A stretch of DNA of 64,000 nucleotides from Escherichia phage AV101. This document shows, piece after piece, positions 1 through 64,000 of the stretch (positions are counted from its first letter, which is position 1; every line of letters starts with the position of its first letter). The DNA lies in the sequence record OQ973471.1, one strand, 5' to 3'. A model generated the notes under the pieces. That model saw only the letters and a list, made by a program, of their open reading frames with translations, searched no databases and had not been told where the DNA came from. The position numbers were made by a program, and so were the translations under genes.

Positions 1-1102
1 CCCGCGCATTATAGAATATCACAAGACAACCTCCCTTGGTGCTTCTGAAGATGAAGTGTCGTGGTGTGCGGCGTTCGTGGGTTGGGTTATGATACAGGCT
101 GGATACACGTCTACACGCTCCGCTCTTGCCCGATCTTACCTTACATGGGGCACTCCACTGTCAGCACCACAATATGGCGCTATCGTAGTCTTCCGGCGTG
201 GTAACAACCCCACATTTGGACACGTAGCGTTTGTGCAGAAGTTCGATGCAAACTATGTCTGGTGTATTGGTGGCAACCAATCCGATTCAGTGAAGGTTAG
301 TCGTTTCAGACGTTCTTCGGTCTTGGGATATCGTTGGCCTGGTCCTGCTAACACAGCCACAGCCGCGCCTGCGCAGCAGAATGGTAAATGGTCAGAACCT
401 ATCCCAGATCGTACTCCAAAGGAACAACCGACTCCGGCTCCTACTGGGCGAGTACAGGATATTGACAACACTGGAGAAACCATGGTTCCGGCTGCGGGTG
501 GATCTAAATACCCGTACAATAACGTCATGGTGTCCCGAGCTGGGCATATTATGGAAGTGGATGACACCCCTGGCGGTGAACGTCTTCACTGGATGCATAA
601 GTCTGGGTCTTACAAGCAAATGTTGCCGGATGGTGATGTGGTCAACAAGTCCGTCAAAGACCACTATGACCTGACGATGTTCAACAAGCGTTATTATGTC
701 GGCGGGGACCACAACCTGACGGTCAAAGGAACTGAAGTTCAGCGCAAGACAGGTGAGGTCTATCATTTGCATTCCAACAATTACTCCAACGTGGTTGCGG
801 GCACAGCGCTGATGAAATTCAGTGACCTAGCGGAAATGCAAGCGCAGAATATTCTGCGCATTATCTGCGAGACTCTGGAGGTCGGTGGGACATTGAAGGT
901 TCCTAAGATTCTAACGACTGAGATCATCGCTGACAAACTGACGGTTGCTCAGACGATCAATGGTAACATTATATATGCCGAAGGTGCTGGTCGTGCTTCT
1001 TCTCTGTCAGGTGCAACCCCTGCATCCCCTACGGGTCCGGGTGAGATTGACATCAAGGCAGAATTAAAAGACAATGGTGGTAATTTCGGCACCAAAGAGT
1101 AA
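1..1102 (+). CDS. Tail/baseplate-associated peptidoglycan hydrolase, 5' end truncated by window (papain-like Cys/His CHAP/NlpC-P60-type domain; gp5-like role suggested by position upstream of gp25-like gene)
   Basis: Reading frame open from base 2 with no upstream stop; motif SWCAAFVGW ... GHVAFV typical of Cys/His PG hydrolases; immediately precedes gp25-like gene. Confidence 0.5.
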   Translation, partial: PRIIEYHKTTSLGASEDEVSWCAAFVGWVMIQAGYTSTRSALARSYLTWGTPLSAPQYGAIVVFRRGNNPTFGHVAFVQKFDANYVWCIGGNQSDSVKVSRFRRSSVLGYRWPGPANTATAAPAQQNGKWSEPIPDRTPKEQPTPAPTGRVQDIDNTGETMVPAAGGSKYPYNNVMVSRAGHIMEVDDTPGGERLHWMHKSGSYKQMLPDGDVVNKSVKDHYDLTMFNKRYYVGGDHNLTVKGTEVQRKTGEVYHLHSNNYSNVVAGTALMKFSDLAEMQAQNILRIICETLEVGGTLKVPKILTTEIIADKLTVAQTINGNIIYAEGAGRASSLSGATPASPTGPGEIDIKAELKDNGGNFGTKE

Positions 1103-1174
1103 GTTGGTATAAGTTTAGTGGCAGAGGGCAGCACGTCTCTCTGCTCCTTATAGGCATCCTGAGAGGATCGCGAA

Positions 1175-1555
1175 ATGAAAGAGTACAAAGATGTCGATCT
1201 GAAGTTCGGCATGCATCCGGTGACCAAAGATGTCACCATGAAATCAGGTGTATATGCTGTCTTACAATCCGTGCGGAATATCGTCATGTCTTCAGTCGGG
1301 GACTGGCCCACTTATCCTGGGATCGGCGCAGGGTTGTATAATCTCCTCGGAGAGAACACCACCCCAACGATTCAGGTAGATGTGAAGAACAAAGTAGAGG
1401 ACGCTATCGCCCTGTATGAACCCAGAGCAGAGGTAGAAGAAGTCACGGTGAGTCTGTCAGAGGATTACCATTCTCTGGGTGTGACCATCACATTCTATGT
1501 GGTCAACAATCCAGATCCAATAACAGACACCGTGTGGTTGAAAAGGACGAATTAG
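1175..1555 (+). CDS. gp25: Baseplate wedge protein, gp25/GPW family
   Basis: 126 aa; C-terminal pattern ALYEPRAEVEEVTV...ITFYVVNNPDPITD parallels T4 gp25 NYEPRIDKLAVNV...IRFSVIDNPDDIEQ. Confidence 0.8.
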   Translation: MKEYKDVDLKFGMHPVTKDVTMKSGVYAVLQSVRNIVMSSVGDWPTYPGIGAGLYNLLGENTTPTIQVDVKNKVEDAIALYEPRAEVEEVTVSLSEDYHSLGVTITFYVVNNPDPITDTVWLKRTN

Positions 1556-1902
1556 AGTTTCGTCCTGAATGCCGGAGCCACGACTAACATGAAGTGGCTC
1601 AATAACCTGAACATTTCTTTGCCGTTGAAGTAGTAGAGGATAATCATCGGCCTGACGTCAACCACTGATCCCTCCAGCTTCTTGTTCAACATAAATCTGG
1701 AACCGACACTGACCTTCCCGCGCTCTTCGTCTCCTGGTTTGTCGTAGACCACGCAACTGGTGGCATAACCGATCTGAGATCCATCCTCAGACCGCAAGGG
1801 CAGCATATGCCCTTCAGACATCAGATGATGCAGGTTTTGGTATAAACCTTTGTCTGGTATGGGGACTGCCAGCTGCATTCTCAACTCTTTGTAATCTTGC
1901 AT
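1552..1902 (-). CDS. Hypothetical protein
   Basis: 116 aa ORF, convergent 4-bp overlap with gp25 stop. Confidence 0.4.
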   Translation of the reverse strand: MQDYKELRMQLAVPIPDKGLYQNLHHLMSEGHMLPLRSEDGSQIGYATSCVVYDKPGDEERGKVSVGSRFMLNKKLEGSVVDVRPMIILYYFNGKEMFRLLSHFMLVVAPAFRTKL

Positions 1903-1907
1903 GAGGA

Positions 1908-2369
1908 CTACTCCGCCAGGGTGATCACAACCATATTTAAGACTGTGTCGATAGCTCGGCCTGTTTCCTCTTCATGGAGGGTTTCGGCGCGGAGGTGCAC
2001 GTCGGTGATGAAATTGTCGATGTGCATTGAAGTCAGATACGGGCGGTGTTGACTGACCGGGCGGTTGACCAGAACATAATTGCGCAATGTGTTGAAGTCC
2101 TGATGAGAGCACCCCGTTGTATCGATACGAAGGAAGCGTTCGTTGTGGCTTGTCTTCAACTCAGTCACCTTGCCGAGGTAGGCCAGAGGTCCATTGCGAC
2201 CGATACGGAACATGACATCAACAACAGACTTGAAGATTTCGCGTTCAATCAGTGCGGTGGGTGACCAGCAGATCTCTTCTTTGTCGTCGGCGTACAGGGT
2301 GTCGATCACCAGAGGAAGTTGAATGTAACCGAAGTTGTGCAGTGGGTTGGTGAGTACTTTGTTTGTCAT
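1908..2369 (-). CDS. Hypothetical protein (153 aa, start at internal ATG after conserved leader)
   Basis: Conserved AGGAACTATATC-ATG translation initiation region places start at 2369; preceded by terminator-promoter cassette. Confidence 0.45.
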   Translation of the reverse strand: MTNKVLTNPLHNFGYIQLPLVIDTLYADDKEEICWSPTALIEREIFKSVVDVMFRIGRNGPLAYLGKVTELKTSHNERFLRIDTTGCSHQDFNTLRNYVLVNRPVSQHRPYLTSMHIDNFITDVHLRAETLHEEETGRAIDTVLNMVVITLAE

Positions 2370-2467
2370 GATATAGTTCCTGCTTTCAATTTGTGGCGAA
2401 TGCCAATGAATTACTGGGAAGTATAGGGGAGGGCGTTTCAAAAGTAAAGCCCCTCATTGAGGGGCTT
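2370..2467 (-). promoter_or_regulatory. Terminator - early promoter - conserved leader cassette (PeSL-like)
   Basis: Hairpin AAAGCCCCTC-AATG-GAGGGGCTTT, then TTTACT-17nt-TATACT, then TTGAAAGCAGGAACTATATC-ATG. Confidence 0.5.
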
Positions 2468-2474
2468 TGACAGA

Positions 2475-2699
2475 TCAGCGTTTGAGGCTGGCGGCGAGTC
2501 CATTAACGTCGGTCACGGTCTGGTCAGCGAGGACGATTACAGGCATCGACACGCGCGGCTTACCCGTCAACTGCTGAAGTTCTTCCAGCCGGTAATCTTT
2601 GTCCAGCTTGAGGATCTTGTGCTCCAGCCCTTTCATTTTGCACAGATTTTCGGCTGTTACACACTGAGCGCAACCTTGTTTGGAATAGATCGTAATCAT
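2475..2699 (-). CDS. nrdH: Glutaredoxin/thioredoxin-like redoxin (NrdH/NrdC-like)
   Basis: 74 aa, CxxC active-site motif KQGCAQCV, directly downstream of nrdB. Confidence 0.7.
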   Translation of the reverse strand: MITIYSKQGCAQCVTAENLCKMKGLEHKILKLDKDYRLEELQQLTGKPRVSMPVIVLADQTVTDVNGLAASLKR

Positions 2700-2708
2700 T
2701 TCTCACCT

Positions 2709-3812
2709 TTAAGCGAATTTGAGGCCATCGGATACCGAACCAGTCAGTACACCCATTAGATAATCAGGAGCTTCCGCTTCCTGCAACGCGTACTGCATTG
2801 CCTTATTATCTAGCCAGTCATTAATCCATGGGACTGGGTTCTCCTTGCGAGGTTCACCGGGATATGGGTGCCCGATAGCGCCCATCCGGTGGGTTGCCAG
2901 CCAGTCTACCATCTGATGAAGGATCTTGGCGTTCAGCCCCAGGATGGAACCGTCTTTGAATAGGTAGTTCGCCCACTCCTTCTCTTGATGAACCACGTCC
3001 AGGAACATCTGGGTCATCTCACCACGCAGTTCCTCACGGATGATTGCAAAGTCGGGGTCCATACCAGGCAGGCGGTTTAGCAGCGTCTGGGTCAGGATCA
3101 GGTGATCCTGCTCATCACGGGCGATCTGTCGAATGATTTTGGCATTGCCTTCCATTTTCTTCTGGAACTGTGTGAATGCCCAAGAGCATGCAAAGGACAC
3201 GTAGAAGCGGATGCCTTCCAGTGTGTTGGCAGCAAACAGAGCACGCCAGAATGCGCGTTTGGCATTCATCAGATCTTCTCGGGTGAAGATGCGTCCGGCC
3301 ATACGCATGCCACTGTACTGTACCATGTCATCGTAGTACACACTGATCTGGTGAGCGCAGTCCACGATCTCTGCAACATCCAGTACGTGGTCAAACACGA
3401 TACCTGGATCGTTCACAGTGTTGCGCAAAATGTGGGTGTACGATAAAGAGTGAATGGCTTCTTGGCGCGTCCATTCAAGGACAGCAAACTGCATTTCAGG
3501 GGTAGACGCCCATGGACCAAACGCCTCGAACGGAGCCGCACCCTGGATAGAGTCCAGCATGGTCTGGCGCTTCAGGTTGCTGAAGTAGACATGTTTCTCT
3601 GCTTCGTTCAGAGTAGCGAAGTCTGCCTTGTCCTTGGTGATGTCCACCTCTTCAGGACGCCAGAACTGGCTGAGACCTTTCTCATACCACTTCTGTACGA
3701 ATGGCCAGGCCACGACATCGTAACGCTGGATGCTCACTGGGTCACCGAAGAACGGTAGACCAGTGTTGTCCGAGCTTGGGTCGAATACGGAGAATTGTTT
3801 CTGTTCGCTCAT
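2709..3812 (-). CDS. nrdB: Ribonucleotide reductase small (beta) subunit
   Basis: 367 aa, ferritin-like RNR R2 pattern, adjacent to nrdA. Confidence 0.9.
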   Translation of the reverse strand: MSEQKQFSVFDPSSDNTGLPFFGDPVSIQRYDVVAWPFVQKWYEKGLSQFWRPEEVDITKDKADFATLNEAEKHVYFSNLKRQTMLDSIQGAAPFEAFGPWASTPEMQFAVLEWTRQEAIHSLSYTHILRNTVNDPGIVFDHVLDVAEIVDCAHQISVYYDDMVQYSGMRMAGRIFTREDLMNAKRAFWRALFAANTLEGIRFYVSFACSWAFTQFQKKMEGNAKIIRQIARDEQDHLILTQTLLNRLPGMDPDFAIIREELRGEMTQMFLDVVHQEKEWANYLFKDGSILGLNAKILHQMVDWLATHRMGAIGHPYPGEPRKENPVPWINDWLDNKAMQYALQEAEAPDYLMGVLTGSVSDGLKFA

Positions 3813-3882
3813 GTTTCTTTCCTGATTAATAAGGGGTGATCTCTCACCCCTGATGATATAACGGTAGTAGGTTTAGACCAAT

Positions 3883-6165
3883 TTATACAACACAGCTGTC
3901 GCACTGAGTTTCCTCAGCCTGCTTCAGCTCTTCGTCTTCCTTGGCGTCCTTGTTTGTGTTGTAATATAGAGTCTTGCCACCCCACATATAGAACGACAGG
4001 ATATCCTGCATCATCTTGGCGCGAGGGATCTTGCTGTCAGGGTACTTCTCTGGGTCATACCACGTGTTGGTACTAATGGACTGGTCAACCCAGCGCTGGA
4101 TGACAGCAGCGGTCTTCAGGTACTCAATACAGTCCAGATCCCACTTGAGGTCATACATCGGTCCAAGGGTCTCAACGTCCGGGACGACCTGCTTATAAGT
4201 GCCGTCCTTGCTACCCTTGATGCTCACCAAGCCCTTCGGTGGCTCAATGCCGTTCGTTGCGTTGAGGACCTGTGAGGAGCTTTCGGTAGGGGCTACTGCC
4301 AGCAGGGTGGCGTTGCGGATACCATAGGTCTTCAGATTATCCTTCAACTCATCCCAATCCAGCCCATATGCCATCCCTTCCGGCTTCTTGCCATTTGGTA
4401 GGATATCAAGTGGAAGCGGCTGAAGGTCGGCGGTGACCTGCCCATTATTGTGGATGGTTCCGCGTTTACACGCCCCGAACTTCATAGCCAGACGGTTGGA
4501 TGCCTTGACCAGATAGAAGTGCAGGTGTGCCATCCACGCATCCAACATTTCAAGACCAGCTGGTGAGCCATAGCCCGTGAAGTTCTTGGCCAAGAAGTGA
4601 GCCACGTTCACGATACCAACACCCAGAGGACGATAGTCTTCAACAGCTTTACGAGCCTGAATCGCTGGATAGTCCTGATATTCCAACAGCATGTCCAGCG
4701 CAGACACCAACACGAACGCCACGTCTTCCATTTCGGTCGGGTCTTCGAATGCTGTCAGGTTGAAGGAAGCCAGGGTGCACAGAGCCACGCGCCCGTTTTC
4801 ATCGTTGTACTGCTCAAACTCACGGGTCGGCAGGGCGATTTCTAAACAAAGATTTGAAGAATAAATCGTGTCTAGGTTGAACGGGCTGTATTCATTCATG
4901 TGATCGACAAATGCGATGTAGATGCGGCCTGTGTCTGAACGCTGGTCTAACAGCATCTGGAACACCTCTTCTGCCTGCAACTTTTTAGCACGAACCAAAC
5001 CAGCATCAGCGGCCTTGATCATGTTCTCATACAGAGTACGGAACTTGTCAACGTCAGCGAAGTATGCTTCATACATTTCGCGGTTGTCTTTCGGGTCGAA
5101 CAGATACAGAGGCTGCTTGGCAACAAGGCGCTCAAACATCACGCGGTTGATCTGAATGCCATAGTCGATACGGCGTTCGCGGTTTTCTTCAGTACCACGG
5201 TTGTTCTTCAGAACAACGACGTCATCGAACTGGTAATGCCACAGAGGGATGTACGCTGTTGCTGCACCACCACGAATGCCGCCCTGAGAGCACGATTTGA
5301 GTGCCCCAGTGAGATACTTGATGAACGGGATCAGGCCTGTGTGAACCATCTCTCCGCCGCGAATAGGACTACCAATCCCACGGATTGCCCCGACGTCGAA
5401 GCCGATACCCGCACGTTTGGACACATAGTCAACGATGGTCTTGGCTGTTGCGTTGATAGAGTTCAGGGTGTCACCAGTTTTGATCAGAACACAAGAGCTG
5501 AACTGGCGGGTTGGTGTACGAACACCAGCCATGATAGGCGTTGGAAGACTGAACTTGCCTGTGCTGGCGTATTCATAGAACTTCTTGACCATATCCAGGC
5601 GGCTTTCTTTGTCCCAGTTGGAGAACAACGCCATGGCGATTGCCATGTACATGACCTGAGGAGTTTCGTAGAAGATCTTGCTATCCTTCTTGGAACGGTC
5701 ACGCAGCAGATACTTCTCTGTCAACTGGCCCATGGCCGCCCAGGTGAAGTTCTTGTCACGTTTGTGGTTGATGACATCGTTCAGCTCGTTGAACTCTTCA
5801 GTCGTGTAAAGGTCGAGGAACTCACGATCATACACGCGTTGCTTGATGTTCTTGACGAAGATATCCAGCAGGTGAGGTGGCTTGTACTGGCCATAGACAG
5901 CCTTGCGCAGATCATATGACTTCAGGCGAGCAGCCACATACTGGTAATTGGGTTTCTCTACGGAGATCAGTGAAGCCGCAGCCTGGATGAGGATATCCTG
6001 AATGCGATCTGTTCTCATGTTGTCGGTGAACTGAATCTTCGATGCAGCGATCACCTCTGACATTGATACGCCAACCAGTCCGTCACATGCGCGGTCTACG
6101 ACTTCGTGTGGTTTCTCAATATCAAAGGGGACAGAAGATCCGTCCCGCTTAATGACGTTAATCAT
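3883..6165 (-). CDS. nrdA: Ribonucleotide reductase large (alpha) subunit, class Ia with N-terminal ATP-cone
   Basis: 760 aa; N-terminal ATP-cone MINVIKRDGSSVPFDIEK, catalytic core motifs (NLCLEI, CTLAS). Confidence 0.9.
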   Translation of the reverse strand: MINVIKRDGSSVPFDIEKPHEVVDRACDGLVGVSMSEVIAASKIQFTDNMRTDRIQDILIQAAASLISVEKPNYQYVAARLKSYDLRKAVYGQYKPPHLLDIFVKNIKQRVYDREFLDLYTTEEFNELNDVINHKRDKNFTWAAMGQLTEKYLLRDRSKKDSKIFYETPQVMYMAIAMALFSNWDKESRLDMVKKFYEYASTGKFSLPTPIMAGVRTPTRQFSSCVLIKTGDTLNSINATAKTIVDYVSKRAGIGFDVGAIRGIGSPIRGGEMVHTGLIPFIKYLTGALKSCSQGGIRGGAATAYIPLWHYQFDDVVVLKNNRGTEENRERRIDYGIQINRVMFERLVAKQPLYLFDPKDNREMYEAYFADVDKFRTLYENMIKAADAGLVRAKKLQAEEVFQMLLDQRSDTGRIYIAFVDHMNEYSPFNLDTIYSSNLCLEIALPTREFEQYNDENGRVALCTLASFNLTAFEDPTEMEDVAFVLVSALDMLLEYQDYPAIQARKAVEDYRPLGVGIVNVAHFLAKNFTGYGSPAGLEMLDAWMAHLHFYLVKASNRLAMKFGACKRGTIHNNGQVTADLQPLPLDILPNGKKPEGMAYGLDWDELKDNLKTYGIRNATLLAVAPTESSSQVLNATNGIEPPKGLVSIKGSKDGTYKQVVPDVETLGPMYDLKWDLDCIEYLKTAAVIQRWVDQSISTNTWYDPEKYPDSKIPRAKMMQDILSFYMWGGKTLYYNTNKDAKEDEELKQAEETQCDSCVV

Positions 6166-6250
6166 AGCGATCCTCGGTTTGTGTTATAAGCAGGTTTTAT
6201 TATACGCCGCCCTCGTAGATTGAAGGCGGCGGGGAGTGTTGGTGAGTTAC

Positions 6251-7093
6251 TTAAATGTCGTACAGATCGTTGACTTCCAGCATCAGGCGGGTGAAGTCGC
6301 CGCGCCCGTTGCGGTCAGACTTGTCGAACTCGATGACACTGAACGGCTGAACCCATTCAGGGTACTCATCACCGACGCCAACACCATCGATCTTCAGGGT
6401 TCCGGCCTCCAGCTTGGCGTTGAAGTCGCGGAAGGAACTGACGTACTTTTCAAGGGCGCTGTCGCGCAGGCGCTTGTTGGACTGTTTGATGTCACCGTTG
6501 ACAAAGATGTAAGTCGAGTCGGATGCGCGGGTCAGTAGGTTCTTCAGCTGCTCCATATCACATTCCTGCGCTTCTTCAATGATCAGGAAGGTGTCGTCGA
6601 AGGTCATCCCCTTGATGGTCTCCAGATCCTGGATCTCAATGATCCGCTTCTCCCACAGATAGTTGAAGAAACCGTCGCTACCTGTGTCAGTCTTCAGCAC
6701 CTTCTTCAGCGTCTGAATCAGGGGCATCAGATATGGCATCAGCTTTTCGTATGTGTCGCCAGGGCGGAAGCCTGCAGTCTGGCCTGTTGGCAGCGGAGAG
6801 CGCGTGATGACGATCTTGCTGACCACTTTATCGATCAGGAGCTTGGCGGCGGCTGAGGCACCACAGTACGATTTACCTGTGCCTGCCGGACCGATTGCGA
6901 TGGTGAGGTTTTCTTCAAGAGCAGATTGATACGCGAGGTTCTGATTTTCTGAGAGGCCATTGAACGGAGCGATTCTGAAGTCACCTTTAGAGAACTTCAT
7001 CCAGTCATCTTCTTTCTGGATTGTCTCTTTCTTACGTGCTGACTTGGTCTTGCCCGCTGGCTTCTTACTTACAACTTTGGTGGCAGATTGCAT
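6251..7093 (-). CDS. phoH: PhoH-like ATPase
   Basis: 280 aa, Walker A GPAGTGKSY, PhoH family layout. Confidence 0.85.
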   Translation of the reverse strand: MQSATKVVSKKPAGKTKSARKKETIQKEDDWMKFSKGDFRIAPFNGLSENQNLAYQSALEENLTIAIGPAGTGKSYCGASAAAKLLIDKVVSKIVITRSPLPTGQTAGFRPGDTYEKLMPYLMPLIQTLKKVLKTDTGSDGFFNYLWEKRIIEIQDLETIKGMTFDDTFLIIEEAQECDMEQLKNLLTRASDSTYIFVNGDIKQSNKRLRDSALEKYVSSFRDFNAKLEAGTLKIDGVGVGDEYPEWVQPFSVIEFDKSDRNGRGDFTRLMLEVNDLYDI

Positions 7094-7195
7094 GGGAACC
7101 TTCCTATATCTCAGGGTGTCATCACCTCTAATTAAGGTGACAACCCCAGCATACCTGGGGATTGGATAAAGAAAAGGCCGTTTCCGGCCTTTGAG

Positions 7196-7990
7196 TTAAC
7201 TGAAACTCTTGTATGCTGCTGCGAGCTTCGCGTCGTACTGGTTCTTGGCATACGCCGGACCATTATAGCGCCGTGCAAACTCAGCCCAGTTCTTGTCCTT
7301 CAGAGCCTGCCAGAGCTTGGCGTCAGCCTTGATGAACTTCACGAATGCCATCAAATGAGCACGTTCTCCTGTCAGGAAGTCGTTGAACATCTCCTTGGCG
7401 TTGGCATATCCACAGACCTGGCAGTTGAATCCCATGATCTGGAAGAGACCGTAAGAGGCGCTCTCGTACGCACAATCCTCATCGATGTTGATCGCTGCAT
7501 GAAGTCGATCCAACTCCGCGTCGCCTCCCGTGTACCCGCCTGCGGAAGGACTGACCAACGTCGGGTACATATGTCCCATGGCATTCGCCCGAGCCTGTCC
7601 GAACTTCGCCATCAGCTTCTTATACATGATGTGGCGCTCAAACAATGTCTTGATCTTACCTGACTTGGTGAAGCCCGTGCCGCGCGACTCAACCTGATTC
7701 ACCGCCTTGACAGAGGCAAGGTCAACACCCAGATCATTAGCAGCATCAATCAGGTCTGACTCAGTTAGATGATCCTGATGGGCGTCTCCGGCGTTGCGAA
7801 TAGCATAGGAGGTCTTTGGACCCACGATACCATCAATGACAAGTCCCGCACCCGCCTGAACCGTCTTGACGGCGTTCTCTGTTGCCTTACCAAAGATACC
7901 ATCAGCGACGAGGGTGAAGCCGATTTTGTTGAGGCTATTCTGAAGTGCCTTCACTTCAGTGCCACGGTTGCCAAGTTTTAGAATGGCCAT
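7196..7990 (-). CDS. Modular endolysin: N-terminal peptidoglycan-binding domain plus muramidase/transglycosylase-like catalytic domain
   Basis: PG_binding_1-like repeats (DGIFGKATENAVKTVQ...GLVIDGIVGPKT); catalytic region with VESRGTGF and GLFQIMG motifs; GGAGG RBS 9 nt before ATG at 7990. Confidence 0.75.
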   Translation of the reverse strand: MAILKLGNRGTEVKALQNSLNKIGFTLVADGIFGKATENAVKTVQAGAGLVIDGIVGPKTSYAIRNAGDAHQDHLTESDLIDAANDLGVDLASVKAVNQVESRGTGFTKSGKIKTLFERHIMYKKLMAKFGQARANAMGHMYPTLVSPSAGGYTGGDAELDRLHAAINIDEDCAYESASYGLFQIMGFNCQVCGYANAKEMFNDFLTGERAHLMAFVKFIKADAKLWQALKDKNWAEFARRYNGPAYAKNQYDAKLAAAYKSFS

Positions 7991-8175
7991 AAGAAATACC
8001 TCCACAATGAATGCAGAGGTATTTAAAGTGAAAGTGAACTACTCGAGAAACTGAGGGAAAACTTTGTTCGGAATGTGGTCAGCAACCCAGAGAGCGCCTA
8101 AAGAGGATTGAATGGCTGCGATCTCCTCCCAAGACCTGATAGGGGGAGTTGTCTCCCCTATGTTACACGTCGGGA

Positions 8176-8664
8176 TTAGGCCAGTTTGCTCACCAGAGCT
8201 TCAACTGCGTCGGCGCTCAGTTTACCCATTTTGACGTATTGAGCTTTTGCTTCGCCGCCAACTGCTTTCACGATGTCGGTGTTGTCGTACCCCTTCTTAG
8301 GGAAGACCATCACAGAGAAGGAACCGTTGTTCAGCGGGTTCAGCTGGATGCGACCTTTACCGACTACGATGGTGCCGTAAGTTTCGGTGTTTGCTTCGAC
8401 AATGTGGATGTCGTGACCCAGGTTTTTCAGCATACCAACTTTGTCGGCAGTCTTAGCAACCACAGCTTTATCAACCACAACCTGCTCTACCAGGGTGAAG
8501 CCGTTAGTCGCTTTCACTTTACCGTTCAGCAGGTTCATGAAGGAAGTTTTGCCACCAGTGAAGCCAGCTGCCTGAGCGATGCGGAACATTTCAACTTTAG
8601 CAACTTCGGTGTTCAGTTCGAAAGAGATGGTGCCGTTGGTGATCAGAGTTTTGGTAGTAGCCAT
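8176..8664 (-). CDS. Hypothetical protein, probable strongly expressed early gene (162 aa, Lys/Val-rich)
   Basis: Preceded by terminator hairpin, sigma70-like promoter (TTTACT-17-TATTAT) and conserved leader/RBS. Confidence 0.45.
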   Translation of the reverse strand: MATTKTLITNGTISFELNTEVAKVEMFRIAQAAGFTGGKTSFMNLLNGKVKATNGFTLVEQVVVDKAVVAKTADKVGMLKNLGHDIHIVEANTETYGTIVVGKGRIQLNPLNNGSFSVMVFPKKGYDNTDIVKAVGGEAKAQYVKMGKLSADAVEALVSKLA

Positions 8665-8830
8665 GATGTAATTCCTCATAATGTAGTTGGTTCATTTCAC
8701 TTTTCATTCGGCGGTGTGTTACCGCCCTATGTGAACTATAATAGTGTATCATTATTGAAGAGTAAAGTCTTTTTCAATAAATTTTTAAATAATTTTGAAG
8801 TATTTTAAAAGGCCTCATTCGACGAGGCCT
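8665..8830 (-). promoter_or_regulatory. Terminator plus sigma70-like early promoter and structured leader
   Basis: Hairpin AGGCCTC..GAGGCCT with T-run; TTTACT-17nt-TATTAT; leader hairpin GGCGGT..ACCGCC. Confidence 0.45.
8811..8830 (-). terminator. Rho-independent terminator
   Basis: AGGCCTC-GTCGAAT-GAGGCCT followed by TTTTAAAAT. Confidence 0.55.
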
Positions 8831-8858
8831 GGAGGGAGGTGATGTGAAGTAAAAAGTT

Positions 8859-9065
8859 TTAGCTCGGGCGAAATCTTACAAACTCGCGAGCCAATTCGGC
8901 CTGCTCAGCACTGATAGGAACTCCATGGAAGTCCACCTGACCATTCTTCCAGCCGTGGATGAAACTCGGAGACTCTTCCCCAGATAAGACATACCCCTCA
9001 CGAGATTTCAAGTACCCCCGCAAGATCTCTCCGTCGTCCAGTTTGTTCAGTTCTTCTAACGTCAT
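8859..9065 (-). CDS. Hypothetical small protein
   Basis: 68 aa ORF, ATGA overlap with primase stop, followed by terminator hairpin. Confidence 0.3.
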   Translation of the reverse strand: MTLEELNKLDDGEILRGYLKSREGYVLSGEESPSFIHGWKNGQVDFHGVPISAEQAELAREFVRFRPS

Positions 9066-10120
9066 CGCACTTTCCTCAGTTCAGCGAATTGTAATGATGC
9101 GGCCATACCTTGGTAAACGTTCTTGGCGATCAGCTTCAGGAGGTCTTGTATGGACATGTTGCCCTTTGATGGCATGACCATGTCGTTGATATCCTTCCAA
9201 GGAACGTCTGGTGGGAACAGTACAACCTTGACACCTTTATCTATCATCTTCTGAATACCGTCACACACCTGCGGGTTCCGGTACTGATTATCAGGGATAT
9301 AAATGTCGCCCTTCACGCTCAGTAGATCAGCATCGGCCGATGCAAGACAGTTGGGTAGGAACAGGCTGTCAATCGGACCTTCCACAACCAGCTTGGTCTT
9401 GTGAATGTTCACCCGGTCTTCACCATACACCTTAGTGTCTTCATCCTTGGGCTTGACTGTTGCGTAGCGCAGTGTCGCACTCTTGTCGAATGCACGCCCC
9501 TGAACGATCTTCATGCGACCATCCTGAGTCCAGAACGGAATCACCAGCCGCTCATCGTCGGGGATCTTCAGCTGCTTCTCAGGGTTCGTTTCGAACTGGA
9601 GTAGATCCTGGCGGAAGTGCTGTGTGTAATACAGGAGGGTCAAAGTGCTCTCCGGCAGTCCACGCCACTGTACGTACTGTCGAGCCTTATGGTCAGGCGG
9701 TAATAGATCAAGCCGTAGCATATTGCCGAGGAGGCTCTCGTCGCGTTTCGCCGCCACTGAGCCAATACGGGCGGTCTGTGTTAGCTTTGGTAACGGCTTC
9801 AGGGAAGGAAGTGGTCTGCCCGACGTATCACCCAGCAGACGGAACTTCTCCATGTTGTACTCTGTTGAGAGGCGTTCGTCGAACTTCTTCAGCCAGAACT
9901 CAAATGACCAGCCATTCATCTGGTTGCAGTTATGGCACTTGAACCGGAAGCAGTCATGATCCCGATCATAGAAGAAGTATCCACGGCGCTTGTTAGCAGA
10001 CTTCGTGGAGTCACCGCACAGAGGGCAACGGAAGTTCGCAACAGAACCCACGCGCTCCCACTTGAACTTGTCAAGGCGGGGCGACAAGTTGTTGATAAAT
10101 TGCTCGTCAAGAAATTTCAT
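9062..10120 (-). CDS. gp61: DNA primase, T4 gp61-like
   Basis: 352 aa, N-terminal zinc ribbon CPLCGDS...CHNC, length close to T4 gp61. Confidence 0.75.
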   Translation of the reverse strand: MKFLDEQFINNLSPRLDKFKWERVGSVANFRCPLCGDSTKSANKRRGYFFYDRDHDCFRFKCHNCNQMNGWSFEFWLKKFDERLSTEYNMEKFRLLGDTSGRPLPSLKPLPKLTQTARIGSVAAKRDESLLGNMLRLDLLPPDHKARQYVQWRGLPESTLTLLYYTQHFRQDLLQFETNPEKQLKIPDDERLVIPFWTQDGRMKIVQGRAFDKSATLRYATVKPKDEDTKVYGEDRVNIHKTKLVVEGPIDSLFLPNCLASADADLLSVKGDIYIPDNQYRNPQVCDGIQKMIDKGVKVVLFPPDVPWKDINDMVMPSKGNMSIQDLLKLIAKNVYQGMAASLQFAELRKVR

Positions 10121-10391
10121 TTACCCACCCGGTACGGAAAAGGATAGATTTATACTCTTCCACCATGTCCTGGTCGTAATCAGTTTGACGGGAATACGAT
10201 TGGGCTTCAGCACAATCAGCGCCAAGTTCCACAGAAGCCATAGCGGCTTGCATGTTCAATTTATTTTTGTACTCAGAAACCATCCCATGTCTTTCCAAAT
10301 ATTCACTTGCCTGGATAAATCGTTTTTCTCTGGCGAACATTAGACCATAGTTGATTTCTGAAAACTCTCTGTTGTATGCTTTTAATGACAT
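10107..10391 (-). CDS. Hypothetical protein
   Basis: 94 aa ORF upstream of primase. Confidence 0.35.
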   Translation of the reverse strand: MSLKAYNREFSEINYGLMFAREKRFIQASEYLERHGMVSEYKNKLNMQAAMASVELGADCAEAQSYSRQTDYDQDMVEEYKSILFRTGWVNEIS

Positions 10392-10400
10392 AATGACCTC

Positions 10401-11012
10401 TTAAATCGCTGGTCTCTGGAACACTTCGGTCACAGTATAGTCTACACCACGACTTTGAGCTATACACAGTTGACGCCAAGCCCCATACAGGATATTCTGT
10501 TCCCCAGCCATGTTGCGCTCAAAGTGGGCGAAGCCGTCGAGGAGTTCCATGTAGCTGCGCATATGCCGGGTAATGGTTCTTCCTCTCTTGATCTGTTCAT
10601 CAAGGTACTTCTGATAATGCTCTGGTGATGACAATAAAGAGTACTTCATGTCTGGCACATGAACTGGCATCAGGGACTTGCGGGGTGTGAAATAGAACAG
10701 CCCCCACTTCGGCGGTAGGTCTTCAACCCTGATCACGTCCTGAGGGCAGACATAAAAGCGGTATGCGCCCATGCCCGTCGTCGGATCCATGCGATGAGGC
10801 TTCTTCTTGTCGGTAAGGAAATCAGAGCGAGACACCTTCACTTCCATCAGGATAGAGCAACCGCCGGAACGGAACCCGATGGCATCAGGTGATTCTTTGT
10901 TGTCAAACGAATTTGGCTCGATGAAGACAGCGCCGCAGTTCATGCGACCGCGCAGGTAGTTGGCCGCGATCTCACATCCTTCGCGGTGTGACGGGATAAA
11001 GATTTTGCTCAT
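10401..11012 (-). CDS. Putative PD-(D/E)xK nuclease (MmcB-like)
   Basis: D...EVKVSRSDF motif; AAGGAAAGGA RBS before ATG at 11012. Confidence 0.4.
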   Translation of the reverse strand: MSKIFIPSHREGCEIAANYLRGRMNCGAVFIEPNSFDNKESPDAIGFRSGGCSILMEVKVSRSDFLTDKKKPHRMDPTTGMGAYRFYVCPQDVIRVEDLPPKWGLFYFTPRKSLMPVHVPDMKYSLLSSPEHYQKYLDEQIKRGRTITRHMRSYMELLDGFAHFERNMAGEQNILYGAWRQLCIAQSRGVDYTVTEVFQRPAI

Positions 11013-11069
11013 TGTCCTTTCCTTTTGGTGAATAATGAGCAAAATTATATGCCTTTATTTCGTATTGAC

Positions 11070-11423
11070 TTACGACAGCTGCTTCAGTTTGTAGATCGTC
11101 TGATAGCACAGTGTCTTGATTTCATCAAGCGTGTTCTGAAGGTGGGAGTCACACTGCTTGTAGATGCCATCGACGTCTATCACCACACTGTTGACATAGG
11201 CAATTGGGTCTGGGTTGTAGAGCTTGATGTTCTCGAATGATGGAACATACTGACCACCCGCACCGATGTATGCTTCGGTAAACGTGTCCAGCAAGTCCTC
11301 TAGATCCCCGTAGAACTCCCCGAGTGCCTTGTGCTTGGCATAGGATGTTGTAACGAAGTGCAAGGCATGAGAGTGGGCTATAGCAAGCAGTCCACGGTTG
11401 ATGAAAATACTCGCATTGACCAT
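11070..11423 (-). CDS. Hypothetical protein
   Basis: 117 aa ORF with GAGGA RBS; upstream terminator hairpin. Confidence 0.4.
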   Translation of the reverse strand: MVNASIFINRGLLAIAHSHALHFVTTSYAKHKALGEFYGDLEDLLDTFTEAYIGAGGQYVPSFENIKLYNPDPIAYVNSVVIDVDGIYKQCDSHLQNTLDEIKTLCYQTIYKLKQLS

Positions 11424-11516
11424 GATGTTGTCCTCAGAAAAAGAAATCCCCCTGTATTTAGGGGGATCCAGTTACAGACCAAGTTCTTTCGTCGTGGCGT
11501 CGTCTAGTGCAACCTC

Positions 11517-12095
11517 CTAGACAGGCTTAACACCGAGGAACTTGGCAATGTCAGCAGCCAGGTTTTTACCCTTGCTGATGTCGTGTTCTTTACCGCCGAC
11601 AGTAACGATAACATACGGGTCATCTTCACCACCGAAGTTCACGGTGATCGCCTTGCCGATGCCAGGGATGCCAGGGATGCCAGAGTATTCGAACTCAGTA
11701 CGACCACTCTTGCGAGACTTGCCAGCACCCAGTGCTTTACCGATCATCTTGTCCATGTTCGCCAGTTCCTGAGCATAGGATTCGGTCACCTGGCCTTTGT
11801 CGGCAGACTTGCCAAAGAAGAATTCGAAGCCGTCATGGACAGCAACGACTTCCTGACCTTGGGAAATACCGTGAGTCTGGTCTGGGGTCAGCTTCACCTT
11901 GATGGTGTTGCCGTTGGTTAACTCCAGGTTGTAGACATCCGCCTGATTGTCAGGAGTGATCTGGGTCACGGTAGCGCCGGAACACCACTGGGTGCCGTCA
12001 GCTTGCTTGGTGATGGATACGGTCTTACCCTGGACACCAGCATGTGTCTGAGGTTTAGCGGCTTGTTCTTTAAAGTATTGAAGGAACGGTTTCAT
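11517..12095 (-). CDS. Hypothetical late protein (possible virion component) with GIPGIPGIG repeat
   Basis: 192 aa; T4-type late promoter TATAAATA 25-32 nt upstream of the ATG. Confidence 0.45.
   Translation of the reverse strand: MKPFLQYFKEQAAKPQTHAGVQGKTVSITKQADGTQWCSGATVTQITPDNQADVYNLELTNGNTIKVKLTPDQTHGISQGQEVVAVHDGFEFFFGKSADKGQVTESYAQELANMDKMIGKALGAGKSRKSGRTEFEYSGIPGIPGIGKAITVNFGGEDDPYVIVTVGGKEHDISKGKNLAADIAKFLGVKPV
11658..11683 (-). repeat. Short in-frame tandem repeat (3 x GATGCCAGG) encoding GIPGIPGI
   Basis: Direct 9-bp repeats inside CDS 11517-12095. Confidence 0.55.
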
Positions 12096-12119
12096 CTTGA
12101 ATCTCCTCGGGATTTCAGT

Positions 12120-12127
12120 TATTTATA
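12120..12127 (-). promoter_or_regulatory. T4-type late promoter TATAAATA (minus strand)
   Basis: Exact TATAAATA on minus strand 25 nt upstream of ATG 12095, directly after a terminator hairpin. Confidence 0.5.
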
Positions 12128-12144
12128 AGCCCCCGAAGGGGCTT
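12127..12144 (-). terminator. Hairpin terminator after the 906-aa gene, abutting a late promoter
   Basis: AAGCCCC-TTCG-GGGGCTT perfect stem. Confidence 0.5.
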
Positions 12145-12151
12145 TAGATGA

Positions 12152-14872
12152 TCAGATTTTAATCTGCATGTTGCCGCCCAGGGACTGCTCATACTCACTG
12201 TATGCGCTCTCCCCGTTGCTTGCAGCCCATTCGTCCGACTGCTGAGCACGAGCCAGAGTCATCAGGTTTGGTTCAGTCGGGTTGTATCCCTTGGACTTCG
12301 CATCCTGATACACGGTCTGCAGGTACTGGTTGGCACGGTCGATCTGCCCTTTGAACTCGCGGAAAGCCCCTTCGGTTGTGTTGCGGCGGAAGGTGATATC
12401 CCAATCGACGTTCAGGGTTTGCCCATCACGGCTTGCATAGATCTGCCAATCCAGGTCGCGACCTTTTGGAGCATTGTCGCGGATGGATCCGGCGTATGTC
12501 GCAAGGTCAACGCCAGTCTTCTTCGCAGTACTCGACTCTTTCTCCAGTCTCTCGGTTTCTTTGGACAGGATACCCAACATAAATTCATTAGTGCGGCGAT
12601 CCGCCATGTCGTACCCGCGCCAAAGGACTGAACCGTTGTCGTCAACAGAAATGTCGTCCAAGAATACTTGTTTCGGATTATGCGACGTGCTTTTCAGAGT
12701 TTGCATATTCCGAGATATCATTTCCATTTTAGAAGAAATTTCATCGATCACGGCCTGAACAATATCTTTCTTCAAAGTAAGTTCATATGTCTTCGGATTG
12801 TTCAGGGTACGACCTTTATTGGATACCATAGGCGTGATCGCCACTTTGCCTTTGTCGTAGTAATAGGTCACATTCGTGGTCAATACAGCACCATCATACT
12901 TCCCAGTTTTCGGGAAATTGACGCCAGACCAAGTGATGGACATACCGTTGACAGTCTCACCAAACACCATGGCGTTGCGTGGCATCTTCAGGGTTCCAGA
13001 GTTGACCAGATCAGCGCCTTGGGCATTCAGGTCGATAGAACCATAGATGGCCCCGGTAATACGATCTTTCAGCATCAGGGTCTTGTCGCCCTTCTCTGGG
13101 ATGATTTCCAGCGGGTGCTTGCCACGCGGAGGCTCTTTGATGAGTTCCAGCAGAGCAGTGTTCCCAGGCTTCACACGATTCAGGACAGCGTCGGACACTG
13201 TCAGAGTCCAGTTTGCGGTTTCCACATAACCCCAGCCCCGAGAACGGCGAATGGCTTTGATAGGATATGGAGCGCTTGTTGGCACTGCGCTAATTTCCCA
13301 TTTGCCAGTGTACTGGGTCTTGGCAACCTCAAAGATGGACGCAATTACCGCATTGGCGACGTCACGGGCGCTACCTTTGGCCACGTTCTCCTCTTCAGCA
13401 ATTTCGCTGAAAACTGAGTATTGAACGAAACCAGCGAGGACGTTTGTGAAGTTGACAACGATAACCAACCCGCCTGCCGTCGTGTAACGACCAGCGCCCA
13501 CGCGACGGATGTTTTCACCAGGAAGAATAGAAGTGTCCAGCCCAACGTTGGTATCAATGATACCCAGAACACGAGCGATGAAACCGCTGTCACGTAATTG
13601 ATCAACACTGGTTGCACTCTCGGTCGAATCCGATGCGGATTTAGACACTTTGTTCAACTTGATAGAGACAAGGGTTTCCCCGTTGACACCGATGATATCC
13701 CATTCAGTACCCTGCTCGTTCGAGGTGCGGGCAATCTTGCGCTTTGAATTGATGGCACCTTCGTAACGCCCGTTCTTGACCACAACAGAGGCAGTAGCAG
13801 CATCAGTAGCACTTGCTGCATTTGAAAAGTCTGGGTCAGAAATACTGATGTCGACGTCACCGTTTTGAGAACGCATGCGAACACCGTTTTTGAATCGTTC
13901 CACGTTTACTTCTCGAGCACCAAGTCGTTTGGCATCAATAACAGCAGTTCCAGAACCGATAATGTTGGCTGGGTTATTTCTGTCTGAACTGTTTTGAGAA
14001 CCTTTCCAAAATTTTGTGGACGCCGTGGTGAAATCATTCAGGATACTGATAGGGACTTGCGGTAATTTCAACTGACGAGCAATGAAATCAGCACTTTGCC
14101 CACGCACAGGTTTCTCATTCATGTATGCGCCAACATACACGCCCGGCTCATTGTAGTGGGGAGCGATATTTGCCGTGTTCATGCGGCCTCTCTCCTTACC
14201 AGCCCATAACAACATGGGCTGATCCCCGTTTGAAGTTAATTTCCATCCGTTGGAATTATCAACAGAAGATGACACACCCACATCCGGAGTATTGTTCTGA
14301 ACCGGAACGTCACCGACCTTGTCTGGATCATCCCAGGTGATACCCTGCATCTTCGGACCGTCGAATACCTGAGCCGGATCTTTACCCTTGCGGACCAGCC
14401 ACACATAACCACGGTCAGGGACAGGCGCGTAGGTCAGGTCCATGACATTCAGTTTCTGTTTCAGGCCGGACTGGCGGATGATCTTAGGAATCAGGGTCAT
14501 ACCGCGATCCAGCGCTTTCTTAGAGAAGTTGACAGCAAAGCCATCGATGGTCTTACCCAGAGGAGTCGCCATGAATTGTTTGGTCGCTTCGATCATGGAA
14601 GCGATAACGCGCATTGGGTTCTTGAAGCGAGCGATGGCGTCAGGATAGACGGAGCCGCGCTTCTGGCCGATGAAAACCTGACGAACACTCTTACCCAGCC
14701 CCTGAGGGGTATAGAACTGAATACGGTATTCCTTTTCATCTTCGTCGATGAAGGTGAAGAACACATCGCCTGCGTTCTTCTTGCCCATGGTCAGCTCATA
14801 CGGAGCGGAGTTGAACGCTTCGTCCAACTGATCTCTTTCCTGCATGAACTGGAGGAAACTTAGCTTTGACAT
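12152..14872 (-). CDS. Large hypothetical protein (906 aa), function unknown
   Basis: Long ORF; AGGAG RBS before ATG at 14872; no recognisable catalytic motif. Confidence 0.5.
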   Translation of the reverse strand: MSKLSFLQFMQERDQLDEAFNSAPYELTMGKKNAGDVFFTFIDEDEKEYRIQFYTPQGLGKSVRQVFIGQKRGSVYPDAIARFKNPMRVIASMIEATKQFMATPLGKTIDGFAVNFSKKALDRGMTLIPKIIRQSGLKQKLNVMDLTYAPVPDRGYVWLVRKGKDPAQVFDGPKMQGITWDDPDKVGDVPVQNNTPDVGVSSSVDNSNGWKLTSNGDQPMLLWAGKERGRMNTANIAPHYNEPGVYVGAYMNEKPVRGQSADFIARQLKLPQVPISILNDFTTASTKFWKGSQNSSDRNNPANIIGSGTAVIDAKRLGAREVNVERFKNGVRMRSQNGDVDISISDPDFSNAASATDAATASVVVKNGRYEGAINSKRKIARTSNEQGTEWDIIGVNGETLVSIKLNKVSKSASDSTESATSVDQLRDSGFIARVLGIIDTNVGLDTSILPGENIRRVGAGRYTTAGGLVIVVNFTNVLAGFVQYSVFSEIAEEENVAKGSARDVANAVIASIFEVAKTQYTGKWEISAVPTSAPYPIKAIRRSRGWGYVETANWTLTVSDAVLNRVKPGNTALLELIKEPPRGKHPLEIIPEKGDKTLMLKDRITGAIYGSIDLNAQGADLVNSGTLKMPRNAMVFGETVNGMSITWSGVNFPKTGKYDGAVLTTNVTYYYDKGKVAITPMVSNKGRTLNNPKTYELTLKKDIVQAVIDEISSKMEMISRNMQTLKSTSHNPKQVFLDDISVDDNGSVLWRGYDMADRRTNEFMLGILSKETERLEKESSTAKKTGVDLATYAGSIRDNAPKGRDLDWQIYASRDGQTLNVDWDITFRRNTTEGAFREFKGQIDRANQYLQTVYQDAKSKGYNPTEPNLMTLARAQQSDEWAASNGESAYSEYEQSLGGNMQIKI

Positions 14873-14947
14873 TTTATATCTCCTGATGGAATTATGACGG
14901 TTTCTTCTAATTAGCGAAACCAAAAGAGAGCCGAAGCTCCCCTTATC

Positions 14948-15283
14948 TTATTTTTGAACTTGGGCTACAGACATCGCCCAGAGCGGGAGGGTGTGGGGGT
15001 CCAGGGCTTCCAGTAGATATTCGACGCGCTCTGACATGATACCTTCAGGGAAGTTTACTTCTTCTGGTTCGTTGTTGGCCGTCCAACCCAAGGTCAGTCC
15101 TTCAGCGTGATGGATGATATAAACGAAGTCGCCCGATTCGTAGTCCTTTTCCATCAGGTCGAAGAAATGGAAGATTTCTTCGTCGGAGAAGTAGTAGATG
15201 CGAGGTACAGAGCCGTCAGCAAAGTGCTCAGCACCCTGGAAGGCAAACATGTCATCGGCAGTGAAGTTCTTGAGTTGTGTCAT
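14948..15283 (-). CDS. Hypothetical protein (111 aa)
   Basis: Start at conserved leader GCAGGAACTATATC-ATG; upstream promoter cassette. Confidence 0.45.
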   Translation of the reverse strand: MTQLKNFTADDMFAFQGAEHFADGSVPRIYYFSDEEIFHFFDLMEKDYESGDFVYIIHHAEGLTLGWTANNEPEEVNFPEGIMSERVEYLLEALDPHTLPLWAMSVAQVQK

Positions 15284-15378
15284 GATATAGTTCCTGCTTT
15301 TCAAGTTGGTGTCGTACTGCTTATGGAATGAAGTATAGGGAAGGATATTGAAGAAGTAAAGGGGCGTTTGCCCCTTTT
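15284..15378 (-). promoter_or_regulatory. Terminator - early promoter - conserved leader cassette (PeSL-like)
   Basis: Hairpin AAAGGGGC-AAAC-GCCCCTTT, TTTACT-17nt-TATACT, TTGAAAAGCAGGAACTATATC-ATG. Confidence 0.5.
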
Positions 15379-15389
15379 ATTGAATTATT

Positions 15390-16025
15390 TTACGGCGTTG
15401 TAACCACCGGGATATGAGACCGAATTCCAGCGATGATGTCCTTCAGCTGAGGCTTCCATCCATCCACCAAACGGGGTAGAGCGATAGCACCAGGCTGGAC
15501 CAAAATGATGTCGCTGCCTGTGATATTGTGCTGAGGGAACTGGGCAAGGTACTGCTCCATGGTGACACCCTCATCAATCAGAACCGCACCGACGTCAGAC
15601 GATGCGTAGGTCGCACCCAGACCGTCAACGCCCCATGCCAAGATACCCCAGTCAGGGATGTTGGCTTCAGATGTGATGGTGAATCCAAACACAGTGTTCA
15701 GGGAGGTGAAGGAATAGACATCGTGAGTTATGTCATACACCAGATACCCCTTGGCCAGCATATCGGCAAATATCGCGTCCGTATCGCCAGCAGCCGGAGT
15801 CGGTACAGTAAACAACAGCTCACCCTCAGGAGGAGCAGGATACGTGCCGAGGGCATAGAGGCACCACGCATCGATGCACTTCTTGATAAATGCCTCCGGT
15901 GCGACATAATCAGCAAGGCGAACCGTACCTGAGTACTCTGATACGATAATGCCTTCCTTCGCACCCTGTAGAGCAATGAAGACCAAGATATGTTCATATC
16001 CGGCCTGAGATGGAGTGATGTTCAT
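15390..16025 (-). CDS. Hypothetical protein (211 aa)
   Basis: TAATG stop-start overlap with upstream gene indicates coupled start at 16025. Confidence 0.45.
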   Translation of the reverse strand: MNITPSQAGYEHILVFIALQGAKEGIIVSEYSGTVRLADYVAPEAFIKKCIDAWCLYALGTYPAPPEGELLFTVPTPAAGDTDAIFADMLAKGYLVYDITHDVYSFTSLNTVFGFTITSEANIPDWGILAWGVDGLGATYASSDVGAVLIDEGVTMEQYLAQFPQHNITGSDIILVQPGAIALPRLVDGWKPQLKDIIAGIRSHIPVVTTP

Positions 16026-16639
16026 TATCTTGTCCTCTTCAGTTTCTCTATTGTGTGCCTGTTCATGGCGATCACCTGAGGATCTACCTCGGAGATGGTC
16101 CGGCCTTCGAAGGACACACATTTCTGAAGATATTTAGCTTTCTTCACGACGTCGGCAGCATAAGCGTTCGATGCAGGATTACGGGCGAAGCCAGCATTGT
16201 AAGAGGAGAGGGATTTGCGGATATTCTGATTGTGATAGGTCAGCCAGAACTGCATCTCATCGAGGGCGGCTTGCGCGGCATATTCTTGGTCGGTCAGCAA
16301 CTTTATGGCGACATTGGCATAGCACTTGCGATTCTTACAACCTTCGCGATCACCAACTGTCTTCACCTTGTTCTGAAAGGCTCCCATGTTGGCCGCCTTG
16401 AGGCCGTATCGCATTGACACTACATCTTCGCCAGCGCGGCTCTCACGCCAAGATATGGCGGCCAGAGTGTAGCCAAGATCTTGTGTCTTGCCCACGTGAT
16501 AGGCGGTTGCCATCGTATTAAGTTGTTGCTCAGAGAAATTATAAACACATTGACTTGTATTTTGGGAAGCGTGCACATTCCCGCTGGCAATGGTAAAGGT
16601 CACGGACAAGGCCATGGCCTTCAACGTTGTCATCGTCAT
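16025..16639 (-). CDS. Secreted lytic transglycosylase-like protein (SLT-like, signal peptide)
   Basis: N-terminal signal peptide; motifs WRESRAGED, GAFQ, YNAGF resembling the ES / GLMQ / AYNAG motifs of lytic transglycosylases. Confidence 0.45.
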   Translation of the reverse strand: MTMTTLKAMALSVTFTIASGNVHASQNTSQCVYNFSEQQLNTMATAYHVGKTQDLGYTLAAISWRESRAGEDVVSMRYGLKAANMGAFQNKVKTVGDREGCKNRKCYANVAIKLLTDQEYAAQAALDEMQFWLTYHNQNIRKSLSSYNAGFARNPASNAYAADVVKKAKYLQKCVSFEGRTISEVDPQVIAMNRHTIEKLKRTR

Positions 16640-16735
16640 GATGGCGTTCCTTATGTTTGTCGACTTGCAGCTCGATTGAGCCTCCTGACAGGGGTTAAAA
16701 GATAAAGGGCACGTGATATTTAGTGCCCTTCAGCC

Positions 16736-17020
16736 TCATTCGTAGATGAGGTGGTAGGATTCCTCGATGCACTCCAGCCAGCCGTAGACGAACTGTAGAG
16801 GGTCATCCCATGCCGTCTTGGTCGCGACGGTAAAGTTGCCGTCCAGGATCTGCATATCTTGGTACTTGTTGAAAGCGAGTACAGCATCAACCACAATCAG
16901 GCCACCCTGCTCAAGATAACGATTCGGAGTGACGGTCACTTGGTAATGAGGATTCCTGCGATTCCATATCTCCACAGCAATGTCACAGGATTCCTGAATT
17001 TCATCTTTGTTTTCTGACAT
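16736..17020 (-). CDS. Hypothetical protein
   Basis: 94 aa ORF. Confidence 0.4.
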   Translation of the reverse strand: MSENKDEIQESCDIAVEIWNRRNPHYQVTVTPNRYLEQGGLIVVDAVLAFNKYQDMQILDGNFTVATKTAWDDPLQFVYGWLECIEESYHLIYE

Positions 17021-17331
17021 ACGTTTGTCTCAGATGTTCGGTAAAGGATTTACCCAGCTTGCGGAATAGTTTAATACGACCAATGACTTTGACGTAAACA
17101 TCTCCGTGGCAGGGGCGCGGCTTACACCAGCACCCCAATACCTTCCCGTCAAGATCAAGGAGTTCATCCTCAGTGATATCCCCCTTCAATCAGGCGCACA
17201 TACAGGTCGTCCTCAAACAGTTCGATACAGACGCCTCGTCCATGGTCTTTGACCTCAAACGGGTTTCCCCATTTACCAGGCCGACCAATGTAAACGTCAT
17301 ATGGCTCCTTCTTGAAGTGGACGACTTTCAT
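17001..17331 (-). pseudogene. DUF4326-like gene interrupted by +1 frameshift in a G5 run
   Basis: N-terminal ORF 17170..17331 (MKVVHFKKEPYDVYIGRPGKWGNPF) and C-terminal ORF 17001..17189 (..GCWCKPRPCHGD..) join into one ~110 aa protein if one G of the run at 17180-17184 is removed. Confidence 0.5.
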
Positions 17332-17492
17332 TTCAGGATTTGACCTGCAAGTAGATAACAGAACCAGACAGAGAACCCGAGATACCCCAGTGCTTTCAGG
17401 TAGTTTTTCCTTTCGACTTCACGAGAAAACGCAACGATGTCAATGATGCATGCAAAGACCAGGATTGCGAGTTTAATTTGTTCGTAGTTCAT
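17328..17492 (-). CDS. Small two-helix membrane protein (54 aa), below ORF-track cutoff
   Basis: Hand translation MNYEQIKLAILVFACIIDIVAF...LGYLGFSVWFCYLLAG; stop overlaps start of downstream DUF4326 ORF. Confidence 0.35.
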   Translation of the reverse strand: MNYEQIKLAILVFACIIDIVAFSREVERKNYLKALGYLGFSVWFCYLLAGQILK

Positions 17493-17494
17493 GA

Positions 17495-19840
17495 TCAATC
17501 CTTCTTGATAACTTCAGTCAGGCCGTTTCGCAGGCCGTAGCGAATGTTGTGTTGGAAGTATTCCTGGAACTCCTGCTCACGCTGGCTGATGACAAACAGG
17601 TTGTTCCCACCGAACTTATGCTTCAACATCTCAACCGATTCCTGCACCCCGCGCTCGCTCATGTTCTCAAGGATCTCGTCCAACACGAACAGGTTACATT
17701 GTACAGACGCCTTGAGGTTAGCCACATCGCGCAGAGCTAATGTCACAGCCAGGTTCAGACGACTGCGCTGACCAGTAGACAGGGAGAAGATGCTCTGTCC
17801 TTTGCGGCCTGCTGCGCTCATGGTGATCTCAAAGGTATCGTCAACAACGATGTCCAAGAACATGTTGAGGGCTTCAAGATACTCGTTGATCTTGCTATTG
17901 AGGAATGGAAGATACAGGGCGATGATACGCGCCTTGGTCTGGTCATCTTTCAAGAAGAACAGCAGGTGCTGTAAGTCCTGGAGTTCCTGGTCGGCATCCT
18001 CGCGGCGCTGGTATAGATCCTCCAGTTCACCCTCCAACGCAGCGATAGAGTTCTCTAGGTCGGTGGTAGGTGTTGGCTGTACAGCCAGTTTACGCTCCAG
18101 ATCGGCAATAGACGCCACGAGAAGAGCACGACGGGCTTTCAGCTCGGCGATCTTATCATCGACGGCTTTAATCCCGCTGACGGCATTCTCTCGCTTCTGT
18201 TGCAGCGACGCAGTGATGTCTTCAAAACGAACGTTCAGCGCCTTGCGGATGTCAAGGATCTTCTGTTGACATTCACGGTTCAGGGAGTTGCATTCAATCG
18301 TGGCAGCGTCATGGAACCCCTGAATATCACGACGCAGCTGCTTGATGTTGTCAACGATTTCGTCGGCCTTCTTGCGCATTGCATCCAGTTCAGCATCCAA
18401 CACAGCAATGTCAGCAACCAGCTTGTCGTCCTGGGCTTTGTGGTCATCGATCAGGACATTGATATCGGCGGTAACTTTGTCCAGTTGATCTAACTTCGAC
18501 TGTAGTTCCTGGATCTGAGGATTGTACTCACTCTCAATCCGCGCCTTGGTGTCATCAGACACCAGTTGGGTACATGTTGGGCAAGTCCCCATGTCGTGGA
18601 AGCGCTTGATGGCCGACTGATGTCCATCCATTTCGGTCTGGAACTTGATGCGGAAGTTCTCACCCTGCTGGCGGCGCTGAATAGCAGCGTTCAGGGCGTC
18701 CAGGTTTGTGTTGCGCTCGGTGAGCAGGGTGTTCTTGCGTTCGGCCACTGTAAAGGCGCGGTCACGCAAGACCTGAAGATCATGCTCCGCAGTAGACACT
18801 TCGATGCGCTCATAATCATCGGCCTTTTCCTGAGCGACATCCTTCACCGCCTGGATCTTGGCATCAAAGTCTTTCTTGACAGCCTCGATTTCCACCATGG
18901 ATTCATCATGCAGGCGGCTTTCTACCGTCTTCATTTCCTGGCTGGCTTCGAACTCAACCGCAGTGAGGCGGGTGCGCTCTTCGTTCTGGGCGGCGATGTC
19001 AGCATCCAAGGAATTCAGGGCTTCCTGTTGCTGTACAAGGATATCGGCCGATTGCTGTTGGATCAGGGCGTTGGATTGCTCGATCTGCTGAAGCTGCGTC
19101 TTCTTGTTGGTGTGGTCAACAACCTTCAACGCACATTCATTCGCGATCGTGTCCAGCTTTTCGTTCGCTTTCTTGATGGATGCCTTGACATCTTCGTTCA
19201 TCAGGCTGAAGAAGCCCAAGTCCCAGATAGTCTCCACCATGGCGCGGCGGTCGGCTGTGTACATCTCCGTGAACGGAATGAACTTCTCTTTGCCCAGCAC
19301 CAGAGAGTTCTCAAACATCTTCTGGTCCACGCCGATGAGGTTCACGATGTACTTGTTCATGTCGGCTTTGGCTGCTTCGTTATCGATCTGCAACCACTTG
19401 CCGTCCACCATCTGGTAGACTTCAACAAAGTCAGGTTTAATACCACGGCGAACCTTCCATTCGTTACCACGGCAGGCAAACTCCACCTCACCCACACATT
19501 CCTTGCGGCTTTGTGAGTTTACCAGGCCTGCCTTCTTCTCCTTCTTACTGTACGTGTCGTTGTACAGTACGAAAAACAGCAGCCATACCAGCATCGTGGA
19601 TTTACCCGCGCCGTTGTCATCAGACGTAACAAGGGTGGCCGGGTTGCGCTGATAATCAATCTCCATGAACTGATTGCCGATGGAGCGGAAGTTCTTGGCG
19701 CGGCCTTTGCGGAAGGTCAGTTTGTGTGTAACAACGTTACGCACTTCAAATGGGACTTCAACCTCGACCGGGGCGTCGGCTTCCTTCAAAAGATTACCAA
19801 ATTTGGTCAAGATATCTGTGCTCTGAGTCATGTTATGCAT
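17495..19840 (-). CDS. gp46: Recombination endonuclease subunit, Rad50/SbcC-like (T4 gp46)
   Basis: 781 aa; Walker A DDNGAGKST, long coiled coil, zinc hook CPTC, follows gp47. Confidence 0.85.
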   Translation of the reverse strand: MHNMTQSTDILTKFGNLLKEADAPVEVEVPFEVRNVVTHKLTFRKGRAKNFRSIGNQFMEIDYQRNPATLVTSDDNGAGKSTMLVWLLFFVLYNDTYSKKEKKAGLVNSQSRKECVGEVEFACRGNEWKVRRGIKPDFVEVYQMVDGKWLQIDNEAAKADMNKYIVNLIGVDQKMFENSLVLGKEKFIPFTEMYTADRRAMVETIWDLGFFSLMNEDVKASIKKANEKLDTIANECALKVVDHTNKKTQLQQIEQSNALIQQQSADILVQQQEALNSLDADIAAQNEERTRLTAVEFEASQEMKTVESRLHDESMVEIEAVKKDFDAKIQAVKDVAQEKADDYERIEVSTAEHDLQVLRDRAFTVAERKNTLLTERNTNLDALNAAIQRRQQGENFRIKFQTEMDGHQSAIKRFHDMGTCPTCTQLVSDDTKARIESEYNPQIQELQSKLDQLDKVTADINVLIDDHKAQDDKLVADIAVLDAELDAMRKKADEIVDNIKQLRRDIQGFHDAATIECNSLNRECQQKILDIRKALNVRFEDITASLQQKRENAVSGIKAVDDKIAELKARRALLVASIADLERKLAVQPTPTTDLENSIAALEGELEDLYQRREDADQELQDLQHLLFFLKDDQTKARIIALYLPFLNSKINEYLEALNMFLDIVVDDTFEITMSAAGRKGQSIFSLSTGQRSRLNLAVTLALRDVANLKASVQCNLFVLDEILENMSERGVQESVEMLKHKFGGNNLFVISQREQEFQEYFQHNIRYGLRNGLTEVIKKD

Positions 19841-20948
19841 CCAGTTTGTTCAGGCGTTGTTGGGCAGCATTATAGAAGTGCTCTGCTAGTTTACAGACGT
19901 TGTCGGGGCGCTGAATGTTGTTCCCTGCGCGGATATCCTTCTTCAGGACTTCCACCGCATCGGTCGCCACCATCTCTTCGGTGACCTCAACCTTCTCGGC
20001 AGCAACAGTAATCGTCCGGTCGATGAAGTTGTAGTCAATACACTTGCATCGCTTCATCGCATCACAGAACTTTTCATAATGCTTAGCATTGTCACGGTTC
20101 TGTACAATAACCTTAACAATTTGCCCTTCAATACCCAAGCCTGTGTTCAGCCATTCCGGGTCGATCCAATTACCTTCTTCATCAGAGGACAACTTGGTGT
20201 AATCATATTCCACATAGCGGAACAGCGTCTGGTGCTCGGCGTTCGGGATAAAGATCTCACCACCACGCATGTCGTCTACATAGAAACCACGATTGGTGCC
20301 GTCTTTGTAGTCTTCCCAGTTCAGGTGATATGGAGTCCCAATATATTGAATGTTACCTTCCATCGAACGGGTATGGAAATGCCCCGTGTCGACCCTGGTA
20401 AACTTGGAAAGCAGAGCAACGTCGATCTGACCGTGATCACAAGTAGAAGACTGGTACATTTTGAACCCCGCCAGCTCCAGATGCGCAAAACAGTACTCGG
20501 CGTCTGTATCTTGTATCGCTTTAATAGACGCATCATAGTTCTCCTTGTTGATCCAAGGCAGCAGCAGAGTCTTGACACCCTCGATCATCACTTCGGTCGG
20601 TTCGCTGTAATAGCAGTACACATCCGGGTCGAGTTCGTTCAGGTAGGATGGCCAGTTGATGCGGTTGGACTCTTCCAGGGTGATGTCATGGTTGCCCACG
20701 ATGCCATTCCACTTGATACCAGCCGCTTTCAACGCAGGGGTGAGTTCATCCTTCAGCCAGTCTTTGTCGCGCCCGTACATGAATTTGCGGACATCAAACG
20801 TATCACCGAACTGCCAGACCTCTTTGATATCAGAGTCGGCAAGTTCAGGAATGAAATAATTGATGAGATAGTTCTTGATGAAGTCGCGAACGTATCGAGA
20901 ACCATTACGGCTCCCGATATGCAGATCACCAATTTTAGCAATCGCCAT
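19833..20948 (-). CDS. gp47: Recombination nuclease subunit, Mre11/SbcD-like (T4 gp47)
   Basis: 371 aa; calcineurin-like phosphoesterase motifs (GDLHIG, GDTFD, GNHD, GHFH). Confidence 0.85.
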   Translation of the reverse strand: MAIAKIGDLHIGSRNGSRYVRDFIKNYLINYFIPELADSDIKEVWQFGDTFDVRKFMYGRDKDWLKDELTPALKAAGIKWNGIVGNHDITLEESNRINWPSYLNELDPDVYCYYSEPTEVMIEGVKTLLLPWINKENYDASIKAIQDTDAEYCFAHLELAGFKMYQSSTCDHGQIDVALLSKFTRVDTGHFHTRSMEGNIQYIGTPYHLNWEDYKDGTNRGFYVDDMRGGEIFIPNAEHQTLFRYVEYDYTKLSSDEEGNWIDPEWLNTGLGIEGQIVKVIVQNRDNAKHYEKFCDAMKRCKCIDYNFIDRTITVAAEKVEVTEEMVATDAVEVLKKDIRAGNNIQRPDNVCKLAEHFYNAAQQRLNKLDA

Positions 20949-21726
20949 TATTCTGTTTCTCCCGTTCTTCTAATCTTTGTTTGAGGGCTTCCCAATCTGG
21001 TTCCATCGCACAGATATCATCTTCCAGATTGAATTGGGTTTTGCCGAAGTCTTGATCTGAATTGTCTTCGGCCTGCGCTGTTACCGTATTCTTAGCCTGC
21101 GCCATGTATTGAAGTATGCCTTTCGCAATCTTTTTATTCGATTCTGCGAGACGAGCTGCCTCCACCTTCTCTCGCTCCTTCTGCCTTTGAGCGTCCTTTT
21201 TGTTCTCAAAGTTGCCGATACGTTCACGGAAGTCCATGCCAATTCCTGTAGCATCAACAAAGACCTCTTGTTGGAAGTCGGGATCGTCTGCCAGGCCTGC
21301 GAACCCACCCGCCTCTTCAAATGAGCGCAATTTAATGTACGTGTGCTCTTCTTCGATATTCAGTTTACGAGCGAATGATCGATCAGCACACATGGTCACC
21401 CAAGAGAAGAAGTTGATCTTCCCTTTCTTTCCAATGTGTTCGACGTCAAATGTGTGGAGGTAGCGCAAGATGTTGACTATTGCTTCAGAGACCATGTCTT
21501 CACGGAAGGGATAGTCGCGATAGTTGTAGCGGGTGCTCATCTTGGTGATGATGCGCTGGACCTGTAGAGCAACATAGTTGGGGATCTTTGGAAGCCTGGT
21601 GCCTTCAGCCAGAGCCTTCTTACGAGCAGGGATCCAATCACGAAGGATACTGATGACACGCTCGTTATCTTCGTCTGTGAAATATTTGACGACATTCTCC
21701 CCTCTGTCCACGAAGTTCATTCCCAT
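20935..21726 (-). CDS. gp55: Late-transcription sigma factor, T4 gp55-like
   Basis: Pattern RYNYRDY...EDMVSEAIVNILRYLHTFD parallels T4 gp55 RFNFSGY...EMIADGIEASIKGLHNFD; TATAAATA late promoters present in window. Confidence 0.6.
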   Translation of the reverse strand: MGMNFVDRGENVVKYFTDEDNERVISILRDWIPARKKALAEGTRLPKIPNYVALQVQRIITKMSTRYNYRDYPFREDMVSEAIVNILRYLHTFDVEHIGKKGKINFFSWVTMCADRSFARKLNIEEEHTYIKLRSFEEAGGFAGLADDPDFQQEVFVDATGIGMDFRERIGNFENKKDAQRQKEREKVEAARLAESNKKIAKGILQYMAQAKNTVTAQAEDNSDQDFGKTQFNLEDDICAMEPDWEALKQRLEEREKQNNGDC

Positions 21727-21737
21727 TATGAAATCCC

Positions 21738-22265
21738 TCAGATACCGATAAATTCATCAAAAGATCCAACAACCTTCTTCACCGAGATCTTGTCATTCTC
21801 AATCAGGAAGTTGCTGTCGTTTTTGGCTGCTGTGGCCCAGTCATCGGCAAGTTCGTTGCCTTCGTGCCCCGCATGACCCTTAACCCATTTTAGTTCAACA
21901 TCACAAATTGAACAAACGAGATCATAGATTCTGAACAGATCTTTGATGAGTTCAACGTTCTTTTCTGGGAAACCCTGATACTCCCACTTCGCTCGCCATT
22001 CGGTGACGCTCTTGATAGCATATTGGCTGTCAGACCAAATTGTTGCCTTTGGTATTCTGCGCTCACCCTTTCCTGAGAATGCCCACAGTAGCTTCAATGC
22101 GTTGGTCACACCCAACAACTCGGCGATATTGTTAGTGGACGGGGGAGGTAGATGACCGAAGAACACCTTCCATTGCATACCCGTTATTGGCCTGATGACA
22201 AATGCCCATCCTGCGGCCTGGTTGGTCTTCGGGTTAGAACCCCCGTCAGAATAAATTTCTATCAT
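21738..22265 (-). CDS. rnhA: Ribonuclease HI
   Basis: IYSDGGS, DSQY, WVKGHAGHEGNELAD motifs; start at internal ATG 22265. Confidence 0.85.
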   Translation of the reverse strand: MIEIYSDGGSNPKTNQAAGWAFVIRPITGMQWKVFFGHLPPPSTNNIAELLGVTNALKLLWAFSGKGERRIPKATIWSDSQYAIKSVTEWRAKWEYQGFPEKNVELIKDLFRIYDLVCSICDVELKWVKGHAGHEGNELADDWATAAKNDSNFLIENDKISVKKVVGSFDEFIGI

Positions 22266-22267
22266 GA

Positions 22268-22275
22268 TATAAATA
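22268..22275 (+). promoter_or_regulatory. T4-type late promoter TATAAATA
   Basis: Exact TATAAATA 36 nt upstream of ATG 22311. Confidence 0.5.
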
Positions 22276-22310
22276 TCCCAAACTGGTTTTATAGAAAGAG
22301 GAATGAAACT

Positions 22311-23078
22311 ATGGCACCCCGCGCATATCGTTTCAGTCTCACCGCCCCGCAGATTGAGCAATTGCTCCTCTCTATCTATGATGCTATCAAGTCAGAAGAT
22401 ATCATCTATGATTATGCTGCAGGTGGGACTGCTGGACAAGTCGCAGCAGCTTCTGCTGTCAAGAACATGTGGTTGAAGCTCAACGAGATGGTGACAGGCC
22501 AAGGTCTCAAAGATGCCATCAACGATGCAGAAGACAGCAACGTGTTCACCGACTATTATAAGTCTTTACTGGATCGCGAAGGTTGGAAATTTATTGGATC
22601 TCCAGCAGATGAACTTCAGCGAGGCGACATCGATACCTCGAACTTCAAAGGTGGTGAGGTCATTCTACTTCAGAAGAACGCTTCGGGCAACCCAGAATTC
22701 CAATACTGGAAGCGAACCCCTGTTGCTGGGGGTGATCCTACCTTTGCATGGGCTTCGGTCTATGAAGGGAACTCCAATGATTCCAGCATAGAGATTCCCG
22801 TGGTTGGCACCAGCGTACTCAAGGACATCCCCAAGGCACTCTTCCATATGATCGAGTTCAGAGTGCATGTCTACGATGAGACACTGGGTCATTGGCAAGA
22901 CACCGACGGGAAGGTAGGGTATCGTGGCGAGGATCTGATCTACAGTGTCTACAACCATATTCAGACCAAACCTCTCGCCACCATTGACTTCAGCCAAGAT
23001 ACGGACAATATGACGGTTTCTGTGACGTCGTTGGAACCGAATGTCAAGTGCCATCTGTCCTTCGTTGCGGGTTACTAA
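22311..23078 (+). CDS. Hypothetical late protein (255 aa) on plus strand
   Basis: TATAAATA at 22268-22275 and AGGA RBS upstream of ATG at 22311. Confidence 0.5.
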   Translation: MAPRAYRFSLTAPQIEQLLLSIYDAIKSEDIIYDYAAGGTAGQVAAASAVKNMWLKLNEMVTGQGLKDAINDAEDSNVFTDYYKSLLDREGWKFIGSPADELQRGDIDTSNFKGGEVILLQKNASGNPEFQYWKRTPVAGGDPTFAWASVYEGNSNDSSIEIPVVGTSVLKDIPKALFHMIEFRVHVYDETLGHWQDTDGKVGYRGEDLIYSVYNHIQTKPLATIDFSQDTDNMTVSVTSLEPNVKCHLSFVAGY

Positions 23079-24793
23079 ACCTCAAACACGGCATCAGTGA
23101 ACCAAGCGGGGAAGAACTCTGGGTTGCGCATCATCAGTGATTCGAAAGAAGAATCAAGGATGTACGTCGCAGCCCAGTCATTCACGCCCCTGACCGAACG
23201 CCCACACATCTGAACGATACGCAGTACCGCCATCCTGAAGTACGCCGATGGGTCCACACTGTTGACGTGGGCCACCAGAGGATCACCAAGGTAATCGTAT
23301 GGCACCTTGATCAAGATCTGAAATCGACTATAATCGCCTTTGAAGTCATACCCCTCTTCCATGGCCGGACTGGCGATGACACAAGGTGTCTTCGTCCTGA
23401 ACGCGTGTTCCATGATGTCCATCAGAGCCTTACGAGTACGAGGAACGTGAATCATATTCCGGTACTTACTGAACTTTTGTAGAGCCAGGGCGCGGTCATA
23501 ACTGACTGTGTGAATGATGCCAGACTGCCCAGGGTGGAATGCGATGATTTCATCCACGTATTCAGCCAGCTTCTTCATCTCGTAGTCACCCATGTTCGCC
23601 GTCATCTTCATGATGGGCATGTAGTTGACTTTCCGGTTCTCAATCGGGATAGGGTTGCCGATCTGAATCTTGTGGTACTCACCCTCGCGGATACCCAGTG
23701 ACCTGGCGTACGAGTCAATCCCACAAATGGTCGCCGACATGTGGACGTGGTAGTCACCCTTGCGGAAAAGACCGAACTGGGATACATCAGAGGCGATGAC
23801 AGGCTTGAACTGAATCATACCCTTGTCCTTCTCCTGTACGATGAAAGTGCTGGCGTTGGTCTGCCCCATGATACCACAGTAGTCGCTGAGGTTGTGAAGA
23901 GTATCAATAATATCAGACAGCTTCATCACCTGGGCTTCAGTCAGGCGCTCGTCTTCTACCAGTTCCTCAAGAGTTTCCAGCAGAGATTCAACCTTGCCGT
24001 GTAGTTCATCAAATATCGCATGCATCTCACCAGACAGGGAATACAGCTTGCCCAATTCATAGTTCTCTGTGCGGATGATGATATCCTTGATGGTCTCCAC
24101 GATAGGCACTCCCTCGGGGATCGTAAGCAGCCCTTCCACAGCCTTTGTGCTGTATTCCATGATAGTATGCTCTAGGAGCGTAGAGGGCATTTTATGACAC
24201 TCGTCAAGGATCAGCATATCGGCGCGGTTTTCCGGCTTCATACAGATCGTCGTGCACATCTCCACCATCATGGCGGCGTTGGTGCAGCGCAGGGAGGAGA
24301 CGTCGGTCCACTGTCGACGCGCCTGAACATATGGGCAACGATTCTTACTACAGTGGCCATCACGGCATGCCATACGACACTGAATGGCGTTGTAGTATAG
24401 GTCGGGACTGATGTGGCAACGATAGTTCTTCTTGCCCTTCAGGATGTCTATCGCCACGGCTTTCTCTGCTGCATACTGATCCTGTAAACCTTTGGTCGGC
24501 GTCGTGATAGACGTGCGAAACTGACCATACGGGTTGTGCTCAAGAACCAAATGGCGAAGCACGTTATGGATGGTAGTGCCGATGAGGGATTTACCCACAC
24601 CAGTCGGAGCCTCGATGATCACGTGTTTGAATTTCTTATTCACAAGGGCATCAATGGCTTCAACGATGCACTCCATCTGGCCGGGGTTGGCGGTGTCATA
24701 CGGGAAGAACTCAGTGGCAAGAGACTTGATGCGGTCTATGCTGACTGGTCCGACGCCGCCAAGCGCCTTGGTATATTGGTTGAATGCTGTCAC
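23075..24793 (-). CDS. ATP-dependent helicase, DinG/Rad3(XPD)-like with Fe-S cysteine cluster
   Basis: 572 aa; Walker A APTGVGKS, DEAH box LILDECH, four-Cys cluster in helicase domain 1. Confidence 0.65.
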   Translation of the reverse strand: MTAFNQYTKALGGVGPVSIDRIKSLATEFFPYDTANPGQMECIVEAIDALVNKKFKHVIIEAPTGVGKSLIGTTIHNVLRHLVLEHNPYGQFRTSITTPTKGLQDQYAAEKAVAIDILKGKKNYRCHISPDLYYNAIQCRMACRDGHCSKNRCPYVQARRQWTDVSSLRCTNAAMMVEMCTTICMKPENRADMLILDECHKMPSTLLEHTIMEYSTKAVEGLLTIPEGVPIVETIKDIIIRTENYELGKLYSLSGEMHAIFDELHGKVESLLETLEELVEDERLTEAQVMKLSDIIDTLHNLSDYCGIMGQTNASTFIVQEKDKGMIQFKPVIASDVSQFGLFRKGDYHVHMSATICGIDSYARSLGIREGEYHKIQIGNPIPIENRKVNYMPIMKMTANMGDYEMKKLAEYVDEIIAFHPGQSGIIHTVSYDRALALQKFSKYRNMIHVPRTRKALMDIMEHAFRTKTPCVIASPAMEEGYDFKGDYSRFQILIKVPYDYLGDPLVAHVNSVDPSAYFRMAVLRIVQMCGRSVRGVNDWAATYILDSSFESLMMRNPEFFPAWFTDAVFEV

Positions 24794-24922
24794 TTTCTTC
24801 CTCCTATGGGATTCGCCTATAGTTTACCCGATCCCCAAGAACGAAAAAGCCGGAGTACAATGCTCCGGCTTTCTCTTTTGCCATGCCCTGTATTGCAGAG
24901 TCTGGCCGCGCGTCAGATAGAA

Positions 24923-25201
24923 TTACTTGCCGTTGGCAGCGTTCTTCAGACCTTCGCCCACTTTGAATTTCACAACGTTTTTCGCCGCGATCTGAATGGT
25001 CTGGCCGTTCAGAGGGTTGCGGCCTTCACGCGCTTCTTGGTGTTTCACTTCGAACGCACCGAAGCCGACCAGCTGTACAGATGCGCCTGCAGCAACTGCA
25101 GTTTTAACACCGTCGATAAAGGATGCCACTACTTTCTCCGCTTCGCCTTTGGTGATATTCTGGGTCGAAGCAATGTGGGCAACAAATTCAGTACGATTCA
25201 T
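24923..25201 (-). CDS. HU/IHF-family histone-like DNA-binding protein
   Basis: 92 aa; GFGAFEVKHQEAREGRNPLNGQTIQIAAKNVVKFK matches HU arm motif. Confidence 0.85.
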   Translation of the reverse strand: MNRTEFVAHIASTQNITKGEAEKVVASFIDGVKTAVAAGASVQLVGFGAFEVKHQEAREGRNPLNGQTIQIAAKNVVKFKVGEGLKNAANGK

Positions 25202-25326
25202 CTGGATTTCTCCGTTGGGTTAATGTTTACTTTCATGTTCACTACAAGAGGGCTACAGTTTAACTAACAAATTTTATTGAATAAAGCGGAATTAATAGCC
25301 TTTCACCACGATTACAGTCTTTGTGC

Positions 25327-25767
25327 TCATATTTGCTCCGTTTGTTTCTCAACGCCCAGTGCGGCGGCATAGATACCACGAGCCATGCGATCATCACAAA
25401 ATCCATGCGTGAATAATCCAGCAATGGCATCAAGGCGTTCCTGTGTTGGTGTGACAGGCACAGACGCCGTTTGAACTTCAGTCTTTTCGGTGCCTTCCGG
25501 TTTCATCAAGACCTCCATTTCTTGACGGCTAACAATAATGGTTTCTACCTTATCTTCATCGATCAACATTTCGTTCAGAAGATCGTATCCCAACACTTGT
25601 GTATCGCCGATATATGTTTTCGCGTTCAGTTCTGCTTCGATACTTAACACCCTCTGAGCTGTAAGGCCACCAGAGGAGAACGGTACTGGATAGAAGGCGG
25701 AACGCACTTGGGCACACCCATTTACGCTGTAACGAACCAGCAAGACATCACACCATACGCCAGCCAT
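25327..25767 (-). CDS. Hypothetical protein
   Basis: 146 aa ORF. Confidence 0.4.
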   Translation of the reverse strand: MAGVWCDVLLVRYSVNGCAQVRSAFYPVPFSSGGLTAQRVLSIEAELNAKTYIGDTQVLGYDLLNEMLIDEDKVETIIVSRQEMEVLMKPEGTEKTEVQTASVPVTPTQERLDAIAGLFTHGFCDDRMARGIYAAALGVEKQTEQI

Positions 25768-25768
25768 A

Positions 25769-26431
25769 TTACACCTCCACCGCGTGAGACTTCAGGAGTT
25801 CATCAATCTCTTTCTGTCCCATGTATGAGAACGGGGTGCGCTGGTAGAACGCCCAGAGTACTAACTGGACAACAGCACGGGAACGGGTTTCGGCCGTCAT
25901 CACCAGGCCACTGAAATGAGGAGACTCAGCTGTCCATTGTATCTCTTCGCCCAGGTCTTGATTACAGGTCACCGAGATGCGGAACTTGTTGCACAGATTG
26001 TCGACTTCTTTGTACGCATCGGTAGACACACGAAGTTGTTCCGCATGCACCCACGGAGTTGTGATGATTCTTTCACCCATCACTTTATCAGAGATAAACC
26101 AATCAATACATTCGGTAAACTCACTAAAATGGTCGATACGATAAATGCAGTCTCCCCCTTCCATAGAACGCATGGCATGATAGCGAGCGTCAATTTCGTT
26201 GTTATGCATAGCGTTGAAGTCGATGAACACGCGACGCGCCAGCACAACATCTTCTGGTTGAAGTGCCAGGAAATCGTTCAGGCGGCTATAATGGAGGACA
26301 TTGGAACCGTCGTGGCCACGTGTGCAATATGCGTAATGGCTACCGATACGGGCGTGGGCAATATAAGACAACGGGGCGAAGAATAATCCGTCAGGATCAG
26401 GACCGACGATAATAGAATAAAGTTTTTCCAT
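25769..26431 (-). CDS. Hypothetical protein (220 aa)
   Basis: Start set by conserved leader/RBS. Confidence 0.4.
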   Translation of the reverse strand: MEKLYSIIVGPDPDGLFFAPLSYIAHARIGSHYAYCTRGHDGSNVLHYSRLNDFLALQPEDVVLARRVFIDFNAMHNNEIDARYHAMRSMEGGDCIYRIDHFSEFTECIDWFISDKVMGERIITTPWVHAEQLRVSTDAYKEVDNLCNKFRISVTCNQDLGEEIQWTAESPHFSGLVMTAETRSRAVVQLVLWAFYQRTPFSYMGQKEIDELLKSHAVEV

Positions 26432-26487
26432 GATATAGTCTCTCAAATGAAAGGGTAGCTTTATGATAAGCCGCCCGAGGTTATTGA

Positions 26488-27357
26488 TTATTGGAAATCG
26501 CCAACATACATGTTCAGCTTGTCATCCCAATTCAGAACAACACGGATCGTTCCGGTATCTTCTGGGAAGGTCAGTTTGTCACACATGGCGCGATTAACAT
26601 AAGTCCCGCTCTGGTTGACGTTGTAGTCCTTGCCTTGCATGATACCAAAACGCTTGAAGTCGCGAGTGACCATCATGTTCAACGTGGTCCACGGAATGAT
26701 GTCACGCAAGGCTTTGCACAGGATGATCTTGCCATCCGACCTGAACGACACAAACAGCTCGTTGGCGACACGACGGCGAGTAGGCGGTTCAAGTTCACGC
26801 AGGGAAATGAATTGTGAATTCTTTACCTTTTCTGCCAGCGCCTGTACTTCTGCTGGATCCGGCTTGAACGGCTCCACTGAAGAGTCAGACTTCATCACAA
26901 CGTCACCCTTGCGCTTCTCAACCAATTGCTCCACAGCCTTTTGACTCACGGGAGGGAGGTATTTGGACTTAGGAACAACCGCTGGCTTGATGACAGGGCT
27001 TGCATCTGGTTTCGCCTTTGGAGTACTCCGTGCCGCACGCAGCTTTTCCTGGGCTTGTAGAATGCGCTCTTGACGAGAAAGCGGAGCCTTTGGGGTGATC
27101 TTCGTACTGAAGTCAGAAACGCCGACCCAGTCACCCTGGTCATTACGCTTGGCTACCAGAGTCAGTTTGTGGATGATACCCTGAAGTTTGCTCTCACGCA
27201 AGTTGTCAGCATACCAGAACTTCGCGCCCATCTCGAACTTCTCGGCGAAGATCACGCGAGCGTCTTCGTGTACCAACATAACTTTGGCTGCGTTGGGGGC
27301 AAAAGCCTTATTCTTTTCGATAATCGCCGCAGCGATTGTTTTGGTCAGGAGCATCAC
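26488..27357 (-). CDS. Hypothetical protein (289 aa)
   Basis: ORF with Lys/Pro-rich central linker. Confidence 0.4.
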   Translation of the reverse strand: MMLLTKTIAAAIIEKNKAFAPNAAKVMLVHEDARVIFAEKFEMGAKFWYADNLRESKLQGIIHKLTLVAKRNDQGDWVGVSDFSTKITPKAPLSRQERILQAQEKLRAARSTPKAKPDASPVIKPAVVPKSKYLPPVSQKAVEQLVEKRKGDVVMKSDSSVEPFKPDPAEVQALAEKVKNSQFISLRELEPPTRRRVANELFVSFRSDGKIILCKALRDIIPWTTLNMMVTRDFKRFGIMQGKDYNVNQSGTYVNRAMCDKLTFPEDTGTIRVVLNWDDKLNMYVGDFQ

Positions 27358-27393
27358 AGTGTATTCCTTCAGTTCACAATGTAGGGCTAAATT

Positions 27394-27723
27394 TTAACCC
27401 GAAACTTTATTTTGAAATCCGACAAAGTCCTGGGCAATCCCCCGGCAATACATCAGGTCTTTCTTCGTTTGTGGACTGTTGTCAGCCGCAGTCAGCATCA
27501 TGGGAAGATCCAGCGCATTCTCTATCTGATCAACACTGAACAGATCAAGGCGCTTCAGCTCTCCCTCAAAGTCAGACAGGAGGATAGATGTGTCTTTGTC
27601 ATCTGGGTGGAACTGCTGATACGTCTCCATCCATGCCACACATGTGTTCAGTTTGGACGGTGGCGCAGCGTTTACACACCCGGCTATCAGTACCAACAAG
27701 AGCAGGATTTTACATTTCATCAC
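27394..27723 (-). CDS. Putative lipoprotein (109 aa)
   Basis: Signal peptide with lipobox LIAGC; 4-bp overlap with upstream exported-protein gene. Confidence 0.5.
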   Translation of the reverse strand: MMKCKILLLLVLIAGCVNAAPPSKLNTCVAWMETYQQFHPDDKDTSILLSDFEGELKRLDLFSVDQIENALDLPMMLTAADNSPQTKKDLMYCRGIAQDFVGFQNKVSG

Positions 27724-28406
27724 TCGTTCTCCTTCATCATATTGTCGCAGTCAACACGAGTCTGCTGGAGTTCGCGCGACATGCGAGGATCATCAAGGTT
27801 CACGCTCAGATTCGTGGACAGGTCTTTCAGACCGTTCTGAACCCTGTCTTCAAAGTAATAATCGTTCTCAACCAACCAGGCTCTGAGACCGAGAGCGCGA
27901 GTGCGCCATTCCTTCTTCAGGACGCGATCAGAGGTCTGCGTAGCGCTGTATTCGAATACTTTGATGCACTGGTTGCCATCGTTGATGAGGTTCAGGTGAC
28001 GGCGGCCTATCTGCACACCCTTCTGTAATGCCGGAGAAGGGAGCGAACGGCACTGTCTTACGGTCATTCGGCCTTGGGTGCCCATACGCCCAGTCATGAT
28101 TAAATCGCCAGCCTCCATGCCTCCACGGTTAAATTCGTCGTCATTGAGGTAGCCCTTGAGGTTATAGGCTCCCTGTTTGTAACGGTTGAACTCAATTCCG
28201 GCATTGACGACAGCGGTGAAGACGTTGCCTGTGTTCCAGAGTTCAGCGAAGTTCTCTATGGAACCGGACTTGTCGATGGCAACCGCCTGGGAGAACCCAG
28301 CACAATAGGAAAGGTCGGACCACAGTTTATCACCTGTGGAGTTCAGCTTGGCAGCGGCGGGTAATGCCAGACCAGCCAGCACAACCCCGAGGATTAAACG
28401 TTTCAT
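27720..28406 (-). CDS. Exported/periplasmic protein (228 aa) with N-terminal signal peptide or signal anchor
   Basis: MKRLILGVVLAGLALPAAA N-terminus; AAGGAG RBS. Confidence 0.5.
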   Translation of the reverse strand: MKRLILGVVLAGLALPAAAKLNSTGDKLWSDLSYCAGFSQAVAIDKSGSIENFAELWNTGNVFTAVVNAGIEFNRYKQGAYNLKGYLNDDEFNRGGMEAGDLIMTGRMGTQGRMTVRQCRSLPSPALQKGVQIGRRHLNLINDGNQCIKVFEYSATQTSDRVLKKEWRTRALGLRAWLVENDYYFEDRVQNGLKDLSTNLSVNLDDPRMSRELQQTRVDCDNMMKENE

Positions 28407-28485
28407 GGTGATTCTCCTTATTTCATTGGATGAAATGATAGGCGGCTCACCATGTTGAGTAAAGGGATTCAATAAACTATCGTAT

Positions 28486-28935
28486 TCAGAAACGGGTATC
28501 GCTGACCGTTCTGTATCGCACACCCTGAAACTGTTTAGCGAGTTTAACAAATTCCATCGCTGGCAAATCAACTTTGTAGACCTTCATGCGCTGTTTGCCG
28601 TCCATGTTCAACGCAGCGACAAATCGGTGAGAACCGTCAACAACGTAATTGTCAGAAGATACCCAAACTCGACCCATAGGTTTCTTATTTCTGATCTGCT
28701 TCATAATCTTCCAGACCTTCATTTTATTGATTTCGTTCTGGGTAAGACGAAGTATTTTGATGGGCACTTGCACAGCATCTATGGACACGCCGTTGTCTTC
28801 AAGATATTTGTGAAAATCTTCTTGTTTGTCGGCATCGATTTGTGGCATAGAAGAACGCGAAAGCCCGAGGTTCCCAACAGGAATCCTCAGGCCGTTAATG
28901 ATGTTCAACCAGTCAATAAAAGATGTAAGGAACAT
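28486..28935 (-). CDS. Hypothetical protein
   Basis: 149 aa ORF. Confidence 0.4.
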   Translation of the reverse strand: MFLTSFIDWLNIINGLRIPVGNLGLSRSSMPQIDADKQEDFHKYLEDNGVSIDAVQVPIKILRLTQNEINKMKVWKIMKQIRNKKPMGRVWVSSDNYVVDGSHRFVAALNMDGKQRMKVYKVDLPAMEFVKLAKQFQGVRYRTVSDTRF

Positions 28936-28967
28936 GACACACCTCGGGATATAGGGTTATCCCTTAG

Positions 28968-29159
28968 TTAGCGCATCCATCGATCCTTTCTCTCTTTCTC
29001 CTTGCGTTCGCGACGTTTCTGGTCGGATCGGAATAACCAATAGAAGAAGTTCCCACCCAAGATGAAAACCACCGCGATTATTACTAGGACACCCTTCACA
29101 ATTTCCCAAACCAATTCTTTATCCAAATTATACCTCGTCTTCTTCAGGTCCACCGTCAA
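28968..29159 (-). CDS. Small single-TM membrane protein with highly charged C-terminus (holin-like topology)
   Basis: 63 aa; hydrophobic stretch VLVIIAVVFILGGNFFYWLF followed by KRRERKEKERKDR. Confidence 0.4.
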   Translation of the reverse strand: MTVDLKKTRYNLDKELVWEIVKGVLVIIAVVFILGGNFFYWLFRSDQKRRERKEKERKDRWMR

Positions 29160-29415
29160 TCAGGATACGAGCGGTGTCGAAAGTTTCCCCGCCCGTGTTC
29201 AGCAGCTTAGTCAGATCGTCAAGATATCGAACCGTGCCAAGATCAGATGACCGCGATATAAACTCCAGCATACCATACAACGCTGTTTGGAATCGGCTGT
29301 TATCGATATCGTTCTTTATTACCATCAGGCGCAAGATGTTCTCTGACTGAGTATGGCCAACACACGCCTTGTCTCTGATCATCTCCTTGATAGAACTTCT
29401 CTCTGATGGTGTCAT
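29128..29415 (-). CDS. Hypothetical protein
   Basis: 95 aa ORF. Confidence 0.35.
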   Translation of the reverse strand: MTPSERSSIKEMIRDKACVGHTQSENILRLMVIKNDIDNSRFQTALYGMLEFISRSSDLGTVRYLDDLTKLLNTGGETFDTARILIDGGPEEDEV

Positions 29416-29786
29416 AACGTACCCCCGACAGAGATCAAGAACTCTTCTTGCATGGTCTTGACCGGGTGGTGGTTGCGGGTTTCGATCATGAAGCCCCAGC
29501 CGCCGTCGGCGACGTTGCCAAAGGTCTTGACGCCAAAGGACTTCGTCCCGTTGGAGCAGGAATAGATGTCCAGGACGTATGGGCTACCCTGATTGTCGAT
29601 CCCACGATTCACGTCGTCTGATACGCAGCGCTCAATCATCTTCCCGTTCTTATACAGAACGAGGTCTTGGCCATACGCCTTGAAAGCATAAACACCGTTG
29701 GTAGACACTCCGGTGATGACAGGAGGGGCGGAAACAGCAGCAAAGGAAGCGCCTAGCAGGGCAACAGCGAGGATTAACTTTTTCAT
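29412..29786 (-). CDS. Exported protein (124 aa) with signal peptide
   Basis: MKKLILAVALLGASFAAVSA signal peptide; conserved hairpin and leader upstream. Confidence 0.5.
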   Translation of the reverse strand: MKKLILAVALLGASFAAVSAPPVITGVSTNGVYAFKAYGQDLVLYKNGKMIERCVSDDVNRGIDNQGSPYVLDIYSCSNGTKSFGVKTFGNVADGGWGFMIETRNHHPVKTMQEEFLISVGGTL

Positions 29787-29810
29787 GATATAGTCTCTTG
29801 GTTTCAAATG

Positions 29811-29832
29811 GGCGGGGTAATCATACCCCGCC
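29811..29832 (-). repeat. Conserved leader hairpin, copy 1
   Basis: GGCGGGGTA-TGAT-TACCCCGCC immediately upstream of RBS. Confidence 0.6.
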
Positions 29833-29838
29833 GTGGGT

Positions 29839-30345
29839 TTATAGAGTAACAAGTGATACGGTAAAAACCATCGTCCCGTCTGTTGCCATTTTTCTTGAAA
29901 CTGGTATGACGCGAGGCTGGCAGAATATCCATTCTTTCTCCATGGACGCCAAGTCCAGCATATCCATTTCTGATTCATCGCCTTTGTTCACAAATTTTTC
30001 TAGAGAACCATAGACATTAAGCCCCTCCGGGAGTCTGTTTCGATGTTTGTAACAAATGCGGGCAACAGCTTTGGTTCCGTACGATTTAGAAAATTTTTTG
30101 GCCACATGCTTCAGTTCACTGAAGCTAAGACAAGAGTCCCATGTCTGGAACATGTCGCCTCGTTCAAACATTATCTCTAAACGCGCAACGTCCTCTTTAG
30201 GCAACCCACGATAAAGTGTGGTCGTCTGTGGTTCGCGCAATTCTTGCACCAGATCGCGGACGGCAGGGGAAACAGTACCGGGGCGCATGATGTGGGACTT
30301 ATCATGGACGAGGTAAAATAAATCTTGAATTTGTTGATCGGTCAT
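29839..30345 (-). CDS. Hypothetical protein (168 aa)
   Basis: Start at conserved leader; hairpin upstream. Confidence 0.45.
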   Translation of the reverse strand: MTDQQIQDLFYLVHDKSHIMRPGTVSPAVRDLVQELREPQTTTLYRGLPKEDVARLEIMFERGDMFQTWDSCLSFSELKHVAKKFSKSYGTKAVARICYKHRNRLPEGLNVYGSLEKFVNKGDESEMDMLDLASMEKEWIFCQPRVIPVSRKMATDGTMVFTVSLVTL

Positions 30346-30369
30346 GGTATAGTTCCTGCATTTCAAATA

Positions 30370-30391
30370 GACGGGGTAATCATACCCCGCC
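30370..30391 (-). repeat. Conserved leader hairpin, copy 2
   Basis: Same 20-nt core CGGGGTAATCATACCCCGCC about 560 bp from copy 1. Confidence 0.6.
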
Positions 30392-30404
30392 CAAAGTTAT
30401 AGAA

Positions 30405-30644
30405 TTAACTGATGTGCTTCAGAAGAGCGAAGAGGATCGCGGCCTTGGCCTTTACCTTTCCCACGATGCCTGTCTCGACATCAACTTCTTCAGCAACCCA
30501 CTCTTTTCCCTTCTTGCTGATGATAACGTCACGGCGCTGTGCGTAGACTTCTTTGGTCGCATACACACGGCGGAACCCTTTAGCGCGGAGCAATCCCCAA
30601 TTGCGATCAATTTCTACTGAGGTTTCTACCATTTTGTTCTTCAT
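30405..30644 (-). CDS. Hypothetical protein
   Basis: 79 aa ORF. Confidence 0.4.
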   Translation of the reverse strand: MKNKMVETSVEIDRNWGLLRAKGFRRVYATKEVYAQRRDVIISKKGKEWVAEEVDVETGIVGKVKAKAAILFALLKHIS

Positions 30645-30766
30645 GTTATAATCTTACCTTTCAACCCGGTGAACCCATCGTTCGCCAGTTATTGAATAAT
30701 AGGACATTCCTTAGAGGAAGTAAACCCCTAAAAGTAAAAATCCCCAACGTTTGTTGGGGACTTCTG

Positions 30767-31090
30767 TTATTTGCGCAGGGCAACCACGAGTTCAGAGAGT
30801 TCACCCATGGTCGGGTCATCGCCTTTACTACCTAGCCACCCGTCGTCGATTTCGACCTGAAACTCTTCTTCGAGGTCCATTACAATTTCGATAGCGTCCA
30901 GTTCATCACCGCCGAGGTCTTTCTTGGTACGGAGGCCAGCCAGCTTGTCCAGGGCGTCCTCGTTCTGAGATGCCACGTCGTCCAGCAATTTGCGCTTGTC
31001 ATCGTCACGCCACAGATCCATATTCAGATTGTCGGTGGCGTACTGAGCCAGATGACGCATGACTTCAACATATGTTGGTTTACTGCTCAT
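30767..31090 (-). CDS. Acyl-carrier-protein-like acidic protein with Ser-to-Glu substitution at the phosphopantetheine site
   Basis: KKDLGGDELDAIEIVMDLEEEFQVEIDD aligns with E. coli ACP [27 protein letters not shown]; the DSL serine is E here. Confidence 0.55.
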   Translation of the reverse strand: MSSKPTYVEVMRHLAQYATDNLNMDLWRDDDKRKLLDDVASQNEDALDKLAGLRTKKDLGGDELDAIEIVMDLEEEFQVEIDDGWLGSKGDDPTMGELSELVVALRK

Positions 31091-31132
31091 GCTACTTCTC
31101 CCAAAGAAAGGCGGGTTGCCCCGCCCGTTGGA

Positions 31133-33376
31133 TTAGATTTTGATTTCTTTCTCTGTCAGTTCGGCAGTGACCTTGTACTTCACGCCATCCACTTCAACTT
31201 CCATGGTGGACTCTTCCAGGTCGAGGTCGGTGAACCAGCCGTGGCCAGCAACGATACCATACACCACTTTAGACAGTGTCTTGTTCAGGGCACGGACTTC
31301 GGTGATGGCCGCCTTGGCAGCAGCGTCGATCCAGTTTTCGATCAGCTGTTTCTGTAAGGCTTCAGGCACGGCAGTGATCATAGGAGACTTCACGAATGCT
31401 TCGTACTCTTTCAGAGCATTGGCGATGAACAAGTCACCAGCATTGAGTTTCTTGTTCTCGGCAATCTTCTTCTGTACCGCTGCGATAGACGGTAGAGATG
31501 AAGCGCCAGCGATCTTCACGTTCAGCTCACGGCTCATGTAGAAGTCGGTAGACTCTTTGGTCTCAGTCTTCGGTGAGAAGCCGTAATCGCGGATGCCGTA
31601 GGAGGACAGGAACTCGGCCGCCTCAGCGCCGTACTGTACTGCCAGGCCTTTGGCGTTACCCTTACCAACCAGGGCGTCTCGATAGAACTTCAGCACCTTC
31701 TGCTTGCCTTTCAGGGCTTCCAGACGGACATTATCCGCAAAGAACTGAGCAGCACTGATGTTCTTGACCATGGCGCGGTTGACCAGCGGTACGCTTTCCA
31801 GGTTCAGGACAAACACTTCCGGACCACCAAACACGTGGACGCCCATTTCGATCAGCTTTTGTACAACTTCGATATCAGCCTTGAACGGCAGAGTCTTCAC
31901 GTTAATGATACCGTCTTTGACGATGGTGTAGTTGCGCCACTGGAAGGTGTCCAGTTCTTCAGGTAGACCAAACTTCTTCTGTGCGAATTCAGGCACAGCC
32001 ACAGTACCGTGTTGAATTGTACGCACACTGATGTTCGGGCGCTCGGAGTTATAGACCAAATCACTGATTGGCACAACACCCAGATCGTTGGTAGGTTCGA
32101 ACGTCGGGTTCCACTCTTCGTGTTCTGCCAGCTTGAGAGCCAGGGCTTTACGCTCTTCTTTGGACTGAGCATTCGCGATCTGTTCTGCCAGCTTGTCTTC
32201 GGTGTCGTCGGTTTTCTGCACAGTACCGCGCCCGATACTCTTATAGGAGAACATCGGATGCTTGGTAGCAACAGGCACACCAGCTTCAGCCAGGTACGTC
32301 AGCACATCAACGACGGTCGTCGCATCTTCAGCCGGAACCAGGTCATAGTCAATACCGTCAACACCGCGCAGCTGGTCGTCAACGATGGCCTGGGTCAGAT
32401 CGTTCTTGATGTTGGAATAGTCCTGCTTGGTGAAGCAGTTGCTGTACTGTTTGATGAAGCGGACGTCGCCCGTCTTCTTCAGCGCAGCCCAAACCAGATC
32501 TGCGTCCATAGTGTGTACACCGTAGAACGCCAGCACGTATGCCGCCTGGATGTCCGTCAGGCTATCCATCTGGTCGATCATGTTAGGGTTTACAACCCAC
32601 AGCTTGGTGACGCTCTCAGGGATGCTCACATAGCCGACCGGGTGAGAGTCATCGTCCTGTACTGCCAGCACGGTTGCCACACCGTTTTCGACGTAGATGG
32701 CATGGGTGTAGATGACTGGGACATCAACAACCACCTTCGGCACTGAAGACTTCAGTACGTTTTCCAGCTCGGTCTGATATTCGGTCTGGCCTTCGGCAAA
32801 CACGTGAGTCGCGCCAGAGCGCTCGGACATCAGAGCCAGCAGTTCGCGGTTACAGTGCCAGCCGTATTCGATAAATGTAATGTTATCGAAAGCAAATGGC
32901 AGGGTCTCAGCAACCAGTAGAATTTCGTTGGTACGCCAGCAGTTGTCATACCCGTCAGTCATAAATGCCAGGTTGTTGACGTAGCCAGGTTTCTTCAGGT
33001 CACGCGCAGTATCCATCGCCAGTTTCAATGGCTCAACGAAACCAGTACAGCCGGATGGTTGCAGGAAACGGTCGATCAGTTTGTTCAGCTCGCTCAGGTC
33101 AGACGCAGCACTAACCTGGCGGCCAGCGAACACAGTACCAAAGTCGCCTTTGGAGGAGAAATACAGAACGCTCACAGTGTCTTCCGGCTTCACCAGGGAT
33201 GGCAGGTTCTCCTTCAGGTGCTTGCGGACTTCAGGGAGCGCACGGTACATAGAGCCGGAAATGTCTACAACGATTACATGGTTGGACGGAGCAGCAGTCG
33301 CAACCGCATTCTTAAATTCTAATGATTCAATCATTGTTCTCTTCGCCTTGTGCGTAAGGGTTAAGTTCAGACTCAT
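31133..33376 (-). CDS. von Willebrand factor A (vWA) domain protein (about 730-747 aa)
   Basis: N-terminal MIDAS motif VIVVDISGSM; start could be the internal ATG at 33334. Confidence 0.6.
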   Translation of the reverse strand: MSLNLTLTHKAKRTMIESLEFKNAVATAAPSNHVIVVDISGSMYRALPEVRKHLKENLPSLVKPEDTVSVLYFSSKGDFGTVFAGRQVSAASDLSELNKLIDRFLQPSGCTGFVEPLKLAMDTARDLKKPGYVNNLAFMTDGYDNCWRTNEILLVAETLPFAFDNITFIEYGWHCNRELLALMSERSGATHVFAEGQTEYQTELENVLKSSVPKVVVDVPVIYTHAIYVENGVATVLAVQDDDSHPVGYVSIPESVTKLWVVNPNMIDQMDSLTDIQAAYVLAFYGVHTMDADLVWAALKKTGDVRFIKQYSNCFTKQDYSNIKNDLTQAIVDDQLRGVDGIDYDLVPAEDATTVVDVLTYLAEAGVPVATKHPMFSYKSIGRGTVQKTDDTEDKLAEQIANAQSKEERKALALKLAEHEEWNPTFEPTNDLGVVPISDLVYNSERPNISVRTIQHGTVAVPEFAQKKFGLPEELDTFQWRNYTIVKDGIINVKTLPFKADIEVVQKLIEMGVHVFGGPEVFVLNLESVPLVNRAMVKNISAAQFFADNVRLEALKGKQKVLKFYRDALVGKGNAKGLAVQYGAEAAEFLSSYGIRDYGFSPKTETKESTDFYMSRELNVKIAGASSLPSIAAVQKKIAENKKLNAGDLFIANALKEYEAFVKSPMITAVPEALQKQLIENWIDAAAKAAITEVRALNKTLSKVVYGIVAGHGWFTDLDLEESTMEVEVDGVKYKVTAELTEKEIKI

Positions 33377-33644
33377 CAGCGGCTTCGATGCGCGTCTTTA
33401 CAGAGTCCAGCATATTGTTGATAAACTCACGAGACTGCTCCAGCTGAGCCAAGAGCACATCCTTTGGAGCATAGTTCTGAATGCAAGCCGGAATACTTTC
33501 AGACGTCGCCTTCAGGTCGGTAAAACATTCTTTCAGTATCATTTGATCTCACTTAACAGAGACGACGCCCTGTTGGGATTTAATAGCGGTCTTCACAGAC
33601 ATCAGGTTTCCCTCAAAACAGGGGAGTCTCCTCCCCTTCGGTTA

Positions 33645-35309
33645 TCAGATTTGTGAGGCCAGTTCTGTCACCAGAGGAGCGGCACGGACACGCGCATCTT
33701 CCAGCGTTTGGGTGTTGAAGAACTCGCCATCACGATACACCAGCTGGTGCTGGTTGTCGGCGTCTTGCACCTGATCAAAGGTGATACCGTCAACCAACAC
33801 TAGTTTACCCTGAGAGTCTTTAATGACTTTAAGGAAACCACGCGCAGACTTTTTAGTCCCGCCTTTATCGGTCTTCGGCTCTTTGAAGATCTCACGGAAT
33901 TCACCGTTCACTTTACCAGCCGTGGCTTTCACTGCTGTGCCAGTACTGTCACGGGTGTTCATCTGGTAGGTGTAGGAACCGATACCGAACACCACGTTGA
34001 TGGAAGCGAAGTTCCGGTCAGCCAGACGGCTAAAGATCTGGTCTTCACGCGACAGGGTGATAGAATCACCGTAGATCAGGCCGATGTGCTCATCCAACAG
34101 GAAGTGCCCAGTTTCAGTCTGGGTGCCACCAAAGATCTCCCACAGGCGCTGGATAGAGCCGACCGCTTCTGAACGGCTGATGATATTACGGTCATCTGCC
34201 ATCAGAGAGTTGATCGTGCCTTCGCCTGTGATCAGGTGATAGGTGTTCGTCTCTTCGATGTGGATGACTTCGGTGCTGCTGGACACGCCGCTGATGTTCA
34301 GCGTAGCGCGGTCTTTGAACCCCTCGATACGGTAGCCGCCGACGATGTGCACAGGGTCACCAGAGTCAGGGCGGATCACGACTTTACCATTGCGCGCCAT
34401 GATAATGTCTTTCAGGCGAGGCAGATAGTCGTCGATGACCTGCCAGTAATCCCACGCATCAGACACGATGCTGACGATGCCATCAGGATACACGTCCTGC
34501 ACCAGGCGGCGGAAGGTTTCGAATTCGCCATCCTTCGTGCCCATACACATCACGGCGTGTTCGGTAGCCGCAACAGAACCAGCAACGACATAATCTTCGT
34601 CGATGTCTGCGCCATAATACTCTTCTACGAAGTCCAGGGCAGGGTTGGTGTCGGTGCCTTTGAAGAACACCAGATGACCGGAACCGGAAGACGCGGCGTC
34701 ATGCCACCCGCTCATACCACGGAAGGAGAAGTCGTGGCCTTGGTAGTCGATGAACCAATGGTCCGGTGATACTCCCGTAGCGAGGGCAGCTTTCACCATC
34801 AGTGCCTTGTAATGCAGAGCGATGGTGGCGTTCGTCATCGGCTTCCAGATCTCAGAGCTGAACACAGTCTCCAGATAGTTGGTCAGCCAGTAGAACTCCG
34901 GCAGGGTATTGAACATCACATACACCGGAACACCATACGGACACATGGTGCCTTCAGGCAGCGCACGGACTTCGATAGGCAGGTAGCCGAGGTCATGCAG
35001 GGCTTCAATATGCTCTGTGCCGACGCGGCCTGGACCCAGGACTTTGTTCATGCGACGGGCATACTTCTTCAGCACCTTGGTCTTCGGGCGCTGGAAGAAT
35101 GCTTCGTCAAACAGTTCGTGGAACCAGGTCATGAAGCCCTGGATACCCCAGACCACCACGCCGTTCTTCGGCAGGTGAGAGTTGAAAAGTTTGTTAGAGC
35201 GCGGAGTTCCGTTGGAGAACACCAGCTCACTGCCTTCAGGGAACTGATAGATGTGCCCCGATTTGTAGAAGTCGATCGCATGGATTGGGTCTAAGTGGCG
35301 CATGCTCAT
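33645..35309 (-). CDS. nadV: Nicotinamide phosphoribosyltransferase (NAMPT/NadV)-family enzyme; possibly a nicotinamide ADP-ribose transferase of an NAD+ reconstitution pathway
   Basis: 554 aa; N-terminal DFYKSGH motif and overall NAMPT-like layout; 4-bp overlap with Prs-like gene. Confidence 0.8.
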   Translation of the reverse strand: MSMRHLDPIHAIDFYKSGHIYQFPEGSELVFSNGTPRSNKLFNSHLPKNGVVVWGIQGFMTWFHELFDEAFFQRPKTKVLKKYARRMNKVLGPGRVGTEHIEALHDLGYLPIEVRALPEGTMCPYGVPVYVMFNTLPEFYWLTNYLETVFSSEIWKPMTNATIALHYKALMVKAALATGVSPDHWFIDYQGHDFSFRGMSGWHDAASSGSGHLVFFKGTDTNPALDFVEEYYGADIDEDYVVAGSVAATEHAVMCMGTKDGEFETFRRLVQDVYPDGIVSIVSDAWDYWQVIDDYLPRLKDIIMARNGKVVIRPDSGDPVHIVGGYRIEGFKDRATLNISGVSSSTEVIHIEETNTYHLITGEGTINSLMADDRNIISRSEAVGSIQRLWEIFGGTQTETGHFLLDEHIGLIYGDSITLSREDQIFSRLADRNFASINVVFGIGSYTYQMNTRDSTGTAVKATAGKVNGEFREIFKEPKTDKGGTKKSARGFLKVIKDSQGKLVLVDGITFDQVQDADNQHQLVYRDGEFFNTQTLEDARVRAAPLVTELASQI

Positions 35310-36160
35310 TTTACACGTCCTGTATTTTCAGTTTTGAAAGGAAGCCCGTCGGCGGTGATGTTCTCCCACCAGACAGTGTCGGCATACACAGCATCATAGA
35401 TCCCGTCGAAAACAGAGAGACCTTTGCTGAAGATGCCATGGGTAACGAAGAGCGTCATGTGCTTAGGCTTGTGCTTCTGAAGCTCTTTGCCTAACTCAAC
35501 GAACGTGCGCCCACCGTCGCAGATATCATCGACCACCACCAGATAGCGGTCTTTGATCAGTTCAGGGTTTGTAACACTCACCCCAATGATCTCACCAGTC
35601 TTGGTATCGCGGTTCTTATGGCCGTAGACAACAGGAACACCGTCCAACGATAGGCTGAGGGCTTCGGTCTTCTTAGTCGCGCCGCCGTCAGGAGCTACCA
35701 ACACAGCGTTGTTCCCACGGATGAACCAGCCCAGATACTGACGCACGATGTAATCTTGCGGGACAACATGAACGTTGTTGATCAGAGAAGACACAACATG
35801 GCTGTGAGGATCTTTGATTACCACGCGGTCAAAGTTCATGCTATTGATGAATTCAGCCGCCCACTTCACAGACAGAGGCTCACCGAAGTCACAATGGCGG
35901 TCCTGGCGAGCATACGGGAAGTAAGGGATATACGCATGGAATGTCGTCAGACGGTCCACGTTACTCAGACCACGAACGGCGTTTACCAGAAGCGCCAGCT
36001 CAATGAAGTCGGCTGATGATTTGATGTGAGCATCAATCACCACGTTCTGAACGTGGCCGATAGGGATACCAGACTTTTGGATCTTGATATGTTCCTCACC
36101 ACCTGGGAAGGTGAAGTGTTTGTAGAACACATCTTGGTCGTTCAATTTCAAACGAAACAT
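35306..36160 (-). CDS. prs: Ribose-phosphate pyrophosphokinase (Prs)-family enzyme; possibly an ADP-ribose pyrophosphokinase
   Basis: 284 aa; YFPYARQDR, DGGATKKT and VVVDDICDGGRT motifs of the Prs/PRTase fold. Confidence 0.8.
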   Translation of the reverse strand: MFRLKLNDQDVFYKHFTFPGGEEHIKIQKSGIPIGHVQNVVIDAHIKSSADFIELALLVNAVRGLSNVDRLTTFHAYIPYFPYARQDRHCDFGEPLSVKWAAEFINSMNFDRVVIKDPHSHVVSSLINNVHVVPQDYIVRQYLGWFIRGNNAVLVAPDGGATKKTEALSLSLDGVPVVYGHKNRDTKTGEIIGVSVTNPELIKDRYLVVVDDICDGGRTFVELGKELQKHKPKHMTLFVTHGIFSKGLSVFDGIYDAVYADTVWWENITADGLPFKTENTGRVK

Positions 36161-36268
36161 AATGCAGCCTCATGGTGTATTGTACAGCCGTATTATACTG
36201 TGACGCACAAATTGAAACGCCCAGCAAATTCACTGGACGTTATTGATATTGAAAAGGTTTTGACAAAC

Positions 36269-36505
36269 TCAGGATTTGGAGGAAGCACCCTTCCATGTCT
36301 GACGTTTGTAGTGGGAAGCCATGGCCATCGACCCGGCGTATTGCGTTTCACCCCTGACTACCACAGCCACAACCAGCTTATGTCGCAACAGGAAGTCCAG
36401 ACCTGACTTAGACGGGATATCGCCAATGCTCAGTGGACCACGATTGTACAGGGCATACATGGTGTCAAGCGCCGCCCCGGTAAAAATAATCTCTTTAGAC
36501 ATGGT
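36269..36505 (-). CDS. Hypothetical protein (78 aa)
   Basis: Internal-start ORF beginning MSKEI. Confidence 0.35.
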   Translation of the reverse strand, partial: TMSKEIIFTGAALDTMYALYNRGPLSIGDIPSKSGLDFLLRHKLVVAVVVRGETQYAGSMAMASHYKRQTWKGASSKS

Positions 36506-36509
36506 GGTC

Positions 36510-36815
36510 TCACTTAAACGAGTCAACGGTGGATGTAAGAATTTCGGGGGTGGGTTTGGCGTCTTGTGGTTCACGGAAACCCACCTTTGCGATGCGGTCC
36601 AAGACATTGTACACTTCGCGCGGAAGGGTGTCTACGACCGTGTCCGACATGAACACCACGTCTTCTTGGATGGCGTTGTATTCAGCCAGTTTAGCCAGTT
36701 CTGATTCTACCAGGGACTTCAGCTTTTGCAATGGGTCGTTGCAATAGTTGAGACGGTTGCAGTTAGTGAGCGCCTGAGTTAGATTCTCAAACGCTTCTTG
36801 TATTTCCTTTGACAT
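36510..36815 (-). CDS. Hypothetical protein (101 aa)
   Basis: Internal-start ORF beginning MSKEI. Confidence 0.35.
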   Translation of the reverse strand: MSKEIQEAFENLTQALTNCNRLNYCNDPLQKLKSLVESELAKLAEYNAIQEDVVFMSDTVVDTLPREVYNVLDRIAKVGFREPQDAKPTPEILTSTVDSFK

Positions 36816-37197
36816 TGATATGTGCCTCGTATTGTTGACAGACAACAACTACTTTACGGCACATGTCGATATCGAACAAGCCAATATGACACTCACGCTT
36901 CTTTATCCCCAGCTTATGCGCCAGCCAACTGTAAGCGTCGCTCCTGCTCCTCTCTCCGCTTTTCCACAATGGGTCAAACGATCTATGGGCTTCCTGCTTA
37001 GCAGCACGGAGAGCGGCATTCGCCATCCTTCCCAGAGGTTGTCTGCCGTCGCCATGGGCATGGCAACCGACACGGGCATCACATGGAGTGCACACCCAGA
37101 ACTTCAGATTGCGGAGGTCAGGGCGATGAGGGTAGAGAACATCACCACCGACGAATTCGGCTGGGAGGCCACAGTAATCACATATAACAGGTTTCAT
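36787..37197 (-). CDS. Cys4 zinc-ribbon protein
   Basis: CDYC ... CTPC motifs; terminator hairpin immediately upstream. Confidence 0.4.
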   Translation of the reverse strand: MKPVICDYCGLPAEFVGGDVLYPHRPDLRNLKFWVCTPCDARVGCHAHGDGRQPLGRMANAALRAAKQEAHRSFDPLWKSGERSRSDAYSWLAHKLGIKKRECHIGLFDIDMCRKVVVVCQQYEAHINVKGNTRSV

Positions 37198-37214
37198 ATT
37201 CTTTGTCCAAAAGA

Positions 37215-37236
37215 AACCCCGCACATGGCGGGGTTG
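37215..37236 (-). terminator. Rho-independent terminator
   Basis: AACCCCGC-CATGT-GCGGGGTT followed by TCTTTTGG. Confidence 0.55.
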
Positions 37237-37257
37237 CTCAGGCTGAGGTCAGACAGA

Positions 37258-37629
37258 TTATTTCAGGAGTGCTTCCAGTTCTTCAACAGATTTGCTTTCC
37301 AGCTCTTGCTGTTTCTTACGCTGGATCAGCTCCAGGATAACCTGGTTGTTCGCCTTACGCTCTGCCGCTTCTCTGCTGTCGTCACGTTCTTTCAGCTTAA
37401 CGCCGATGATGTGCTTGACAACGTCGAAGCGCAGCTGCAGTTCGGAGTCAACGTTGCTTTTGGTACCAATGAAATCTTCTTCATCGGTTTCTGCTGCTTT
37501 CACCTGACGGCTCAGACCTTTCGCCATTTCGTTCAGGGCAGTCAGGCTCAGGTCCCAGACCTGCTCAATAGACAGCAGACCTTTGTTAGACTCGAAGCGC
37601 AGTTTCATACGGGTTGCTTTATCAAACAT
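37258..37629 (-). CDS. Hypothetical protein
   Basis: 123 aa, charged helical sequence. Confidence 0.4.
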   Translation of the reverse strand: MFDKATRMKLRFESNKGLLSIEQVWDLSLTALNEMAKGLSRQVKAAETDEEDFIGTKSNVDSELQLRFDVVKHIIGVKLKERDDSREAAERKANNQVILELIQRKKQQELESKSVEELEALLK

Positions 37630-37673
37630 TTTACTATCCTCAATGATGAATGGGTTACAATTTCAAATCAGGT

Positions 37674-39692
37674 TTAGAACACAACTTTCACAGTGCGGTT
37701 GAACGAACCGCTCACCTTCACGAACACGTGGTTGCGTTGGGTGGTAGAGAAGCCCAGACCGGACAGCTGCTCAGTGCTTGGCTGTACTTTAATCTTACCA
37801 CCTAACATTTCAAAAACCTTGCGGTGTTTATCAAGTTCCGGCTTCAGATATTCGTTATAGAAACCACGGGTGCCGACAGGGTTAGCACAACCTTCCAGGA
37901 TGAAGAACACGTGCTTGTTGCCAGTCTGCTCGCCGTCCCAATGGTTTGGTGAGTTCAGAACCAGCTGTACCTTCTGGAAGACGGAGGTCTTGATGCCCCA
38001 GATTTCCTGAGAGCGAGCGTCGTCTTTCAGGGTAGAACGGATGTCTACCACTTGTCCAGCGCGGACATCAATCACAACAGCCAGAGTGCGATCTTTGTGC
38101 TTCAGGCCAGGATGCGAAAAACGCTTGGTCTGGCCTTTGTATTCAACTTCGATTTCGAAGCCCATATCACAGGTTTCACGCTGGCTGAAGTTAGTGACAT
38201 AGAACTCGTACAGACCATCACGCAGCTTGCGTTCATCGCTGAAGAAGATGTTCTCCACCGGACGGCGGTTTGGATCAATGCCGTCCATACCGTTCATGTC
38301 GATGTCTAGAGTTGCGCCAGTTGTCGAACGACGGTTGTGATAATACACGTGGTTGTGAAGAGGATCGTTCAGGCTCAGATCCAGGTCGTCGTTGTTATGC
38401 CAAGCCAGTGACACACGGAGGAAGCTGTCGACATTGCCGCCTGCGGTCTTCACGCGCTCTTTGATGGAGTCGGCCACTTCGCCATTGTACGACCAGCTGA
38501 AGCCGTTGTTCCACTTGAACAGGTTAGGAGCGCCTGCGGTGGCCGGAGCGATCAGGGACATCAGGTTGCCAATGTGAGAGTTTTCGACCAGCACTTCCAG
38601 GGAATGCGCCTTTGGCAACACGTTGGTCAGGAAGTCGTCGATCGTGATCTCTTCAACCTTGTCCAGGGACTTGGTCGGAGTCTTCACTTCAGACGCCAGC
38701 TGAGCAAACGGGTCCATCTTCTTCTGAGCTGCTAGGTCGGCGAACAGAACGTTGTTGATGGTCAGATCGTCATACACGGCATAACGGCGACCCAGTGAAT
38801 CAGTCAGACCCAGCGCTTCGACTTCTTTCTGCGCGTTTTCAATCATCGACTTCGTGACCAGCGCGGTTGGGCGCTTGTAGTTCGTCGGAGCGACTTTGGC
38901 TTCAAAGGACTTCACGGCGGTTTCCAGATCCCGACCTTCATTGAGGTCTACCAGCAGAGAGCCAATCACGGTATTACGAATGCCGTGAGGGGTATGACCG
39001 TTTGCACGGTAGCCAGTGCGCCAAGCCCACAGAGCGCGTTTCTCTTCTGCAGTTTGTTCGTACAGGGTCTTGTTCACCACGAACGCCTGCACTGCCGCTT
39101 TGTGCTCTTCACCGCGATACAGAGAATTCTGGTCAATCAATTCAAGAACGATTTCAGCCGATTCCAGAGACAGTTCACGCAGGCCGCGCTCAAACACTTC
39201 AATCGCCTGGCGGATTTCACCCTTCTTAGAAGCGATGGTATCTGCCCGCAGAACATAGCTGCTCAGCAGGTCGGTGTGGAAGTGGTTGTAGGTGCGGACA
39301 ATACCGTCTTTCATTTCGTGATTCGACCCAACACCAACTTTCTTGGTGTCGTTGAAGTACACATCGACGATTGCGTGCTGCTTAACATATGCTGACAGCG
39401 CCGCAGCGACAACGTCGTATTCGTTACCCAGCTGAATGTTATCCCAGATAGAGATCACGTTCAGGTCGGAGTCGATGGTGACCACACCGCCGATATTACG
39501 GATGAATTGTTTACAGCAGGTACAGTCGTGTTCGGTACGCTCACGATAAAGCGGGTTAGTGCCAGCAGGGAAAGAAGACAGATACAGATCCCACAGAGCA
39601 TCTTTATCGATGTTGGTCATGAACAGACCAGTTGCTGACATGGCCAGCACATTATTGTTTACGGCTACTGCGAAGGGCTTAAATTCTGACAT
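37674..39692 (-). CDS. Large hypothetical early protein (672 aa)
   Basis: Long ORF preceded by a hairpin and the conserved leader; no family recognised. Confidence 0.5.
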   Translation of the reverse strand: MSEFKPFAVAVNNNVLAMSATGLFMTNIDKDALWDLYLSSFPAGTNPLYRERTEHDCTCCKQFIRNIGGVVTIDSDLNVISIWDNIQLGNEYDVVAAALSAYVKQHAIVDVYFNDTKKVGVGSNHEMKDGIVRTYNHFHTDLLSSYVLRADTIASKKGEIRQAIEVFERGLRELSLESAEIVLELIDQNSLYRGEEHKAAVQAFVVNKTLYEQTAEEKRALWAWRTGYRANGHTPHGIRNTVIGSLLVDLNEGRDLETAVKSFEAKVAPTNYKRPTALVTKSMIENAQKEVEALGLTDSLGRRYAVYDDLTINNVLFADLAAQKKMDPFAQLASEVKTPTKSLDKVEEITIDDFLTNVLPKAHSLEVLVENSHIGNLMSLIAPATAGAPNLFKWNNGFSWSYNGEVADSIKERVKTAGGNVDSFLRVSLAWHNNDDLDLSLNDPLHNHVYYHNRRSTTGATLDIDMNGMDGIDPNRRPVENIFFSDERKLRDGLYEFYVTNFSQRETCDMGFEIEVEYKGQTKRFSHPGLKHKDRTLAVVIDVRAGQVVDIRSTLKDDARSQEIWGIKTSVFQKVQLVLNSPNHWDGEQTGNKHVFFILEGCANPVGTRGFYNEYLKPELDKHRKVFEMLGGKIKVQPSTEQLSGLGFSTTQRNHVFVKVSGSFNRTVKVVF

Positions 39693-39811
39693 GATGTAGT
39701 CTTCCTGTTTCAGTTCAAATGTGCGCCCCGTTTGCCAGGGCGCTTCGTTTAAGTGAGGTCAATAATACGTTGAAAAAAGTTATTGAAGAATGAAGTAAAG
39801 GGAATCTTTAT
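39693..39811 (-). promoter_or_regulatory. AT-rich upstream region, stem-loop and conserved leader upstream of the 672-aa gene (no clean -35/-10 promoter)
   Basis: TTTACTTCATTCTTCAATAAC block, hairpin GCGCCC..GGGCGC, leader GAAACAGGAAGACTACATC-ATG; -35/-10 spacing does not fit. Confidence 0.4.
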
Positions 39812-40036
39812 TCAGACGATCTTACCACCGTCACAAGGCCGAGTATCACCGGAGTTGTATGCCAGCATCCCCTGCATCAACAAACGTCTTGGCCCAGAAA
39901 CTGATTTCTGTTTCCTCAACGTACTGCAGAACCGAGTAGTGCCTGGGTAAGGAGTGTACACGAGACGACCTTGCATACGAGCTTCCAGTAGGAATTCATC
40001 TGTGGCTTTGCGTAACTTGAATAATTTCCAGCTCAT
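39812..40036 (-). CDS. Hypothetical small protein downstream of HNH endonuclease
   Basis: 74 aa, ATGA overlap with HNH gene stop. Confidence 0.3.
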   Translation of the reverse strand: MSWKLFKLRKATDEFLLEARMQGRLVYTPYPGTTRFCSTLRKQKSVSGPRRLLMQGMLAYNSGDTRPCDGGKIV

Positions 40037-40962
40037 TTTTCACCCTTGTATCTTTTTAACCATTTGACGCATTTTAATGGTTCCCACCCTTTATTGAAAC
40101 GTTCGATAATGCTGTTTGTCGCATTAAAAGCCTTCAAATCCTTTGTTCCGTACACATGCATGAGGGCTTCCGCTCTTTTCATCGTCTTCAAAGATTGCAT
40201 AAGCAAATCAGCTTTTGACCAATACACATCATTTTCGGGGTTCCATTTCGCTTTCTCCCAAGGCAACTTCACTAACATACCTTTCTGGGCGTTTTCTTTC
40301 TGTTTGGCTCGTTGTTCCGGTGTGAAAGAATTGGTTAAGTCCTTCCCATAATTGGGATTGAGTTTCCCGAGTTTTGCTTGTCTAGAACGCTCCGAAAATT
40401 GCTTCAAATCTGTATTGGCGCGACGCCGCTCTAAAACCTGCCTTTTATATTCAGGGTCAGAAGCCATTCTTTCATGGATTTTCATCAATCCTTTGGTAAT
40501 TTTCTTGACTTGCTCTGGAGTTCTCTTATATCCATATTGGGGGTTATTCTTTCCTCTCCTTCCGTACATTGGGTTGTCTTTACCCACAAACCGAGAAACC
40601 CCTTTCCATTGTAAAGATAGTTGTTCGCTGAATTTAATTCTGAAACTTTCATATAAATGAGAATTAAACCGAATCCCCGATTTATTTCTTCTTCCCCCCT
40701 TTCTCATAGCCACCACAGCATACACCATTCTCGTGTTTGGGAAAGCCAATGCCAAGCACAAATGCACAAGATAATGTTGCCTGCCTGTTAATCGAACCAA
40801 ATTGTTCTTATCTTTAAAATATTCAGGGAACATGCTCTTGGGAAGGATGTGGTGTAATTCAGTGTAGTCACCATCAGAATATTTGAAAGATTGAACCATC
40901 CTCAAATACTTCTTGATGAAATGCGGTTTACCGCCTTTAGAAACCAACAATTCATAAAACAT
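40033..40962 (-). CDS. HNH homing endonuclease with NUMOD-like repeats
   Basis: ELHHILPKS...NLVRLTGRQHYLVH HNH motif; basic Lys/Arg-rich repeats; AT-rich relative to neighbours; RBS in hairpin. Confidence 0.75.
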   Translation of the reverse strand: MFYELLVSKGGKPHFIKKYLRMVQSFKYSDGDYTELHHILPKSMFPEYFKDKNNLVRLTGRQHYLVHLCLALAFPNTRMVYAVVAMRKGGRRNKSGIRFNSHLYESFRIKFSEQLSLQWKGVSRFVGKDNPMYGRRGKNNPQYGYKRTPEQVKKITKGLMKIHERMASDPEYKRQVLERRRANTDLKQFSERSRQAKLGKLNPNYGKDLTNSFTPEQRAKQKENAQKGMLVKLPWEKAKWNPENDVYWSKADLLMQSLKTMKRAEALMHVYGTKDLKAFNATNSIIERFNKGWEPLKCVKWLKRYKGEK

Positions 40963-40993
40963 AACAGGAACTCCAAAAATGAAAGTTCCTGTT
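40963..40993 (-). promoter_or_regulatory. Stem-loop partly sequestering the RBS of the HNH endonuclease gene
   Basis: AACAGGAACT-loop-AGTTCCTGTT 10-bp stem with GGAG at loop/stem junction, directly 5' of ATG 40962. Confidence 0.5.
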
Positions 40994-41023
40994 ATAATAT
41001 ACTTTGTTAACTCACAAAGTAAG

Positions 41024-42223
41024 TTACTTTTTAAATAAATTTAGCAGGTTTTTAGAACCAGATGTCGTCGCTTTAGGTTGTCCTTCCCCATCGTAACCAA
41101 CCTTCCCGCGCGGTTTTTTGCCTTGGTTGACGGCTTCTACACAACGGGTATATTTCGACAATTCACAAAAGTGGTTCTCTAATTGTTGAACATTCATACA
41201 CTGATCCCAAGGCTCTTCGGCCGACCAAAATTCTTCCCTGTTATACCCAAGAGGACCATAAACTGCGTCCTGATTATCCCGTAGCCAGAAGATGCATTCT
41301 TCGTGGGTCATACCGTCTTTGTTCAGGAACATCAGGTCGATGCCTGCGCGACAGCCTGGTCCAGCAACCGTGAAGTGGTTCTCGCTGAAAGGATATCCAG
41401 GAATGTACGTGAAATCAACCCAGATCTGATAGGCCAGGAATGGACCAAGCCCTTCGATGTCGTCATACATGCGCTGGTATACTTCCAGAGGAGTACCAAG
41501 GCGCAGCAAGTCATGGAAATAGTTTGGATACTTGTTGACGAATGCCTTCAGAGAACGGATAACACGCATCGGCATGTATGGTTCCCATCCCTCGATGGTA
41601 TATTCACCAGGATTCTCTTCGACCAGCTTTTTGGCGACCTTGTAGTCCATCTCGTCCACAATACCCTGGCCAACGCGATACACTTTCACCATCATCCCAC
41701 CGAAGCACTGCTCCTTGTGGTTGACAACCATCTCAGGGAAAGCCAGGCATTGCTTCAGGCCGCCCGTGTTGAAGGCATTGGTGAATACCTTACCACCGTC
41801 GGCCTCGAACTTCTGAAGTCGTTCGCGGGTTGCATCGAGGTTGATCTCGGCGAATTCTTTGATCGTCATCGCGCCGCCGATAGCCTGGATTGGATCCCAG
41901 AGGTTGAACATGCGGAACATCACGCAGTTGAACATCTTGTCGGCCATACCCAGAGCATCGTTGTTGACGATGTTGTTGATCAGGTTGAGAGACTGTCTGT
42001 CGTGCTCTCTCCGGACGTTACAGAATTTAACCTGGCGTAGTATGGGATTATCAGTCCAAGGAGCAGGAAGGCGCTGGACGTCCTTCTTGACGTGGATCTG
42101 ATAACGATCGCGCATCCATTCGTAAGACAGGCTGGTATGGGTCGGACTGAGAACCGGTTTGGCCGACTTTATCTTTTCTTCACGGACACCGCAGTACGGG
42201 ACGTCCAGGGCTTTATCTTTCAT
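41024..42223 (-). CDS. Hypothetical protein (399 aa), possible nucleotide/DNA-metabolism enzyme
   Basis: Long ORF between HNH gene and MazG-like gene; no motif recognised. Confidence 0.45.
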   Translation of the reverse strand: MKDKALDVPYCGVREEKIKSAKPVLSPTHTSLSYEWMRDRYQIHVKKDVQRLPAPWTDNPILRQVKFCNVRREHDRQSLNLINNIVNNDALGMADKMFNCVMFRMFNLWDPIQAIGGAMTIKEFAEINLDATRERLQKFEADGGKVFTNAFNTGGLKQCLAFPEMVVNHKEQCFGGMMVKVYRVGQGIVDEMDYKVAKKLVEENPGEYTIEGWEPYMPMRVIRSLKAFVNKYPNYFHDLLRLGTPLEVYQRMYDDIEGLGPFLAYQIWVDFTYIPGYPFSENHFTVAGPGCRAGIDLMFLNKDGMTHEECIFWLRDNQDAVYGPLGYNREEFWSAEEPWDQCMNVQQLENHFCELSKYTRCVEAVNQGKKPRGKVGYDGEGQPKATTSGSKNLLNLFKK

Positions 42224-42291
42224 GGTATCCTCTTAGAATACGAAAACAGAGGCCATTATAGCCTCTGTTGTTTAGTGAATAACCGTATATC

Positions 42292-43164
42292 TTAATCGAT
42301 ACGGGTCAGTTGGGTGATAGATGATTGCACTGGGCTGGCCACATAGATACGGACGTTGGCTTTCCATTCACCCCAGATCAACGGCAGAGTTGGGAAGTTG
42401 TCTTCATTGAAAACAAACACGGGAATGTAGCTCTCGACTGTTTCGCCAGAGAACGCCTGAAAGCCCATCTTGGTGTATCCCATGATCTCGTCAATAAAAT
42501 CGAACGGAGCGAAGGCAACACCAGCGTGTTCGTTAGAACCGAGCTGGCCTGGAATGGCCGTGCCCGTCAGAATGATTTCGGTGATCTGGCGCTTAGGCTC
42601 GGTGGTCAACATATCAGAGAAGTCAGGCTCTTTGAAGGTTGCCATGTTCTTCAGGAACTTGCCAGCCGGGTACTCTTTGCCGTCGACAGTGATGGTGTCC
42701 ACCACTTTGATGCACGCCTGAGGGAATTCCCCTTCGATGCGTAGACTTTCGCGTGGGAATCCTTTGTTATAGTAATACTCCAGCGCTGGAACAACTTCAC
42801 CTTCATTGCGAACGAACTTGCTCATGTTAGAGGCATACACGCGTTGTAGGCATTCGTCACCGTCGAAACCAGCAATATGAGCCACACCGTCGTTGACAGT
42901 GGTGATGTCGCCCTGGGCATCCATGATCTGGCGCATAATGTCTTTGATGTCGACAACAACGGGTTCTTTCAGGACTCGCGGAGATGCAGTGAACTCAATT
43001 TTCACCTCGTGGTCGAAATACACCGCTTCCAGCAGTTCACGGGTTTCTTCCAGCACCAGTTTCGCCTGATTGCGGATCTTACCAAAGTCAGGCGATGTGA
43101 CGTCGCCCTTTGCATTACCGAAAGCCAGATTCAGATTCACGTTCTTAGAAAATGTAGTTGTCAT
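42292..43164 (-). CDS. Hypothetical protein with possible MazG-like NTP pyrophosphohydrolase N-terminal domain
   Basis: LEETRELLEA ... AQGDITTV ... DECLQRV pattern resembling MazG/dCTPase fold; weak. Confidence 0.35.
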   Translation of the reverse strand: MTTTFSKNVNLNLAFGNAKGDVTSPDFGKIRNQAKLVLEETRELLEAVYFDHEVKIEFTASPRVLKEPVVVDIKDIMRQIMDAQGDITTVNDGVAHIAGFDGDECLQRVYASNMSKFVRNEGEVVPALEYYYNKGFPRESLRIEGEFPQACIKVVDTITVDGKEYPAGKFLKNMATFKEPDFSDMLTTEPKRQITEIILTGTAIPGQLGSNEHAGVAFAPFDFIDEIMGYTKMGFQAFSGETVESYIPVFVFNEDNFPTLPLIWGEWKANVRIYVASPVQSSITQLTRID

Positions 43165-43180
43165 GATTTAGCGACTCCAG

Positions 43181-43645
43181 TTATTCGCTTTTTGCCTTCG
43201 TAGGCCGGATGATGTATTTTGGAACCAGCTTCCATTCAGGAACCTGATCGTGTTTAACCACTTTAATGCGAGACATATCGGCTGCTTCGGTGACCTGCTC
43301 AGGATGAATGACCTTCACCATGTTCCACTGCTCCAGCAGCTTGATGATTCGGTTCATCCTCAGGACATCTTCGCGGTTAAATCCGTTGTAATGCCCGTCC
43401 AGCATAAATAGATGCTTAAAGTGGACGATATAATACTTGCCGCACTTATGAAGAATATGGCAAGTTTGATACAGAGTATTCGGCTCTTGGCGCGTGTTTA
43501 CCCCAATTCGACTCAGTGTTTCCTTGATCCCCAGGAATATACCTGGCCGATCTTGGTTCAATTGAACTTCAACCATACAATCAACGATGCTGGCCTCATC
43601 GTTGACTGCTGAAATATTCAATATGTCTAGCGTATTACGCGCCAT
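43181..43645 (-). CDS. regA: Translational repressor RegA
   Basis: KETLSRIGV...LYQTCHILHKCGKYYIVHFK...EWKLVPKYIIR matches T4 RegA. Confidence 0.8.
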   Translation of the reverse strand: MARNTLDILNISAVNDEASIVDCMVEVQLNQDRPGIFLGIKETLSRIGVNTRQEPNTLYQTCHILHKCGKYYIVHFKHLFMLDGHYNGFNREDVLRMNRIIKLLEQWNMVKVIHPEQVTEAADMSRIKVVKHDQVPEWKLVPKYIIRPTKAKSE

Positions 43646-43674
43646 GACTCATTCCCCTTTTACAATAGTTTGAA

Positions 43675-44097
43675 CTACTTAGCCTTGCGCGGTTTCGCTT
43701 TGGCGTTCAGCTCAGTGCGTCTCATCTTCTCGCGTATCTCGGCCAGGACTTCCTTCGGCAAGAAACGGACGTACTCCGATGCCTTCTCCATGCTGATGTA
43801 GAAGTACTCTGAGAGTAACTTCACGTCAGGATCAATCGGACCTTTCTTAGACCATTTGTCGTAGCGTTTCCGAGCCGGAATGGTGTAAAAGGCATATGAC
43901 CATTGCATCCATGGAGTGATAGCATGTAGCTTATTCATCTGTTGCGCAGCCACTAGAGTGTCTTTGCTCTGAGCTAAACCACGCCGCGTCATAAACGGGT
44001 CGAATCCTTTCAACACTTCTGGGTCATCAGACCGCAAAAGGTTTTCTTTGCTGCTGTTCAGAGCAGACAGGTAATCGAACAATCCAAGGGCGGCCAT
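43675..44097 (-). CDS. gp62: Clamp-loader small subunit (T4 gp62-like)
   Basis: PARKRYDKWSK resembles T4 gp62 PRGKRYGKWAK; position between gp44 and regA. Confidence 0.6.
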   Translation of the reverse strand: MAALGLFDYLSALNSSKENLLRSDDPEVLKGFDPFMTRRGLAQSKDTLVAAQQMNKLHAITPWMQWSYAFYTIPARKRYDKWSKKGPIDPDVKLLSEYFYISMEKASEYVRFLPKEVLAEIREKMRRTELNAKAKPRKAK

Positions 44098-44101
44098 AAT
44101 A

Positions 44102-45091
44102 TCACTTCCACTTGATGTTGAGCATGACATTGGTCAGGAAAAACACAGCATGCAGCCAGACATCGCCGACTTGACGGTGTTCAATCTGAGACTGACCACA
44201 TACGCATACTAGATCAGGGATAGACTCATTCTGAACCAACATTTGCTTCTCTTTATCCTGTGGTACACAGAACTGGAAGAAGCGGGAATAGAAGTCTTCA
44301 GTGATATAGTTCTGGTTGTCGGTCACCCACTGCTTCATCCCAGCCCAGTCATTATCCTTCAACATATTCACCAACATGCCCATATCGGCCGATTTTAACA
44401 CAGCCAGTGCACGTTCGTCGATCTTGCCGTAAGTGGTGACGTTATCCTGTAGAACACCCATGATGCGGCGGTTATCAGGGAAATGGCGCTTGACAATAGC
44501 AGCCAACACAGGAGGGTCATACTCAACACCTTCGCAGCGAAGGATTTCAGCACAGCGGCGCATGAACTGAAGTTTGACCTCATCAGCCTCGGTCTCATTC
44601 CAGATAAAGTCGATTTCACGGCAACGAGAGCGCAGAGGTTCGTTCACACGTTGCTTGGCGTTGGTGGTCAAGATGAATGAACAGTTCTTGGAGACCTTCT
44701 CCACAATACCCTTCAGCGACTCCTGTGCCGCCATAGACAGACGCTCTACTTCGTCGAGGATAACGACTTTGCGGCCACCGAATACGCTCACACCAGTAGA
44801 GTACTGAATCACGCGGTCACGGATAACGTCGATGCTGTTGTCCAGGGATGCGTTGATCATCAGTGGTTGCTTACAACCGATTTCATTACACACGGCCAGG
44901 GCGGAGGTAGTCTTGCCAGTACCAGGCTGAGGAGAGTAGAACAGCATAGACGGGATGTTGCCGTTGCCGCTGGTGATGTAGCCATGGATTTTAGCGCGGA
45001 CGTCTTGAGGGATGATAATCTCGTCCAGGTTGTCAGGGCGGTACTTGTTTTCCCATGCGTACTGGTCGGAAACGATAGTGATATTAGACAT
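44102..45091 (-). CDS. gp44: Clamp-loader large subunit, AAA+ ATPase (T4 gp44-like)
   Basis: Walker A PQPGTGKTT, DEVERL box, sensor motifs. Confidence 0.8.
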   Translation of the reverse strand: MSNITIVSDQYAWENKYRPDNLDEIIIPQDVRAKIHGYITSGNGNIPSMLFYSPQPGTGKTTSALAVCNEIGCKQPLMINASLDNSIDVIRDRVIQYSTGVSVFGGRKVVILDEVERLSMAAQESLKGIVEKVSKNCSFILTTNAKQRVNEPLRSRCREIDFIWNETEADEVKLQFMRRCAEILRCEGVEYDPPVLAAIVKRHFPDNRRIMGVLQDNVTTYGKIDERALAVLKSADMGMLVNMLKDNDWAGMKQWVTDNQNYITEDFYSRFFQFCVPQDKEKQMLVQNESIPDLVCVCGQSQIEHRQVGDVWLHAVFFLTNVMLNIKWK

Positions 45092-45173
45092 TTTCAGCCT
45101 CGTGTAGAAGAATCATTTCAAATAGGCGGGGAACGCCCCCGCCCACACATTATAGCATCAGGCTGGAGATTGA

Positions 45174-45842
45174 TTACTCAATCTGTGCGCCGACGAAGTA
45201 ATTGATCGTCGCGTCGGATGATTGGAAGTTCACCATTTGTAGATCAGCACATGCACGCAGAGTGTAGTTGCCTTCGATCATTTTCAGGTTGGCAACATCC
45301 AGTGGCATTACGAAGTCCGGCAGCGCGGTTTCGCCCAGCTCAACAGTGTAGTTGTTGGAGTTGTCCAGGGTAGTGGTGGTTGCAACCAGGCGAGTTTTGC
45401 CACCCTGAGCAACCAGGCGCACAGTCTTGTGTCCGAGGGTAGAACAGGCGCGGGTCAGTTCTTTCATCTTCTCTGGAGTGATGATCGCTTCAAAGTCGAC
45501 AGACGGCAGTTCAATAGTATCAGCCGGGACAACCGTGAGTTCTTTAGCAGAACGCCAGAATTGCAGCTGAGAACTTTCGCCTTTCAACAGGATGTAGTCC
45601 TGATGGAATTCGGCTTTGGCACCTTTGAAGGAAGGTAGGCGCTGGATGGCCAGAAGTTTGGTCAGGTCCAGAATCGGGAACTCAAACGGGAAGTCTTCTT
45701 CGATCTGCGCCACGGCGATCACAGTAGAAGAATCATTAATACTGCGCAGCATCTTGCCCGGTGTCAGAACGATAGATGGGTTGATGGTCTCAAAGTTGGC
45801 CAGCAACTGAAGTGTACGTTCGGAGAGAGTGATCTCTTGCAT
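45174..45842 (-). CDS. gp45: Sliding clamp (T4 gp45-like)
   Basis: 222 aa; N-terminus LLANFETINPSI resembles T4 gp45 LLKNFATINSGI; upstream of gp44. Confidence 0.75.
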   Translation of the reverse strand: MQEITLSERTLQLLANFETINPSIVLTPGKMLRSINDSSTVIAVAQIEEDFPFEFPILDLTKLLAIQRLPSFKGAKAEFHQDYILLKGESSQLQFWRSAKELTVVPADTIELPSVDFEAIITPEKMKELTRACSTLGHKTVRLVAQGGKTRLVATTTTLDNSNNYTVELGETALPDFVMPLDVANLKMIEGNYTLRACADLQMVNFQSSDATINYFVGAQIE

Positions 45843-46184
45843 TTGTATGTATCCTCAAAATATAGTGGGGGTTCAAGTCATGTTTGACGCAATCTAGTAT
45901 CGCTGTGTTTTGCTTATAGAACAAGTGGCAAATTGCGCTACGCGTTATTAATAAATGCCTTCGGCATTTATGGACTTTATTAAAGATAATAATCTTTATT
46001 AATCCTATTCGCTTCGCTCATAAAACAAATACTCGTTGTTCGCTAACGCTCACAACTCGTATAATACCACGCCATTGTTCAACAAGAAAGCAGTTTTTAT
46101 TCAACAGCAAAAATAATTTATTTGGTCTAAACATGCACGCGAAATAATATGTATGTCATGTTAACCAACACACGAGAGTAATAT
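45843..46184. promoter_or_regulatory. AT-rich divergent intergenic region with direct and inverted repeats
   Basis: 342 bp between divergent gp45 and plus-strand ORF; TTGTTC-18nt-TATAAT on plus strand; CTTTATTAA direct repeats 20 bp apart; AAATGCC-TTCG-GCATTT hairpin. Confidence 0.4.
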
Positions 46185-46556
46185 ATGAAACAGTTCGTAG
46201 GATTATACGCAGTCGGGTGTAGTAAGCCAGACGCCAACCTCACCACAGATCAATTTACCACAGGCACCCCAGTTTATCTGACACAACTGGCGTCAGACAA
46301 GAACTTACCATCGGAGCCGCGATTTGTCCCTATGGGGTTGATGACAGGTCTGAAAGTTGGTCTGTATGTCGGTGTGGTGACGTTTGAAAATGGCGTCGAA
46401 GCGAAAGTTCTGCCATTCAAATTGGGCAGCGAAGAAATGCTGAAGGATACGATCAGTGAACACCTGAACGCACAATGTCTGGCTTCCCTGGACAAATTGT
46501 TCGGTGTAGTAACTGATGAAGGCGAGGCCACCCCCGCCTATGTGAATCAAGATTAA
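46185..46556 (+). CDS. Hypothetical protein (123 aa) on plus strand
   Basis: ORF downstream of AT-rich divergent intergenic region. Confidence 0.45.
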   Translation: MKQFVGLYAVGCSKPDANLTTDQFTTGTPVYLTQLASDKNLPSEPRFVPMGLMTGLKVGLYVGVVTFENGVEAKVLPFKLGSEEMLKDTISEHLNAQCLASLDKLFGVVTDEGEATPAYVNQD

Positions 46557-48061
46557 TCGTGATTACCCAGCGCCACCTTCATGAATTCCACAGGGTGGCG
46601 CTCTGCCAGGTAAAACTTGTAACGCTCGTGAGAGTGCCTAAGAGCGTGGTTCGTGCTGGCGTTGTACGATGCATCATCCACTAAGTCCCATATCCACGCG
46701 ACGTCCTTAGAGGAGTGCTGACGCATCAGACGACCCAATGTCTGTATGACGCGGATATATGACTTGCTCGGGTGTGCCAGTACAAGGTGGTGTAGCTTCT
46801 TGATCGACACTCCCTGCTGCATTGTCCCGTATGATGCCAACAGGGTGATGTCCTCTCCATCCTCCATCGCTTTCTGTATGCGGCGGCGGTCTTCGATCTT
46901 CACTTCCCCGTTGATGACAAACACGTTGGGCTTGACTGCGCTCAGCATATCATACACGACCATCATGTGACCATCAATACGTTCGAACATGATGGCCACG
47001 TTTCCTTTCAGATTCAGTGCCATCTTGGCGATCAGTTCGTTGCGGGACTGGTGTGTGATAAGGTATTCTATTTCCTTGGAATAATCCCCGTCCAGACCAA
47101 CAGCATCCGCCGGAGTGTGCTTCAGCTGAATCATCTTCACTTTGATGTCAGTGGCGTACCCGAGATTGATAAGATCGCGAGCCGTGATGATCTTATGGTA
47201 CGCCCCGAAGTGAGCCACCACCTGAAGCCCGGCAACTTTGGTATTCGCCAGCGTACCTGTAACCCCCAGGCGCTGGTCGGCATAGATGCAGTTGTTTAGG
47301 ATGTAAGACAGTTTATCAGACTTGGAGGTGTGCACTTCGTCCACCACGACATCACCGAACTGGTGGAACCATTCCTTCGGCTGGTCTTGAATGCCTTGCC
47401 ATGTGCTGATGACGATTGGTTTGCTGATCTCCTTTGTCGCGCCCTCAAAAATCAGTTGGGTGTTAACAACGGGCTTCCAATCACTGCCATGCGCATACTC
47501 TTCGAAGTTGTCGTACAGCTGAGTGACTAGGTGGATTGACGGCACCACGATAAGCGTCTTCAGAGGACTTTCGAGAGCTTCTCTGCGCCGCCTGTAGTAC
47601 CGCGCCATGACATACAGAATAAAGGACTTACCGGCACTCGTAGCCAGTTCACAGACGCATCTGGTTTGACGCATAGCCTTGGCAATGGTGTCGTACTGGT
47701 AGTCACGAGTCTCGGCATCGATATATTCGTGATTTTCGGTGCGGATCTTTGGATGCAGACTGTCGATGAAGTCACGGATTTCTTCATCTGGGATGTCCTG
47801 AATGTACTTCAGTGCCGGATCCAGTTCAATGGTGTATCCGTTGTTCTTACAGAACTTAAATACCTCAAACAGCAGACCGATATCGATTAGACCAGATGAC
47901 TTGGTAAATAGGCGGACAACCCCGTCCCATTTAGAGAAGGGGTTGGGAACGAAGTTCGGGTCTTCGAATTTGAAGTAGTCATTAAGTTCTTCCCTGATAG
48001 AAAGATCTGCGATACAACGCATGCGGACTTCGTTAACCTTAACAATCTGAATGTCTGCCAT
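46553..48061 (-). CDS. uvsW: UvsW-like SF2 DNA helicase
   Basis: Walker A TSAGKS, DEVH box, QTLGRLMR motif; GGGAG RBS before ATG at 48061. Confidence 0.85.
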   Translation of the reverse strand: MADIQIVKVNEVRMRCIADLSIREELNDYFKFEDPNFVPNPFSKWDGVVRLFTKSSGLIDIGLLFEVFKFCKNNGYTIELDPALKYIQDIPDEEIRDFIDSLHPKIRTENHEYIDAETRDYQYDTIAKAMRQTRCVCELATSAGKSFILYVMARYYRRRREALESPLKTLIVVPSIHLVTQLYDNFEEYAHGSDWKPVVNTQLIFEGATKEISKPIVISTWQGIQDQPKEWFHQFGDVVVDEVHTSKSDKLSYILNNCIYADQRLGVTGTLANTKVAGLQVVAHFGAYHKIITARDLINLGYATDIKVKMIQLKHTPADAVGLDGDYSKEIEYLITHQSRNELIAKMALNLKGNVAIMFERIDGHMMVVYDMLSAVKPNVFVINGEVKIEDRRRIQKAMEDGEDITLLASYGTMQQGVSIKKLHHLVLAHPSKSYIRVIQTLGRLMRQHSSKDVAWIWDLVDDASYNASTNHALRHSHERYKFYLAERHPVEFMKVALGNHD

Positions 48062-48089
48062 ACAAAATCTCCCAAGGATTATGGGGTAT

Positions 48090-48836
48090 TTAGTGATCCG
48101 GCCAGACTCCATTTTGTTCTTTGTCCATGCGATGATACAGACGAACACGCTCAAACATCTTAGTCAGAATGTCATCACGGTTGAACTCAATGACGGTTGG
48201 TAGAGGGGAAGACTCGTTGGCGATCACGTTGATGAGGCGGGTGATCTTGACGCCGAACATCTGCTGGAACATGACCGAATATAAACACAGCTGGATACTG
48301 TAATCCTCGATCATGCCCCGCGTCTTCATGGTGTTTGATGTCTTGAAGTCGATGACAGCAGGTTTACCCTCATAAACCCCGATAAGGTCTACACGACCTG
48401 CAAGACCAAGCACCTCGCTATATAATGGGATCTCCTGAGCATAGATCTTTGTCATCTTGTTCAGGTAAGGGAACAGCTGCTTGAACATGAACATGTATTC
48501 GCCAGCCGCTTCCAACACTTCTTTCATTGGGCGGTTCTTTAGATACAGTTCACACGCAAGGTGCAGCTTCTCCCCTCGGTCAGCACAGCGCATGGTCTCA
48601 AGATCAGCGGCCTCTGCGCCCAGCTTCTTCCTCCAAGACTCAAGCCATTCATGATCTCCAGTGCGTCCCAGCATAGTCGTGACGGATGTCAGTTTAACAC
48701 CAGACGGTGAAACGTAATGACGACCATTCTCCGTCGTAACACACTCCAGTTCCTTATGAGGAAGTTCGTATTGCTGGAATGTGTAATGACGGTTTTCGAA
48801 GTCATTCAGCTTGCGTAGATCCTGGAGAGATGCCAT
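48090..48836 (-). CDS. Putative PD-(D/E)xK (RecB/Cas4-like) nuclease
   Basis: GRVDLIGVYEGKPAVIDFKTS and QLCLY motifs. Confidence 0.45.
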   Translation of the reverse strand: MASLQDLRKLNDFENRHYTFQQYELPHKELECVTTENGRHYVSPSGVKLTSVTTMLGRTGDHEWLESWRKKLGAEAADLETMRCADRGEKLHLACELYLKNRPMKEVLEAAGEYMFMFKQLFPYLNKMTKIYAQEIPLYSEVLGLAGRVDLIGVYEGKPAVIDFKTSNTMKTRGMIEDYSIQLCLYSVMFQQMFGVKITRLINVIANESSPLPTVIEFNRDDILTKMFERVRLYHRMDKEQNGVWPDH

Positions 48837-48851
48837 TATGTGCGATCCTCG

Positions 48852-49304
48852 TTATACACCATCAATATATTTTCTCCACTCAATAGCATTTTTCACTTCG
48901 TATCCCAGTTTGTTCAGGCGATCCAAACAAGTCTCTATGAACTTGACTTTTGCTTTTTGTTCTTGTAACAGAACAGACAACTCCACATAGTCATCGTCTG
49001 CTTTGACCCATGTATCTAGGTCAGACTTCAGGGGGCGAACCTTCAGGGGGCGATCTGCGTAGATGTTAGGGGGTAACTCCCCTGCATAGTAGCGGCGCAG
49101 ATAGAGATCGATTTGGCGGAAGCGCCCGTTGAGAAATTCAAGATAACGTCCCTCGCGCAGATAATGCCGCTGTACAGCCATCCAAGAGCGCCCGATTTTC
49201 AGTGAGATCTGGTCAAGGTTCATGTCTTCTGGGTCCACTGTGATCAGCGGCTCCAGTTCGTTCATGATGTCCTCGGTAGCCATTGTCTGTAGTTGTTCTT
49301 TCAT
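48852..49304 (-). CDS. uvsY: UvsY-like recombination mediator
   Basis: 150 aa; RRYYAGE...KVRPLKSDLD...DYVELSVLL pattern resembles T4 UvsY; next to uvsW as in T4. Confidence 0.55.
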   Translation of the reverse strand: MKEQLQTMATEDIMNELEPLITVDPEDMNLDQISLKIGRSWMAVQRHYLREGRYLEFLNGRFRQIDLYLRRYYAGELPPNIYADRPLKVRPLKSDLDTWVKADDDYVELSVLLQEQKAKVKFIETCLDRLNKLGYEVKNAIEWRKYIDGV

Positions 49305-49334
49305 AAAATATCCCAGCTTGTCAATGTCATAGAA

Positions 49335-50120
49335 TTATACCGCATTTCGTGGATTAGAATCAATCGCCTTCCCACCAGATAGTGGAACCAGCTGTTGGAA
49401 CTTGAAGGTCACTGTCGTCACCAGCTGAGGTACAGCCGCGTCTACGTCCACCAGTACGTTGTCCAAAGCAGTCGGGCGGGCTTCCTCCAGCACGAGAGTG
49501 AGGCCAATCGGTCGGTTGAGGTTATCCAGCAATTCAATGGTAATGTCCTTGCTGACAGGCAAATCCTTGCCGACGTTGCTGGTAATCCATTGGTGGATCT
49601 GTAACCATGATTTCCAGTCCTCGTCTATAACGAAAGTAAATACGACGGGATCATAGGTTAAACGCTCTGAAGGTATAGAAACCAACACGTCACCAGGAGA
49701 CGGACCATCGATGCCTTCGGAGTACACCCCTGGTATACTGAAGTCGTGGATGTTACGGGTTAGGAGTACAAGGTCTCCGATAGTCAGACGCCACTTATCG
49801 GACGCCGCGAAATTAGGGTTTTCGTTCTTGAATTGTACGTTGGACATAATAGCACCTTTGCTGTGGAGATATTTTGTGACCCTGATGCGCGGGATCAGTA
49901 GATTGTTGTTGGCATGCTCGATGCTCTTGTTTACGAGCTGTCGCATCTTTGTCACGCCAATAATTTCTGTTTCCGAACTCTGGAACCCAGAAGTGCGCAC
50001 TGTACCTGTGACGTTGTCGGCCAGCGTTCCCACTTGTAACAAGGGTATGCTGGACATCATCGTGCAAGAGTTCCAGCCCTTCCAGAAGCTCGTACCTTTA
50101 GGTTGCTTTGATGAGAACAT
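49335..50120 (-). CDS. Hypothetical protein, possibly structural; start uncertain (ATG 50120, 50060 or 49847)
   Basis: ORF open to 50150; good RBS before ATG 50120 and before ATG 49847. Confidence 0.4.
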   Translation of the reverse strand: MFSSKQPKGTSFWKGWNSCTMMSSIPLLQVGTLADNVTGTVRTSGFQSSETEIIGVTKMRQLVNKSIEHANNNLLIPRIRVTKYLHSKGAIMSNVQFKNENPNFAASDKWRLTIGDLVLLTRNIHDFSIPGVYSEGIDGPSPGDVLVSIPSERLTYDPVVFTFVIDEDWKSWLQIHQWITSNVGKDLPVSKDITIELLDNLNRPIGLTLVLEEARPTALDNVLVDVDAAVPQLVTTVTFKFQQLVPLSGGKAIDSNPRNAV

Positions 50121-50526
50121 GAGCACCCTCAAGCCATACTGGAAGACCACAATTCCTCTCCTGCGGCATGGCGATGAAGGGAAGATTCCATACCTATCAG
50201 CAAGTATTTATTACTCTCAGAATAACAGCATCATTATCACTTTTAATCCATCATTCCATGCCAAGCTGAAGCAACACATGGTTGGGCGACTGGATACAAC
50301 ATCAGATATAATCGTGACGTTCAAGATCATGAATGACTCAGATAAACCAGTACGAATCGCAACTCAGGGTGTGTTCGTTAACAACGACGCGGTTGGAAAT
50401 GGGATGAGTATCTTTGAAGTTAACCCAGGGGGAACGATCTTGATCAGACTGAGTAATGTGGGTGTGAACTCCCTGCTGTTGGATGGCATCGAACCAGTGG
50501 GAGTTCTTCCGGCGCGGGAGCACTGA

Positions 50527-51297
50527 TTACTTCAGCGCGTTCTTCAGATTATCGGAACCAATGCTGTTGATGACACCTCCGGCGCAGATATCTTTCGCCC
50601 ACTCTGATATCACGTTGGCAAAAGAGAAGTTAAGACACTTACCAACCATGTCTTGGATATGGGCTAACTCTGCTGCAATACCGTTCGTGATGTCCTGAGC
50701 AATAGAGGCTACTGATGCGACAGCAGTGTCGATGGCCTGAGTAACTTCAGCAGCCAGTGCCCGAATAGCATCAAGACCAGCACTGACACCCTGAGCTACC
50801 AACTCAGCCAGCTCATTCATCTTGTTTGTGATAGTTGTGAGAACACTTTGCATGGTGTTGATCCACTGTTTGCCGAGGTTCTGAATAACCCCAAATGCAT
50901 TATTGATCAGATCACAGTTGTTCGGTTCTCGACCTATAGACTTCAGGGCGGACTTATATGACACAGATGTACCGATGCGGGAATATGCCTCGTTCACTGA
51001 CTGGTAGCCATAGTTGTTCAAAGTAGTGATGCTGTCGTTGGCTGAGTTAAACATTGCTGTAGATTCGTTGAGTTTGGCTGTAGTCAACCCACCTGCCGTC
51101 AGCGCTTCCTGAATCTGCGTATTTCCGGTGTTAGCCAGTGACGCTGTAGTCGCCTTACCACTGGTGATTAACCCCTGCGAGGCGCTGCTGAGGGACGGGA
51201 GAGGATTGGTAAAGGCGTTGCCCTGCGATAGGGCGTCATAGATCTGTGCGTTCATAAGAAAATACCCCCATGGATGATGGGGGTATTTAGGGATCAT
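50527..51297 (-). CDS. Hypothetical Ser/Thr/Ala-rich protein (256 aa), possible late/structural protein
   Basis: ATGA overlap with a small upstream membrane ORF suggests coupled start at 51297. Confidence 0.4.
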   Translation of the reverse strand: MIPKYPHHPWGYFLMNAQIYDALSQGNAFTNPLPSLSSASQGLITSGKATTASLANTGNTQIQEALTAGGLTTAKLNESTAMFNSANDSITTLNNYGYQSVNEAYSRIGTSVSYKSALKSIGREPNNCDLINNAFGVIQNLGKQWINTMQSVLTTITNKMNELAELVAQGVSAGLDAIRALAAEVTQAIDTAVASVASIAQDITNGIAAELAHIQDMVGKCLNFSFANVISEWAKDICAGGVINSIGSDNLKNALK

Positions 51298-51464
51298 GGT
51301 AGTTTGTAAACGAAGTTGGACCAGAACTTACGAACAAACTTCTTGACATAAACCATTCGGTTGGCGTATTCCCCATCCTTCAGGTCATTGTAGGTCTCGA
51401 TCCCTACCGCGCCCAAGAAGTACGCCGTGAAGATATAGCAGAACAGATTGATGACGACAAACAT
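51294..51464 (-). CDS. Small membrane protein (56 aa), below ORF-track cutoff
   Basis: Hand translation MFVVINLFCYIFTAYFLGAVGI...; GGAG RBS; stop overlaps downstream start. Confidence 0.3.
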   Translation of the reverse strand: MFVVINLFCYIFTAYFLGAVGIETYNDLKDGEYANRMVYVKKFVRKFWSNFVYKLP

Positions 51465-51505
51465 GATGTATCTCCGCTGTGTGTACTCAAATTATTTATG
51501 ATATG

Positions 51506-51928
51506 TTACAAAAGGCGCTTGGTCTTCGGCTTACCCATTAGAGTGATATCCACAGGGAGGCCAGCTTTCTTGCAACGGTTGATCATGTCCAGGGTGCCAG
51601 TGGACGAACCATCCCACATCGCAATCGGATACACTTCCAGCTTGGTCTGCCTGACGAGATCCAATGCCTTGTCTAACATGTCCTGATTGCGTTTGTTGCC
51701 CATCCCTTTCCCATACTTTTCATAATAGCTCGGAGGTATTGGCATAGGAGTGATATGAACATAATTGATTTCAGCCCAATCACGGCAAATCGTGTCGACA
51801 CCCGTGGCCTCACCCTCAATCAGTGTATAGACCTCACGAGGATCCAAGAGTTCGTCCAGCTTGGCGAATACCTTATCCCGCTCGGTGATTGAGCGGGAAC
51901 CCGTAATGAGAACGATATACTTCTTCAT
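51506..51928 (-). CDS. Rossmann-fold SLOG/DprA-like protein (DUF2493-like)
   Basis: IVLITGSRS...IEGEATGVD...MWDGSSTGT pattern. Confidence 0.4.
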   Translation of the reverse strand: MKKYIVLITGSRSITERDKVFAKLDELLDPREVYTLIEGEATGVDTICRDWAEINYVHITPMPIPPSYYEKYGKGMGNKRNQDMLDKALDLVRQTKLEVYPIAMWDGSSTGTLDMINRCKKAGLPVDITLMGKPKTKRLL

Positions 51929-51933
51929 AGAAC

Positions 51934-52278
51934 TCACAGCGCCCCAAGATTGCCGATTACGTACAGGGAGCACAGAGGAGTGCCTGACGAACGCGGTTCG
52001 ATCGTCATCCCGCTCAGGCGGATCAGTTCCAGTAAGCCGTCAGTGGTCCGATACGCGCGTGTCGAACCGTTCGGTCGATATAGCTCCAGCTCAGTTCGCC
52101 CTTCCTTTATTGCATTGCGAATGCGAGTGAACACGCTGTGGTCGCCGAACTTCTGTTTCAGAATATCCAGTTTGGTGGTCAGGCGGCGCGTTTTGCGTGG
52201 CTTGCGCTCACTCGGCTTTTCGAATTTGACGATGTGGGGGATCTCCACGGATTTGTTCAGTTTGGTGTCTGCTGCCAT
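51934..52278 (-). CDS. Hypothetical basic protein
   Basis: 114 aa ORF. Confidence 0.35.
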   Translation of the reverse strand: MAADTKLNKSVEIPHIVKFEKPSERKPRKTRRLTTKLDILKQKFGDHSVFTRIRNAIKEGRTELELYRPNGSTRAYRTTDGLLELIRLSGMTIEPRSSGTPLCSLYVIGNLGAL

Positions 52279-52347
52279 GGTAAAGTCCTCTATTTGTAGG
52301 GGATAGGGTATGCGGTTAACATACCCTGTTCAAAGGTTTAGAACAAA

Positions 52348-52677
52348 TCACAGATCCTGACACTGATCGCAGTATTCATCGTATGTGAAGGACTCATCAC
52401 ACAGGCCGTCCACGATCATAGCCGCTTTTGCTTCAGAGAAGATCGCGAGAGTGATATCATTGTCATCCAAGTCTTGACGGATGAACGGTTCATCTTCAGG
52501 GCGATTGAAGAAGACTTCAGCAGGTTCGATATAGAACTCCGCTTCAAGATCTTTGCGGGTTTGATGGCCAGTGATTCCCATCACCCACTGGCGCATTTCA
52601 GAGATGGTTTCCAGCTGCGGGTTGCTCAGCACGTTGGTTTTGGTTGCGTCGAATGCTACAAAGCCTTTAAAAGTCAT
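52348..52677 (-). CDS. Hypothetical acidic protein (109 aa)
   Basis: Preceded by a promoter cassette nearly identical to the one at 15284-15378. Confidence 0.4.
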   Translation of the reverse strand: MTFKGFVAFDATKTNVLSNPQLETISEMRQWVMGITGHQTRKDLEAEFYIEPAEVFFNRPEDEPFIRQDLDDNDITLAIFSEAKAAMIVDGLCDESFTYDEYCDQCQDL

Positions 52678-52760
52678 GATATATTTCCTTCATTTCAGAG
52701 TCAGTGTTGTGCTGCTTATGGAATGAAGTATACGGGGTTTATTGAAGAAGTAAACCCCGT
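52678..52760 (-). promoter_or_regulatory. Early promoter - stem-loop - conserved leader cassette, near-identical copy of 15284-15378
   Basis: Shares TTTACTTCTTCAATA and TATACTTCATTCCATAAGCAG with the 15284-15378 cassette. Confidence 0.5.
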
Positions 52761-52778
52761 ATTCAACTTTTATTGAAT

Positions 52779-53015
52779 TTATTTAAAACGGTCAGGAAGG
52801 GTGTCGTGAACCTCGGCGCTCAGCACCAGAAACTTACCATCCGTCGTTGGGAAGCAATAGTCTTTCTTGATGTGACGCAAATGTTCAGCTACAGCTGCCA
52901 CGCAGTCATCTGTCACGTCAGTCTTCTCACCAACCCACATGCTGGTTTTGGTGTTCAACCTGCCCTGGAATATAGTACCAGTGAGAGGACTTGTGCCGAT
53001 CTTTTTGATAATCAT
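52779..53015 (-). CDS. Hypothetical protein
   Basis: 78 aa ORF followed by terminator hairpin. Confidence 0.35.
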   Translation of the reverse strand: MIIKKIGTSPLTGTIFQGRLNTKTSMWVGEKTDVTDDCVAAVAEHLRHIKKDYCFPTTDGKFLVLSAEVHDTLPDRFK

Positions 53016-53023
53016 GTTTGACC

Positions 53024-53467
53024 TCAGTTGTTAATGCGGAACAGTTGTGGATAACCACCTGGATGCCCTTCTCCGGTCACGAAGACCTCGTACCGGGCAC
53101 CTTTAACCAAACCGGGCAAATTGCCTGAGTCGAGTAGATATCGGATTTTATCCATAGTACCCATCCAGGACTTAGCAGGTTCAGCTTCAGCCTCTCCACG
53201 ATTGAGGACGAGTTCACCTTCAGAATAATACTTCCCGCTGTCCTTCATGTAGTACAGCTTGATATGGATATACTGAGGGGATGGGACCAAACGCCAGCCG
53301 TCATCAATCAGATCCTGGCGATCATTATCCAGGGACTGGTAATCGATCTCACCAGACGCCAGACCATAGCTGCGCATGTAGCGGAACTTCTCAACACGGT
53401 CTTTCACGTCAGAGATGAAGAACTCCTTCGTGGCTGGACTGATGAAAATGTATTTCTCTTTTGACAT
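53024..53467 (-). CDS. Hypothetical protein (147 aa)
   Basis: Start at conserved leader. Confidence 0.4.
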   Translation of the reverse strand: MSKEKYIFISPATKEFFISDVKDRVEKFRYMRSYGLASGEIDYQSLDNDRQDLIDDGWRLVPSPQYIHIKLYYMKDSGKYYSEGELVLNRGEAEAEPAKSWMGTMDKIRYLLDSGNLPGLVKGARYEVFVTGEGHPGGYPQLFRINN

Positions 53468-53484
53468 GATATAGTTCCTTCCTT

Positions 53485-53808
53485 TCAAAGAATGATGTGT
53501 TCGTCGATATCGGACTGCGTTGCAATCTCCCAGCGGACGATGTTCTCGGTTGTGATGAAATCACGGTTCAGGTGAGAGGCTGGTACATACACCATCGTAT
53601 TGACCATGAAGTAGCGCTGCTCATTGTTCCAGGAGTCAACATAAGCCTCAATAAGGCACACTTCGATCACTTCGCCTTTCGGATTCTTCACAGTCTTTTT
53701 CAGATACATGACACAGCCCTCGGTAGTAGACGGGGCAATAATACCTCTCACCCCGTTATTGAAATGTTCTTTTAGTTCAAGACATATTTGATCAGTCCAC
53801 AATTCCAA
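53485..53808 (-). CDS. Hypothetical protein
   Basis: 107 aa ORF. Confidence 0.4.
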   Translation of the reverse strand: MELWTDQICLELKEHFNNGVRGIIAPSTTEGCVMYLKKTVKNPKGEVIEVCLIEAYVDSWNNEQRYFMVNTMVYVPASHLNRDFITTENIVRWEIATQSDIDEHIIL

Positions 53809-55244
53809 ATCCTGACCAGCCCGGCTTCGGTTGCTAACTGGCTTTCTGTTTTGCCTTCTACGTCATACCCCATGCGAGCAAATGAACCTTTTCTGAAACC
53901 GAATTTGTGCTCACGCATAAATGTGCCAGGCTTGTGATATTTGTAGTCTGGCTTCTGTACTTCCTCTTCTACGAATCCGTGGGATAGGTAAATGTTGGAC
54001 AACCTGCTTGCAACACACCTATCCCCAAAGGAATAGATTTTGGTGTCGGCAAATTTTCTTCTGAAGTGTGAAAGAAGTTTACTGAATGCCCCGTGGCAAT
54101 CATTAGAGGCAAATCTGACTAATTCCAGGCCATCTTTCCTTTTAGTGAATAGCATCACGGCTTGTATGACCCCACTCTTGTCAATTAACGATAAATGGTG
54201 GGTAGAAGAAACGGAACCTTGTATGTGGTGGTTGTCTAAAAACTCCCTCAAGCCGCTTATATTCCCCCAAACGACTTTGTGTTGGCGAGCATATGACGCA
54301 GGCGTTTTAATGCCAAGTTTAGCTTTCAGAAGAGATTTGACCACTTCCTGTTTCTCAACCCATTCATCTTCCCAGATGTGAATCAACTGGATACCCTGAG
54401 ATTCACATATTTCAGTCTTTTCCAGGTGATAATGTTTCTCTTTAAAAACTTCTGAATGCCAGTACAGGCCATTAAATTCAATCGCCAATTTGTGTTCAGG
54501 GCAATAGATATCCAGTTGTTTACCGGATAATATACTGTAATCAGAAACAGTGTTTACAACTCCCATTGAGGTGAGAAACTCGGATATTTCCTTTTCATAA
54601 GAAGATTTCTTGTTCCTGATAGAACCATTGCTGAACAACGCACGTTTTAGTATGTTCGAGTTTTTCATAGGGTTGTCAACACCATAACGTTCTTGTAACG
54701 TTGCCAACGCCTTCTCCCTCACACCAGGTAATTGTAGTGTGGAGCAGCTTCCGTATTTGGATATATTCGAAGTCTCTATGACTTTCCGACCAATCCCACC
54801 TTTACACATAGAAACCTGATAACATTCTTCAGAACAATATGTTCTGTAATCTTTATTATTGATGTAAAAGTTGGTTTCCTTGGAACACACCGGGCATATT
54901 TTCACGGCTCTATTGTACAGCCAAGCTGTGACTTTACAAGCCAAATCTTGTAGGGTGTTGTGGGTATTGGCGAACACTAAAAGGTCTACATTGATGTGCT
55001 TCATAAGCAGTTCAGATTTGCATTTTTGGATATCCAATTTGTTGTTCTTGGTAAACATATATTTGTAGAAAAATTGGCGATATGATTCCTCGTCAGATAA
55101 TTCATTCACTGCTTCAAGGAAACCTTCCGGGAGGTTCTTTAGGGTGTTCGATGCGAAGGTCTTGCAAGCATCTGAACAAAATTTCTTATCTTTCCTGGAT
55201 GCTTTGAACTGTTCATGGCAGACACTACAGATTACCTGATACAT
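53772..55244 (-). CDS. Putative free-standing endonuclease: N-terminal zinc ribbons plus C-terminal Vsr/PD-(D/E)xK-like nuclease domain
   Basis: CSVC...CSDAC and CPVC...CSEEC ribbons; LAIEFNGLYWHSE ... IHIWEDEW nuclease-like motif; GGAGGAG RBS; own promoter after gp23 terminator. Confidence 0.5.
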   Translation of the reverse strand: MYQVICSVCHEQFKASRKDKKFCSDACKTFASNTLKNLPEGFLEAVNELSDEESYRQFFYKYMFTKNNKLDIQKCKSELLMKHINVDLLVFANTHNTLQDLACKVTAWLYNRAVKICPVCSKETNFYINNKDYRTYCSEECYQVSMCKGGIGRKVIETSNISKYGSCSTLQLPGVREKALATLQERYGVDNPMKNSNILKRALFSNGSIRNKKSSYEKEISEFLTSMGVVNTVSDYSILSGKQLDIYCPEHKLAIEFNGLYWHSEVFKEKHYHLEKTEICESQGIQLIHIWEDEWVEKQEVVKSLLKAKLGIKTPASYARQHKVVWGNISGLREFLDNHHIQGSVSSTHHLSLIDKSGVIQAVMLFTKRKDGLELVRFASNDCHGAFSKLLSHFRRKFADTKIYSFGDRCVASRLSNIYLSHGFVEEEVQKPDYKYHKPGTFMREHKFGFRKGSFARMGYDVEGKTESQLATEAGLVRIWNCGLIKYVLN

Positions 55245-55300
55245 AATTATTCTCCTCCATATGGTATCTAGTATAACCTGTTCGATAATATGAACAAATA

Positions 55301-55322
55301 AAAACCCCGCCGAAGCGGGGTT
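55301..55322 (-). terminator. Rho-independent terminator downstream of major capsid gene
   Basis: AAACCCCGC-TTCG-GCGGGGTTT followed by TTTTATTTGTT on minus strand. Confidence 0.7.
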
Positions 55323-55348
55323 TGTCAGGGTTAAGGACAACTGTTCTA

Positions 55349-56683
55349 TTAGAACAGGCCTTTGATCAGCCCTTTACGGAAGTACACGTTGGTGTCCTTG
55401 GCGATACCATCCGCAGTCACATAGACCTGTGGATCCTGGTTCGCTGGGATCTGAACGAATGGGTTAGCACAAATCCCGTAGCGGGTCTTGAACGCCATAC
55501 GTGGTGCGAAGGTGGTTTCACCCTGGGTGCGGTACATTTCCAGCGGCACGTATGGCGCGAAGAAGATACCAGCATCCAGTGCGGTTGCACCTTTGTATGC
55601 CAGGGTGATGTATTCTGCTACTGCATACGGGTCGATGTAGACACGCATACCGTTAGACAGCACACCAGCGAAGGTCTGGCCAGTCGGATCAATCGCCAGC
55701 TTGGTGTTTTCCTGCAGAGCCGGAGCATAATCCAGCATGCCGGACATCGCCAGAGCGGATGCTACGTTCGGGGAGCACAGAACACGGTTGCCTTTACCAC
55801 GACGGGTGTCAACACCGATGCCGTTCGCTTCAACTTCCAGCATGAAAGTCATGTACTTCCATTTTTCCAGCGCCCAACGACCGGAGATGTCAGTGGAGAT
55901 GTCTACGATACCGTTGGTGCCGAATTTTTTGAAGCGTACTGCGCTGAAGTTCATGGTGCGGATAAACTCACGGTTCATCTCTGCCTGAATTTCAGTTACC
56001 ATCACGTCGGACAGGATGCTGTCAACGTCTTCGCCGTGGATCGCCATCATGTCCTGGCGCAGTTCGTGGCTGTAGTCAGCGTACAGGCCGCGAGACTTCG
56101 CAGTCACGGTTGCTTTCTGAACGGTGATACCGACACGTGCCCATGGGTTGGTGGTGGTGCCCAGCAGTTCAGCGTCGGAAGTTGACATGCCTTTACCGAT
56201 GGTGGTGGTAGCAGCGCCGGAACCTTCGATCTCAGTCTGGGTAAAGCCAGATGGGTCGCCAGCCTGAGCAGTGTCGTCACCAGAGTAGCCAGAATCAGCT
56301 TCCTGCATGAACAGTTCTTTACGGGAATGTTGGGTGTTGGAGCCGCCGTCTGAAATGCCCTGGCGAGCACGCAGAGCAAAGATCTGACCGTCAGGACCAG
56401 ACAGCGGCTGAACGCCGAAGAAGTCCATCGCGATGTTGACCGGAGCCAGACGTTTGGCCATGTCGATCAGGACTGGCTGCCATTTGCCCACAGAGGCGTT
56501 CACGGAGCCAGGAGCGTCGGATTCGCCCAGGTTTTTGGCGTTCCACTCAGCCTGGTTTTGCAGCAGACGGACGGCAACGTTTTCGGCAGAAAGCGGCTGG
56601 ATGCTTTCAGATTCTTTCTGAAGAACTGGCAGCCACTGCTCGCGCATTTGTTCGGTAACAAGTTTCTTAGCCATGATGGTCAT
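55349..56683 (-). CDS. gp23: Major capsid protein (T4 gp23-like)
   Basis: FGVQPLSGPDGQIFALRA, DNPWARVG, FAGVLSNGMRVYIDPYA, DAGIFFAPYV, FKTRYGI match T4 gp23 blocks. Confidence 0.9.
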   Translation of the reverse strand: MTIMAKKLVTEQMREQWLPVLQKESESIQPLSAENVAVRLLQNQAEWNAKNLGESDAPGSVNASVGKWQPVLIDMAKRLAPVNIAMDFFGVQPLSGPDGQIFALRARQGISDGGSNTQHSRKELFMQEADSGYSGDDTAQAGDPSGFTQTEIEGSGAATTTIGKGMSTSDAELLGTTTNPWARVGITVQKATVTAKSRGLYADYSHELRQDMMAIHGEDVDSILSDVMVTEIQAEMNREFIRTMNFSAVRFKKFGTNGIVDISTDISGRWALEKWKYMTFMLEVEANGIGVDTRRGKGNRVLCSPNVASALAMSGMLDYAPALQENTKLAIDPTGQTFAGVLSNGMRVYIDPYAVAEYITLAYKGATALDAGIFFAPYVPLEMYRTQGETTFAPRMAFKTRYGICANPFVQIPANQDPQVYVTADGIAKDTNVYFRKGLIKGLF

Positions 56684-56765
56684 TCCTTACATTGATATTC
56701 AGTTAAGTTGAAATTACTTAGTAGTTCAAAATCAAGCCCCCTTTCGAGGGCTGTGGCTGCTAAAA

Positions 56766-57617
56766 TTAGCCGTTGATGCCGAAGCGACGATTATAGTCGG
56801 CCAACTGACGCTTGATAGATTCTTTCAGCTCTTTGTCTGTTTCATCTTCATCGTCATCTTCATCGCCTTCTTTCTTAGGCTTTTTGCCTTCGGCTTTAAC
56901 ATCTTTGTTGTCGTCATCGCCGTCTTTACCGCCGACTTTGTCCTGGAAGTCATCGTCATCGTCATCGCCTTCTTTCTTCACGGACTTACCTTCTACCAGG
57001 TTGCGGAAGGTGTGTACGCGGGAAGCGAATTCGCTTTCGGTGGTGAACTGCACAGCTTCCAGCAGATTGACAACCGTTGCTTTCTTGGTGTCGACCATAC
57101 CTTCACAGATACGGGCGATCACAGAGTCACGCAGAGTCGCATTCGCGGCTTCTTTGATTTGACGGTTTTCGCTTTCGGCAATCGCAGCACGTCGTTCTGC
57201 TTCGGTCAGGCGGGCAGTCAGCGCAGCGATCTGGCCGTTTTCGTCGGTGGCAAAGTTGATACCAGCTTCTTTCAGAACACCAGTCAGGCCAGTCAGCAGA
57301 TTTTCAGCCGCTTCACGTTTGATCTGAGCATCGATTGCAGGAGCGTTCTTGTTAGCCCACTCTTCTACAACAGCATTCAGGAAGCCATCGACTTTCGTCG
57401 CGATTTCCATCAAGTGAGACTCTTTCAGCTGAGCAATCTCAGCCTGATGAGCTTCAACCAGACGCAGGCGCTCAATGTTGGCAGCGTTTTCGGTTTCTTG
57501 AATAGCGGTCAGGCGAGCGGCTTCTACTTTAGATTCCAGCAGACCAGACACTTTATCCAGGAAGTCGGTGCTGAGGCCGTTAACGCCCTCAAACAGTTTT
57601 TGCAATTCAGGTTTCAT
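56766..57617 (-). CDS. gp22: Prohead core scaffold protein (T4 gp22-like)
   Basis: 283 aa helical, acidic C-terminal tail; between gp21 and gp23. Confidence 0.75.
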   Translation of the reverse strand: MKPELQKLFEGVNGLSTDFLDKVSGLLESKVEAARLTAIQETENAANIERLRLVEAHQAEIAQLKESHLMEIATKVDGFLNAVVEEWANKNAPAIDAQIKREAAENLLTGLTGVLKEAGINFATDENGQIAALTARLTEAERRAAIAESENRQIKEAANATLRDSVIARICEGMVDTKKATVVNLLEAVQFTTESEFASRVHTFRNLVEGKSVKKEGDDDDDDFQDKVGGKDGDDDNKDVKAEGKKPKKEGDEDDDEDETDKELKESIKRQLADYNRRFGING

Positions 57618-57662
57618 GATTGTTTCCTTCTGAACGATTTTCAGTATTTAGTGAGGCTGAAT

Positions 57663-58331
57663 TCAGCCCAGATGTTTCAATGCGATATCGAGGCGGCGCA
57701 GGAAGTCGTCTTCTAACTGAATATTGGTTTTCACCAATGAATCGACCACATGCCCCTTAATGTCCTTAGGAACCCAAATTCCTGAAGATTCATCAAGCTG
57801 CCATTCCACAGATTCGCTCACAGCCTTTACATAACAAACTTGTCCAGAAGGACGGTCGACTGCATCAACAGCAGTGAGCATAAAGCCGGGTTGAACGTCA
57901 TCATAGCCGTTCACTGACTTGGTCTCACCAAGGCCACGTGTAGACACGGCCAGGTTGAAGTCTGCTTCAGCCAGAGCACGAATGATCTGACCTTTCGGTG
58001 TATTCAGGATCCGCGCTCGACCGATAGCGTTGGTGCCTTCCCAGCGCAAAGATTCGGTTTTGAGTGCAGCGTGTTCGATATCGGGGAAAGGATAATCCGG
58101 ATGCTTGAGTTCACCGATTGCACGACGATCCTGGATATACTCTTTGTCGTATGCTTCGACAGCAGGGATACCCACCTTTTGGAGATCGTAGTTGCGACCA
58201 TTACGGTTCACCTGGTTACACATCACGAATGGACCTTCGATGTACATGGCTTTGCCGCCAGTAGCCGTGGCCGCTTCACCAATCTGAAGGTCTTTCCCTA
58301 TCGCAGTGATCTCACGCAACAGTTTCATCAT
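57663..58331 (-). CDS. gp21: Prohead core protease (T4 gp21-like)
   Basis: MYIEGPFVM, GELKHP, IGRARI, VSTRGLG match T4 gp21 blocks. Confidence 0.85.
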   Translation of the reverse strand: MMKLLREITAIGKDLQIGEAATATGGKAMYIEGPFVMCNQVNRNGRNYDLQKVGIPAVEAYDKEYIQDRRAIGELKHPDYPFPDIEHAALKTESLRWEGTNAIGRARILNTPKGQIIRALAEADFNLAVSTRGLGETKSVNGYDDVQPGFMLTAVDAVDRPSGQVCYVKAVSESVEWQLDESSGIWVPKDIKGHVVDSLVKTNIQLEDDFLRRLDIALKHLG

Positions 58332-58338
58332 TCGCTCC

Positions 58339-58644
58339 TTAACTCAGTCCCATCATACGACGGAACTTCATTGCTTTTTTCTTACGACGCTCGATTTTGC
58401 GCTGGTATCCCATACCCATGCGTTTCTTGGCTCGGATCGCCTTGCGGTTGCCCAGCTTGCGAGTACGGCGCTCACTGGCGACCATCACCTCACAACGGGA
58501 ACCATCCGCAGACAGTTTGAAACCAGGAGCACACTGCAGACGGCGACGGCGTTTGCCTTTTGCGTTCACCTTGTCAATGACTTTCTGCTCATCCATGCGG
58601 GAAGCCAGGAAATCAGCGAACGTTGCAACTTCTTCGATTTCCAT
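58339..58644 (-). CDS. gp68: Prohead core protein (gp68-like by position), highly basic
   Basis: 101 aa Arg/Lys-rich; located between gp67-like and gp21. Confidence 0.5.
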   Translation of the reverse strand: MEIEEVATFADFLASRMDEQKVIDKVNAKGKRRRRLQCAPGFKLSADGSRCEVMVASERRTRKLGNRKAIRAKKRMGMGYQRKIERRKKKAMKFRRMMGLS

Positions 58645-58656
58645 GATACATTCCTC

Positions 58657-58827
58657 TTACTGGTCGTCGCCGAAAGGACCCATGTCTTGGCTCAGGGAGT
58701 TCAAGACATATTCAGTGCCCTGCTGGACCAGTTCTTGGGCGCGAGCGGACAGTTCCATTTCGCATTCAGCAGCAGCGGCATCAGTATCACCAGCGATGAT
58801 TGCTTTTACCAGATCGATAGCGGCCAT
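58657..58827 (-). CDS. gp67: Prohead core protein (gp67-like by position), acidic
   Basis: Small acidic ORF directly after portal gene; GAGGA RBS favours ATG at 58827. Confidence 0.45.
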   Translation of the reverse strand: MAAIDLVKAIIAGDTDAAAAECEMELSARAQELVQQGTEYVLNSLSQDMGPFGDDQ

Positions 58828-58864
58828 GTTCATATCCTCTAAATGTTTTCTATACTTAGTCGAA

Positions 58865-60559
58865 TTATTCTTCACCACCAGGAGGGTTAGTCGCTGGGAT
58901 GACGTTAGGTCTGAATTTCAGTGGACTGACTTCCCCGCTGCCGAAGCCGCCGGACTCATCTGCCTGCACTTCAGGGTATTTGCCTTCTTTCTTCTCTTTC
59001 TCGATCTTCTCTTGCTGGTCTTTGATGTCTTCATCGGACATACGCAGCAAATTGCGTTGAGCAAAATCGATAGAGAAGAGAGTGCCGATATATGGTTCGA
59101 TCTGACCGAGAGCCGCCATACGCTGTGACAAGATTTCGTTCTCTTGTTGTTCACGGATGAAGCTGTCAGAAGTGAATTCGAACTTGACGAACGGCTTGAT
59201 CTTCTCATTCCAGTCAGCCTGATCTGTAATGCCTTTCAATATCAGCTGACGGCGCAGAAGTTCCAGGAAGATACCAGAAGAATAACGACGGCGCAGGCTC
59301 GCACAGAACTTGTTGAAGCGCAATTCTTCCTGTGTGATTTCAGCAAGATTGGAACCACCGATGTTGATGGAACCTTCCTCTTGCAAGCGGCTCTTAGGGA
59401 TCATCAGAGCCTCGTAGAGCTTCTCGCGGAAGTACACCACATGATCCATTTGACCCAGTTGATCGCCACCGCCTACGTTGGAGATCTCGGTTGCGTTCTG
59501 CCCTTCGCGACGTGGTAGCCAGTAGTCCTCAGCGATACCCATCAAATGAGTGTTACCAGCCACCTTACCAGTGGTGCGATCATACGCCAGACGGTTCTTG
59601 AATTTGCCCATCATGGCTTGCATGTATTCTTCGGCCGACTTCTTACCCAGCGTACCCACGTCGAGATAGAACGCTCGCTTCTCAGGAGCACGTGTGATCG
59701 CATAGATCACCGTTGCATCTTCAGTTGTAACAAGGTTGTTCAGGGGACGGATAGCTGGGTTCAGCAGGCTTGGTACAACCCCATTCGCCAGAGGCTCTTC
59801 ACCACTGTCCAGATACACTATGCTCTCATCATCAAACACCAGCTCTTGCTGTGACGGTTGGAAGTTCTGAGACGTTCCGGACTGGCCAGTGAATTGGTTG
59901 CGGTTGTAGTTCGGGTTGTAGTAGTATTGAAGTTTTACGTCATTGATGACTTCGATACCGTCGCGCATCGCCTTTTGAACGATGTACACTGGGCGGATAC
60001 AGCGTGAGTCCATCATGATGAGTTTGGCGATACCCGCTTTCTTGTTCTTCGGGTCCACTACAACGTGGAATGCCTGACGGCCTTCAATATACCATTTGCG
60101 GATCTTCTGATACGCCGTGTTGTCAAAGTCAAGGAGATGCATGATCTCTTTGAATGCGTCAGTGATCTTCTCTTTGACTTCGTTTGTGATGCCATCTACC
60201 TTTTCCAGGTTGATGGTTACAGGAGTCTCTTCCTCTTCACAGGTGACGATGTCGTTGACAATGATATCCACAGCCTTACGAATCTCAGGCTGCTGAGCCA
60301 TAGACTGGTACTCTTCGACCAGCTGTTTGACGTTGAGCAACTCATTCTCAACACCAACGAAATTGAATGTGTTCGCGCCGCCCTGGAGGATGATGGAACC
60401 ATCCTGAGAATCGTCCAGCGCAACAACAGTCGCTTTTGAAAGCAACTTCTCTTCTTGGTTCGTGACCATCTTGTCGGTATCAATCGGCGCTTCTACTTTG
60501 CCGCCTCTGCCGAACAAGCCGAAGAACCCATTTCCGAATGCACCATTACCGAATGCCAT
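58865..60559 (-). CDS. gp20: Portal vertex protein (T4 gp20-like)
   Basis: 564 aa; size and position between gp19 and gp67/68/21. Confidence 0.85.
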   Translation of the reverse strand: MAFGNGAFGNGFFGLFGRGGKVEAPIDTDKMVTNQEEKLLSKATVVALDDSQDGSIILQGGANTFNFVGVENELLNVKQLVEEYQSMAQQPEIRKAVDIIVNDIVTCEEEETPVTINLEKVDGITNEVKEKITDAFKEIMHLLDFDNTAYQKIRKWYIEGRQAFHVVVDPKNKKAGIAKLIMMDSRCIRPVYIVQKAMRDGIEVINDVKLQYYYNPNYNRNQFTGQSGTSQNFQPSQQELVFDDESIVYLDSGEEPLANGVVPSLLNPAIRPLNNLVTTEDATVIYAITRAPEKRAFYLDVGTLGKKSAEEYMQAMMGKFKNRLAYDRTTGKVAGNTHLMGIAEDYWLPRREGQNATEISNVGGGDQLGQMDHVVYFREKLYEALMIPKSRLQEEGSINIGGSNLAEITQEELRFNKFCASLRRRYSSGIFLELLRRQLILKGITDQADWNEKIKPFVKFEFTSDSFIREQQENEILSQRMAALGQIEPYIGTLFSIDFAQRNLLRMSDEDIKDQQEKIEKEKKEGKYPEVQADESGGFGSGEVSPLKFRPNVIPATNPPGGEE

Positions 60560-60591
60560 GATTAAGTCCTCAACATTTTCTTGTAATTAGT

Positions 60592-60613
60592 GAGGGGGAA
60601 TAAGATCCCCCAG
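60592..60613 (-). terminator. Hairpin terminator between gp19 and gp20
   Basis: GGGGGA-TCTTAT-TCCCCC stem-loop. Confidence 0.45.
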
Positions 60614-60624
60614 CACTGAGGACA

Positions 60625-61158
60625 TTAGAGAGACTTGTCTGAGATGGCCTGGAAGTAACGCAGGTCAACAGTGAACTGAGTATAAGAGTCCATTGCAGAC
60701 ATGTCCAGTTCCAGCTGACCGAGGTTCTGAGGCCAGGTGCCCTGAAGGGTCCAGGTCTTGGTGACGTTGTCATTCGCATCCAGTAGTTCCATGATTACAT
60801 CACGGAAATAATCATCTGGGTTAGCAGACGCACGGTTGTTGTTGCTGCCGTTGATATACTGCTGCCAGACTTCGAATGCGTTGTACGGGGCGTTGTCCAC
60901 AACGTTGATAAACGTTACAGGCAGAGCCTCGAAGCGGCGGTCACCTGGGAATGGAAGTTCACGGCCACCCCATGGGACAAGTATTTCCCCGAGCTGGCCT
61001 GTTGGGGTATTTGTGGTAACCGCCAACAGCGAAACATCACGGATAGTATCGCTTCCAGCCACGAAGGAAGGGAAGTTAACAGTCACACGCCAACGGTGTT
61101 GGCGCTGAACGCCACCCCCGCGTGACATAGCTGCTCTGAATTCATTAACTGTAGCCAT
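60625..61158 (-). CDS. gp19: Tail tube protein (T4 gp19-like)
   Basis: 177 aa; C-terminus QLELDMSAMDSYTQFTVDLRYFQ resembles T4 gp19 QLDWDSNNEIQTFEVTLALDYWE. Confidence 0.8.
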   Translation of the reverse strand: MATVNEFRAAMSRGGGVQRQHRWRVTVNFPSFVAGSDTIRDVSLLAVTTNTPTGQLGEILVPWGGRELPFPGDRRFEALPVTFINVVDNAPYNAFEVWQQYINGSNNNRASANPDDYFRDVIMELLDANDNVTKTWTLQGTWPQNLGQLELDMSAMDSYTQFTVDLRYFQAISDKSL

Positions 61159-61178
61159 TATAGATTCTCCAGAAAGAG

Positions 61179-61877
61179 TTACACAATTCTAATTAGCTGC
61201 CAACCCGTCGTATTCAAACGCTCTGCGGTCGCAGTTTTCCTATGATACACAGACGGTGGTGGAACTGGAATACCCTTGTCGATGTAATCATAGAGTGCTG
61301 AATATTTAAGTCCCAACCTCTCCACATATTCACGACAGTTCCCGTGGATTTCGTGTTCTTCGCCGGAAGGAGATACCAATTTGAATCGCTTGGCATTGGA
61401 GTTCTTGGATCCGGTTCTTGCTTTGGCGAATTCAGACAGGCTCTTTGAGAAAGAACGCTTGACCCCGACCTTGCAGTGTATTATCTCTCCTGTCGACCAT
61501 CTAGGGTCATCACAGTCTACGAGGCCGATACGCTCTCCGGTCGATGCATCAATAGCGCCGGTCTTGCCAGTGAATGTTGCACCATCACCGCCCCAAGTTT
61601 TGTTGTACCCTTTCTGAGTTGACATGTGGGTGCCATGCTGCTTGATCAGGATGATCTCTAATTCTTTAAGATCTTTTATGGACTTGGTCTGGGCAATCAC
61701 TTGGAACGAGAATGATTCTTCACCGTGCTTGCGAATAGCTTGATGGATACCGTAGTCGGAACCATTTCGAGCGCTGTTACAATGTTCCCACCACCTATGG
61801 CTTGGGTCTCTTGTGGTGATACCGATATACGCTTTCCGATTGGCGAGATTTGCAATTTTATAAACACTTCCGATCAT
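61179..61877 (-). CDS. GIY-YIG homing endonuclease (Seg-like)
   Basis: VYKIANLANRKAYIGITTRDPSHRWWEH GIY-YIG motif; inserted between gp18 terminator and gp19. Confidence 0.75.
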   Translation of the reverse strand: MIGSVYKIANLANRKAYIGITTRDPSHRWWEHCNSARNGSDYGIHQAIRKHGEESFSFQVIAQTKSIKDLKELEIILIKQHGTHMSTQKGYNKTWGGDGATFTGKTGAIDASTGERIGLVDCDDPRWSTGEIIHCKVGVKRSFSKSLSEFAKARTGSKNSNAKRFKLVSPSGEEHEIHGNCREYVERLGLKYSALYDYIDKGIPVPPPSVYHRKTATAERLNTTGWQLIRIV

Positions 61878-61928
61878 TTCGATGCTCTCTTAACAAAAAC
61901 GATCTATTTTAACCTGTAGAGATCATTG

Positions 61929-61951
61929 AAATGCCCTCCGAAGAGGGCATT
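61929..61951 (-). terminator. Rho-independent terminator downstream of tail sheath gene
   Basis: AATGCCCTC-TTCG-GAGGGCATT perfect 9-bp stem with TTCG loop. Confidence 0.6.
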
Positions 61952-61960
61952 GTGTCATAT

Positions 61961-63856
61961 TTAAGACGCCGCGACGATACCACCGCCAGATTCGATCTCG
62001 GAGAACTCCATGTCTGGTCGAACGGAAGCAAAATCCAAAAATATCCAATTTATTGAGTATTCCGGCTTGAGCCAGATACCCGCGACCATGGTGTTGGCTG
62101 CGATAACATCAGCGGTGTTGTTGTCCTCGTCACACTTCACCATCCCGTCATAGATCGCGCCCATGTTGGCCAACTGGCGGATATATGGGCGGACAGCGTT
62201 GCTGAACAACCCACGAGTGAATGCATCGTTGTTCTCACCAAGGTAGTATTTGGCGATGGCTGCGATGTTCTGCTCTGCCATAATGAACAGACCACGAACG
62301 TTGATGCGGTCGAACGCAGATGGGCGGGTCAGGCCAGTCTTGTCGCCGTACAACACGATGCCTTCGTTGGAGAAGGTGACGATGCTGTTGATCTGGTTGC
62401 GATACAGCACAGCACGCTCATCAGAAGACGCAGACCACGCCATTCGATTATAGTTGTTGTATTTACCACGGTTGTGGAACGCCGGAGATTTGTAGATACC
62501 CGCGATTTCAATGCTTCGCGCCCAAACACCTGCGGTGCCGCCACAAGCCGGAATCCAACGCATTTTGTCGTTGTACTTGTCGTACACATACGCCCAGTTG
62601 TCATCCATGAAGAAGTAGGAGGAGTCGCGAACAAGGCTTTCACGCCAGGCCACAACATCATCCATCTCACGGCCACGGTTTCCGACGACCGTATCGCGAA
62701 GAGGAGACACGAAGGACACTGTGTCTTTACGCTCAGTGGACAGGTCGATCAGTGCCTGCTGCTCAATCAGTTCTTCACAGAAACCGAACACTGGCTTGGC
62801 ATCATACGCTTCGGCGTTGTTCAGTGCCTGGATAGCCGCAACACGGTTCCCAGTGTAATCGTCTACACCACCTTCGAGTTCAATGACACCAGCAGCCAGG
62901 GTAGTGGCGAAGGTGTACACCCAATTTGAGGTGCCGTTGATCACGTCTTTGAAGTACGCATTGGATCCATCAGATTTCTTAGAACCCTGAGCGGTCTGCA
63001 CCAGTTCATACTTCTCGATGATCGTACCGGAAGCACCAACAGTGGTGACGGCAGCGGTAGCAGTCAGACCATTCGCGTCTGGAACAATCGCAGTCGCAGC
63101 CTGAGGACCGATTGCTTTGTGAGTGACGGTGACGGTGTTGGACTTCACGACAACAGAAGAATACACGTCAGACAGGGACGTCAGCGCGGTTCCGATCTTT
63201 GTCGCCAGAGTCGCCGGGGTGTCAGCGTCAGTGTACGCCACGGCTTCACCAGCAACAGAGATGGAACCAGCAGCGGTGGCAGTACCGGATACAGAGATAC
63301 GATCAACCTGACTAACAGCGCCAGAAGAGTCGGTGATGCGACCTACTTTGTCAACGATGGCGATATGGTACTCGCCATCCTGCGGAGCATATGCGAAGTT
63401 GTTACGGAATTCCCAGGTCGGGAACAGCGCAGCGTCACAGATGTTCACAGCAATGTCGTTACCCAGAGAGCCAGCATAGCGGCCTGTCCAGGTAATAGAC
63501 GCAGATGGAGACGCAGTTTCGAAGTCTAGTTTGTTGCGGATAAGGATTGCAGTCTGACCTTTGGTTACAGCGTTGCGTGCCGCCGGACCGACCACACGGG
63601 TCACCCATGCAACAGAGCTGTAAGACAGGAAGTCGGCAATCACCAAGAAGTCGGTCGCAGTTGCATCGTTTGGCTTGAAGAATTTCTTCACCAGACCAGT
63701 TTCACCACCAGTGACCAACACAGGGAGTTCTGCCTCACCCCATTGGAATTTGCCGACAGTCGCACCCTGAACAACAACGGATGGAGACGTCTGAAGCGTG
63801 GCATCACGCTCAGTCCACTGTACGGACGGCGCAACGCTGAAGCTTTGAGTTGCCAT
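61961..63856 (-). CDS. gp18: Tail sheath protein (T4 gp18-like)
   Basis: 631 aa from ATG 63856; N-terminal KFQWGE motif as in T4 gp18; upstream of gp19. Confidence 0.85.
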   Translation of the reverse strand: MATQSFSVAPSVQWTERDATLQTSPSVVVQGATVGKFQWGEAELPVLVTGGETGLVKKFFKPNDATATDFLVIADFLSYSSVAWVTRVVGPAARNAVTKGQTAILIRNKLDFETASPSASITWTGRYAGSLGNDIAVNICDAALFPTWEFRNNFAYAPQDGEYHIAIVDKVGRITDSSGAVSQVDRISVSGTATAAGSISVAGEAVAYTDADTPATLATKIGTALTSLSDVYSSVVVKSNTVTVTHKAIGPQAATAIVPDANGLTATAAVTTVGASGTIIEKYELVQTAQGSKKSDGSNAYFKDVINGTSNWVYTFATTLAAGVIELEGGVDDYTGNRVAAIQALNNAEAYDAKPVFGFCEELIEQQALIDLSTERKDTVSFVSPLRDTVVGNRGREMDDVVAWRESLVRDSSYFFMDDNWAYVYDKYNDKMRWIPACGGTAGVWARSIEIAGIYKSPAFHNRGKYNNYNRMAWSASSDERAVLYRNQINSIVTFSNEGIVLYGDKTGLTRPSAFDRINVRGLFIMAEQNIAAIAKYYLGENNDAFTRGLFSNAVRPYIRQLANMGAIYDGMVKCDEDNNTADVIAANTMVAGIWLKPEYSINWIFLDFASVRPDMEFSEIESGGGIVAAS

Positions 63857-63908
63857 AATCTTATTCCTTCTCTGTAGAGTTTCGCTCAATTTGAAAGATA
63901 TTTAGTGA

Positions 63909-64000
63909 TCACCGTCTCAGCCATTCTTCCATAGACATACCAGAGCGTTCATCATAAACCTGAATTCCACCGAACCCTGGGATGTTCTCCACAGAGTGAG
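63909..64000 (-). CDS. 3' end of upstream gene, probably terminase large subunit (gp17-like) by synteny; truncated by window
   Basis: Open frame running into window end with stop at 63909-63911; T4 order 17-18-19-20. Confidence 0.3.
   Translation of the reverse strand, partial: HSVENIPGFGGIQVYDERSGMSMEEWLRR

Follow-up and report, generated by a model that had tools for sequence, protein, structure and literature searches.

A probable one-unit slippage duplication in the gene for a small late virion protein of the Agtrevirus phage AV101

The locus and its late-expression signals

Escherichia phage AV101 (accession OQ973471) has been described as an Agtrevirus with ESBL E. coli as its host (PMC10791037), and its genome was obtained from a Nextera XT library by MiSeq 2x250 bp sequencing and de novo assembly (PMC10844046). 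The window analysed here is a stretch of 64,000 nucleotides from that record, and all coordinates are counted from its first nucleotide. The region of interest is 92-94% identical to that of the Agtrevirus phages CECAV_050, fGh-Ecl02, Ag3 and Gloob (Ackermannviridae). It holds a minus-strand gene for a 192-aa protein, within which a short tandem repeat is found, and the signals that frame this gene are as follows.

11444-11469, minus strand: hairpin and T-run beyond the end of the CDS, resembling an intrinsic terminator (10-pair stem followed by CTTTTTCTGA in a terminator scan)
11517-12095, minus strand: CDS of 192 aa with an ATG start, product identical to WJJ54063.1 of Escherichia phage AV101
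11658-11683, in the minus-strand CDS: perfect 9-bp tandem repeat of 2.9 copies (Tandem Repeats Finder and direct sequence)
12103-12108, minus strand: Shine-Dalgarno sequence GAGGAG, 7 nt upstream of the ATG, kept in relatives
12120-12127, minus strand: T4-type late promoter TATAAATA, 25-32 nt upstream of the ATG (pattern search)
12128-12143, minus strand: hairpin AGCCCC-TTCG-GGGGCT, rich in G+C, which separates the late promoter from the 906-aa gene upstream
12152-14872, minus strand: adjacent upstream late gene, 906 aa from the ATG at 14872, phrog_3867

An earlier sequence-only reading of this DNA had labelled the product of the repeat-bearing gene a late protein, and this label is borne out by the conserved TATAAATA late promoter together with the presence of orthologues in LIMEstone1 and Sajous1 virions. 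The late-promoter pattern occurs 2 times in the window, where 0.55 matches are expected. The promoter upstream of the 192-aa gene is conserved across Aglimvirinae: every Agtrevirus and Limestonevirus relative has the identical motif, and in Kuttervirus the motif is degenerate. The LIMEstone1 record carries a putative late promoter annotated at the equivalent site. The hairpin at 12128-12143 is conserved in all genera examined, and a terminator is annotated at equivalent sites in the LIMEstone1 record. For the upstream gene, the phrog_3867 match begins at residue 18 of the longer ORF.

The virion evidence comes from the literature on orthologues in LIMEstone1 and Sajous1, and not from AV101 itself. 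In LIMEstone1, the orthologue of the 192-aa protein, ORF080, is recorded as a structural protein confirmed by mass spectrometry, with 2 peptides and 12% coverage in virions (listed as ORF80; PMC3296691). The LIMEstone1 orthologues of the 906-aa gene, ORF082/081, are likewise confirmed by mass spectrometry, ORF081 with 23 peptides (PMC3296691). In CsCl-purified Sajous1 virions, gp215 yielded 32 spectra, and gp214, gp216 and gp217 yielded 196, 20 and 10 spectra, respectively (PMC10892097). Sajous1 gp215 is the 83% identical orthologue of the 192-aa protein, and gp214 is the orthologue of the 906-aa protein.

The 192-aa protein matches phrog_4048 (E=2.6e-117), a family whose PHROG annotation gives no function. 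A Pfam scan of the protein returned no family above cut-off, a PDB profile search for a homologue of solved structure gave a best match of E=0.09, and a HMMER profile search of 1.84 billion representatives recovered only 12 proteins. Two AlphaFold2 models, made from alignments of 24 and 36 sequences, have the same topology at low confidence (mean pLDDT 58 and 59). They predict two domains, a beta-rich N-terminal domain at about residues 24-95 and an alpha/beta C-terminal domain at about residues 106-192, and the C-terminal part is modelled as a helix (105-122), five strands and a second helix (179-187) with a pLDDT of about 70-79. Kinship to giant Ig-repeat adhesins (Big_13, Ig_7, HYR) was considered and rejected; the matches are weak and probably reflect the generic beta-sandwich character of the N-domain.

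The 9-bp repeat and its copy number among relatives

Tandem Repeats Finder describes the repeat as period 9, 2.9 copies and 100% matches, with the consensus GATGCCAGG and a score of 52, the top tandem-repeat score within the 64-kb window. The plus strand at 11658-11683 is GATGCCAGG GATGCCAGG GATGCCAG (by direct reading, gatgccagg gatgccagg gatgccag), and the coding strand is CTGGCATCC CTGGCATCC CTGGCATC. In frame with the minus-strand ORF at 11517-12095, the repeat is translated as GIPGIPGI at residues 139-146, in the protein context ...EFEYSGIPGIPGIGKAI..., which divides as EFEYS-GIP-GIP-GI-GKAI. The sequence-only reading had proposed an in-frame 9-bp repeat encoding GIPGIPGI in this CDS, and its coordinates, unit, copies, frame and CDS all agree with these data.

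At a lag of 9, the perfect self-match extends over 17 bases. Across lags of 4 to 30, none of 200 dinucleotide-preserving shuffles of the window contained a perfect run of 17 nt; the longest run per shuffle averaged 10.4 and peaked at 15. The locus therefore contains at least two perfect head-to-tail copies beyond chance, and the 9-nt unit is a multiple of 3 that leaves the 192-aa ORF intact.

Homologues were drawn from a tblastn search of 50,697 phage records, 276 of which matched, and from IMG/VR, JGI metagenomes, GTDB genomes and a 15-billion-protein collection. AV101 has three units, and all other full-length homologues examined have two (GIPGIG, 183-189 aa). At most one GIP precedes GIG or GHG in 23 of the 23 other full-length cluster representatives, which are 183-189 aa long and read EYS-GIPG[IH]GK or run shorter there. 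The homologues align to the AV101 protein on either side of the insertion. The nucleotide comparison gives the same difference: full-length tblastn matches span 561-567 nt compared with 576 nt in AV101 (60 evenly spaced rows sampled), and DNA alignment places a gap of exactly 9 nt relative to AV101 in 11 of 11 relatives. A 91-nt query centred on the repeat produced no ungapped full-length match, and all full-coverage matches span 81-82 nt because of the 9-nt gap relative to AV101.

Other alleles were sought in the larger collections. A degenerate three-unit pattern had no matches in IMG/VR, JGI metagenomes or GTDB genomes; within IMG/VR, the degenerate two-unit pattern is present in 17 contigs, and the degenerate one-unit pattern has no matches. 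None of ten constructed variants (AV101 with one GIP fewer or one more, six relatives with a GIP added and two relatives with a GIP removed) was found in the 15-billion-protein collection. The 192-aa protein itself was found in one genome only, that of AV101, on a single contig of 156.8 kb, with 40 of the 111 members of its 90% cluster read; a gene-position index gave no entry for the exact protein. It had been suggested that a repeat of this kind can vary in copy number between isolates. This holds in so far as the comparison across isolates reveals three units in AV101 against two in the other full-length homologues, so that copy number is not invariant; however, the variation amounts to a single private event and is neither recurrent nor hypervariable.

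The peptide also invites comparison with known motifs. GIP-GIP-GIG forms three Gly-X-Y triplets, a feature in common with the collagen-like (Gly-X-Y)n proteins of phages, and the exact 26-mer is present in 5 IMG/VR contigs, inside long collagen-like (GXY)n genes that are not homologous to the AV101 gene. The AV101 protein differs in that a triple helix would need far more than three triplets and the flanks are predicted beta-strands. Given only three triplets, no Pfam collagen match and these flanking predicted strands, a collagen-like repeat protein was rejected. A helix-hairpin-helix, which IPGIG resembles in its hairpin, was also rejected, as strands 134-138 and 150-155 flank the segment in both low-confidence models and no Pfam HhH family is matched.

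Origin and consequence of the third unit

The units carried by the relatives of AV101 provide a rationale for the extra copy. A perfect 17-nt repeat of two units, CTGGCATCC-CTGGCATC, is found in the five closest relatives (fGh-Ecl02, CECAV_050, P46FS4, Gloob and Ag3), and AV101 exceeds these phages by exactly 9 nt, or one identical unit, in a gene that is otherwise 92-96% identical. In Kuttervirus, Limestonevirus, Taipeivirus and Miltonvirus, the GIPGI peptide is kept and its two units differ synonymously, for example CCGGTATTCCTGGTATT. Because the units of these distant genera are synonymously different and GIPGI is nonetheless kept, the DNA repeat is a by-product of a conserved peptide motif.

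We propose that two identical 9-nt units encoding the conserved GIPGIG were already present in the Agtrevirus lineage, where the perfect 17-nt two-unit repeat would have served as a slippage substrate. In the ancestor of AV101, one unit would have been copied once more via replication slippage or unequal pairing, which would add Gly-Ile-Pro in frame and keep both junctions (EYS-GIP and GIPGIGK). We infer slippage as the mechanism from the pattern of two units in the relatives and three in AV101. The locus has much in common with short in-frame slippage duplications: the copies are perfect and head-to-tail, the unit length is divisible by three, the new copy is nucleotide-identical, a precursor shorter by one unit is found in the closest relatives, and the loop is length-tolerant. 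Copy number also differs among related genomes, and the shorter allele is itself a repeat substrate. AV101 differs from such duplications in having only three units and in that one genome carries the expanded allele.

The structural consequence of the insertion can be approached through the models. In both of them, residues 139-149 form a coil between strands 134-138 and 150-155, with a local pLDDT of about 56-68. The extra GIP probably sits in this loop, given the agreement in secondary structure between the low-confidence models and the tolerance of indels at this point, and it would lengthen the coil linking two beta-strands in the C-terminal alpha/beta domain of a small late virion protein. 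Distant homologues differ in length at the insertion point, with LT--TG (P0047), ---VGA (P0023) and I---NG (P0045). In addition, the proteins of PC3- and YX22-type E. coli phages are 101 aa long and lack the entire C-terminal half, and SFP10-type and Serratia phages have an unrelated sequence in its place. The variable loop length in distant homologues, and the lack of the whole C-terminal domain in some phages, make a tolerated and selectively neutral insertion most likely. At the same time, GIPG is nearly invariant in the full-length Ackermannviridae homologues, and G147 and K148 are invariant. The near-invariance of GIPG suggests that the motif may matter, and an insertion beside it therefore need not be neutral. 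Weighing these observations, we consider with good confidence that the third unit is a recent one-unit slippage duplication that is private to AV101, lies in a length-tolerant loop of a late virion protein and is most likely neutral.

The constraint on the motif is also a point in favour of an adaptive origin. If the GIPGIG loop were a binding or recognition element, an extra GIP could alter the target or partner specificity of the protein in the E. coli hosts of AV101. GIPG and GK are almost invariant in full-length homologues, the C-terminal half is replaced in a modular fashion within the family, as for arms-race proteins, and AV101 has an unusual host range, though the latter is attributed to tailspikes (PMC10791037). 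Adaptive loop expansion is nevertheless unlikely. The insertion occurs once, with no convergence in other lineages, and its three units are nucleotide-identical, which points to a recent event; no trace of a sweep is seen. PC3- and YX22-type phages moreover do without the entire domain, and the loop has no assigned function.

A 9-bp duplication also raises the question of a sequencing or assembly artefact, introduced during library preparation or de novo assembly. Tn5 leaves 9-bp duplications at fragment ends. The three-unit allele was seen in a single deposited genome and nowhere else in the collections searched, and the library for that genome was made by Nextera XT tagmentation (PMC10844046). 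MiSeq 2x250 bp reads, however, span the 26-nt repeat amply, and the assembler has no reason to expand it. The 9-bp overlap left by Tn5 is common to neighbouring fragments and makes no tandem copy inside one read, so the Tn5 artefact was dropped on mechanistic grounds. The extra unit also continues, exactly in step and without a frameshift, a perfect repeat that was already there, as biological slippage predicts. An artefact of either kind is consequently very unlikely.

Across the genomes compared, the repeat does not behave as a phase-variable or hypervariable locus. Three perfect units would be a better slippage substrate than two, but frequent copy-number change as a source of protein-length diversity in phage populations is scarcely credible, as no 1-, 3- or 4-unit allele was found in any collection searched besides AV101 (a few distant homologues have a different loop sequence), a unit that is a multiple of three gives no on/off switching, and known contingency loci have tracts far longer than three copies of a 9-mer. 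In contrast to VNTR and contingency loci, which have many alleles and recurrent expansion and contraction, this locus has one variant genome and no sign of recurrent change in either direction.

For AV101 itself, the third unit is a strain-specific 9-bp marker that sets the phage apart from every other sequenced Ackermannviridae phage, and it could serve for PCR tracking of AV101, a biocontrol candidate. It also shows the GIPGIG loop to tolerate lengthening. On its own, the repeat has little significance.

A T4-like leader and the place of the protein in the virion

The N-terminus of the 192-aa protein carries a short leader, and a putative protease for its removal is encoded elsewhere in the window. 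The features relevant to this leader are as follows.

11781-11789, minus strand: candidate second (L/I/V)-x-E protease site, VTE, codons 103-105
12066-12095, minus strand: N-terminal leader MKPFLQYFKE, codons 1-10, ending in Glu at a putative prohead-protease cleavage site
56766-57617: T4_CASP scaffold gene, flanking the S77 protease gene (Pfam E=6e-43)
57663-58331, minus strand: T4-type prohead core serine protease, gp21 homologue (Pfam Peptidase_S77 E=1.9e-29)
58865-60559: Portal_T4 gene, flanking the S77 protease gene (Pfam E=3e-148)

The leader is conserved across the family as the decapeptide M-K-x-F-x-[EQD]-[FYH]-[hydrophobic]-x-E. M1, F4 and E10 are invariant in 30 of 30 homologues, and K2 and A12 are kept in at least 90% and are invariant among the 24 full-length members. 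The leader is kept in every architecture, including proteins with the N-domain only, with the C-domain only and with alternative C-termini. Its closest known counterpart is the T4 capsid-targeting sequence, MKTYQEFIAE (PMC8442874); T4 internal proteins receive a single cut beside this sequence and then remain in the head (PMC8442874, PMC3012670). Leaders in relatives, such as MKTFIEFLNE, MKTFKDFVAE and MKTFQQFLTE, are near the T4 sequence. The AV101 leader, MKPFLQYFKE, is more diverged, having only 3 positions identical to T4 (M1, K2 and E10) and similar hydrophobic residues at 4, 7 and 8, and P3 of its putative cleavage site is Phe rather than Leu or Ile.

Within the window, the leader core stands at the N-terminus of only two ORFs, those of the 192-aa and 906-aa proteins. 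The N-terminus of the 906-aa protein is MSKLSFLQFMQE, and the core FLQ[FY][FM]xE is common to both; the core motif has 3 occurrences in the 34,794 residues of open frames in the window. A third gene with such a leader, a 79-aa ORF beginning MKGFQDFLLKE or MKGFPDFLKE, is present in relatives and missing from AV101. The 192-aa protein has only two [LIVFM]-x-E sites, FKE at 8-10 and VTE at 103-105. E105 is invariant in 30 of 30 sequences and marks the boundary where relatives swap or truncate the C-terminal half, and the N-domain-only proteins end in ...ATE or ...GTE.

These features resemble those of the T4 internal proteins with a capsid-targeting sequence (CTS). Like them, the AV101 protein is small and late, and its orthologues are virion-associated. 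Its first 10 or so residues form a leader of the type M-K-x-[FY]-x-[EQD]-[FY]-[hydrophobic]-x-E, which ends in Glu as MKTYQEFIAE does. The leader alone is retained when the rest of the protein is swapped, the genes form a variable cassette, and the phage has a T4-type S77 prohead protease, scaffold and portal, with the protease and the scaffolding core encoded in the same window. There are also differences. The AV101 protein is not highly basic, has two predicted folded domains with the candidate second site VTE105 between them, and resembles T4 IPI/II/III in sequence at the leader only.

Because the leader is conserved, similar leaders stand on neighbouring proteins, and the S77 protease, scaffold and portal are present, the balance tips slightly, by analogy with T4, towards the 192-aa protein being a packaged internal head protein. 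If so, the leader MKPFLQYFKE would direct the protein into the prohead core, the S77 prohead protease would remove the leader, and the mature protein would then be packaged with DNA. A search of the Sajous1 supplements for peptide-level leader cleavage found none, and in the searchable literature no paper ties a capsid-targeting sequence or internal head proteins to Ackermannviridae. The analogy can be extended to a new internal-protein cassette that comprises the 906-aa and 192-aa proteins and, in relatives, the 79-aa protein. Its members would be prohead-targeted, cut by the S77 protease at E10, with a possible second cut at VTE105, and injected along with the DNA as host-takeover or anti-defence effectors, and the C-terminal swaps and the GIP expansion would be traces of an arms race rather than of neutral drift. 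A cut at VTE105 would in that case release separate N and C modules. We regard this extension as doubtful.

A different role has been suggested by work on Sajous1, in which gp214-217 are described as a 'ferrojan horse' entry operon. According to this model, the 192-aa protein would be a tail-associated molybdate- or iron-binding part of the operon and not an internal head protein. Phyre2 matched gp215 to a BiMOP molybdate-binding domain at 63% confidence and gp217 to a ferritin at 96.7%, and gp214 carries the annotation of a tail completion protein (PMC10892097). Our Pfam search also detects a weak TOBE match at residues 41-86 of the AV101 protein, but this match to PF03459 scores 16.8 bits (E=0.0079), under the gathering cut-off of 22.3. 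The Phyre2 matches behind the model are of low confidence; that of gp215 covers 23% of the protein at 16% identity. Salmonella lacking TonB or FeoB proved as susceptible to infection as the wild type, which does not support the model (PMC10892097). The model also leaves unexplained the CTS-like leader common to gp214, gp215 and gp216. Overall, a tail-associated metal-binding role appears improbable.

The leader is a side-finding of this analysis, and it is worth more than the repeat. A conserved T4-CTS-like leader on abundant virion proteins of unassigned function provides a testable assignment of these proteins as packaged internal proteins. If the leader works as in T4, it would also be a means of loading foreign proteins into the heads of Ackermannviridae phages.

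The leader-bearing cassette and its neighbours

An N-terminal leader resembling the capsid-targeting sequence of T4 (CTS, MKTYQEFIAE) is common to a cassette of adjacent late virion genes:

Window 12152-14872, minus strand: 906-aa protein, T4-CTS-like leader MSKLSFLQFMQE
Window 11517-12095, minus strand: 192-aa protein, T4-CTS-like leader MKPFLQYFKE
Relatives: 79-aa ORF, T4-CTS-like leader MKGFQDFLLKE or MKGFPDFLKE
LIMEstone1 (stretch L007) 2348-4819: matching cassette
Sajous1 (stretch L035) 3642-6898: matching cassette

All three leader-bearing proteins have been found, as orthologues, in virion proteomes, and our literature search returned no paper tying a capsid-targeting sequence to this cassette. 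A DUF5856 protein encoded directly downstream (window 11070-11423, minus strand) is annotated as a 'starvation-inducible transcriptional regulator', and a published Phyre2 call describes it as ferritin-like (PMC10892097). It lacks the CTS-like leader, and its orthologues are also virion-found (LIMEstone1 ORF078, Sajous1 gp217).

The length of the large cassette member (phrog_3867) differs greatly from one close relative to another: 795 aa in Sajous1, 906 aa in AV101 and 1024 aa in CECAV_050. Its LIMEstone1 counterpart is split into two ORFs, ORF082 and ORF081, both confirmed by MS. As listed, the AV101 ORF (window 12152-14923, minus strand) begins at an upstream TTG; both the orthologues and the match to the PHROG point to ATG 14872 as the start.

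Repeats and a small ORF among the head genes

Tandem repeats also occur in two head genes on the minus strand. In the T4-like scaffolding protein (Pfam T4_CASP, CDS 56766-57617), hexamers at window 56841-56967 (TTCATC x4, GTCATC x3.2) give rise to stretches of acidic D/E residues in the C-terminal portion. A 15-nt unit present 1.9 times at window 60528-60556 produces AFGNG-AFGNG at the very N-terminal end of the T4-like portal protein (CDS 58865-60559). A very basic 101-aa ORF with no match in Pfam (window 58339-58644, minus strand) sits between the genes for the portal and the prohead protease, a gene position similar to that of gp67/gp68, the small prohead core proteins of T4.

Modular architecture of the 192-aa protein family

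Across the homologous proteins compared (P0034, P0035, P0039, P0041 and P0024-P0026), the family of the 192-aa protein is modular. The 101-aa variants of PC3 (stretch L017, 1501-1806), YX22, RPN242 and A221 end directly after the N-domain, and SFP10-, 241- and GG32-type phages carry unrelated sequence in place of the C-terminal half; in every case, truncated or swapped, the breakpoint is the invariant VTE105. The family profile (residues about 22-111) weakly matches Ig-like repeats that stand in tandem in giant adhesins of bacteria (P0048, 2021 aa, Big_13/RTX; P0050, 4004 aa, HYR/Ig_7), which suggests that the N-domain is a small beta-sandwich.

The 240-nt (79-aa) ORF follows the 192-aa gene in Ag3, P46FS4, LIMEstone1, ST-W77 and Sajous1 (positions compared: L007 4580-4819, and 1080-1319 in both L008 and L012, stretches of relatives), and is missing from CECAV_050, fGh-Ecl02 and AV101 (site at window 11424-11516). 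In three homologues, P0027, P0028 and P0029, its domain is joined to the C-terminus of the 192-aa protein family.

Follow-up and report, generated by a model that had tools for sequence, protein, structure and literature searches.

The window, i.e., the whole 64,000-nt stretch of Escherichia phage AV101 (OQ973471.1) that we analyzed, shares approximately 97% identity with Escherichia phages RPN242 and A221, and approximately 94% with Shigella phage Ag3; the source phage is Agtrevirus-like (Ackermannviridae, Aglimvirinae) and ViI-like, and lies outside the T4-like phages proper. The window encodes functions in nucleotide metabolism, replication, recombination, and head and tail formation, with nearly all genes transcribed from the minus strand. 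A gene map made from open reading frames (ORFs) was crude, and the annotation of relatives was used in its place. Intergenic DNA makes up approximately 6% of the window, and three of the intergenic sites contain a composite cassette that joins a hairpin, a putative promoter, and a leader ending at the start codon of a small gene:

2370-2474, minus strand: cassette 1, with a hairpin (2446-2468), a -35 box (2443-2448), a -10 box (2420-2425), and a leader (2370-2389)
15284-15389, minus strand: cassette 2, from the stop codon of a DUF7270 gene (TAA, 15390-15392) to the ATG (15281-15283) of a 111-aa ORFan
15358-15377, minus strand: terminator-like hairpin of cassette 2, AAAGGGGC-AAAC-GCCCCUUU (-13.6 kcal/mol, z -4.4)
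15332-15360, minus strand: putative promoter of cassette 2, with -35 box TTTACT (15355-15360), a 17-nt spacer containing CTTCAATA, and -10 box TATACT (15332-15337)
15284-15304, minus strand: leader of cassette 2, TTGAAAAGCAGGAACTATATC, with the Shine-Dalgarno (SD) sequence AGGA at 15292-15295
52678-52778, minus strand: cassette 3, from the stop codon of a DUF7446 gene (TAA, 52779-52781) to the ATG (52675-52677) of a 109-aa ORFan
52730-52762, minus strand: 12-bp stem-loop of cassette 3, AUACGGGGUUUA/UAAACCCCGUAU, with the -35 box (52749-52754) inside it and the -10 box (52727-52732) partly covered by it

Cassette 1 is located downstream of a glutaredoxin gene and leads to the ATG (2367-2369) of a 153-aa ORFan, and the genes adjoining the cassettes have no Pfam function. 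A preliminary description of this DNA had proposed a GC-rich hairpin at each of the three sites, and all three are stable, at -17.2, -13.6, and -18.6 kcal/mol for cassettes 1, 2, and 3, with z-scores ranging from -3.9 to -5.8. The hairpin of cassette 1 is annotated in Ag3 as terminator Torf088, and the fold in cassette 3, which includes the 12-bp stem, has a z-score of -5.8 and a stem-loop that is invariant in eight genomes. The same description assigned one layout to all three sites, and this holds for cassettes 1 and 2, where the hairpin is found 3′ of the upstream stop codon and precedes the promoter, and where the T-tail of the hairpin coincides with the -35 box (in cassette 2, the 3′ T-run is the start of this box), i.e., a compact overlap of a putative terminator and a putative promoter. 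It does not hold for cassette 3, where the stem has the -35 box between its arms and extends into the -10 box. The stable stems of cassettes 1 and 2 are followed by UUUACUUUU and UUUACUUCUU, and the stem of cassette 3 by AUACUUCAUUCC, which is not a U-tract, so that the cassette 3 hairpin would be a poor intrinsic terminator. An AT-rich stretch, AATTCAATAAAAG, is present upstream in cassettes 2 and 3 but absent from cassette 1, where the hairpin directly follows the stop codon. A transcription start near 15325 is predicted for cassette 2. The cassettes at 15 kb and 52 kb had been described as near-identical, and this had to be corrected: they share exact blocks of 21 nt (TATACTTCATTCCATAAGCAG) and 15 nt (TTTACTTCTTCAATA), but identity is only 77% across the cassette as a whole and 84% across the promoter core.

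Promoter pattern and leader in the window

A search for TTTACT-N{16,17}-TATACT, which had been claimed for three minus-strand sites, matched the 64 kb at exactly three places, which are the minus-strand sites claimed (2420-2448, 15332-15360, and 52727-52754), compared with none in 100 dinucleotide-preserving shuffles of the window. Relaxing the -10 box to TANNNT added three further sites, giving six copies in the window:

30696-30724, minus strand: candidate promoter TTTACT-N17-TATTAT, downstream of a terminator-like hairpin and of a second, partial TTTACTT copy; kept in CBA120 and JA15
28435-28463, minus strand: candidate promoter TTTACT-N17-TATCAT; kept in CBA120 and JA15, with a weaker -10 box, TACTAT, in Magnus
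8738-8766, minus strand: candidate promoter TTTACT-N17-TATTAT, bracketed by the inverted repeat TTATTGAA...TTCAATAA

The complete genome of Ag3 contains nine matches to TTTACT-N16/17-TANNNT, compared with 0.8 expected; all nine lie between genes and follow the transcribed minus strand; two of them are outside the region covered by the window. Relative to the window, Ag3 also contains a 367-nt insertion, made up of a promoter and an ORF, with its junction at 30726/30731. A histogram of the distance from TTTACT to TATNNT demonstrated a sharp peak at 16/17, and k-mer counts, which are dominated by coding bias over the whole window, became informative once limited to the intergenic gaps: on the transcribed strand, TTTACT favors intergenic sequence by 9:2, even with only 6% of the window being intergenic. 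The TTTACT promoters agree with the sigma70 consensus at only 9 of 12 positions, and a TGn element is absent from them; their -35 box fits the consensus TTTACW-N17-TAYWAT of the promoter early stem-loop elements (PeSLs) of T4/PST, and the -10 box TATACT fits it at five of six positions. Shuffle and Markov controls ruled out a chance origin of the motifs.

The word TTCAATAA is likewise concentrated between genes, with eight of its nine copies on the transcribed strand being intergenic (8:1), and with 26 copies per strand orientation in Ag3 compared with 4.9 expected. It is located within the spacer of five of the nine Ag3 TTTACT promoters, with an inverted copy upstream of several of them, and it is also part of a second promoter-like class, TTCAATAA-N12-TATAAT, in which the spacing peaks at exactly 12 (8 of 10). 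The box of this class thus precedes a strong -10 box by 12 ± 1 bp, which is the geometry of MotA-dependent middle promoters. For example, one site combines these features with a hairpin:

53710-53771, minus strand: cassette with TTCAATAA (53756-53763), a 12-nt spacer, TATTAT (53738-53743), and a hairpin (53730-53756)

The intergenic bias of TTCAATAA, its excess in Ag3, its position in the spacers and in inverted copies, and the existence of a separate class (TCAATAA-N12-TATAAT) with MotA-box geometry all speak for a DNA-binding protein, of phage or host origin, that would read the spacer word and the inverted repeat TTATTGAA...TTCAATAA around the -35 box, in which case the TTTACT promoters would be middle in timing, or repressed. 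We consider such a regulator unlikely, since no homolog of MotA or AsiA is reported for ViI-like phages (Kutter et al.), since an AT-rich word of this kind could be plain UP-element-like or spacer sequence, and since cassette 1 is entirely without it. A full-text literature search for TTCAATAA returned unrelated primer sequences only.

The leader has the form TTGAAA-N-AGGAACTATATC-ATG. It is present at all three cassettes, as had been described, with the third copy deviating from the other two (CTGAAATGAAGGAAATATATC). The sequence GCAGGAACTATATCATG (up to three mismatches) matches at 2367, 15281, 30343, 52675, and 53465, with 0.14 matches expected in the window, and AGGAACTATATCATG (up to two mismatches) identifies eight minus-strand sites in the window, each at the ATG of an ORF. 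The leader was therefore correctly reported to recur at other gene starts, but the "many" starts of that report amount to 8 of the approximately 80 genes in the window; the whole Ag3 genome contains 13 sites, compared with 0.2 expected. The recurring RNYIM at the N terminus of predicted ORFs is, as proposed, an artefact, produced by the TTG of TTGAAA being read in frame with the ORF at 15304 (LKSRNYIM) and 53488 (LKGRNYIM), with RNYTM as the variant at 30366. One copy of the leader stands by itself:

53465-53488, minus strand: leader-only copy, TTGAAAGGAAGGAACTATATCATG, directly 3′ of the upstream ORF and with no promoter

The leader (TTGAAA..AGGAACTATATCAUG) might be kept as an RNA operator, e.g., for a RegA-like translational repressor (window positions 43181-43645) or an RNase, and not by recombinational spread. 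We regard this as possible but rather improbable, and it would be compatible with our main explanation of the promoter and hairpin. The SD-AUG spacer ACTATATC is kept at eight unrelated genes even though SD function does not need it, RegA homologs are annotated in Ag3, RPN242, JA15, and Magnus, and the copy at 53465 occurs without any promoter, all of which would fit an operator. T4 RegA prefers AU-rich sequence around the AUG, e.g., AAUUGUUAUGUAA, to which the leader is only loosely similar; moreover, operator function would neither explain nor exclude the leader-flanked indels described below. The GGAG needed for T4 RegB is absent from the leader, and we rejected a RegB cleavage site as a general explanation because most leader copies do not contain this motif. 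A scan of the whole window against Rfam at gathering thresholds matched no family, and the leader is thus not a known RNA element. In addition, we rejected the leader as a promoter (TTGAAA + TATATC), since its two elements are only 9 nt apart, too close for a promoter, and a transcript from it would begin within the ORF.

Conservation of the cassettes in Ackermannviridae

The cassettes were aligned across Agtrevirus, Kuttervirus (CBA120), Limestonevirus (JA15), and Taipeivirus (Magnus), together with contigs from IMG/VR. This analysis demonstrated that they are conserved over the four genera, and more strongly so than the flanking genes and the genome mean. For example, cassette 2 is 81-95% identical in CBA120, JA15, and Magnus, compared with 71-90% for the gene upstream of it, and the core of cassette 3 is 97.6% identical in CBA120 (genome mean, 76%), 98.8% in JA15 (87%), and 86% in Magnus (75%). 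A 109-nt non-coding cassette is present in 271 phage records, usually at two places per record, and nearly all of these phages have hosts typical of Ackermannviridae.

Over the four genera and the IMG/VR contigs, the AT-rich box, the hairpin stem, the -35 box with CTTCAATA, and the -10 box are invariant or nearly so, and further near-invariant blocks are CATAAGCAGTACGA, TTGAA, and AGGA-CTA. In cassette 2, the GGGGC/GCCCC stem is invariant across the relatives and the loop exists in at least seven forms. The IMG/VR scan for the 17-spaced motif returned 11 stretches, one of which was an unrelated AT-rich contig; these provided additional alleles, in numbers too low for statistics.

Gene gain, loss, and replacement at the cassettes

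We inspected each indel junction between the window and RPN242, Ag3, and A221. In line with the modular gene shuffling suggested in the preliminary description, this comparison with relatives demonstrated that single ORFs come, go, or are exchanged as whole units whose ends fall within the repeated elements. For example, at the orf112 locus (cassette 2), a 276-nt ORF (91 aa) is located between two copies of the leader in Ag3, A221, and CBA120; the window, RPN242, JA15, and Magnus contain one leader joined directly to the next gene. The HSPs on either side of this indel overlap by 28 nt at 15280-15307, and the crossover site is the leader.

A second example is an ORF with a patchy distribution, which in the window is flanked by two copies of a cassette:

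29839-30345, minus strand: cassette-flanked 168-aa ORF, matching PHROG 832 'RNA polymerase ADP-ribosylase' (E 1.4e-14)
30346-30393, minus strand: upstream flanking copy, with a hairpin (30368-30393; TATGAT in the loop; -18.8 kcal/mol), ATTTGAAA, and a leader
29787-29832, minus strand: downstream flanking copy, with a hairpin (29811-29832), ATTTGAAA, and a leader

This ORF is 94.7% identical to orf140 of CBA120, compared with a genome mean of 76%, and is found between two hairpin-ATTTGAAA-leader copies both in the window and in CBA120, whereas RPN242, A221, and Ag3 contain a single, chimeric copy and no ORF. In RPN242, the crossover that gave rise to the chimeric copy falls within the hairpin, and in A221 it falls after ATTTGAAA; this difference points to independent events. 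The Ag3 copy of the TATGAT hairpin contains a compensatory change from G-C to A-U.

Cassette 3 illustrates replacement at a fixed point:

52348-52677, minus strand: variable 109-aa gene docked at cassette 3, with other genes or a remnant there in relatives

In Ag3 and JA15, an unrelated gene begins at the same ATG as this 109-aa gene; three further genes are docked there in CBA120, Magnus, and one IMG/VR contig, and RPN242 and A221 contain a remnant bearing two microhomology deletions. Distinct first genes number four at cassette 2 and at least five, plus one remnant, at cassette 3, with each docked gene seen at one cassette locus only in the genomes compared. In phage P46FS4, an extra ORF (ORF28) is present between two leader copies ahead of the window's 109-aa gene, with a 23-nt overlap relative to the window. 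RPN242 and A221 contain an extra ORF between two TTCAATAA-hairpin-TATTAT cassettes, of which the window has the single copy at 53710-53771, with a 45-nt HSP overlap at 53724-53768. Exchange also appears at the level of blocks, in that positions 30787-29829 and 28935-28509 of the window are 92-100% identical to CBA120 (genome mean, 76%), and these mosaic blocks end at cassettes.

Repeat flanks of at least 23 nt were present at approximately 4 of the approximately 20 indel loci found against the three close relatives; most of the other loci involve microhomology, homing endonucleases, or divergent replacements. At two of the four repeat-flanked junctions, the crossover is in the leader/RBS block, and not in the promoter or the hairpin. 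These proportions bear on whether the cassettes are merely ordinary conserved terminator, promoter, and RBS DNA, at which indels cluster only because selection removes endpoints inside genes. Viable indels must end in intergenic DNA anyway, which counts against a special role in recombination, and the cassettes account for a sizeable share of the intergenic DNA (approximately 6% of the window); in the comparison with RPN242, Ag3, and A221, long repeat flanks are missing from most indel loci, and several of the indels are homing-endonuclease insertions. We nevertheless judge ordinary conserved DNA to be an improbable explanation, since four independent loci carry the signature of recombination between repeats (two copies in the long allele, one chimeric copy in the short allele, and crossover points that differ), since an invariant cassette is followed, at one and the same ATG, by genes that differ between genera, and since the high-identity mosaic blocks end at cassettes. 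Judged from these alignments, insertion, deletion, and replacement of ORFs with endpoints at the cassettes is supported.

Likeness to PeSLs and a proposed mechanism

In T4/PST, PeSL promoters follow the consensus given above and the stem-loops occur just upstream of the promoter, and the PeSL concept has been extended from RB49/phi1 to T4/PST and KVP40/nt-1, with sequences that differ between lineages (Comeau, Arbiol & Krisch 2014, PMC4122927). The cassettes resemble the T4/PST elements in their -35 box, in the stem-loop just upstream of the promoter (cassettes 1 and 2), in the AT-rich upstream region, in the SD sequence and ATG at the 3′ end, in their intergenic location adjoining ORFans, and in the insertions, deletions, and replacements between close relatives. 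They differ in being found in Ackermannviridae, in the -10 box TATACT of the three main copies, in the conserved spacer word CTTCAATA, in a conserved transcribed leader of approximately 45 nt that is itself a crossover site, and in their extreme conservation over four genera. For the PeSLs of RB49/phi1, promoter activity, terminator activity, and mini-circle formation have been shown experimentally (Arbiol et al. 2010, PMC2839356). As in those phages, ORFans are found between two elements and crossovers fall at different points (in the loop or in the flank), just as RPN242 and A221 differ here; unlike the cassettes, the RB49/phi1 promoters are near-perfect matches to TTGACA-N17-TATAAT, and their function is known from experiment, whereas ours is read from sequence. 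The PeSL-like interpretation offered in the preliminary description is therefore supported, in that the comparison with relatives was positive and every sequence-level PeSL feature is present; this likeness, which comes from a comparison of features, is one of kind. A PeSL stem-loop may be positioned upstream of the promoter, between its boxes, or over one of them, and the stem of cassette 3, between the boxes, falls within this range.

Our preferred reading, which we consider probable, is that the cassettes are modules made up of a putative terminator, a promoter of the T4 early type, and a shared RBS, and that these modules double as recombination patches. The cassettes would punctuate the long leftward gene array, with the GC-rich hairpin stopping or attenuating transcription from upstream and, in cassettes 1 and 2, with its U-tail serving as the -35 box. 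A host sigma70-RNAP promoter of the T4 early type, TTTACT-N16/17-TATAcT, would then restart transcription early in infection, and the leader/RBS, TTGAAA-N-AGGAACTATATC-ATG, would provide a ready-made translation start for any ORF attached to it. Blocks of 20-60 nt that are repeated in several intergenic regions, and that hardly differ between relatives infecting the same cell, could act as crossover substrates, with the phage's own homologous recombination (UvsX, UvsY, and gp46/47 homologs) crossing over within them. ORFs between two copies would be deleted, single ORFs would be inserted or replaced at a fixed docking point, and cassette-bounded blocks would be exchanged between genera. That crossover points vary speaks for general homologous recombination and against a site-specific enzyme. 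With the same blocks reused at many sites, crossing over within them would give rise to ORFs with repeats on both sides, to single copies of chimeric make-up, to alternative genes behind one ATG, and to mosaic blocks bounded by cassettes. We infer the promoter activity, its early timing, the terminator activity, and the enzymes carrying out recombination from these sequence features. In DNA from virions of ViI-like phages, approximately 40% of T is replaced by 5-NeOmdU, and recognition of the T-rich boxes by host RNAP is therefore only putative.

Individual pieces of the cassettes have been annotated before. In AG3 (Anany et al. 2011, PMC3121705, Table S2), these are the promoter Porf138 (TTttacttcttcaataactcacgTATAAT), the hairpins Torf088 and Torf141 ending in ...ggggctttactttt, and the hairpins Torf138/Torf165 ending in ...cattt; that table gives them as isolated sigma70-like promoters and terminators, and a composite, repeated cassette and a link to gene gain and loss are absent from it. 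Early promoters could not be identified by informatics in the CBA120 paper (Kutter et al. 2011), and a 2024 review of Ackermannviridae does not mention promoters and is silent on transcription. Our literature search returned no paper combining PeSLs and Ackermannviridae among its top matches, and no Ackermannviridae transcriptome or map of transcription start sites. A 2012 paper on Viunalikevirus in Arch Virol reportedly mentions "conserved regulatory sequences" in its abstract, and may thus already cover some of the promoter motif; that paper aside, to our knowledge there is no published description of a PeSL-type element in Ackermannviridae. The PeSL concept would thus no longer be limited to the T4-like phages proper. 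ViI-like phages are widely used for biocontrol and engineering, and their early transcription signals are essentially undescribed; the cassettes offer concrete candidate early promoters and terminators, as well as natural, tolerated insertion points with a built-in candidate promoter and RBS for payloads. They would also explain how small accessory genes, including the ADP-ribosyltransferase-like gene, vary between genomes that are otherwise 97% identical and move between genera.

A broader and more speculative proposal, which we put forward as doubtful, is that these are family-wide, ultra-conserved promoter-leader docking sites that exchange genes across genera and subfamilies, i.e., an integron-like arrangement for lytic phages, and that they come with two prereplicative promoter grammars: TTTACT-N17-TATAcT, which would be read by unmodified host RNAP, and TTCAATAA-N12-TATAAT, which would depend on an activator with MotA-like sigma-appropriation geometry. 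If true, the two grammars would supply the early and middle promoters that escaped the informatics of Kutter et al. (2011). The second class differs from the PmSLs of nt-1/KVP40 and from T4 MotA middle promoters in its box, TTCAATAA, which does not match the MotA box (a/t)(a/t)TGCTT(t/c)a, and in belonging to phages for which Kutter et al. report neither MotA nor AsiA; it is like them in its 12 ± 1 bp geometry, in often being accompanied by a hairpin, and in flanking an indel.

Middle- and late-type promoter candidates

We identified a second promoter-like class, (T)TCAAT(A/C)(A/T)-N12-TAT(A/T/C)AT, which is more numerous than the TTTACT class and is represented in the window by the following sites:

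6199-6223, minus strand, N12-class site
11044-11068, minus strand, N12-class site
26463-26487, minus strand, N12-class site
36192-36215, minus strand, N12-class site
39762-39786, minus strand, N12-class site
45149-45173, minus strand, N12-class site
53738-53762, minus strand, N12-class site

In the whole genome of Shigella phage Ag3, 15 matches to this motif were found against 1.2 expected, and 13 of these 15 are intergenic and in the same orientation as the downstream gene, with both strands represented. The length of the spacer peaks at exactly 12, a geometry shared with the MotA-box middle promoters of T4 and unlike the usual distance of a -35 box. Often a GC hairpin is also present, which either occupies the spacer or holds the -10 element in its loop, a placement resembling that of the promoter-middle stem loops (PmSLs) of nt-1/KVP40.

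A further motif, CACTAAATA, is a candidate gp55-type late promoter; the T4 late promoter sequence for comparison is TATAAATA. The copies in the window are confined to the transcribed strand, and some of them precede genes for the prohead core and the tail sheath:

16717-16725, minus strand, CACTAAATA
48087-48095, minus strand, CACTAAATA
57645-57653, minus strand, CACTAAATA
63899-63907, minus strand, CACTAAATA

Ag3 contains four matches (0.6 expected), one of them upstream of gp6. Late promoters of the ViI-like phages had not been identified as of the CBA120 paper (Kutter et al. 2011).

Variation at TTTACT promoters

Several TTTACT -35 boxes are enclosed by an inverted repeat, TTATTGAA-N13/14-TTCAATAA, possibly the operator of a DNA-binding protein that acts as a dimer, or else no more than AT-rich, UP-like sequence:

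8752-8780, window
144177-144204, Ag3 record
79794-79821, Ag3 record
58407-58435, Ag3 record

At 30696-30760 in the window, and in CBA120 and JA15, a truncated TTTACTTTTAGGGG copy immediately precedes a functional-looking TTTACT promoter, and the Ag3 counterpart (79794-80198) contains two full promoters with an extra ORF (orf139) between them. The site may be the scar of either a deletion from one promoter to the next or an insertion of a promoter together with its ORF.

Cassettes 2 and 3 are hairpin-promoter-leader units located 37 kb apart. In RPN242 and A221 (loci L003 and L006) the -35 box of cassette 3 is TTTAAT, not TTTACT, and in these same two genomes the gene docked at this cassette is a decayed remnant, perhaps a sign of relaxed selection on the promoter. 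In the alignment, Ag3 and Magnus have the transcribed leader of cassette 3 as CAGTACGACAC, as in cassette 2, whereas the window, CBA120 and JA15 have CAGCACAACAC. Such a patchy distribution suggests that one cassette has undergone gene conversion by the other.

Gene content and possible gene exchange

Further presence/absence differences from 97%-identical relatives occur at six window loci, none of which is flanked by cassettes:

3815/3820
8047/8049
10121-10411
33596-36010
54032-55295
61158-61923

These differences include a 94-aa ORF (10107-10391) unique to the window, a NadV/PRPP-synthetase block missing in RPN242, and homing-endonuclease insertions.

Two ORFs are unusually close to Kuttervirus CBA120:

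29839-30345, minus strand, 168-aa ORF matching PHROG 832 "RNA polymerase ADP-ribosylase" (E 1.4e-14)
28509-28935, CBA120-like patch (92-100% identity), minus-strand ORF 28486-28935, 149 aa

The 168-aa ORF has no Pfam match, is patchy in Agtrevirus (present in only some genomes), and is 94.7% identical to CBA120 orf140, against a genome average of just 76%; Alt/ModA homologs are absent from ViI-like phages according to the 2011 CBA120 paper. The flanks of the second patch are ~80% identical to CBA120 or unalignable, which suggests that a single gene was recently exchanged between subfamilies.

Follow-up and report, generated by a model that had tools for sequence, protein, structure and literature searches.

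DUF4326 gene of phage AV101 is split by one extra G

In Escherichia phage AV101 (Agtrevirus), one additional G within a homopolymer disrupts a small accessory gene of the DUF4326 (NrdA.1-like) family that is widely conserved among phages, and we regard a genuine, very recent loss-of-function insertion in the sequenced AV101 stock as the probable cause, in preference to an error in the consensus sequence. The locus lies in a 64,000-nt window of the AV101 genome (OQ973471.1), which is the whole stretch of DNA analyzed here.

The disrupted gene occupies positions 17001 to 17331 on the minus strand and is 331 nt long in AV101, as opposed to 330 nt in its relatives. Its N-terminal ORF (17170 to 17331, minus) starts with an ATG at 17331 and stops at a TGA (17172 to 17170), giving a product of 53 aa (full translation MKVVHFKKEPYDVYIGRPGKWGNPFEVKDHGRGVCIELFEDDLYVRLIEGGYH) that begins with MKVVHFKKEPYDVYIGRPGKWGNPF and ends with LIEGGYH. 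This ORF contains the invariant residues D12, R17, G22, and N23 (YDVYIGRPGKWGNPF motif) and a helix at residues 32-49. The C-terminal ORF (17001 to 17189, minus; 62 aa) opens with a TTG, is in the +1 frame with respect to the N-terminal ORF, and includes GCWCKPRPCHGD. It carries the invariant residues L60, L65, G66, C67, C69, P71, C74, and H75 (LGCWCKPRPCHGD motif), together with strand 64-67 and helices 75-91 and 96-108. When we inspected the sequence upstream of its TTG, no recognizable Shine-Dalgarno sequence was found. Both ORFs extend over a run of five G (17180 to 17184, minus; C5 on the plus strand), which is the site of the one-base insertion and is G4 in relatives. Deletion of one G from this run joins both ORFs into a protein of 109 aa. 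The original prediction had placed both ORFs and the G5 run correctly on the minus strand and had correctly proposed that removing one G would fuse them; the size of about 110 aa that it gave is exactly 109 aa.

The operon around the DUF4326 gene is tightly packed. Upstream, a small membrane-protein gene (17328 to 17498, minus; PHROG 34593), annotated in Shigella phage Ag3 as a two-TM membrane protein, ends in a TGA that overlaps the ATG of the DUF4326 gene (ATGA). Downstream lies a gene for a 94-aa protein of unknown function (16736 to 17020, minus; PHROG 4165). Its ATG sits 20 nt within the 3' end of the DUF4326 gene, an overlap annotated identically in 13 relatives, and the 94-aa gene is likely to be translationally coupled to the DUF4326 gene. 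The GenBank entry of AV101 (OQ973471) lists the truncated 53-aa product as WJJ54070.1, a "hypothetical protein", and leaves the downstream ORF unannotated.

Both halves belong to the DUF4326 family

We compared the fused protein and its two halves with the Pfam profile PF14216 (DUF4326), for which the curated gathering threshold is 25 bits. The fused protein matched profile positions 3-80 of 82 with 82.7 bits (E = 3.1e-23). Each half alone scored 38.7 bits (E of about 1.7e-9), and the halves matched the complementary profile segments 3-46 and 52-80. These scores place the DUF4326 match of the split gene far above chance resemblance; the family call of the original prediction and its claim of two motifs in adjacent frames are thereby borne out.

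The fused protein has both PF14216 blocks, the N-terminal V-V-H..YDVYIGRPxKWGNPF and the C-terminal LGCWCxPxxCHGD, and in an alignment of 64 sequences it keeps all invariant columns (V4, D12, R17, G22, N23, L60, L65, G66, C67, C69, P71, C74, and H75). BLASTP aligned the repaired protein with T4 NrdA.1 (NP_049846.1) at 41% identity over 85 aa (E = 2e-21). A single continuous DUF4326 polypeptide is not what AV101 encodes, the domain being split over two frames at codon 50/51. Thus, the AV101 locus is a disrupted member of the family, a pseudogene or apparent pseudogene.

The AV101 gene falls in PHROG 464, whose function is unknown. The family is large, with 1829 matches in the protein collection searched and homologues in 1293 phage records, including T4-like phages, Ackermannviridae, and jumbo phages. 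Stand-alone DUF4326 proteins are typically single-domain proteins of 82-110 aa, and most of the best 120 of the 1829 homologues measure 82-112 aa.

DUF4326 has been placed by prediction in the rhodanese-phosphatase superfamily and among ADP-ribose-processing enzymes (Iyer, Burroughs, Aravind et al.; PMC9503650, PMC7824862), its enzyme activity on ADP-ribose-derived molecules being an in silico prediction only (PMC9503650, PMC7824862). A sequence search detected no solved structure among its relatives, and a Foldseek search of the DUF4326 model against the PDB returned no match. Weak matches to Pfam "DUF488-N3a" were obtained for 16 of 64 family members. The "phage phosphatases" that counter aRES defense were considered as possible DUF4326 proteins and rejected, since they are Macro-domain proteins; the only experimentally characterized phage ADPR-1''-phosphate phosphatase is likewise a Macro-domain protein and not DUF4326.

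The extra G is private to AV101

The region has 98.5% identity with Agtrevirus-like phages of the Ackermannviridae, among them RPN242, A221, PC3/PH4, YX22, and LHE287. At this locus, a single intact CDS of 330 nt is annotated in 13/13 relatives (Agtrevirus, Kuttervirus, and unclassified Aglimvirinae), some of which label it "NrdA.1" or "DUF4326 domain-containing protein". When aligned at the nucleotide level, the 13 relatives with the full gene all read GAA-GGGG-AT, whereas AV101 reads GAA-GGGGG-AT. Similarly, a 126-nt query centered on the run aligned to 125 bases in each of the 22 phage records that cover the site. The exact G4 pattern was present in eight IMG/VR contigs; the exact G5 pattern had no match in IMG/VR, JGI metagenome contigs, or GTDB genome contigs.

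By exact look-up, the truncated 53-aa product occurs in public databases only as WJJ54070.1 of AV101, on one contig, and it was found in no independent assembly from Logan or ENA. The repaired protein, in contrast, shares 100% identity with the proteins of A221 (present on 41 contigs) and vB_CECAV_050. Between the repaired gene and that of A221, there are two synonymous differences and none that is non-synonymous. In more distant relatives, synonymous changes also outnumber non-synonymous ones, by 19 to 3 in pSal-SNUABM-02 and by 32 to 9 in SilasIsHot. Because the differences are mostly synonymous, we concluded that intact copies of the DUF4326 gene evolve under purifying selection. No relative examined shares the extra G, and these comparisons indicate that the insertion in AV101 is evolutionarily very recent.

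In some Kuttervirus records (Salmonella phages pertopsoe, KE31, and others), the 1-kb region corresponding to 16700-17700 is longer by about 347 bases and has an additional annotated hypothetical gene. One record with this insert, of 38.5 kb, is labeled "Enterococcus phage Efm 3-10" and looks mislabeled or contaminated.

The break divides the conserved elements of the protein

In a confident AlphaFold2 model built from the 64-sequence alignment (pLDDT 95.1, pTM 0.86), the part preceding the break comprises strands 2-5 and 13-14 together with helix 32-49; the part following it comprises strand 64-67 and three helices (54-58, 75-91, and 96-108). The break itself, at residues 50/51, falls in a linker that is variable in the alignment and that forms a surface loop between helix 32-49 and helix 54-58 in the model. 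Invariant residues stand on both sides, with five before the break (V4 to N23) and eight after it (L60 to H75), and neither fragment holds the complete set of conserved elements. Because these elements are divided, and because the TTG of the C-terminal ORF has no recognizable Shine-Dalgarno sequence, loss of function is expected. From sequence and model, the DUF4326 protein is most likely inactivated in AV101, although some activity could persist if the fragments complement each other or if +1 slippage on GGG_G occurs at a low level.

We propose the following course of events. The G4 run would have gained one G, as expected from replication slippage. The ribosome would then read LIEGGYH-stop in place of LIEGDITEDELL, the product would be the 53-aa N-terminal fragment, and the C-terminal 59 codons would be stranded in the +1 frame behind a TTG lacking a ribosome-binding site. 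The stop, which comes about 150 nt early, may also reduce the translationally coupled expression of the 94-aa downstream gene. The knockout would be tolerated because the DUF4326 gene is dispensable.

The position of the break could also be read in another way. If both ORFs were translated, the two pieces might assemble non-covalently into an active DUF4326 domain, and a variable surface loop is the type of position at which split proteins sometimes complement each other. This would demand translation from a TTG that has no recognizable ribosome-binding site. No homologue is split at this position among the best 120 of the 1829, nor among the relatives of at least 80% identity listed from the 1293 phage records, and the short homologues that we did see are deletions or replacements. 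Moreover, a private and recent state leaves no time for selection to have shaped such an enzyme. We consider a two-piece enzyme extremely improbable, the least credible of the readings weighed here, and retain inactivation as the expected outcome.

Genuine mutation or consensus error

AV101 was sequenced on the Illumina MiSeq platform (2x250, Nextera XT) and assembled de novo in CLC Genomics Workbench; its genome (OQ973471) is 156,759 bp, and the deposition is reported as assembled genomes only (PMC10844046). The AV101 papers do not mention the frameshift in the DUF4326 gene.

The phage might in truth be G4 with an intact gene, the extra G having arisen in the de novo assembly consensus. Several observations are those that such an error would leave. 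The G5 allele is unique among the public sequences searched, the indel is located in a homopolymer, and the truncated product comes from a single GenBank record with no independent AV101 assembly in Logan or ENA. The repaired gene is perfect, and the absence of non-synonymous differences from A221 gives no sign of time spent as a pseudogene. A private homopolymer indel in an undecayed gene is exactly what a consensus error looks like; it fits a very recent mutation equally well.

To examine the reading frames of the whole window, 80 annotated RPN242 proteins were searched against it by tblastn. About 78 genes common to RPN242 and the window were recovered in a single frame without internal stops, and the indels relative to RPN242 were mostly intergenic or mutually compensating in divergent segments. 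The window contains 34 G/C runs of at least 5 bases, and the 33 runs other than that of the DUF4326 gene break no gene. The assembly is thus not error-prone, as no further frame-breaking indel occurs in these shared genes or runs. At 5-base runs, consensus indel errors are rare on Illumina, the platform (MiSeq 2x250) from which the AV101 data come. Given the clean window and this low rate of indel errors, a genuine mutation is more likely than an artifact. We therefore hold a consensus error to be possible but rather unlikely, and a genuine, very recent loss-of-function insertion in the sequenced stock to be the probable explanation.

An error-ridden assembly was also considered in its own right and ruled out, since the sole other apparent split, at 8908-9065, stems from an extra A in RPN242 itself. 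There, a small ORF on the minus strand (MTLEELNKLDDGEILRGYLKSREGYVLSGEESPSFIHGWKNGQVDFHG) is intact in AV101, and the extra A frameshifts its RPN242 counterpart (segment 10437-10598). The 53-aa CDS annotated in RPN242 is probably a truncated or misframed version of this ORF. Among the other G/C homopolymers, a C5 run at 45136-45140, between the clamp-loader and sliding-clamp genes, has one C more than RPN242. It appears to be intergenic; apart from the G5 run, no other G/C homopolymer in the window differs in length in this way.

The DUF4326 gene is repeatedly lost in Ackermannviridae

The DUF4326 gene has been damaged in other members of the family as well. In LIMEstone1-type Dickeya phages, the membrane-protein gene and the 5' part of DUF4326 are missing, and there is a frameshift in addition; in Dickeya phage Ds3CZ, the gene is intact. 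Klebsiella phage May encodes a 66-aa chimera, in which a frameshifted N-terminus is joined to the C-terminal CWCKPRPCHGD part. In Salmonella phage SP1, an unrelated 102-aa ORF replaces the 5' two-thirds of the gene. All three lesions keep the 3' end that contains the start of the downstream gene. Because the gene has been damaged independently in other Ackermannviridae, we concluded that it is dispensable and repeatedly lost, and its repeated loss elsewhere makes a tolerated knockout in AV101 plausible.

Two further points concern these remnants themselves. The remnant in phage May is labeled "ribonucleoside-diphosphate reductase subunit" in its source, a misannotation inherited from the NrdA.1 name. 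The replacements in LIMEstone1 (segment 1706-1979) and SP1 (segment 385-830), which in both phages take the place of the small membrane-protein gene as well as the 5' part of DUF4326, start alike, with MGRLIRVSK... and MGSLIRVSK..., respectively, which suggests a shared gene-replacement event at a hotspot, followed by further deletion in LIMEstone1.

We wondered whether loss of DUF4326 may be selected and not merely tolerated, in which case the frameshift in AV101 would have been fixed on the isolation host as an escape or adaptive mutation. At least four independent inactivations are found in Ackermannviridae (the AV101 frameshift, the LIMEstone1-type deletion, the May deletion, and the SP1 replacement), and the gene is under purifying selection elsewhere. 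On some hosts, the predicted ADP-ribose-derivative-processing product could be sensed by a defense system. It could also be redundant or counter-productive in a phage with an NARP1-like NAD+ reconstitution pair, such as AV101. We judge selected loss to be improbable.

The pair in question consists of adjacent genes on the minus strand (33645-36160) that encode, according to Pfam, a 554-aa protein of the NAPRTase family and a 284-aa PRPP-synthetase-like protein. Judged by these Pfam matches, the two resemble Namat + Adps of NARP1, a phage pathway for NAD+ reconstitution. In the close relative RPN242, about 1.8 kb is missing, and this NAPRTase/PRPP-synthetase pair is reduced to a fused remnant of 77 aa.

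Recoding at the G5 run is very improbable

If the extra G is real, the full-length protein might still be made by +1 ribosomal frameshifting, and two routes can be drawn. In the first, slippage of tRNA-Gly on GGG_G, while GGA occupies the A site, would restore the wild-type sequence. In the second, the shift would take place at CAC_UGA, after the Shine-Dalgarno-like AGGGGG, and would give a protein of 109 aa in which DIT is replaced by GYH. The expected trans-frame peptides are LIEGDITEDELL or LIEGGYHEDELL.

Some features of the sequence agree with these routes. It is seen directly that +1 is the correct frame, a tRNA on GGG meets GGG again when shifted by +1, no Gly codon is rarer than GGA in the long genes of the phage (9.7%), and both the AGGGGG motif and an in-frame UGA are present. 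However, at GGG_G the Shine-Dalgarno-like motif is not upstream of the shift site but overlaps it, and GGA is no more than uncommon. At the UGA, the P-site codon CAC cannot re-pair with the +1 codon ACU, and the spacer is 4 nt, as against an optimal 3 nt. The local RNA structure was not significant (z = -1.56). Above all, the G5 arrangement is absent in all relatives (13 aligned, 22 records, and 8 IMG/VR contigs), so it is not an evolved, programmed signal, and this lack of conservation makes programmed recoding very unlikely. Functional recoding of any kind is, in our estimate, highly doubtful, and background slippage could give at most traces of full-length protein.

Transcriptional slippage was ruled out as well. 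Transcriptional slippage sites typically comprise 8-9 or more A or T, and a run of just five G is too short. A conserved split gene or recoding site was rejected on the ground that G5 occurs in no relative; either a conserved split gene or a programmed frameshift is therefore excluded as the identity of the AV101 feature. Of the three origins offered in the original prediction (a sequencing or assembly error, an inactivating mutation, or a slippage site), the inactivating mutation is favored, and the slippage site in practice falls away because G5 is private to AV101. The same prediction was to be abandoned if high-quality reads confirmed five G and related phages had the two separate ORFs; no relative was found to have them, and the 13 aligned ones with the full gene all carry G4 and one intact ORF. 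Taken together, the AV101 lesion is an ordinary homopolymer frameshift and involves no new mechanism.

Implications for annotation and phenotype

For annotation, WJJ54070.1 and the unannotated ORF downstream of it should be marked as a single disrupted DUF4326/NrdA.1-like gene, or the sequence corrected should the extra G turn out to be an error. A real mutation would make AV101 a natural knockout for this widespread gene, which has a predicted function only. Comparison of AV101 with the near-identical A221 and vB_CECAV_050, for example on hosts with NAD+-depleting defense, could then offer a cheap first phenotype for DUF4326.

Comparison with known systems

The programmed +1 site of E. coli prfB (RF2) reads AGGGGG-UAU-CUU-UGA-C, with a spacer of 3 nt. 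The AV101 sequence, AGGGGG-AUAU-CAC-UGA-G, was made by the insertion and is superficially like it: after AGGGGG and a short spacer come a sense codon and an in-frame UGA, and the +1 frame is open. The two differ in that prfB has CUU in the P site and a 3-nt spacer, whereas AV101 has CAC, which is not shift-prone, and a 4-nt spacer, and is unconserved. The features that define a prfB-type site, namely a shift-prone P-site codon, a slow A-site codon, and a Shine-Dalgarno-like stimulator 3 nt upstream, are not found together at the AV101 site.

As in LIMEstone1-type phages, May, and SP1, where either the N-terminal motif or gene contiguity is lost, the gene of AV101 is no longer whole. Those lesions, however, are deletions or replacements of 100-300 nt, whereas the lesion in AV101 is a clean single-base insertion with no other damage.

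The closest counterparts are the intact orthologues. The A221 protein (UTQ72617.1) and Shigella phage Ag3 orf00116, annotated "NrdA.1", are 109 aa long, like the repaired protein of AV101. As in AV101, the orthologues of Agtrevirus and other Ackermannviridae lie between the gp46-like nuclease and small membrane-protein genes on one side and the PHROG 4165 gene on the other. Unlike every one of them, AV101 has its frame broken after codon 50 by the extra G. T4 NrdA.1 resembles the AV101 protein in having both conserved motifs, a small size, and a predicted function only, and in being encoded by a large virulent myovirus. Yet T4 nrdA.1 adjoins nrdA, whereas the AV101 gene adjoins gp46/gp47-like recombination nuclease genes and is frameshifted.

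Follow-up and report, generated by a model that had tools for sequence, protein, structure and literature searches.

The locus considered here raises the question of whether two overlapping genes that carry the marks of a two-component spanin encode a membrane-spanning complex or a different kind of envelope system; spanins disrupt the outer membrane of the host when it lyses. It lies in a 64-kb stretch of DNA from Escherichia phage AV101 (the window; 64,000 nucleotides), which is 97.7% identical to Escherichia phage vB_EcoM-ZQ1 (ZQ1 below) and belongs to an Agtrevirus-like phage of the Ackermannviridae. Phages of this family (Vi01, CBA120, LIMEstone and AG3-type phages) are in wide use in biocontrol and therapy; to our knowledge, the lysis system of the family is essentially uncharacterised. 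The pair of phage Marshall, 97–99% identical to that of AV101, is already annotated as i-spanin and o-spanin, and the family's only “spanin” annotation goes back to this one predicted call, which has spread through PHROGs and automated annotation.

The first-pass annotation had grouped four genes within 2.4 kb: a signal-peptide protein (B) whose gene overlaps that of a lipobox protein (A), a small membrane protein with a single pass (D) and a second secreted protein (F), none of them adjoining the endolysin gene at 7196–7990. This description holds for each gene: the overlap of B and A is evident in the ORFs, their translations and the junction sequence; D has one strongly hydrophobic segment and a basic tail; and F has a conserved signal peptide. 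All four ORFs lie on the minus strand, where they had been placed (Table 1). Matches were found in 281 phage records for A, in 270 for B (with identity of at least 80% in all), in 104 for F and in 58 for D, and each gene has a separate PHROG family of its own; the four are therefore conserved, genuine genes and not chance ORFs. Of the six genes in the window that plausibly encode exported or membrane proteins, four fall inside these 2.4 kb, so the clustering is also real. The endolysin is a real one (PG_binding_1 and PF11860 muramidase domains) without an export signal, and no membrane-protein or lipoprotein gene lies beside it.

Table 1. Positions in the window of the features discussed in the text.
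Feature	Positions	Strand	Basis or existing annotation
Gene A, 108-aa exported protein, predicted lipoprotein	27394–27720	-	ORF; “o-spanin” / “Rz-like spanin” (phrog_3843)
Signal sequence of A with lipobox L-I-A-G-C (Cys15 codon 27676–27678)	27676–27720	-	sequence
Translational-coupling junction	27718–27734	-	Shine-Dalgarno and stop/start overlap
Gene B, 228-aa predicted secreted protein	27720–28406	-	ORF and translation; Marshall “i-spanin”; phrog_4260 “function unknown”
Signal peptide of B, residues 1–19, MKRLILGVVLAGLALPAAA	28350–28406	-	predicted signal peptidase I cut after A19
Gene D, small single-pass membrane protein	28968–29159	-	phrog_14464 “membrane protein”; outside conserved unit
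Gene F, 124-aa secreted protein	29412–29786	-	phrog_5474 “function unknown”; outside conserved unit

To judge from gene order and content, only B and A form a stable unit among the four genes. The TGA stop codon of B (27720–27722) shares one base with the ATG of A (27718–27720), and the Shine-Dalgarno sequence of A (AAGGAG, 27729–27734) sits within the last codons of B. The same stop/start overlap recurs in Marshall, CECAV_050, ZQ1, L005, L006, L010, T751, Bue1 and AG3. B lies directly upstream of A in 21/21 IMG/VR loci, and the adjacency holds in the distant relatives L005, L006 and L010 despite identities of only 32–35% for B and 32–47% for A. The two genes co-occur in every relative examined, and both are core genes of the family. 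All matches in the IMG/VR scan were Ackermannviridae-type contigs of 152–161 kb with the same synteny; the scan found no B-A pair in other phage types, for example beside an endolysin.

The N-terminus of B, preceded by its own Shine-Dalgarno sequence (AAGGAG, 28414–28419), reads MKRLILGVVLAGLALPAAA↓KLN (arrows mark predicted cuts), and the predicted mature protein has 209 residues with four invariant cysteines; the pI of B is 6.8. P16, A17, A19, C35, C119, C147 and C220 are invariant in alignment A1 of 16 sequences: Ala-x-Ala occupies positions −3/−1 in 16/16, with a helix-breaking Pro at −4. The uncharged N-terminal stretch comprises 16 residues only (L4–A19), and the hydrophobic core, of 12–16 residues, varies, whereas P16, A17 and A19 are fixed. 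Distant homologues (P0068, P0069, P0075 and the Erwinia phage Bue1 protein) likewise start with typical cleavable signal peptides (N-termini MKIKCALLAAGLVVSTSAWS, MNIKKFILYLALGLVSFHASA↓A, MKKITIALALTMGLVSTANA↓G and MKILIPIIAGLCFISAPVHA↓R). Judged by sequence rules, B probably carries a cleavable signal peptide in all lineages and not the uncleaved N-terminal inner-membrane anchor (type II, N-in/C-out) of an i-spanin.

Beyond its N-terminus, B is a lineage-specific protein. Neither Pfam, NCBIfam nor PDB sequences gave a match above noise, and no enzyme family was matched in these or in PHROGs. When 1.84 billion representatives were searched exhaustively with a profile, just 10 proteins came back, all of Ackermannviridae type, so that a deeper alignment is impossible; the AlphaFold2 model from the 16-sequence alignment (pLDDT 33) is unusable. 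Invariant polar motifs of B include NDGNQC and DDP. B is shortened to 126 aa in L010 and to 165 aa in Bue1, where its C-terminal half has been lost and A is kept.

Protein A, of 108 residues from the ATG or 109 from a GTG at 27723, begins with MKCKILLLLVLIAG↓C; its lipobox (IAGC) is canonical, the +2 residue being Val. A is the sole convincing lipobox ORF within the window. A looser lipobox motif also matched three nested starts at 49858–50526 on the plus strand. Directly after the lipobox, A also keeps a signal peptidase I site, VNA↓AP, which is ancestral. Most orthologues have signal peptidase I sites in place of the lipobox, and in the nearest variant without one (P0037) Ser replaces the Cys. 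The lipobox Cys is present in 6/36 orthologue clusters (90% identity), in 3/21 IMG/VR loci and in one of five further phages sampled from other genera. No lipobox was found in A of Kuttervirus phage 38, Dickeya phage phiDP10.3, Taipeivirus T751 or Erwinia phage Bue1, nor in any of the three distant relatives L005, L006 and L010. The only N-terminal Cys of Kuttervirus A (LFLC) was considered as a lipobox and rejected, as it has a non-canonical Leu at −1 and alternates with Tyr. The outer-membrane lipoprotein signal of an o-spanin (with no Asp at +2) is accordingly a property of A in AV101 and its clade and not of the family.

From C15, predicted mature A has 94 residues, a pI of 4.4, five prolines and two invariant cysteines, and nothing above noise was found for it in Pfam, NCBIfam or PDB sequence searches. 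Its AlphaFold2 model (pLDDT 80.9, pTM 0.71) packs five helices into a compact, acidic bundle and does not resemble a proline-rich extended chain. An o-spanin is expected to have a short mature chain, often proline-rich or poorly structured; taken alone, this departure is weak evidence, since Kongari et al. (2018) accept structured o-spanins in their survey of spanins.

We consider it likely, at a probability of roughly 0.6, that B and A are a translationally coupled, Sec-exported, disulfide-bonded periplasmic pair that is specific to Ackermannviridae-type phages and forms no membrane-spanning spanin complex. That the two are an exported periplasmic pair and not a canonical spanin appears highly probable. 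The pair is made from one mRNA, as the one-base stop/start overlap and the ribosome-binding site of A inside B show. After export of B, signal peptidase I would cleave it behind A19, as the conserved P-A-x-A suggests, to yield a soluble periplasmic protein of 209 residues. The fate of A would depend on the lineage: in the Agtrevirus-type clade, lipobox rules predict that A is lipidated at Cys15 and, with Val at +2, reaches the outer membrane on its inner face; for the majority of the other genera, signal peptidase I rules predict a cut at a conserved A↓AP or A↓xP and a soluble product. Disulfides could form in the periplasm from the invariant cysteines, four in B and two in A, and the coupling and strict co-occurrence of the genes suggest that the two proteins act there together. 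As membrane tethering would be optional and B soluble, such a pair could not link the inner membrane to the outer.

The most likely activity of the exported pair, by analogy with periplasmic inhibitor and immunity proteins, would be to bind or neutralise an envelope target; for example, it might shield the wall of the infected cell from wall-degrading enzymes of incoming virions (superinfection exclusion, lysis from without). An inhibitor or exclusion role specifically, which the first-pass annotation had named as an alternative to a spanin and which is the direction that we favour, is a tentative proposal, to which known systems offer partial parallels. The periplasmic lysozyme inhibitors PliC/MliC and the immunity proteins against wall-degrading T6SS effectors exist in both soluble periplasmic and lipoprotein-anchored forms, because only the periplasmic location matters, and the A orthologues are split into soluble and lipoprotein forms in the same way. 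T4 Spackle (gp61.3), which inhibits the tail-tip lysozyme from the periplasm and mediates superinfection exclusion, is a small, signal-peptide-exported, helical protein encoded among non-late genes of a T4-like myovirus, a general description that A fits; in contrast to Spackle, the system comprises two proteins, no sequence or fold similarity to Spackle appears among the matches listed, and the gp5-like hub of these phages has a CHAP peptidase domain and not a lysozyme (the hub protein of a close relative combines Gp5_OB and CHAP domains). T5 Llp and phi80/N15 Cor are, as A is predicted to be in the AV101 clade only, phage-encoded outer-membrane lipoproteins present during infection; they block the phage receptor, need their lipid anchor and act alone, whereas A can, across the family, dispense with its anchor and is always encoded together with a soluble partner, B.

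A more far-reaching reading, which we regard as speculative and rather doubtful, is that the Ackermannviridae have no canonical spanin and that B-A is a new soluble two-protein periplasmic system, either a non-bridging lysis factor or an inhibitor of the CHAP-type tail-tip hydrolase of the phage itself. The lysis factor would act on the outer membrane or the wall; the inhibitor would be a non-homologous analogue of Spackle.

It is also conceivable, but unlikely, that B is a secreted periplasmic enzyme or toxin-like envelope effector, directed at the wall or at lipoprotein or outer-membrane biogenesis, and that A is its cognate inhibitor or chaperone, restraining or targeting B at a fixed ratio. 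A larger protein followed by a coupled small acidic helical one is a typical effector-immunity arrangement, and the near-neutral B and acidic A conform to it; their pairing is strictly conserved, and the invariant polar motifs of B could be functional sites. The retention of A beside just the N-terminal domain of B in L010 and Bue1 suggests that this domain is the partner of A. The same truncations argue against a single conserved catalytic domain along the whole length of B; moreover, B matches no enzyme family, its model offers no fold to compare, and its toxicity is putative.

Somewhat less probable still is the annotated function itself: B-A as a genuine, atypical two-component spanin, with an uncleaved N-terminus holding B in the inner membrane and with A in the outer membrane, the complex fusing or disrupting the membranes once the endolysin has removed the wall. 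The proposal of a candidate spanin pair, which the first-pass annotation had made, agrees with the Marshall annotation, with phrog_3843 and with the database of Kongari et al. (2018), which includes the Marshall pair. The same survey filed that pair as a singleton, its curators flagging it “too long?”: at 300 periplasmic residues (206 + 94) it is the longest of 528 two-component systems. The survey's Pepcoil analysis gave zero coiled-coil segments for the Marshall i-spanin, 97% identical to B, and our own crude heptad scan of B revealed no strong register; more than 120 accepted i-spanins likewise lack a coiled-coil prediction (Kongari et al. 2018). For an i-spanin, a periplasmic domain made up largely of helix or coiled coil and long enough to contact the o-spanin is expected; the Marshall i-spanin is listed there with 35% helix and 12% strand, its o-spanin with 56% helix. 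In silico, the sequences speak for the outcome that the first-pass annotation had itself named as refuting its proposal, a cleaved signal peptide and no coiled coil in the 228-residue protein, and the loss of the lipobox from most A orthologues points the same way.

The likeness to two-component spanins (lambda Rz/Rz1; T4 PseT.3/PseT.2, of the “separated” class) is considerable: the genes adjoin with a one-base overlap, as in other “separated” spanins; B has an N-terminal hydrophobic segment; AV101 A has a canonical lipobox whose +2 residue is not Asp; both proteins have periplasmic cysteines; and both genes are core in the family. As in T4, the pair does not lie beside the endolysin gene, and the T4 spanin genes are located among early and metabolic genes, so the location of B-A is no argument against a lysis role. 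The differences concern the anchors and the architecture of the proteins. Instead of a type II anchor B has a conserved cleavable signal peptide, whose signal peptidase I motif is invariant and whose hydrophobic core is short in all lineages, and about 100 of its C-terminal residues are lost in some lineages; most A orthologues lack the lipobox, A appears to be a compact helical bundle, and the periplasmic parts are far larger than those of other systems. An outer-membrane lipoprotein signal is a requirement in the survey (Kongari et al. 2018). Because relatives of the pair lack the membrane anchors that a spanin needs, the “spanin” label is probably wrong.

No better spanin was found elsewhere in ZQ1, the nearest complete genome. 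The only other credible lipoprotein there, a DUF7292 protein, was rejected as it has no membrane partner, and a 112-aa protein near the neck gene, with a transmembrane segment and a coiled coil, was rejected as no lipoprotein ORF lies nearby. If an outer-membrane disruptor is needed, the pair consequently stays a candidate by elimination. A further point for the exported-pair reading is that, between 25 and 34 kb of the window, the coding strand has no late-promoter-like TATAAATA, even with one mismatch allowed, whereas TTTAAATA is present just upstream of the endolysin gene. Scans for sigma-70 promoters and terminators gave background levels. Our literature search returned nothing usable on Ackermannviridae transcriptomes or lysis experiments, and no experimental spanin report for any phage of the family.

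A role in lysis timing is improbable. Here the secreted proteins would bind a periplasmic holin domain, as does T4 RI, and delay lysis upon superinfection. Genes rIIA and rIIB are present in this T4-like family, B and A are predicted to be periplasmic and contain cysteines like RI, and a holin must exist, as the endolysin lacks an export signal. Yet no holin has been identified in these phages, the membrane proteins scanned in ZQ1 match no holin family, and neither B nor A is similar to RI, which acts alone through a signal-anchor-release domain and not as a pair.

Least probable is a single functional envelope module made up of A, B, D and F: the four genes share a strand within 2.4 kb, but D and F have 58 and 104 phage records against 270–281 for B and A, are absent from L005, L006 and L010, which keep C, B and A, and are separated from B by gene C, a cytoplasmic ParB-like gene. 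The single four-gene module of the first-pass annotation is not borne out, D and F being accessory. Together with gene E and an ADP-ribosyltransferase-like gene, G, which is absent from Marshall, they lie in a variable island. D has a single hydrophobic segment (19-residue Kyte-Doolittle mean 2.66) and a basic C-terminal tail, RSDQKRRERKEKERKDRWMR; a TTG start at 29126 after GAGG, giving 52 residues and matching the Marshall annotation, is more plausible than the 63-residue first reading. As a holin D was rejected: its similarity to Pfam Phage_holin_2_4 is below threshold (E = 0.061; 13.7 bits against a cut-off of 30), and an accessory gene found in only 58 of about 280 family genomes cannot be the essential holin of the family. 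F combines its signal peptide with two invariant cysteines, falls into only 10 clusters in a large protein database, and gave nothing above noise in Pfam, NCBIfam or PDB sequence searches.

In conclusion, the case of B and A illustrates that a lipobox confined to one clade and a hydrophobic N-terminus of the adjoining gene are insufficient for a spanin call, and that conservation of the anchors across orthologues is a cheap test of such a call. If the pair is not a spanin, the “spanin” label is wrong across hundreds of genomes, and the Ackermannviridae join the minority of Gram-negative phages without a known outer-membrane disruptor, which would make the family a good hunting ground for a new one. 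Studies of superinfection exclusion or envelope manipulation would then gain a target in this core, lineage-specific secreted pair.

Gene B, annotated as i-spanin, and the overlapping downstream gene A, annotated as o-spanin, probably encode an exported pair of periplasmic proteins rather than a canonical spanin, a reading that we put at roughly 80% and that rests mainly on a comparison of signal sequences across related phages. The exported, lipobox-bearing and small membrane ORFs described here by the first-pass annotation were all confirmed, including the overlap of B with A and the lipobox of A.

Genes B and A and the neighbouring genes upstream of B
Gene	Position	Strand	Length	Description
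A	27394-27720	-	108 aa	
B	27720-28406	-	228 aa	
C	28486-28935	-		ParB-like, cytoplasmic
D	28968-29159	-		single strongly hydrophobic segment and very basic tail
E	29128-29415	-		
F	29412-29786	-		conserved signal peptide and two invariant cysteines
G	29839-30342	-		weak similarity to RNA polymerase ADP-ribosylase

The N-terminus of B reads MKRLILGVVLAGLALPAAA/KLN and that of A reads MKCKILLLLVLIAG/CVNA/AP (slashes, cleavage sites), in which a perfect lipobox is followed by a signal peptidase I site; A is the sole convincing lipobox ORF in the 64-kb window. The TGA of B overlaps the ATG of A by one base and the AAGGAG of A sits inside the final codons of B, an arrangement that shows coupled translation of two products with export signals. 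The C-terminal residues M-K-E-N-E of B (27725-27742, minus strand) are almost invariant across genera, and since their codons hold this Shine-Dalgarno sequence, it may be the overlapping translation signal, and not a role in the protein, that keeps them conserved. In 21/21 IMG/VR loci and in every distant relative (a 156-kb food-metagenome contig, a Logan contig and MH929319.1) A directly follows B, always with the stop-start overlap.

The segment 26400-30500 shares 97.7% identity with Escherichia phage vB_EcoM-ZQ1 and Enterobacter phage fGh-Ecl02, and 86-93% with many further Ackermannviridae, among them members of Agtrevirus and Kuttervirus such as Marshall and Maynard. The genes surrounding the pair are all on the minus strand and belong to a replication and nucleotide-metabolism block (helicase, SbcCD, late sigma factor, RNase H, HU, VWA protein and acyl carrier protein). 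As had been proposed, the pair does not adjoin the endolysin (7196-7990; PG_binding_1 plus PF11860 muramidase), which has neither an export signal nor a membrane-protein neighbour. Apart from the genes in the table, the window has just two plausible membrane genes, which encode 56-aa single-pass proteins, phrog_34593 and phrog_4845 (17328-17498 and 51294-51464, minus strand). Evidence on the expression of B and A is weak: the coding (minus) strand of 25-34 kb contains no TATAAATA-like late-promoter motif with one mismatch allowed, and sigma-70 and terminator scans gave background level only. The endolysin has TTTAAATA at 8020-8027 (-), ~30 nt ahead of its start; this differs at one position from the T4-type late promoter TATAAATA, of which two perfect matches occur in the window, at 12120-12127 (-) and 22268-22275 (+), each ahead of a gene start (one virion gene and one other minus-strand gene). 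As the true spanin genes of T4 also lie among early genes, the location of the pair is not decisive.

The spanin label goes back to a single unverified annotation, doubted by its own curators. The Marshall orthologues (97% and 99% protein identity) are annotated i-spanin and o-spanin, phrog_3843 is labelled 'Rz-like spanin', and both appear under these names among the core genes of Vi01-like phages in a comparative study from 2024 (PMC10892097). The survey of spanins by Kongari et al. 2018 includes the Marshall pair as the longest of its 528 two-component systems: the periplasmic residues number 300, and the shortest system has 62. For the 'i-spanin' its supplementary tables list 35% helix and no coiled-coil segment, and for the 'o-spanin' 56% helix (PMC6139136). 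We found no experiment in the literature on the lysis genes of Ackermannviridae.

According to the same survey, spanins require a lipoprotein signal for the outer membrane (PMC6139136). A was matched in 281 phage records, and only 6 of its 36 clusters (90% identity clustering) carry the lipobox L-[IM]-[AV]-G-C; in the closest variant lacking it Ser replaces Cys, and most remaining clusters have a signal sequence without any cysteine, ending in an x-x-A/A-P signal peptidase I site. The lipobox occurs in 3/21 loci of the IMG/VR scan and, on direct sampling of five phages by genus, in Shigella phage AG3 (Agtrevirus) and not in Kuttervirus phage 38, Dickeya phage phiDP10.3, Taipeivirus T751 or Erwinia phage Bue1. 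In Kuttervirus a single N-terminal Cys in a non-canonical context (LFLC) alternates with Tyr, and the three distant relatives have plain signal peptides (VLA/T, ARA/D and AQA/A). Lipid anchoring of A is thus predicted for the AG3, ZQ1 and Marshall type alone, and a soluble A for most lineages.

B is likewise predicted to be a soluble periplasmic protein in all lineages. Across 16 aligned sequences the hydrophobic core of its signal region varies while Pro -4, Ala -3 and Ala -1 are invariant, and the distant homologues P0068, P0069 and P0075 and the Bue1 protein begin with ordinary cleavable signal peptides. Its uncharged stretch is 16 residues long; bona fide i-spanin anchors in the survey table mostly have 20-23, and one has 17 (PMC6139136). 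A complex of soluble B and optionally tethered A would be unable to span the periplasm. Nor does the length of the putative assembly appear conserved, unlike that of a periplasm-spanning ruler: B is 126 aa in MH929319.1, where its C-terminal half is missing, and 165 aa in Bue1, with A kept in both, so the partner of A, if any, would be the N-terminal domain of B. In Salmonella phage 38 (NC_029042.1; stretch L011, 217-884) the deposited B gene has a frameshift after ~130 codons and is split into two short ORFs in the annotation. The cause may be a sequencing error or a natural knockout; the latter would mean that B is dispensable.

We propose that B and A are exported by Sec, that B would be processed by signal peptidase I and A, in this clade only, lipidated and sorted to the outer membrane, and that disulfides would form in both proteins, which would act jointly in the periplasm. 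The invariant cysteines, four in B and two in A, are consistent with periplasmic disulfides. A is acidic, with a pI of 4.4, and mature B, with a pI of 6.8, is close to neutral. AlphaFold2 models mature A as a compact five-helix bundle with reasonable confidence (pLDDT 80.9, pTM 0.71); the model of B failed (pLDDT 33), and an exhaustive profile search of 1.84 billion representatives returned 10 proteins, a family too small for a better alignment.

Since an orthologue of A may be either soluble or lipid-anchored, what counts would seem to be its location in the periplasm alone. Soluble and lipoprotein forms also exist among periplasmic inhibitors and immunity proteins (PliC/MliC, for example), a likeness that would speak for a binding or neutralising function. 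The inhibitor or exclusion role put forward in the first-pass annotation is compatible with the data, but by this analogy it is a tentative possibility; for example, the pair could shield an infected cell against the wall-degrading enzymes that superinfecting virions bring. In a close relative, Salmonella phage vB_CECAV_050, the tail hub has a CHAP peptidase domain, not a lysozyme (stretch L004, 863-2473; the C-terminal part of the homologue lies at 56-1102 (+) of the window), which makes 'tail lysozyme' a misleading label; a Spackle-like inhibitor, if there is one, would need a different target. An effector paired with its inhibitor is unlikely.

A genuine spanin, the earlier proposal, is quite unlikely: it matches the poorly founded annotation and disagrees with the anchors of both proteins. 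By elimination the pair could still conceivably be an unconventional lysis factor, as the scan of ZQ1 gave no better spanin candidate. The rest of that genome has just one other credible lipoprotein, a DUF7292 protein adjoining a cytoplasmic nucleotidase (stretch L007, 21447-21788; 113 aa, cysteine-rich, lipobox STTAC); its gene is annotated '5'(3') deoxyribonucleotidase', apparently by exchange with the true nucleotidase gene that immediately follows it. A 112-aa protein adjoining the gp13 neck gene (143479-143817; stretch L009, 4480-4818, minus strand; phrog_3961, weak Pfam matches to LPP zipper and P10) has an N-terminal transmembrane segment and a ~78-aa heptad-rich helical tail, an architecture more i-spanin-like or holin-like than that of B, with no lipoprotein ORF nearby. 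None of ten ZQ1 membrane proteins matched holin families. The survey found no recognisable spanin in 91/677 genomes (PMC6139136), and Ackermannviridae may lack one as well.

The suggested four-gene module is a product of position and not a conserved unit, and control of lysis timing by the pair is very unlikely. D (58 records) and F (104 records; only 10 clusters, all from Ackermannviridae-type phages) are accessory and absent from distant relatives, so D, E, F and G form a variable island (28936-30400, minus strand) between conserved genes. For D, a TTG start at 29126, preceded by GAGG and giving 52 aa, is likelier than the longer form and is used in the Marshall annotation; G, absent from Marshall, has its weak match in the C-terminal part of phrog_832 (E = 2.7e-14). 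C (phrog_2859, weak match to phrog_1033), always directly upstream of B, is the most strongly conserved gene of the three: its identity to distant relatives is 63-71%, and that of B and A 32-47%. GenBank OR844945.1 ('Enterococcus phage Efm 3-10', 7.9 kb) carries a B gene at 90% identity and is almost certainly an Ackermannviridae fragment, mislabelled or a contaminant.

The main value of our analysis lies in correcting a spanin label that has spread widely, and in drawing attention to the lysis machinery of phages that matter in practice.
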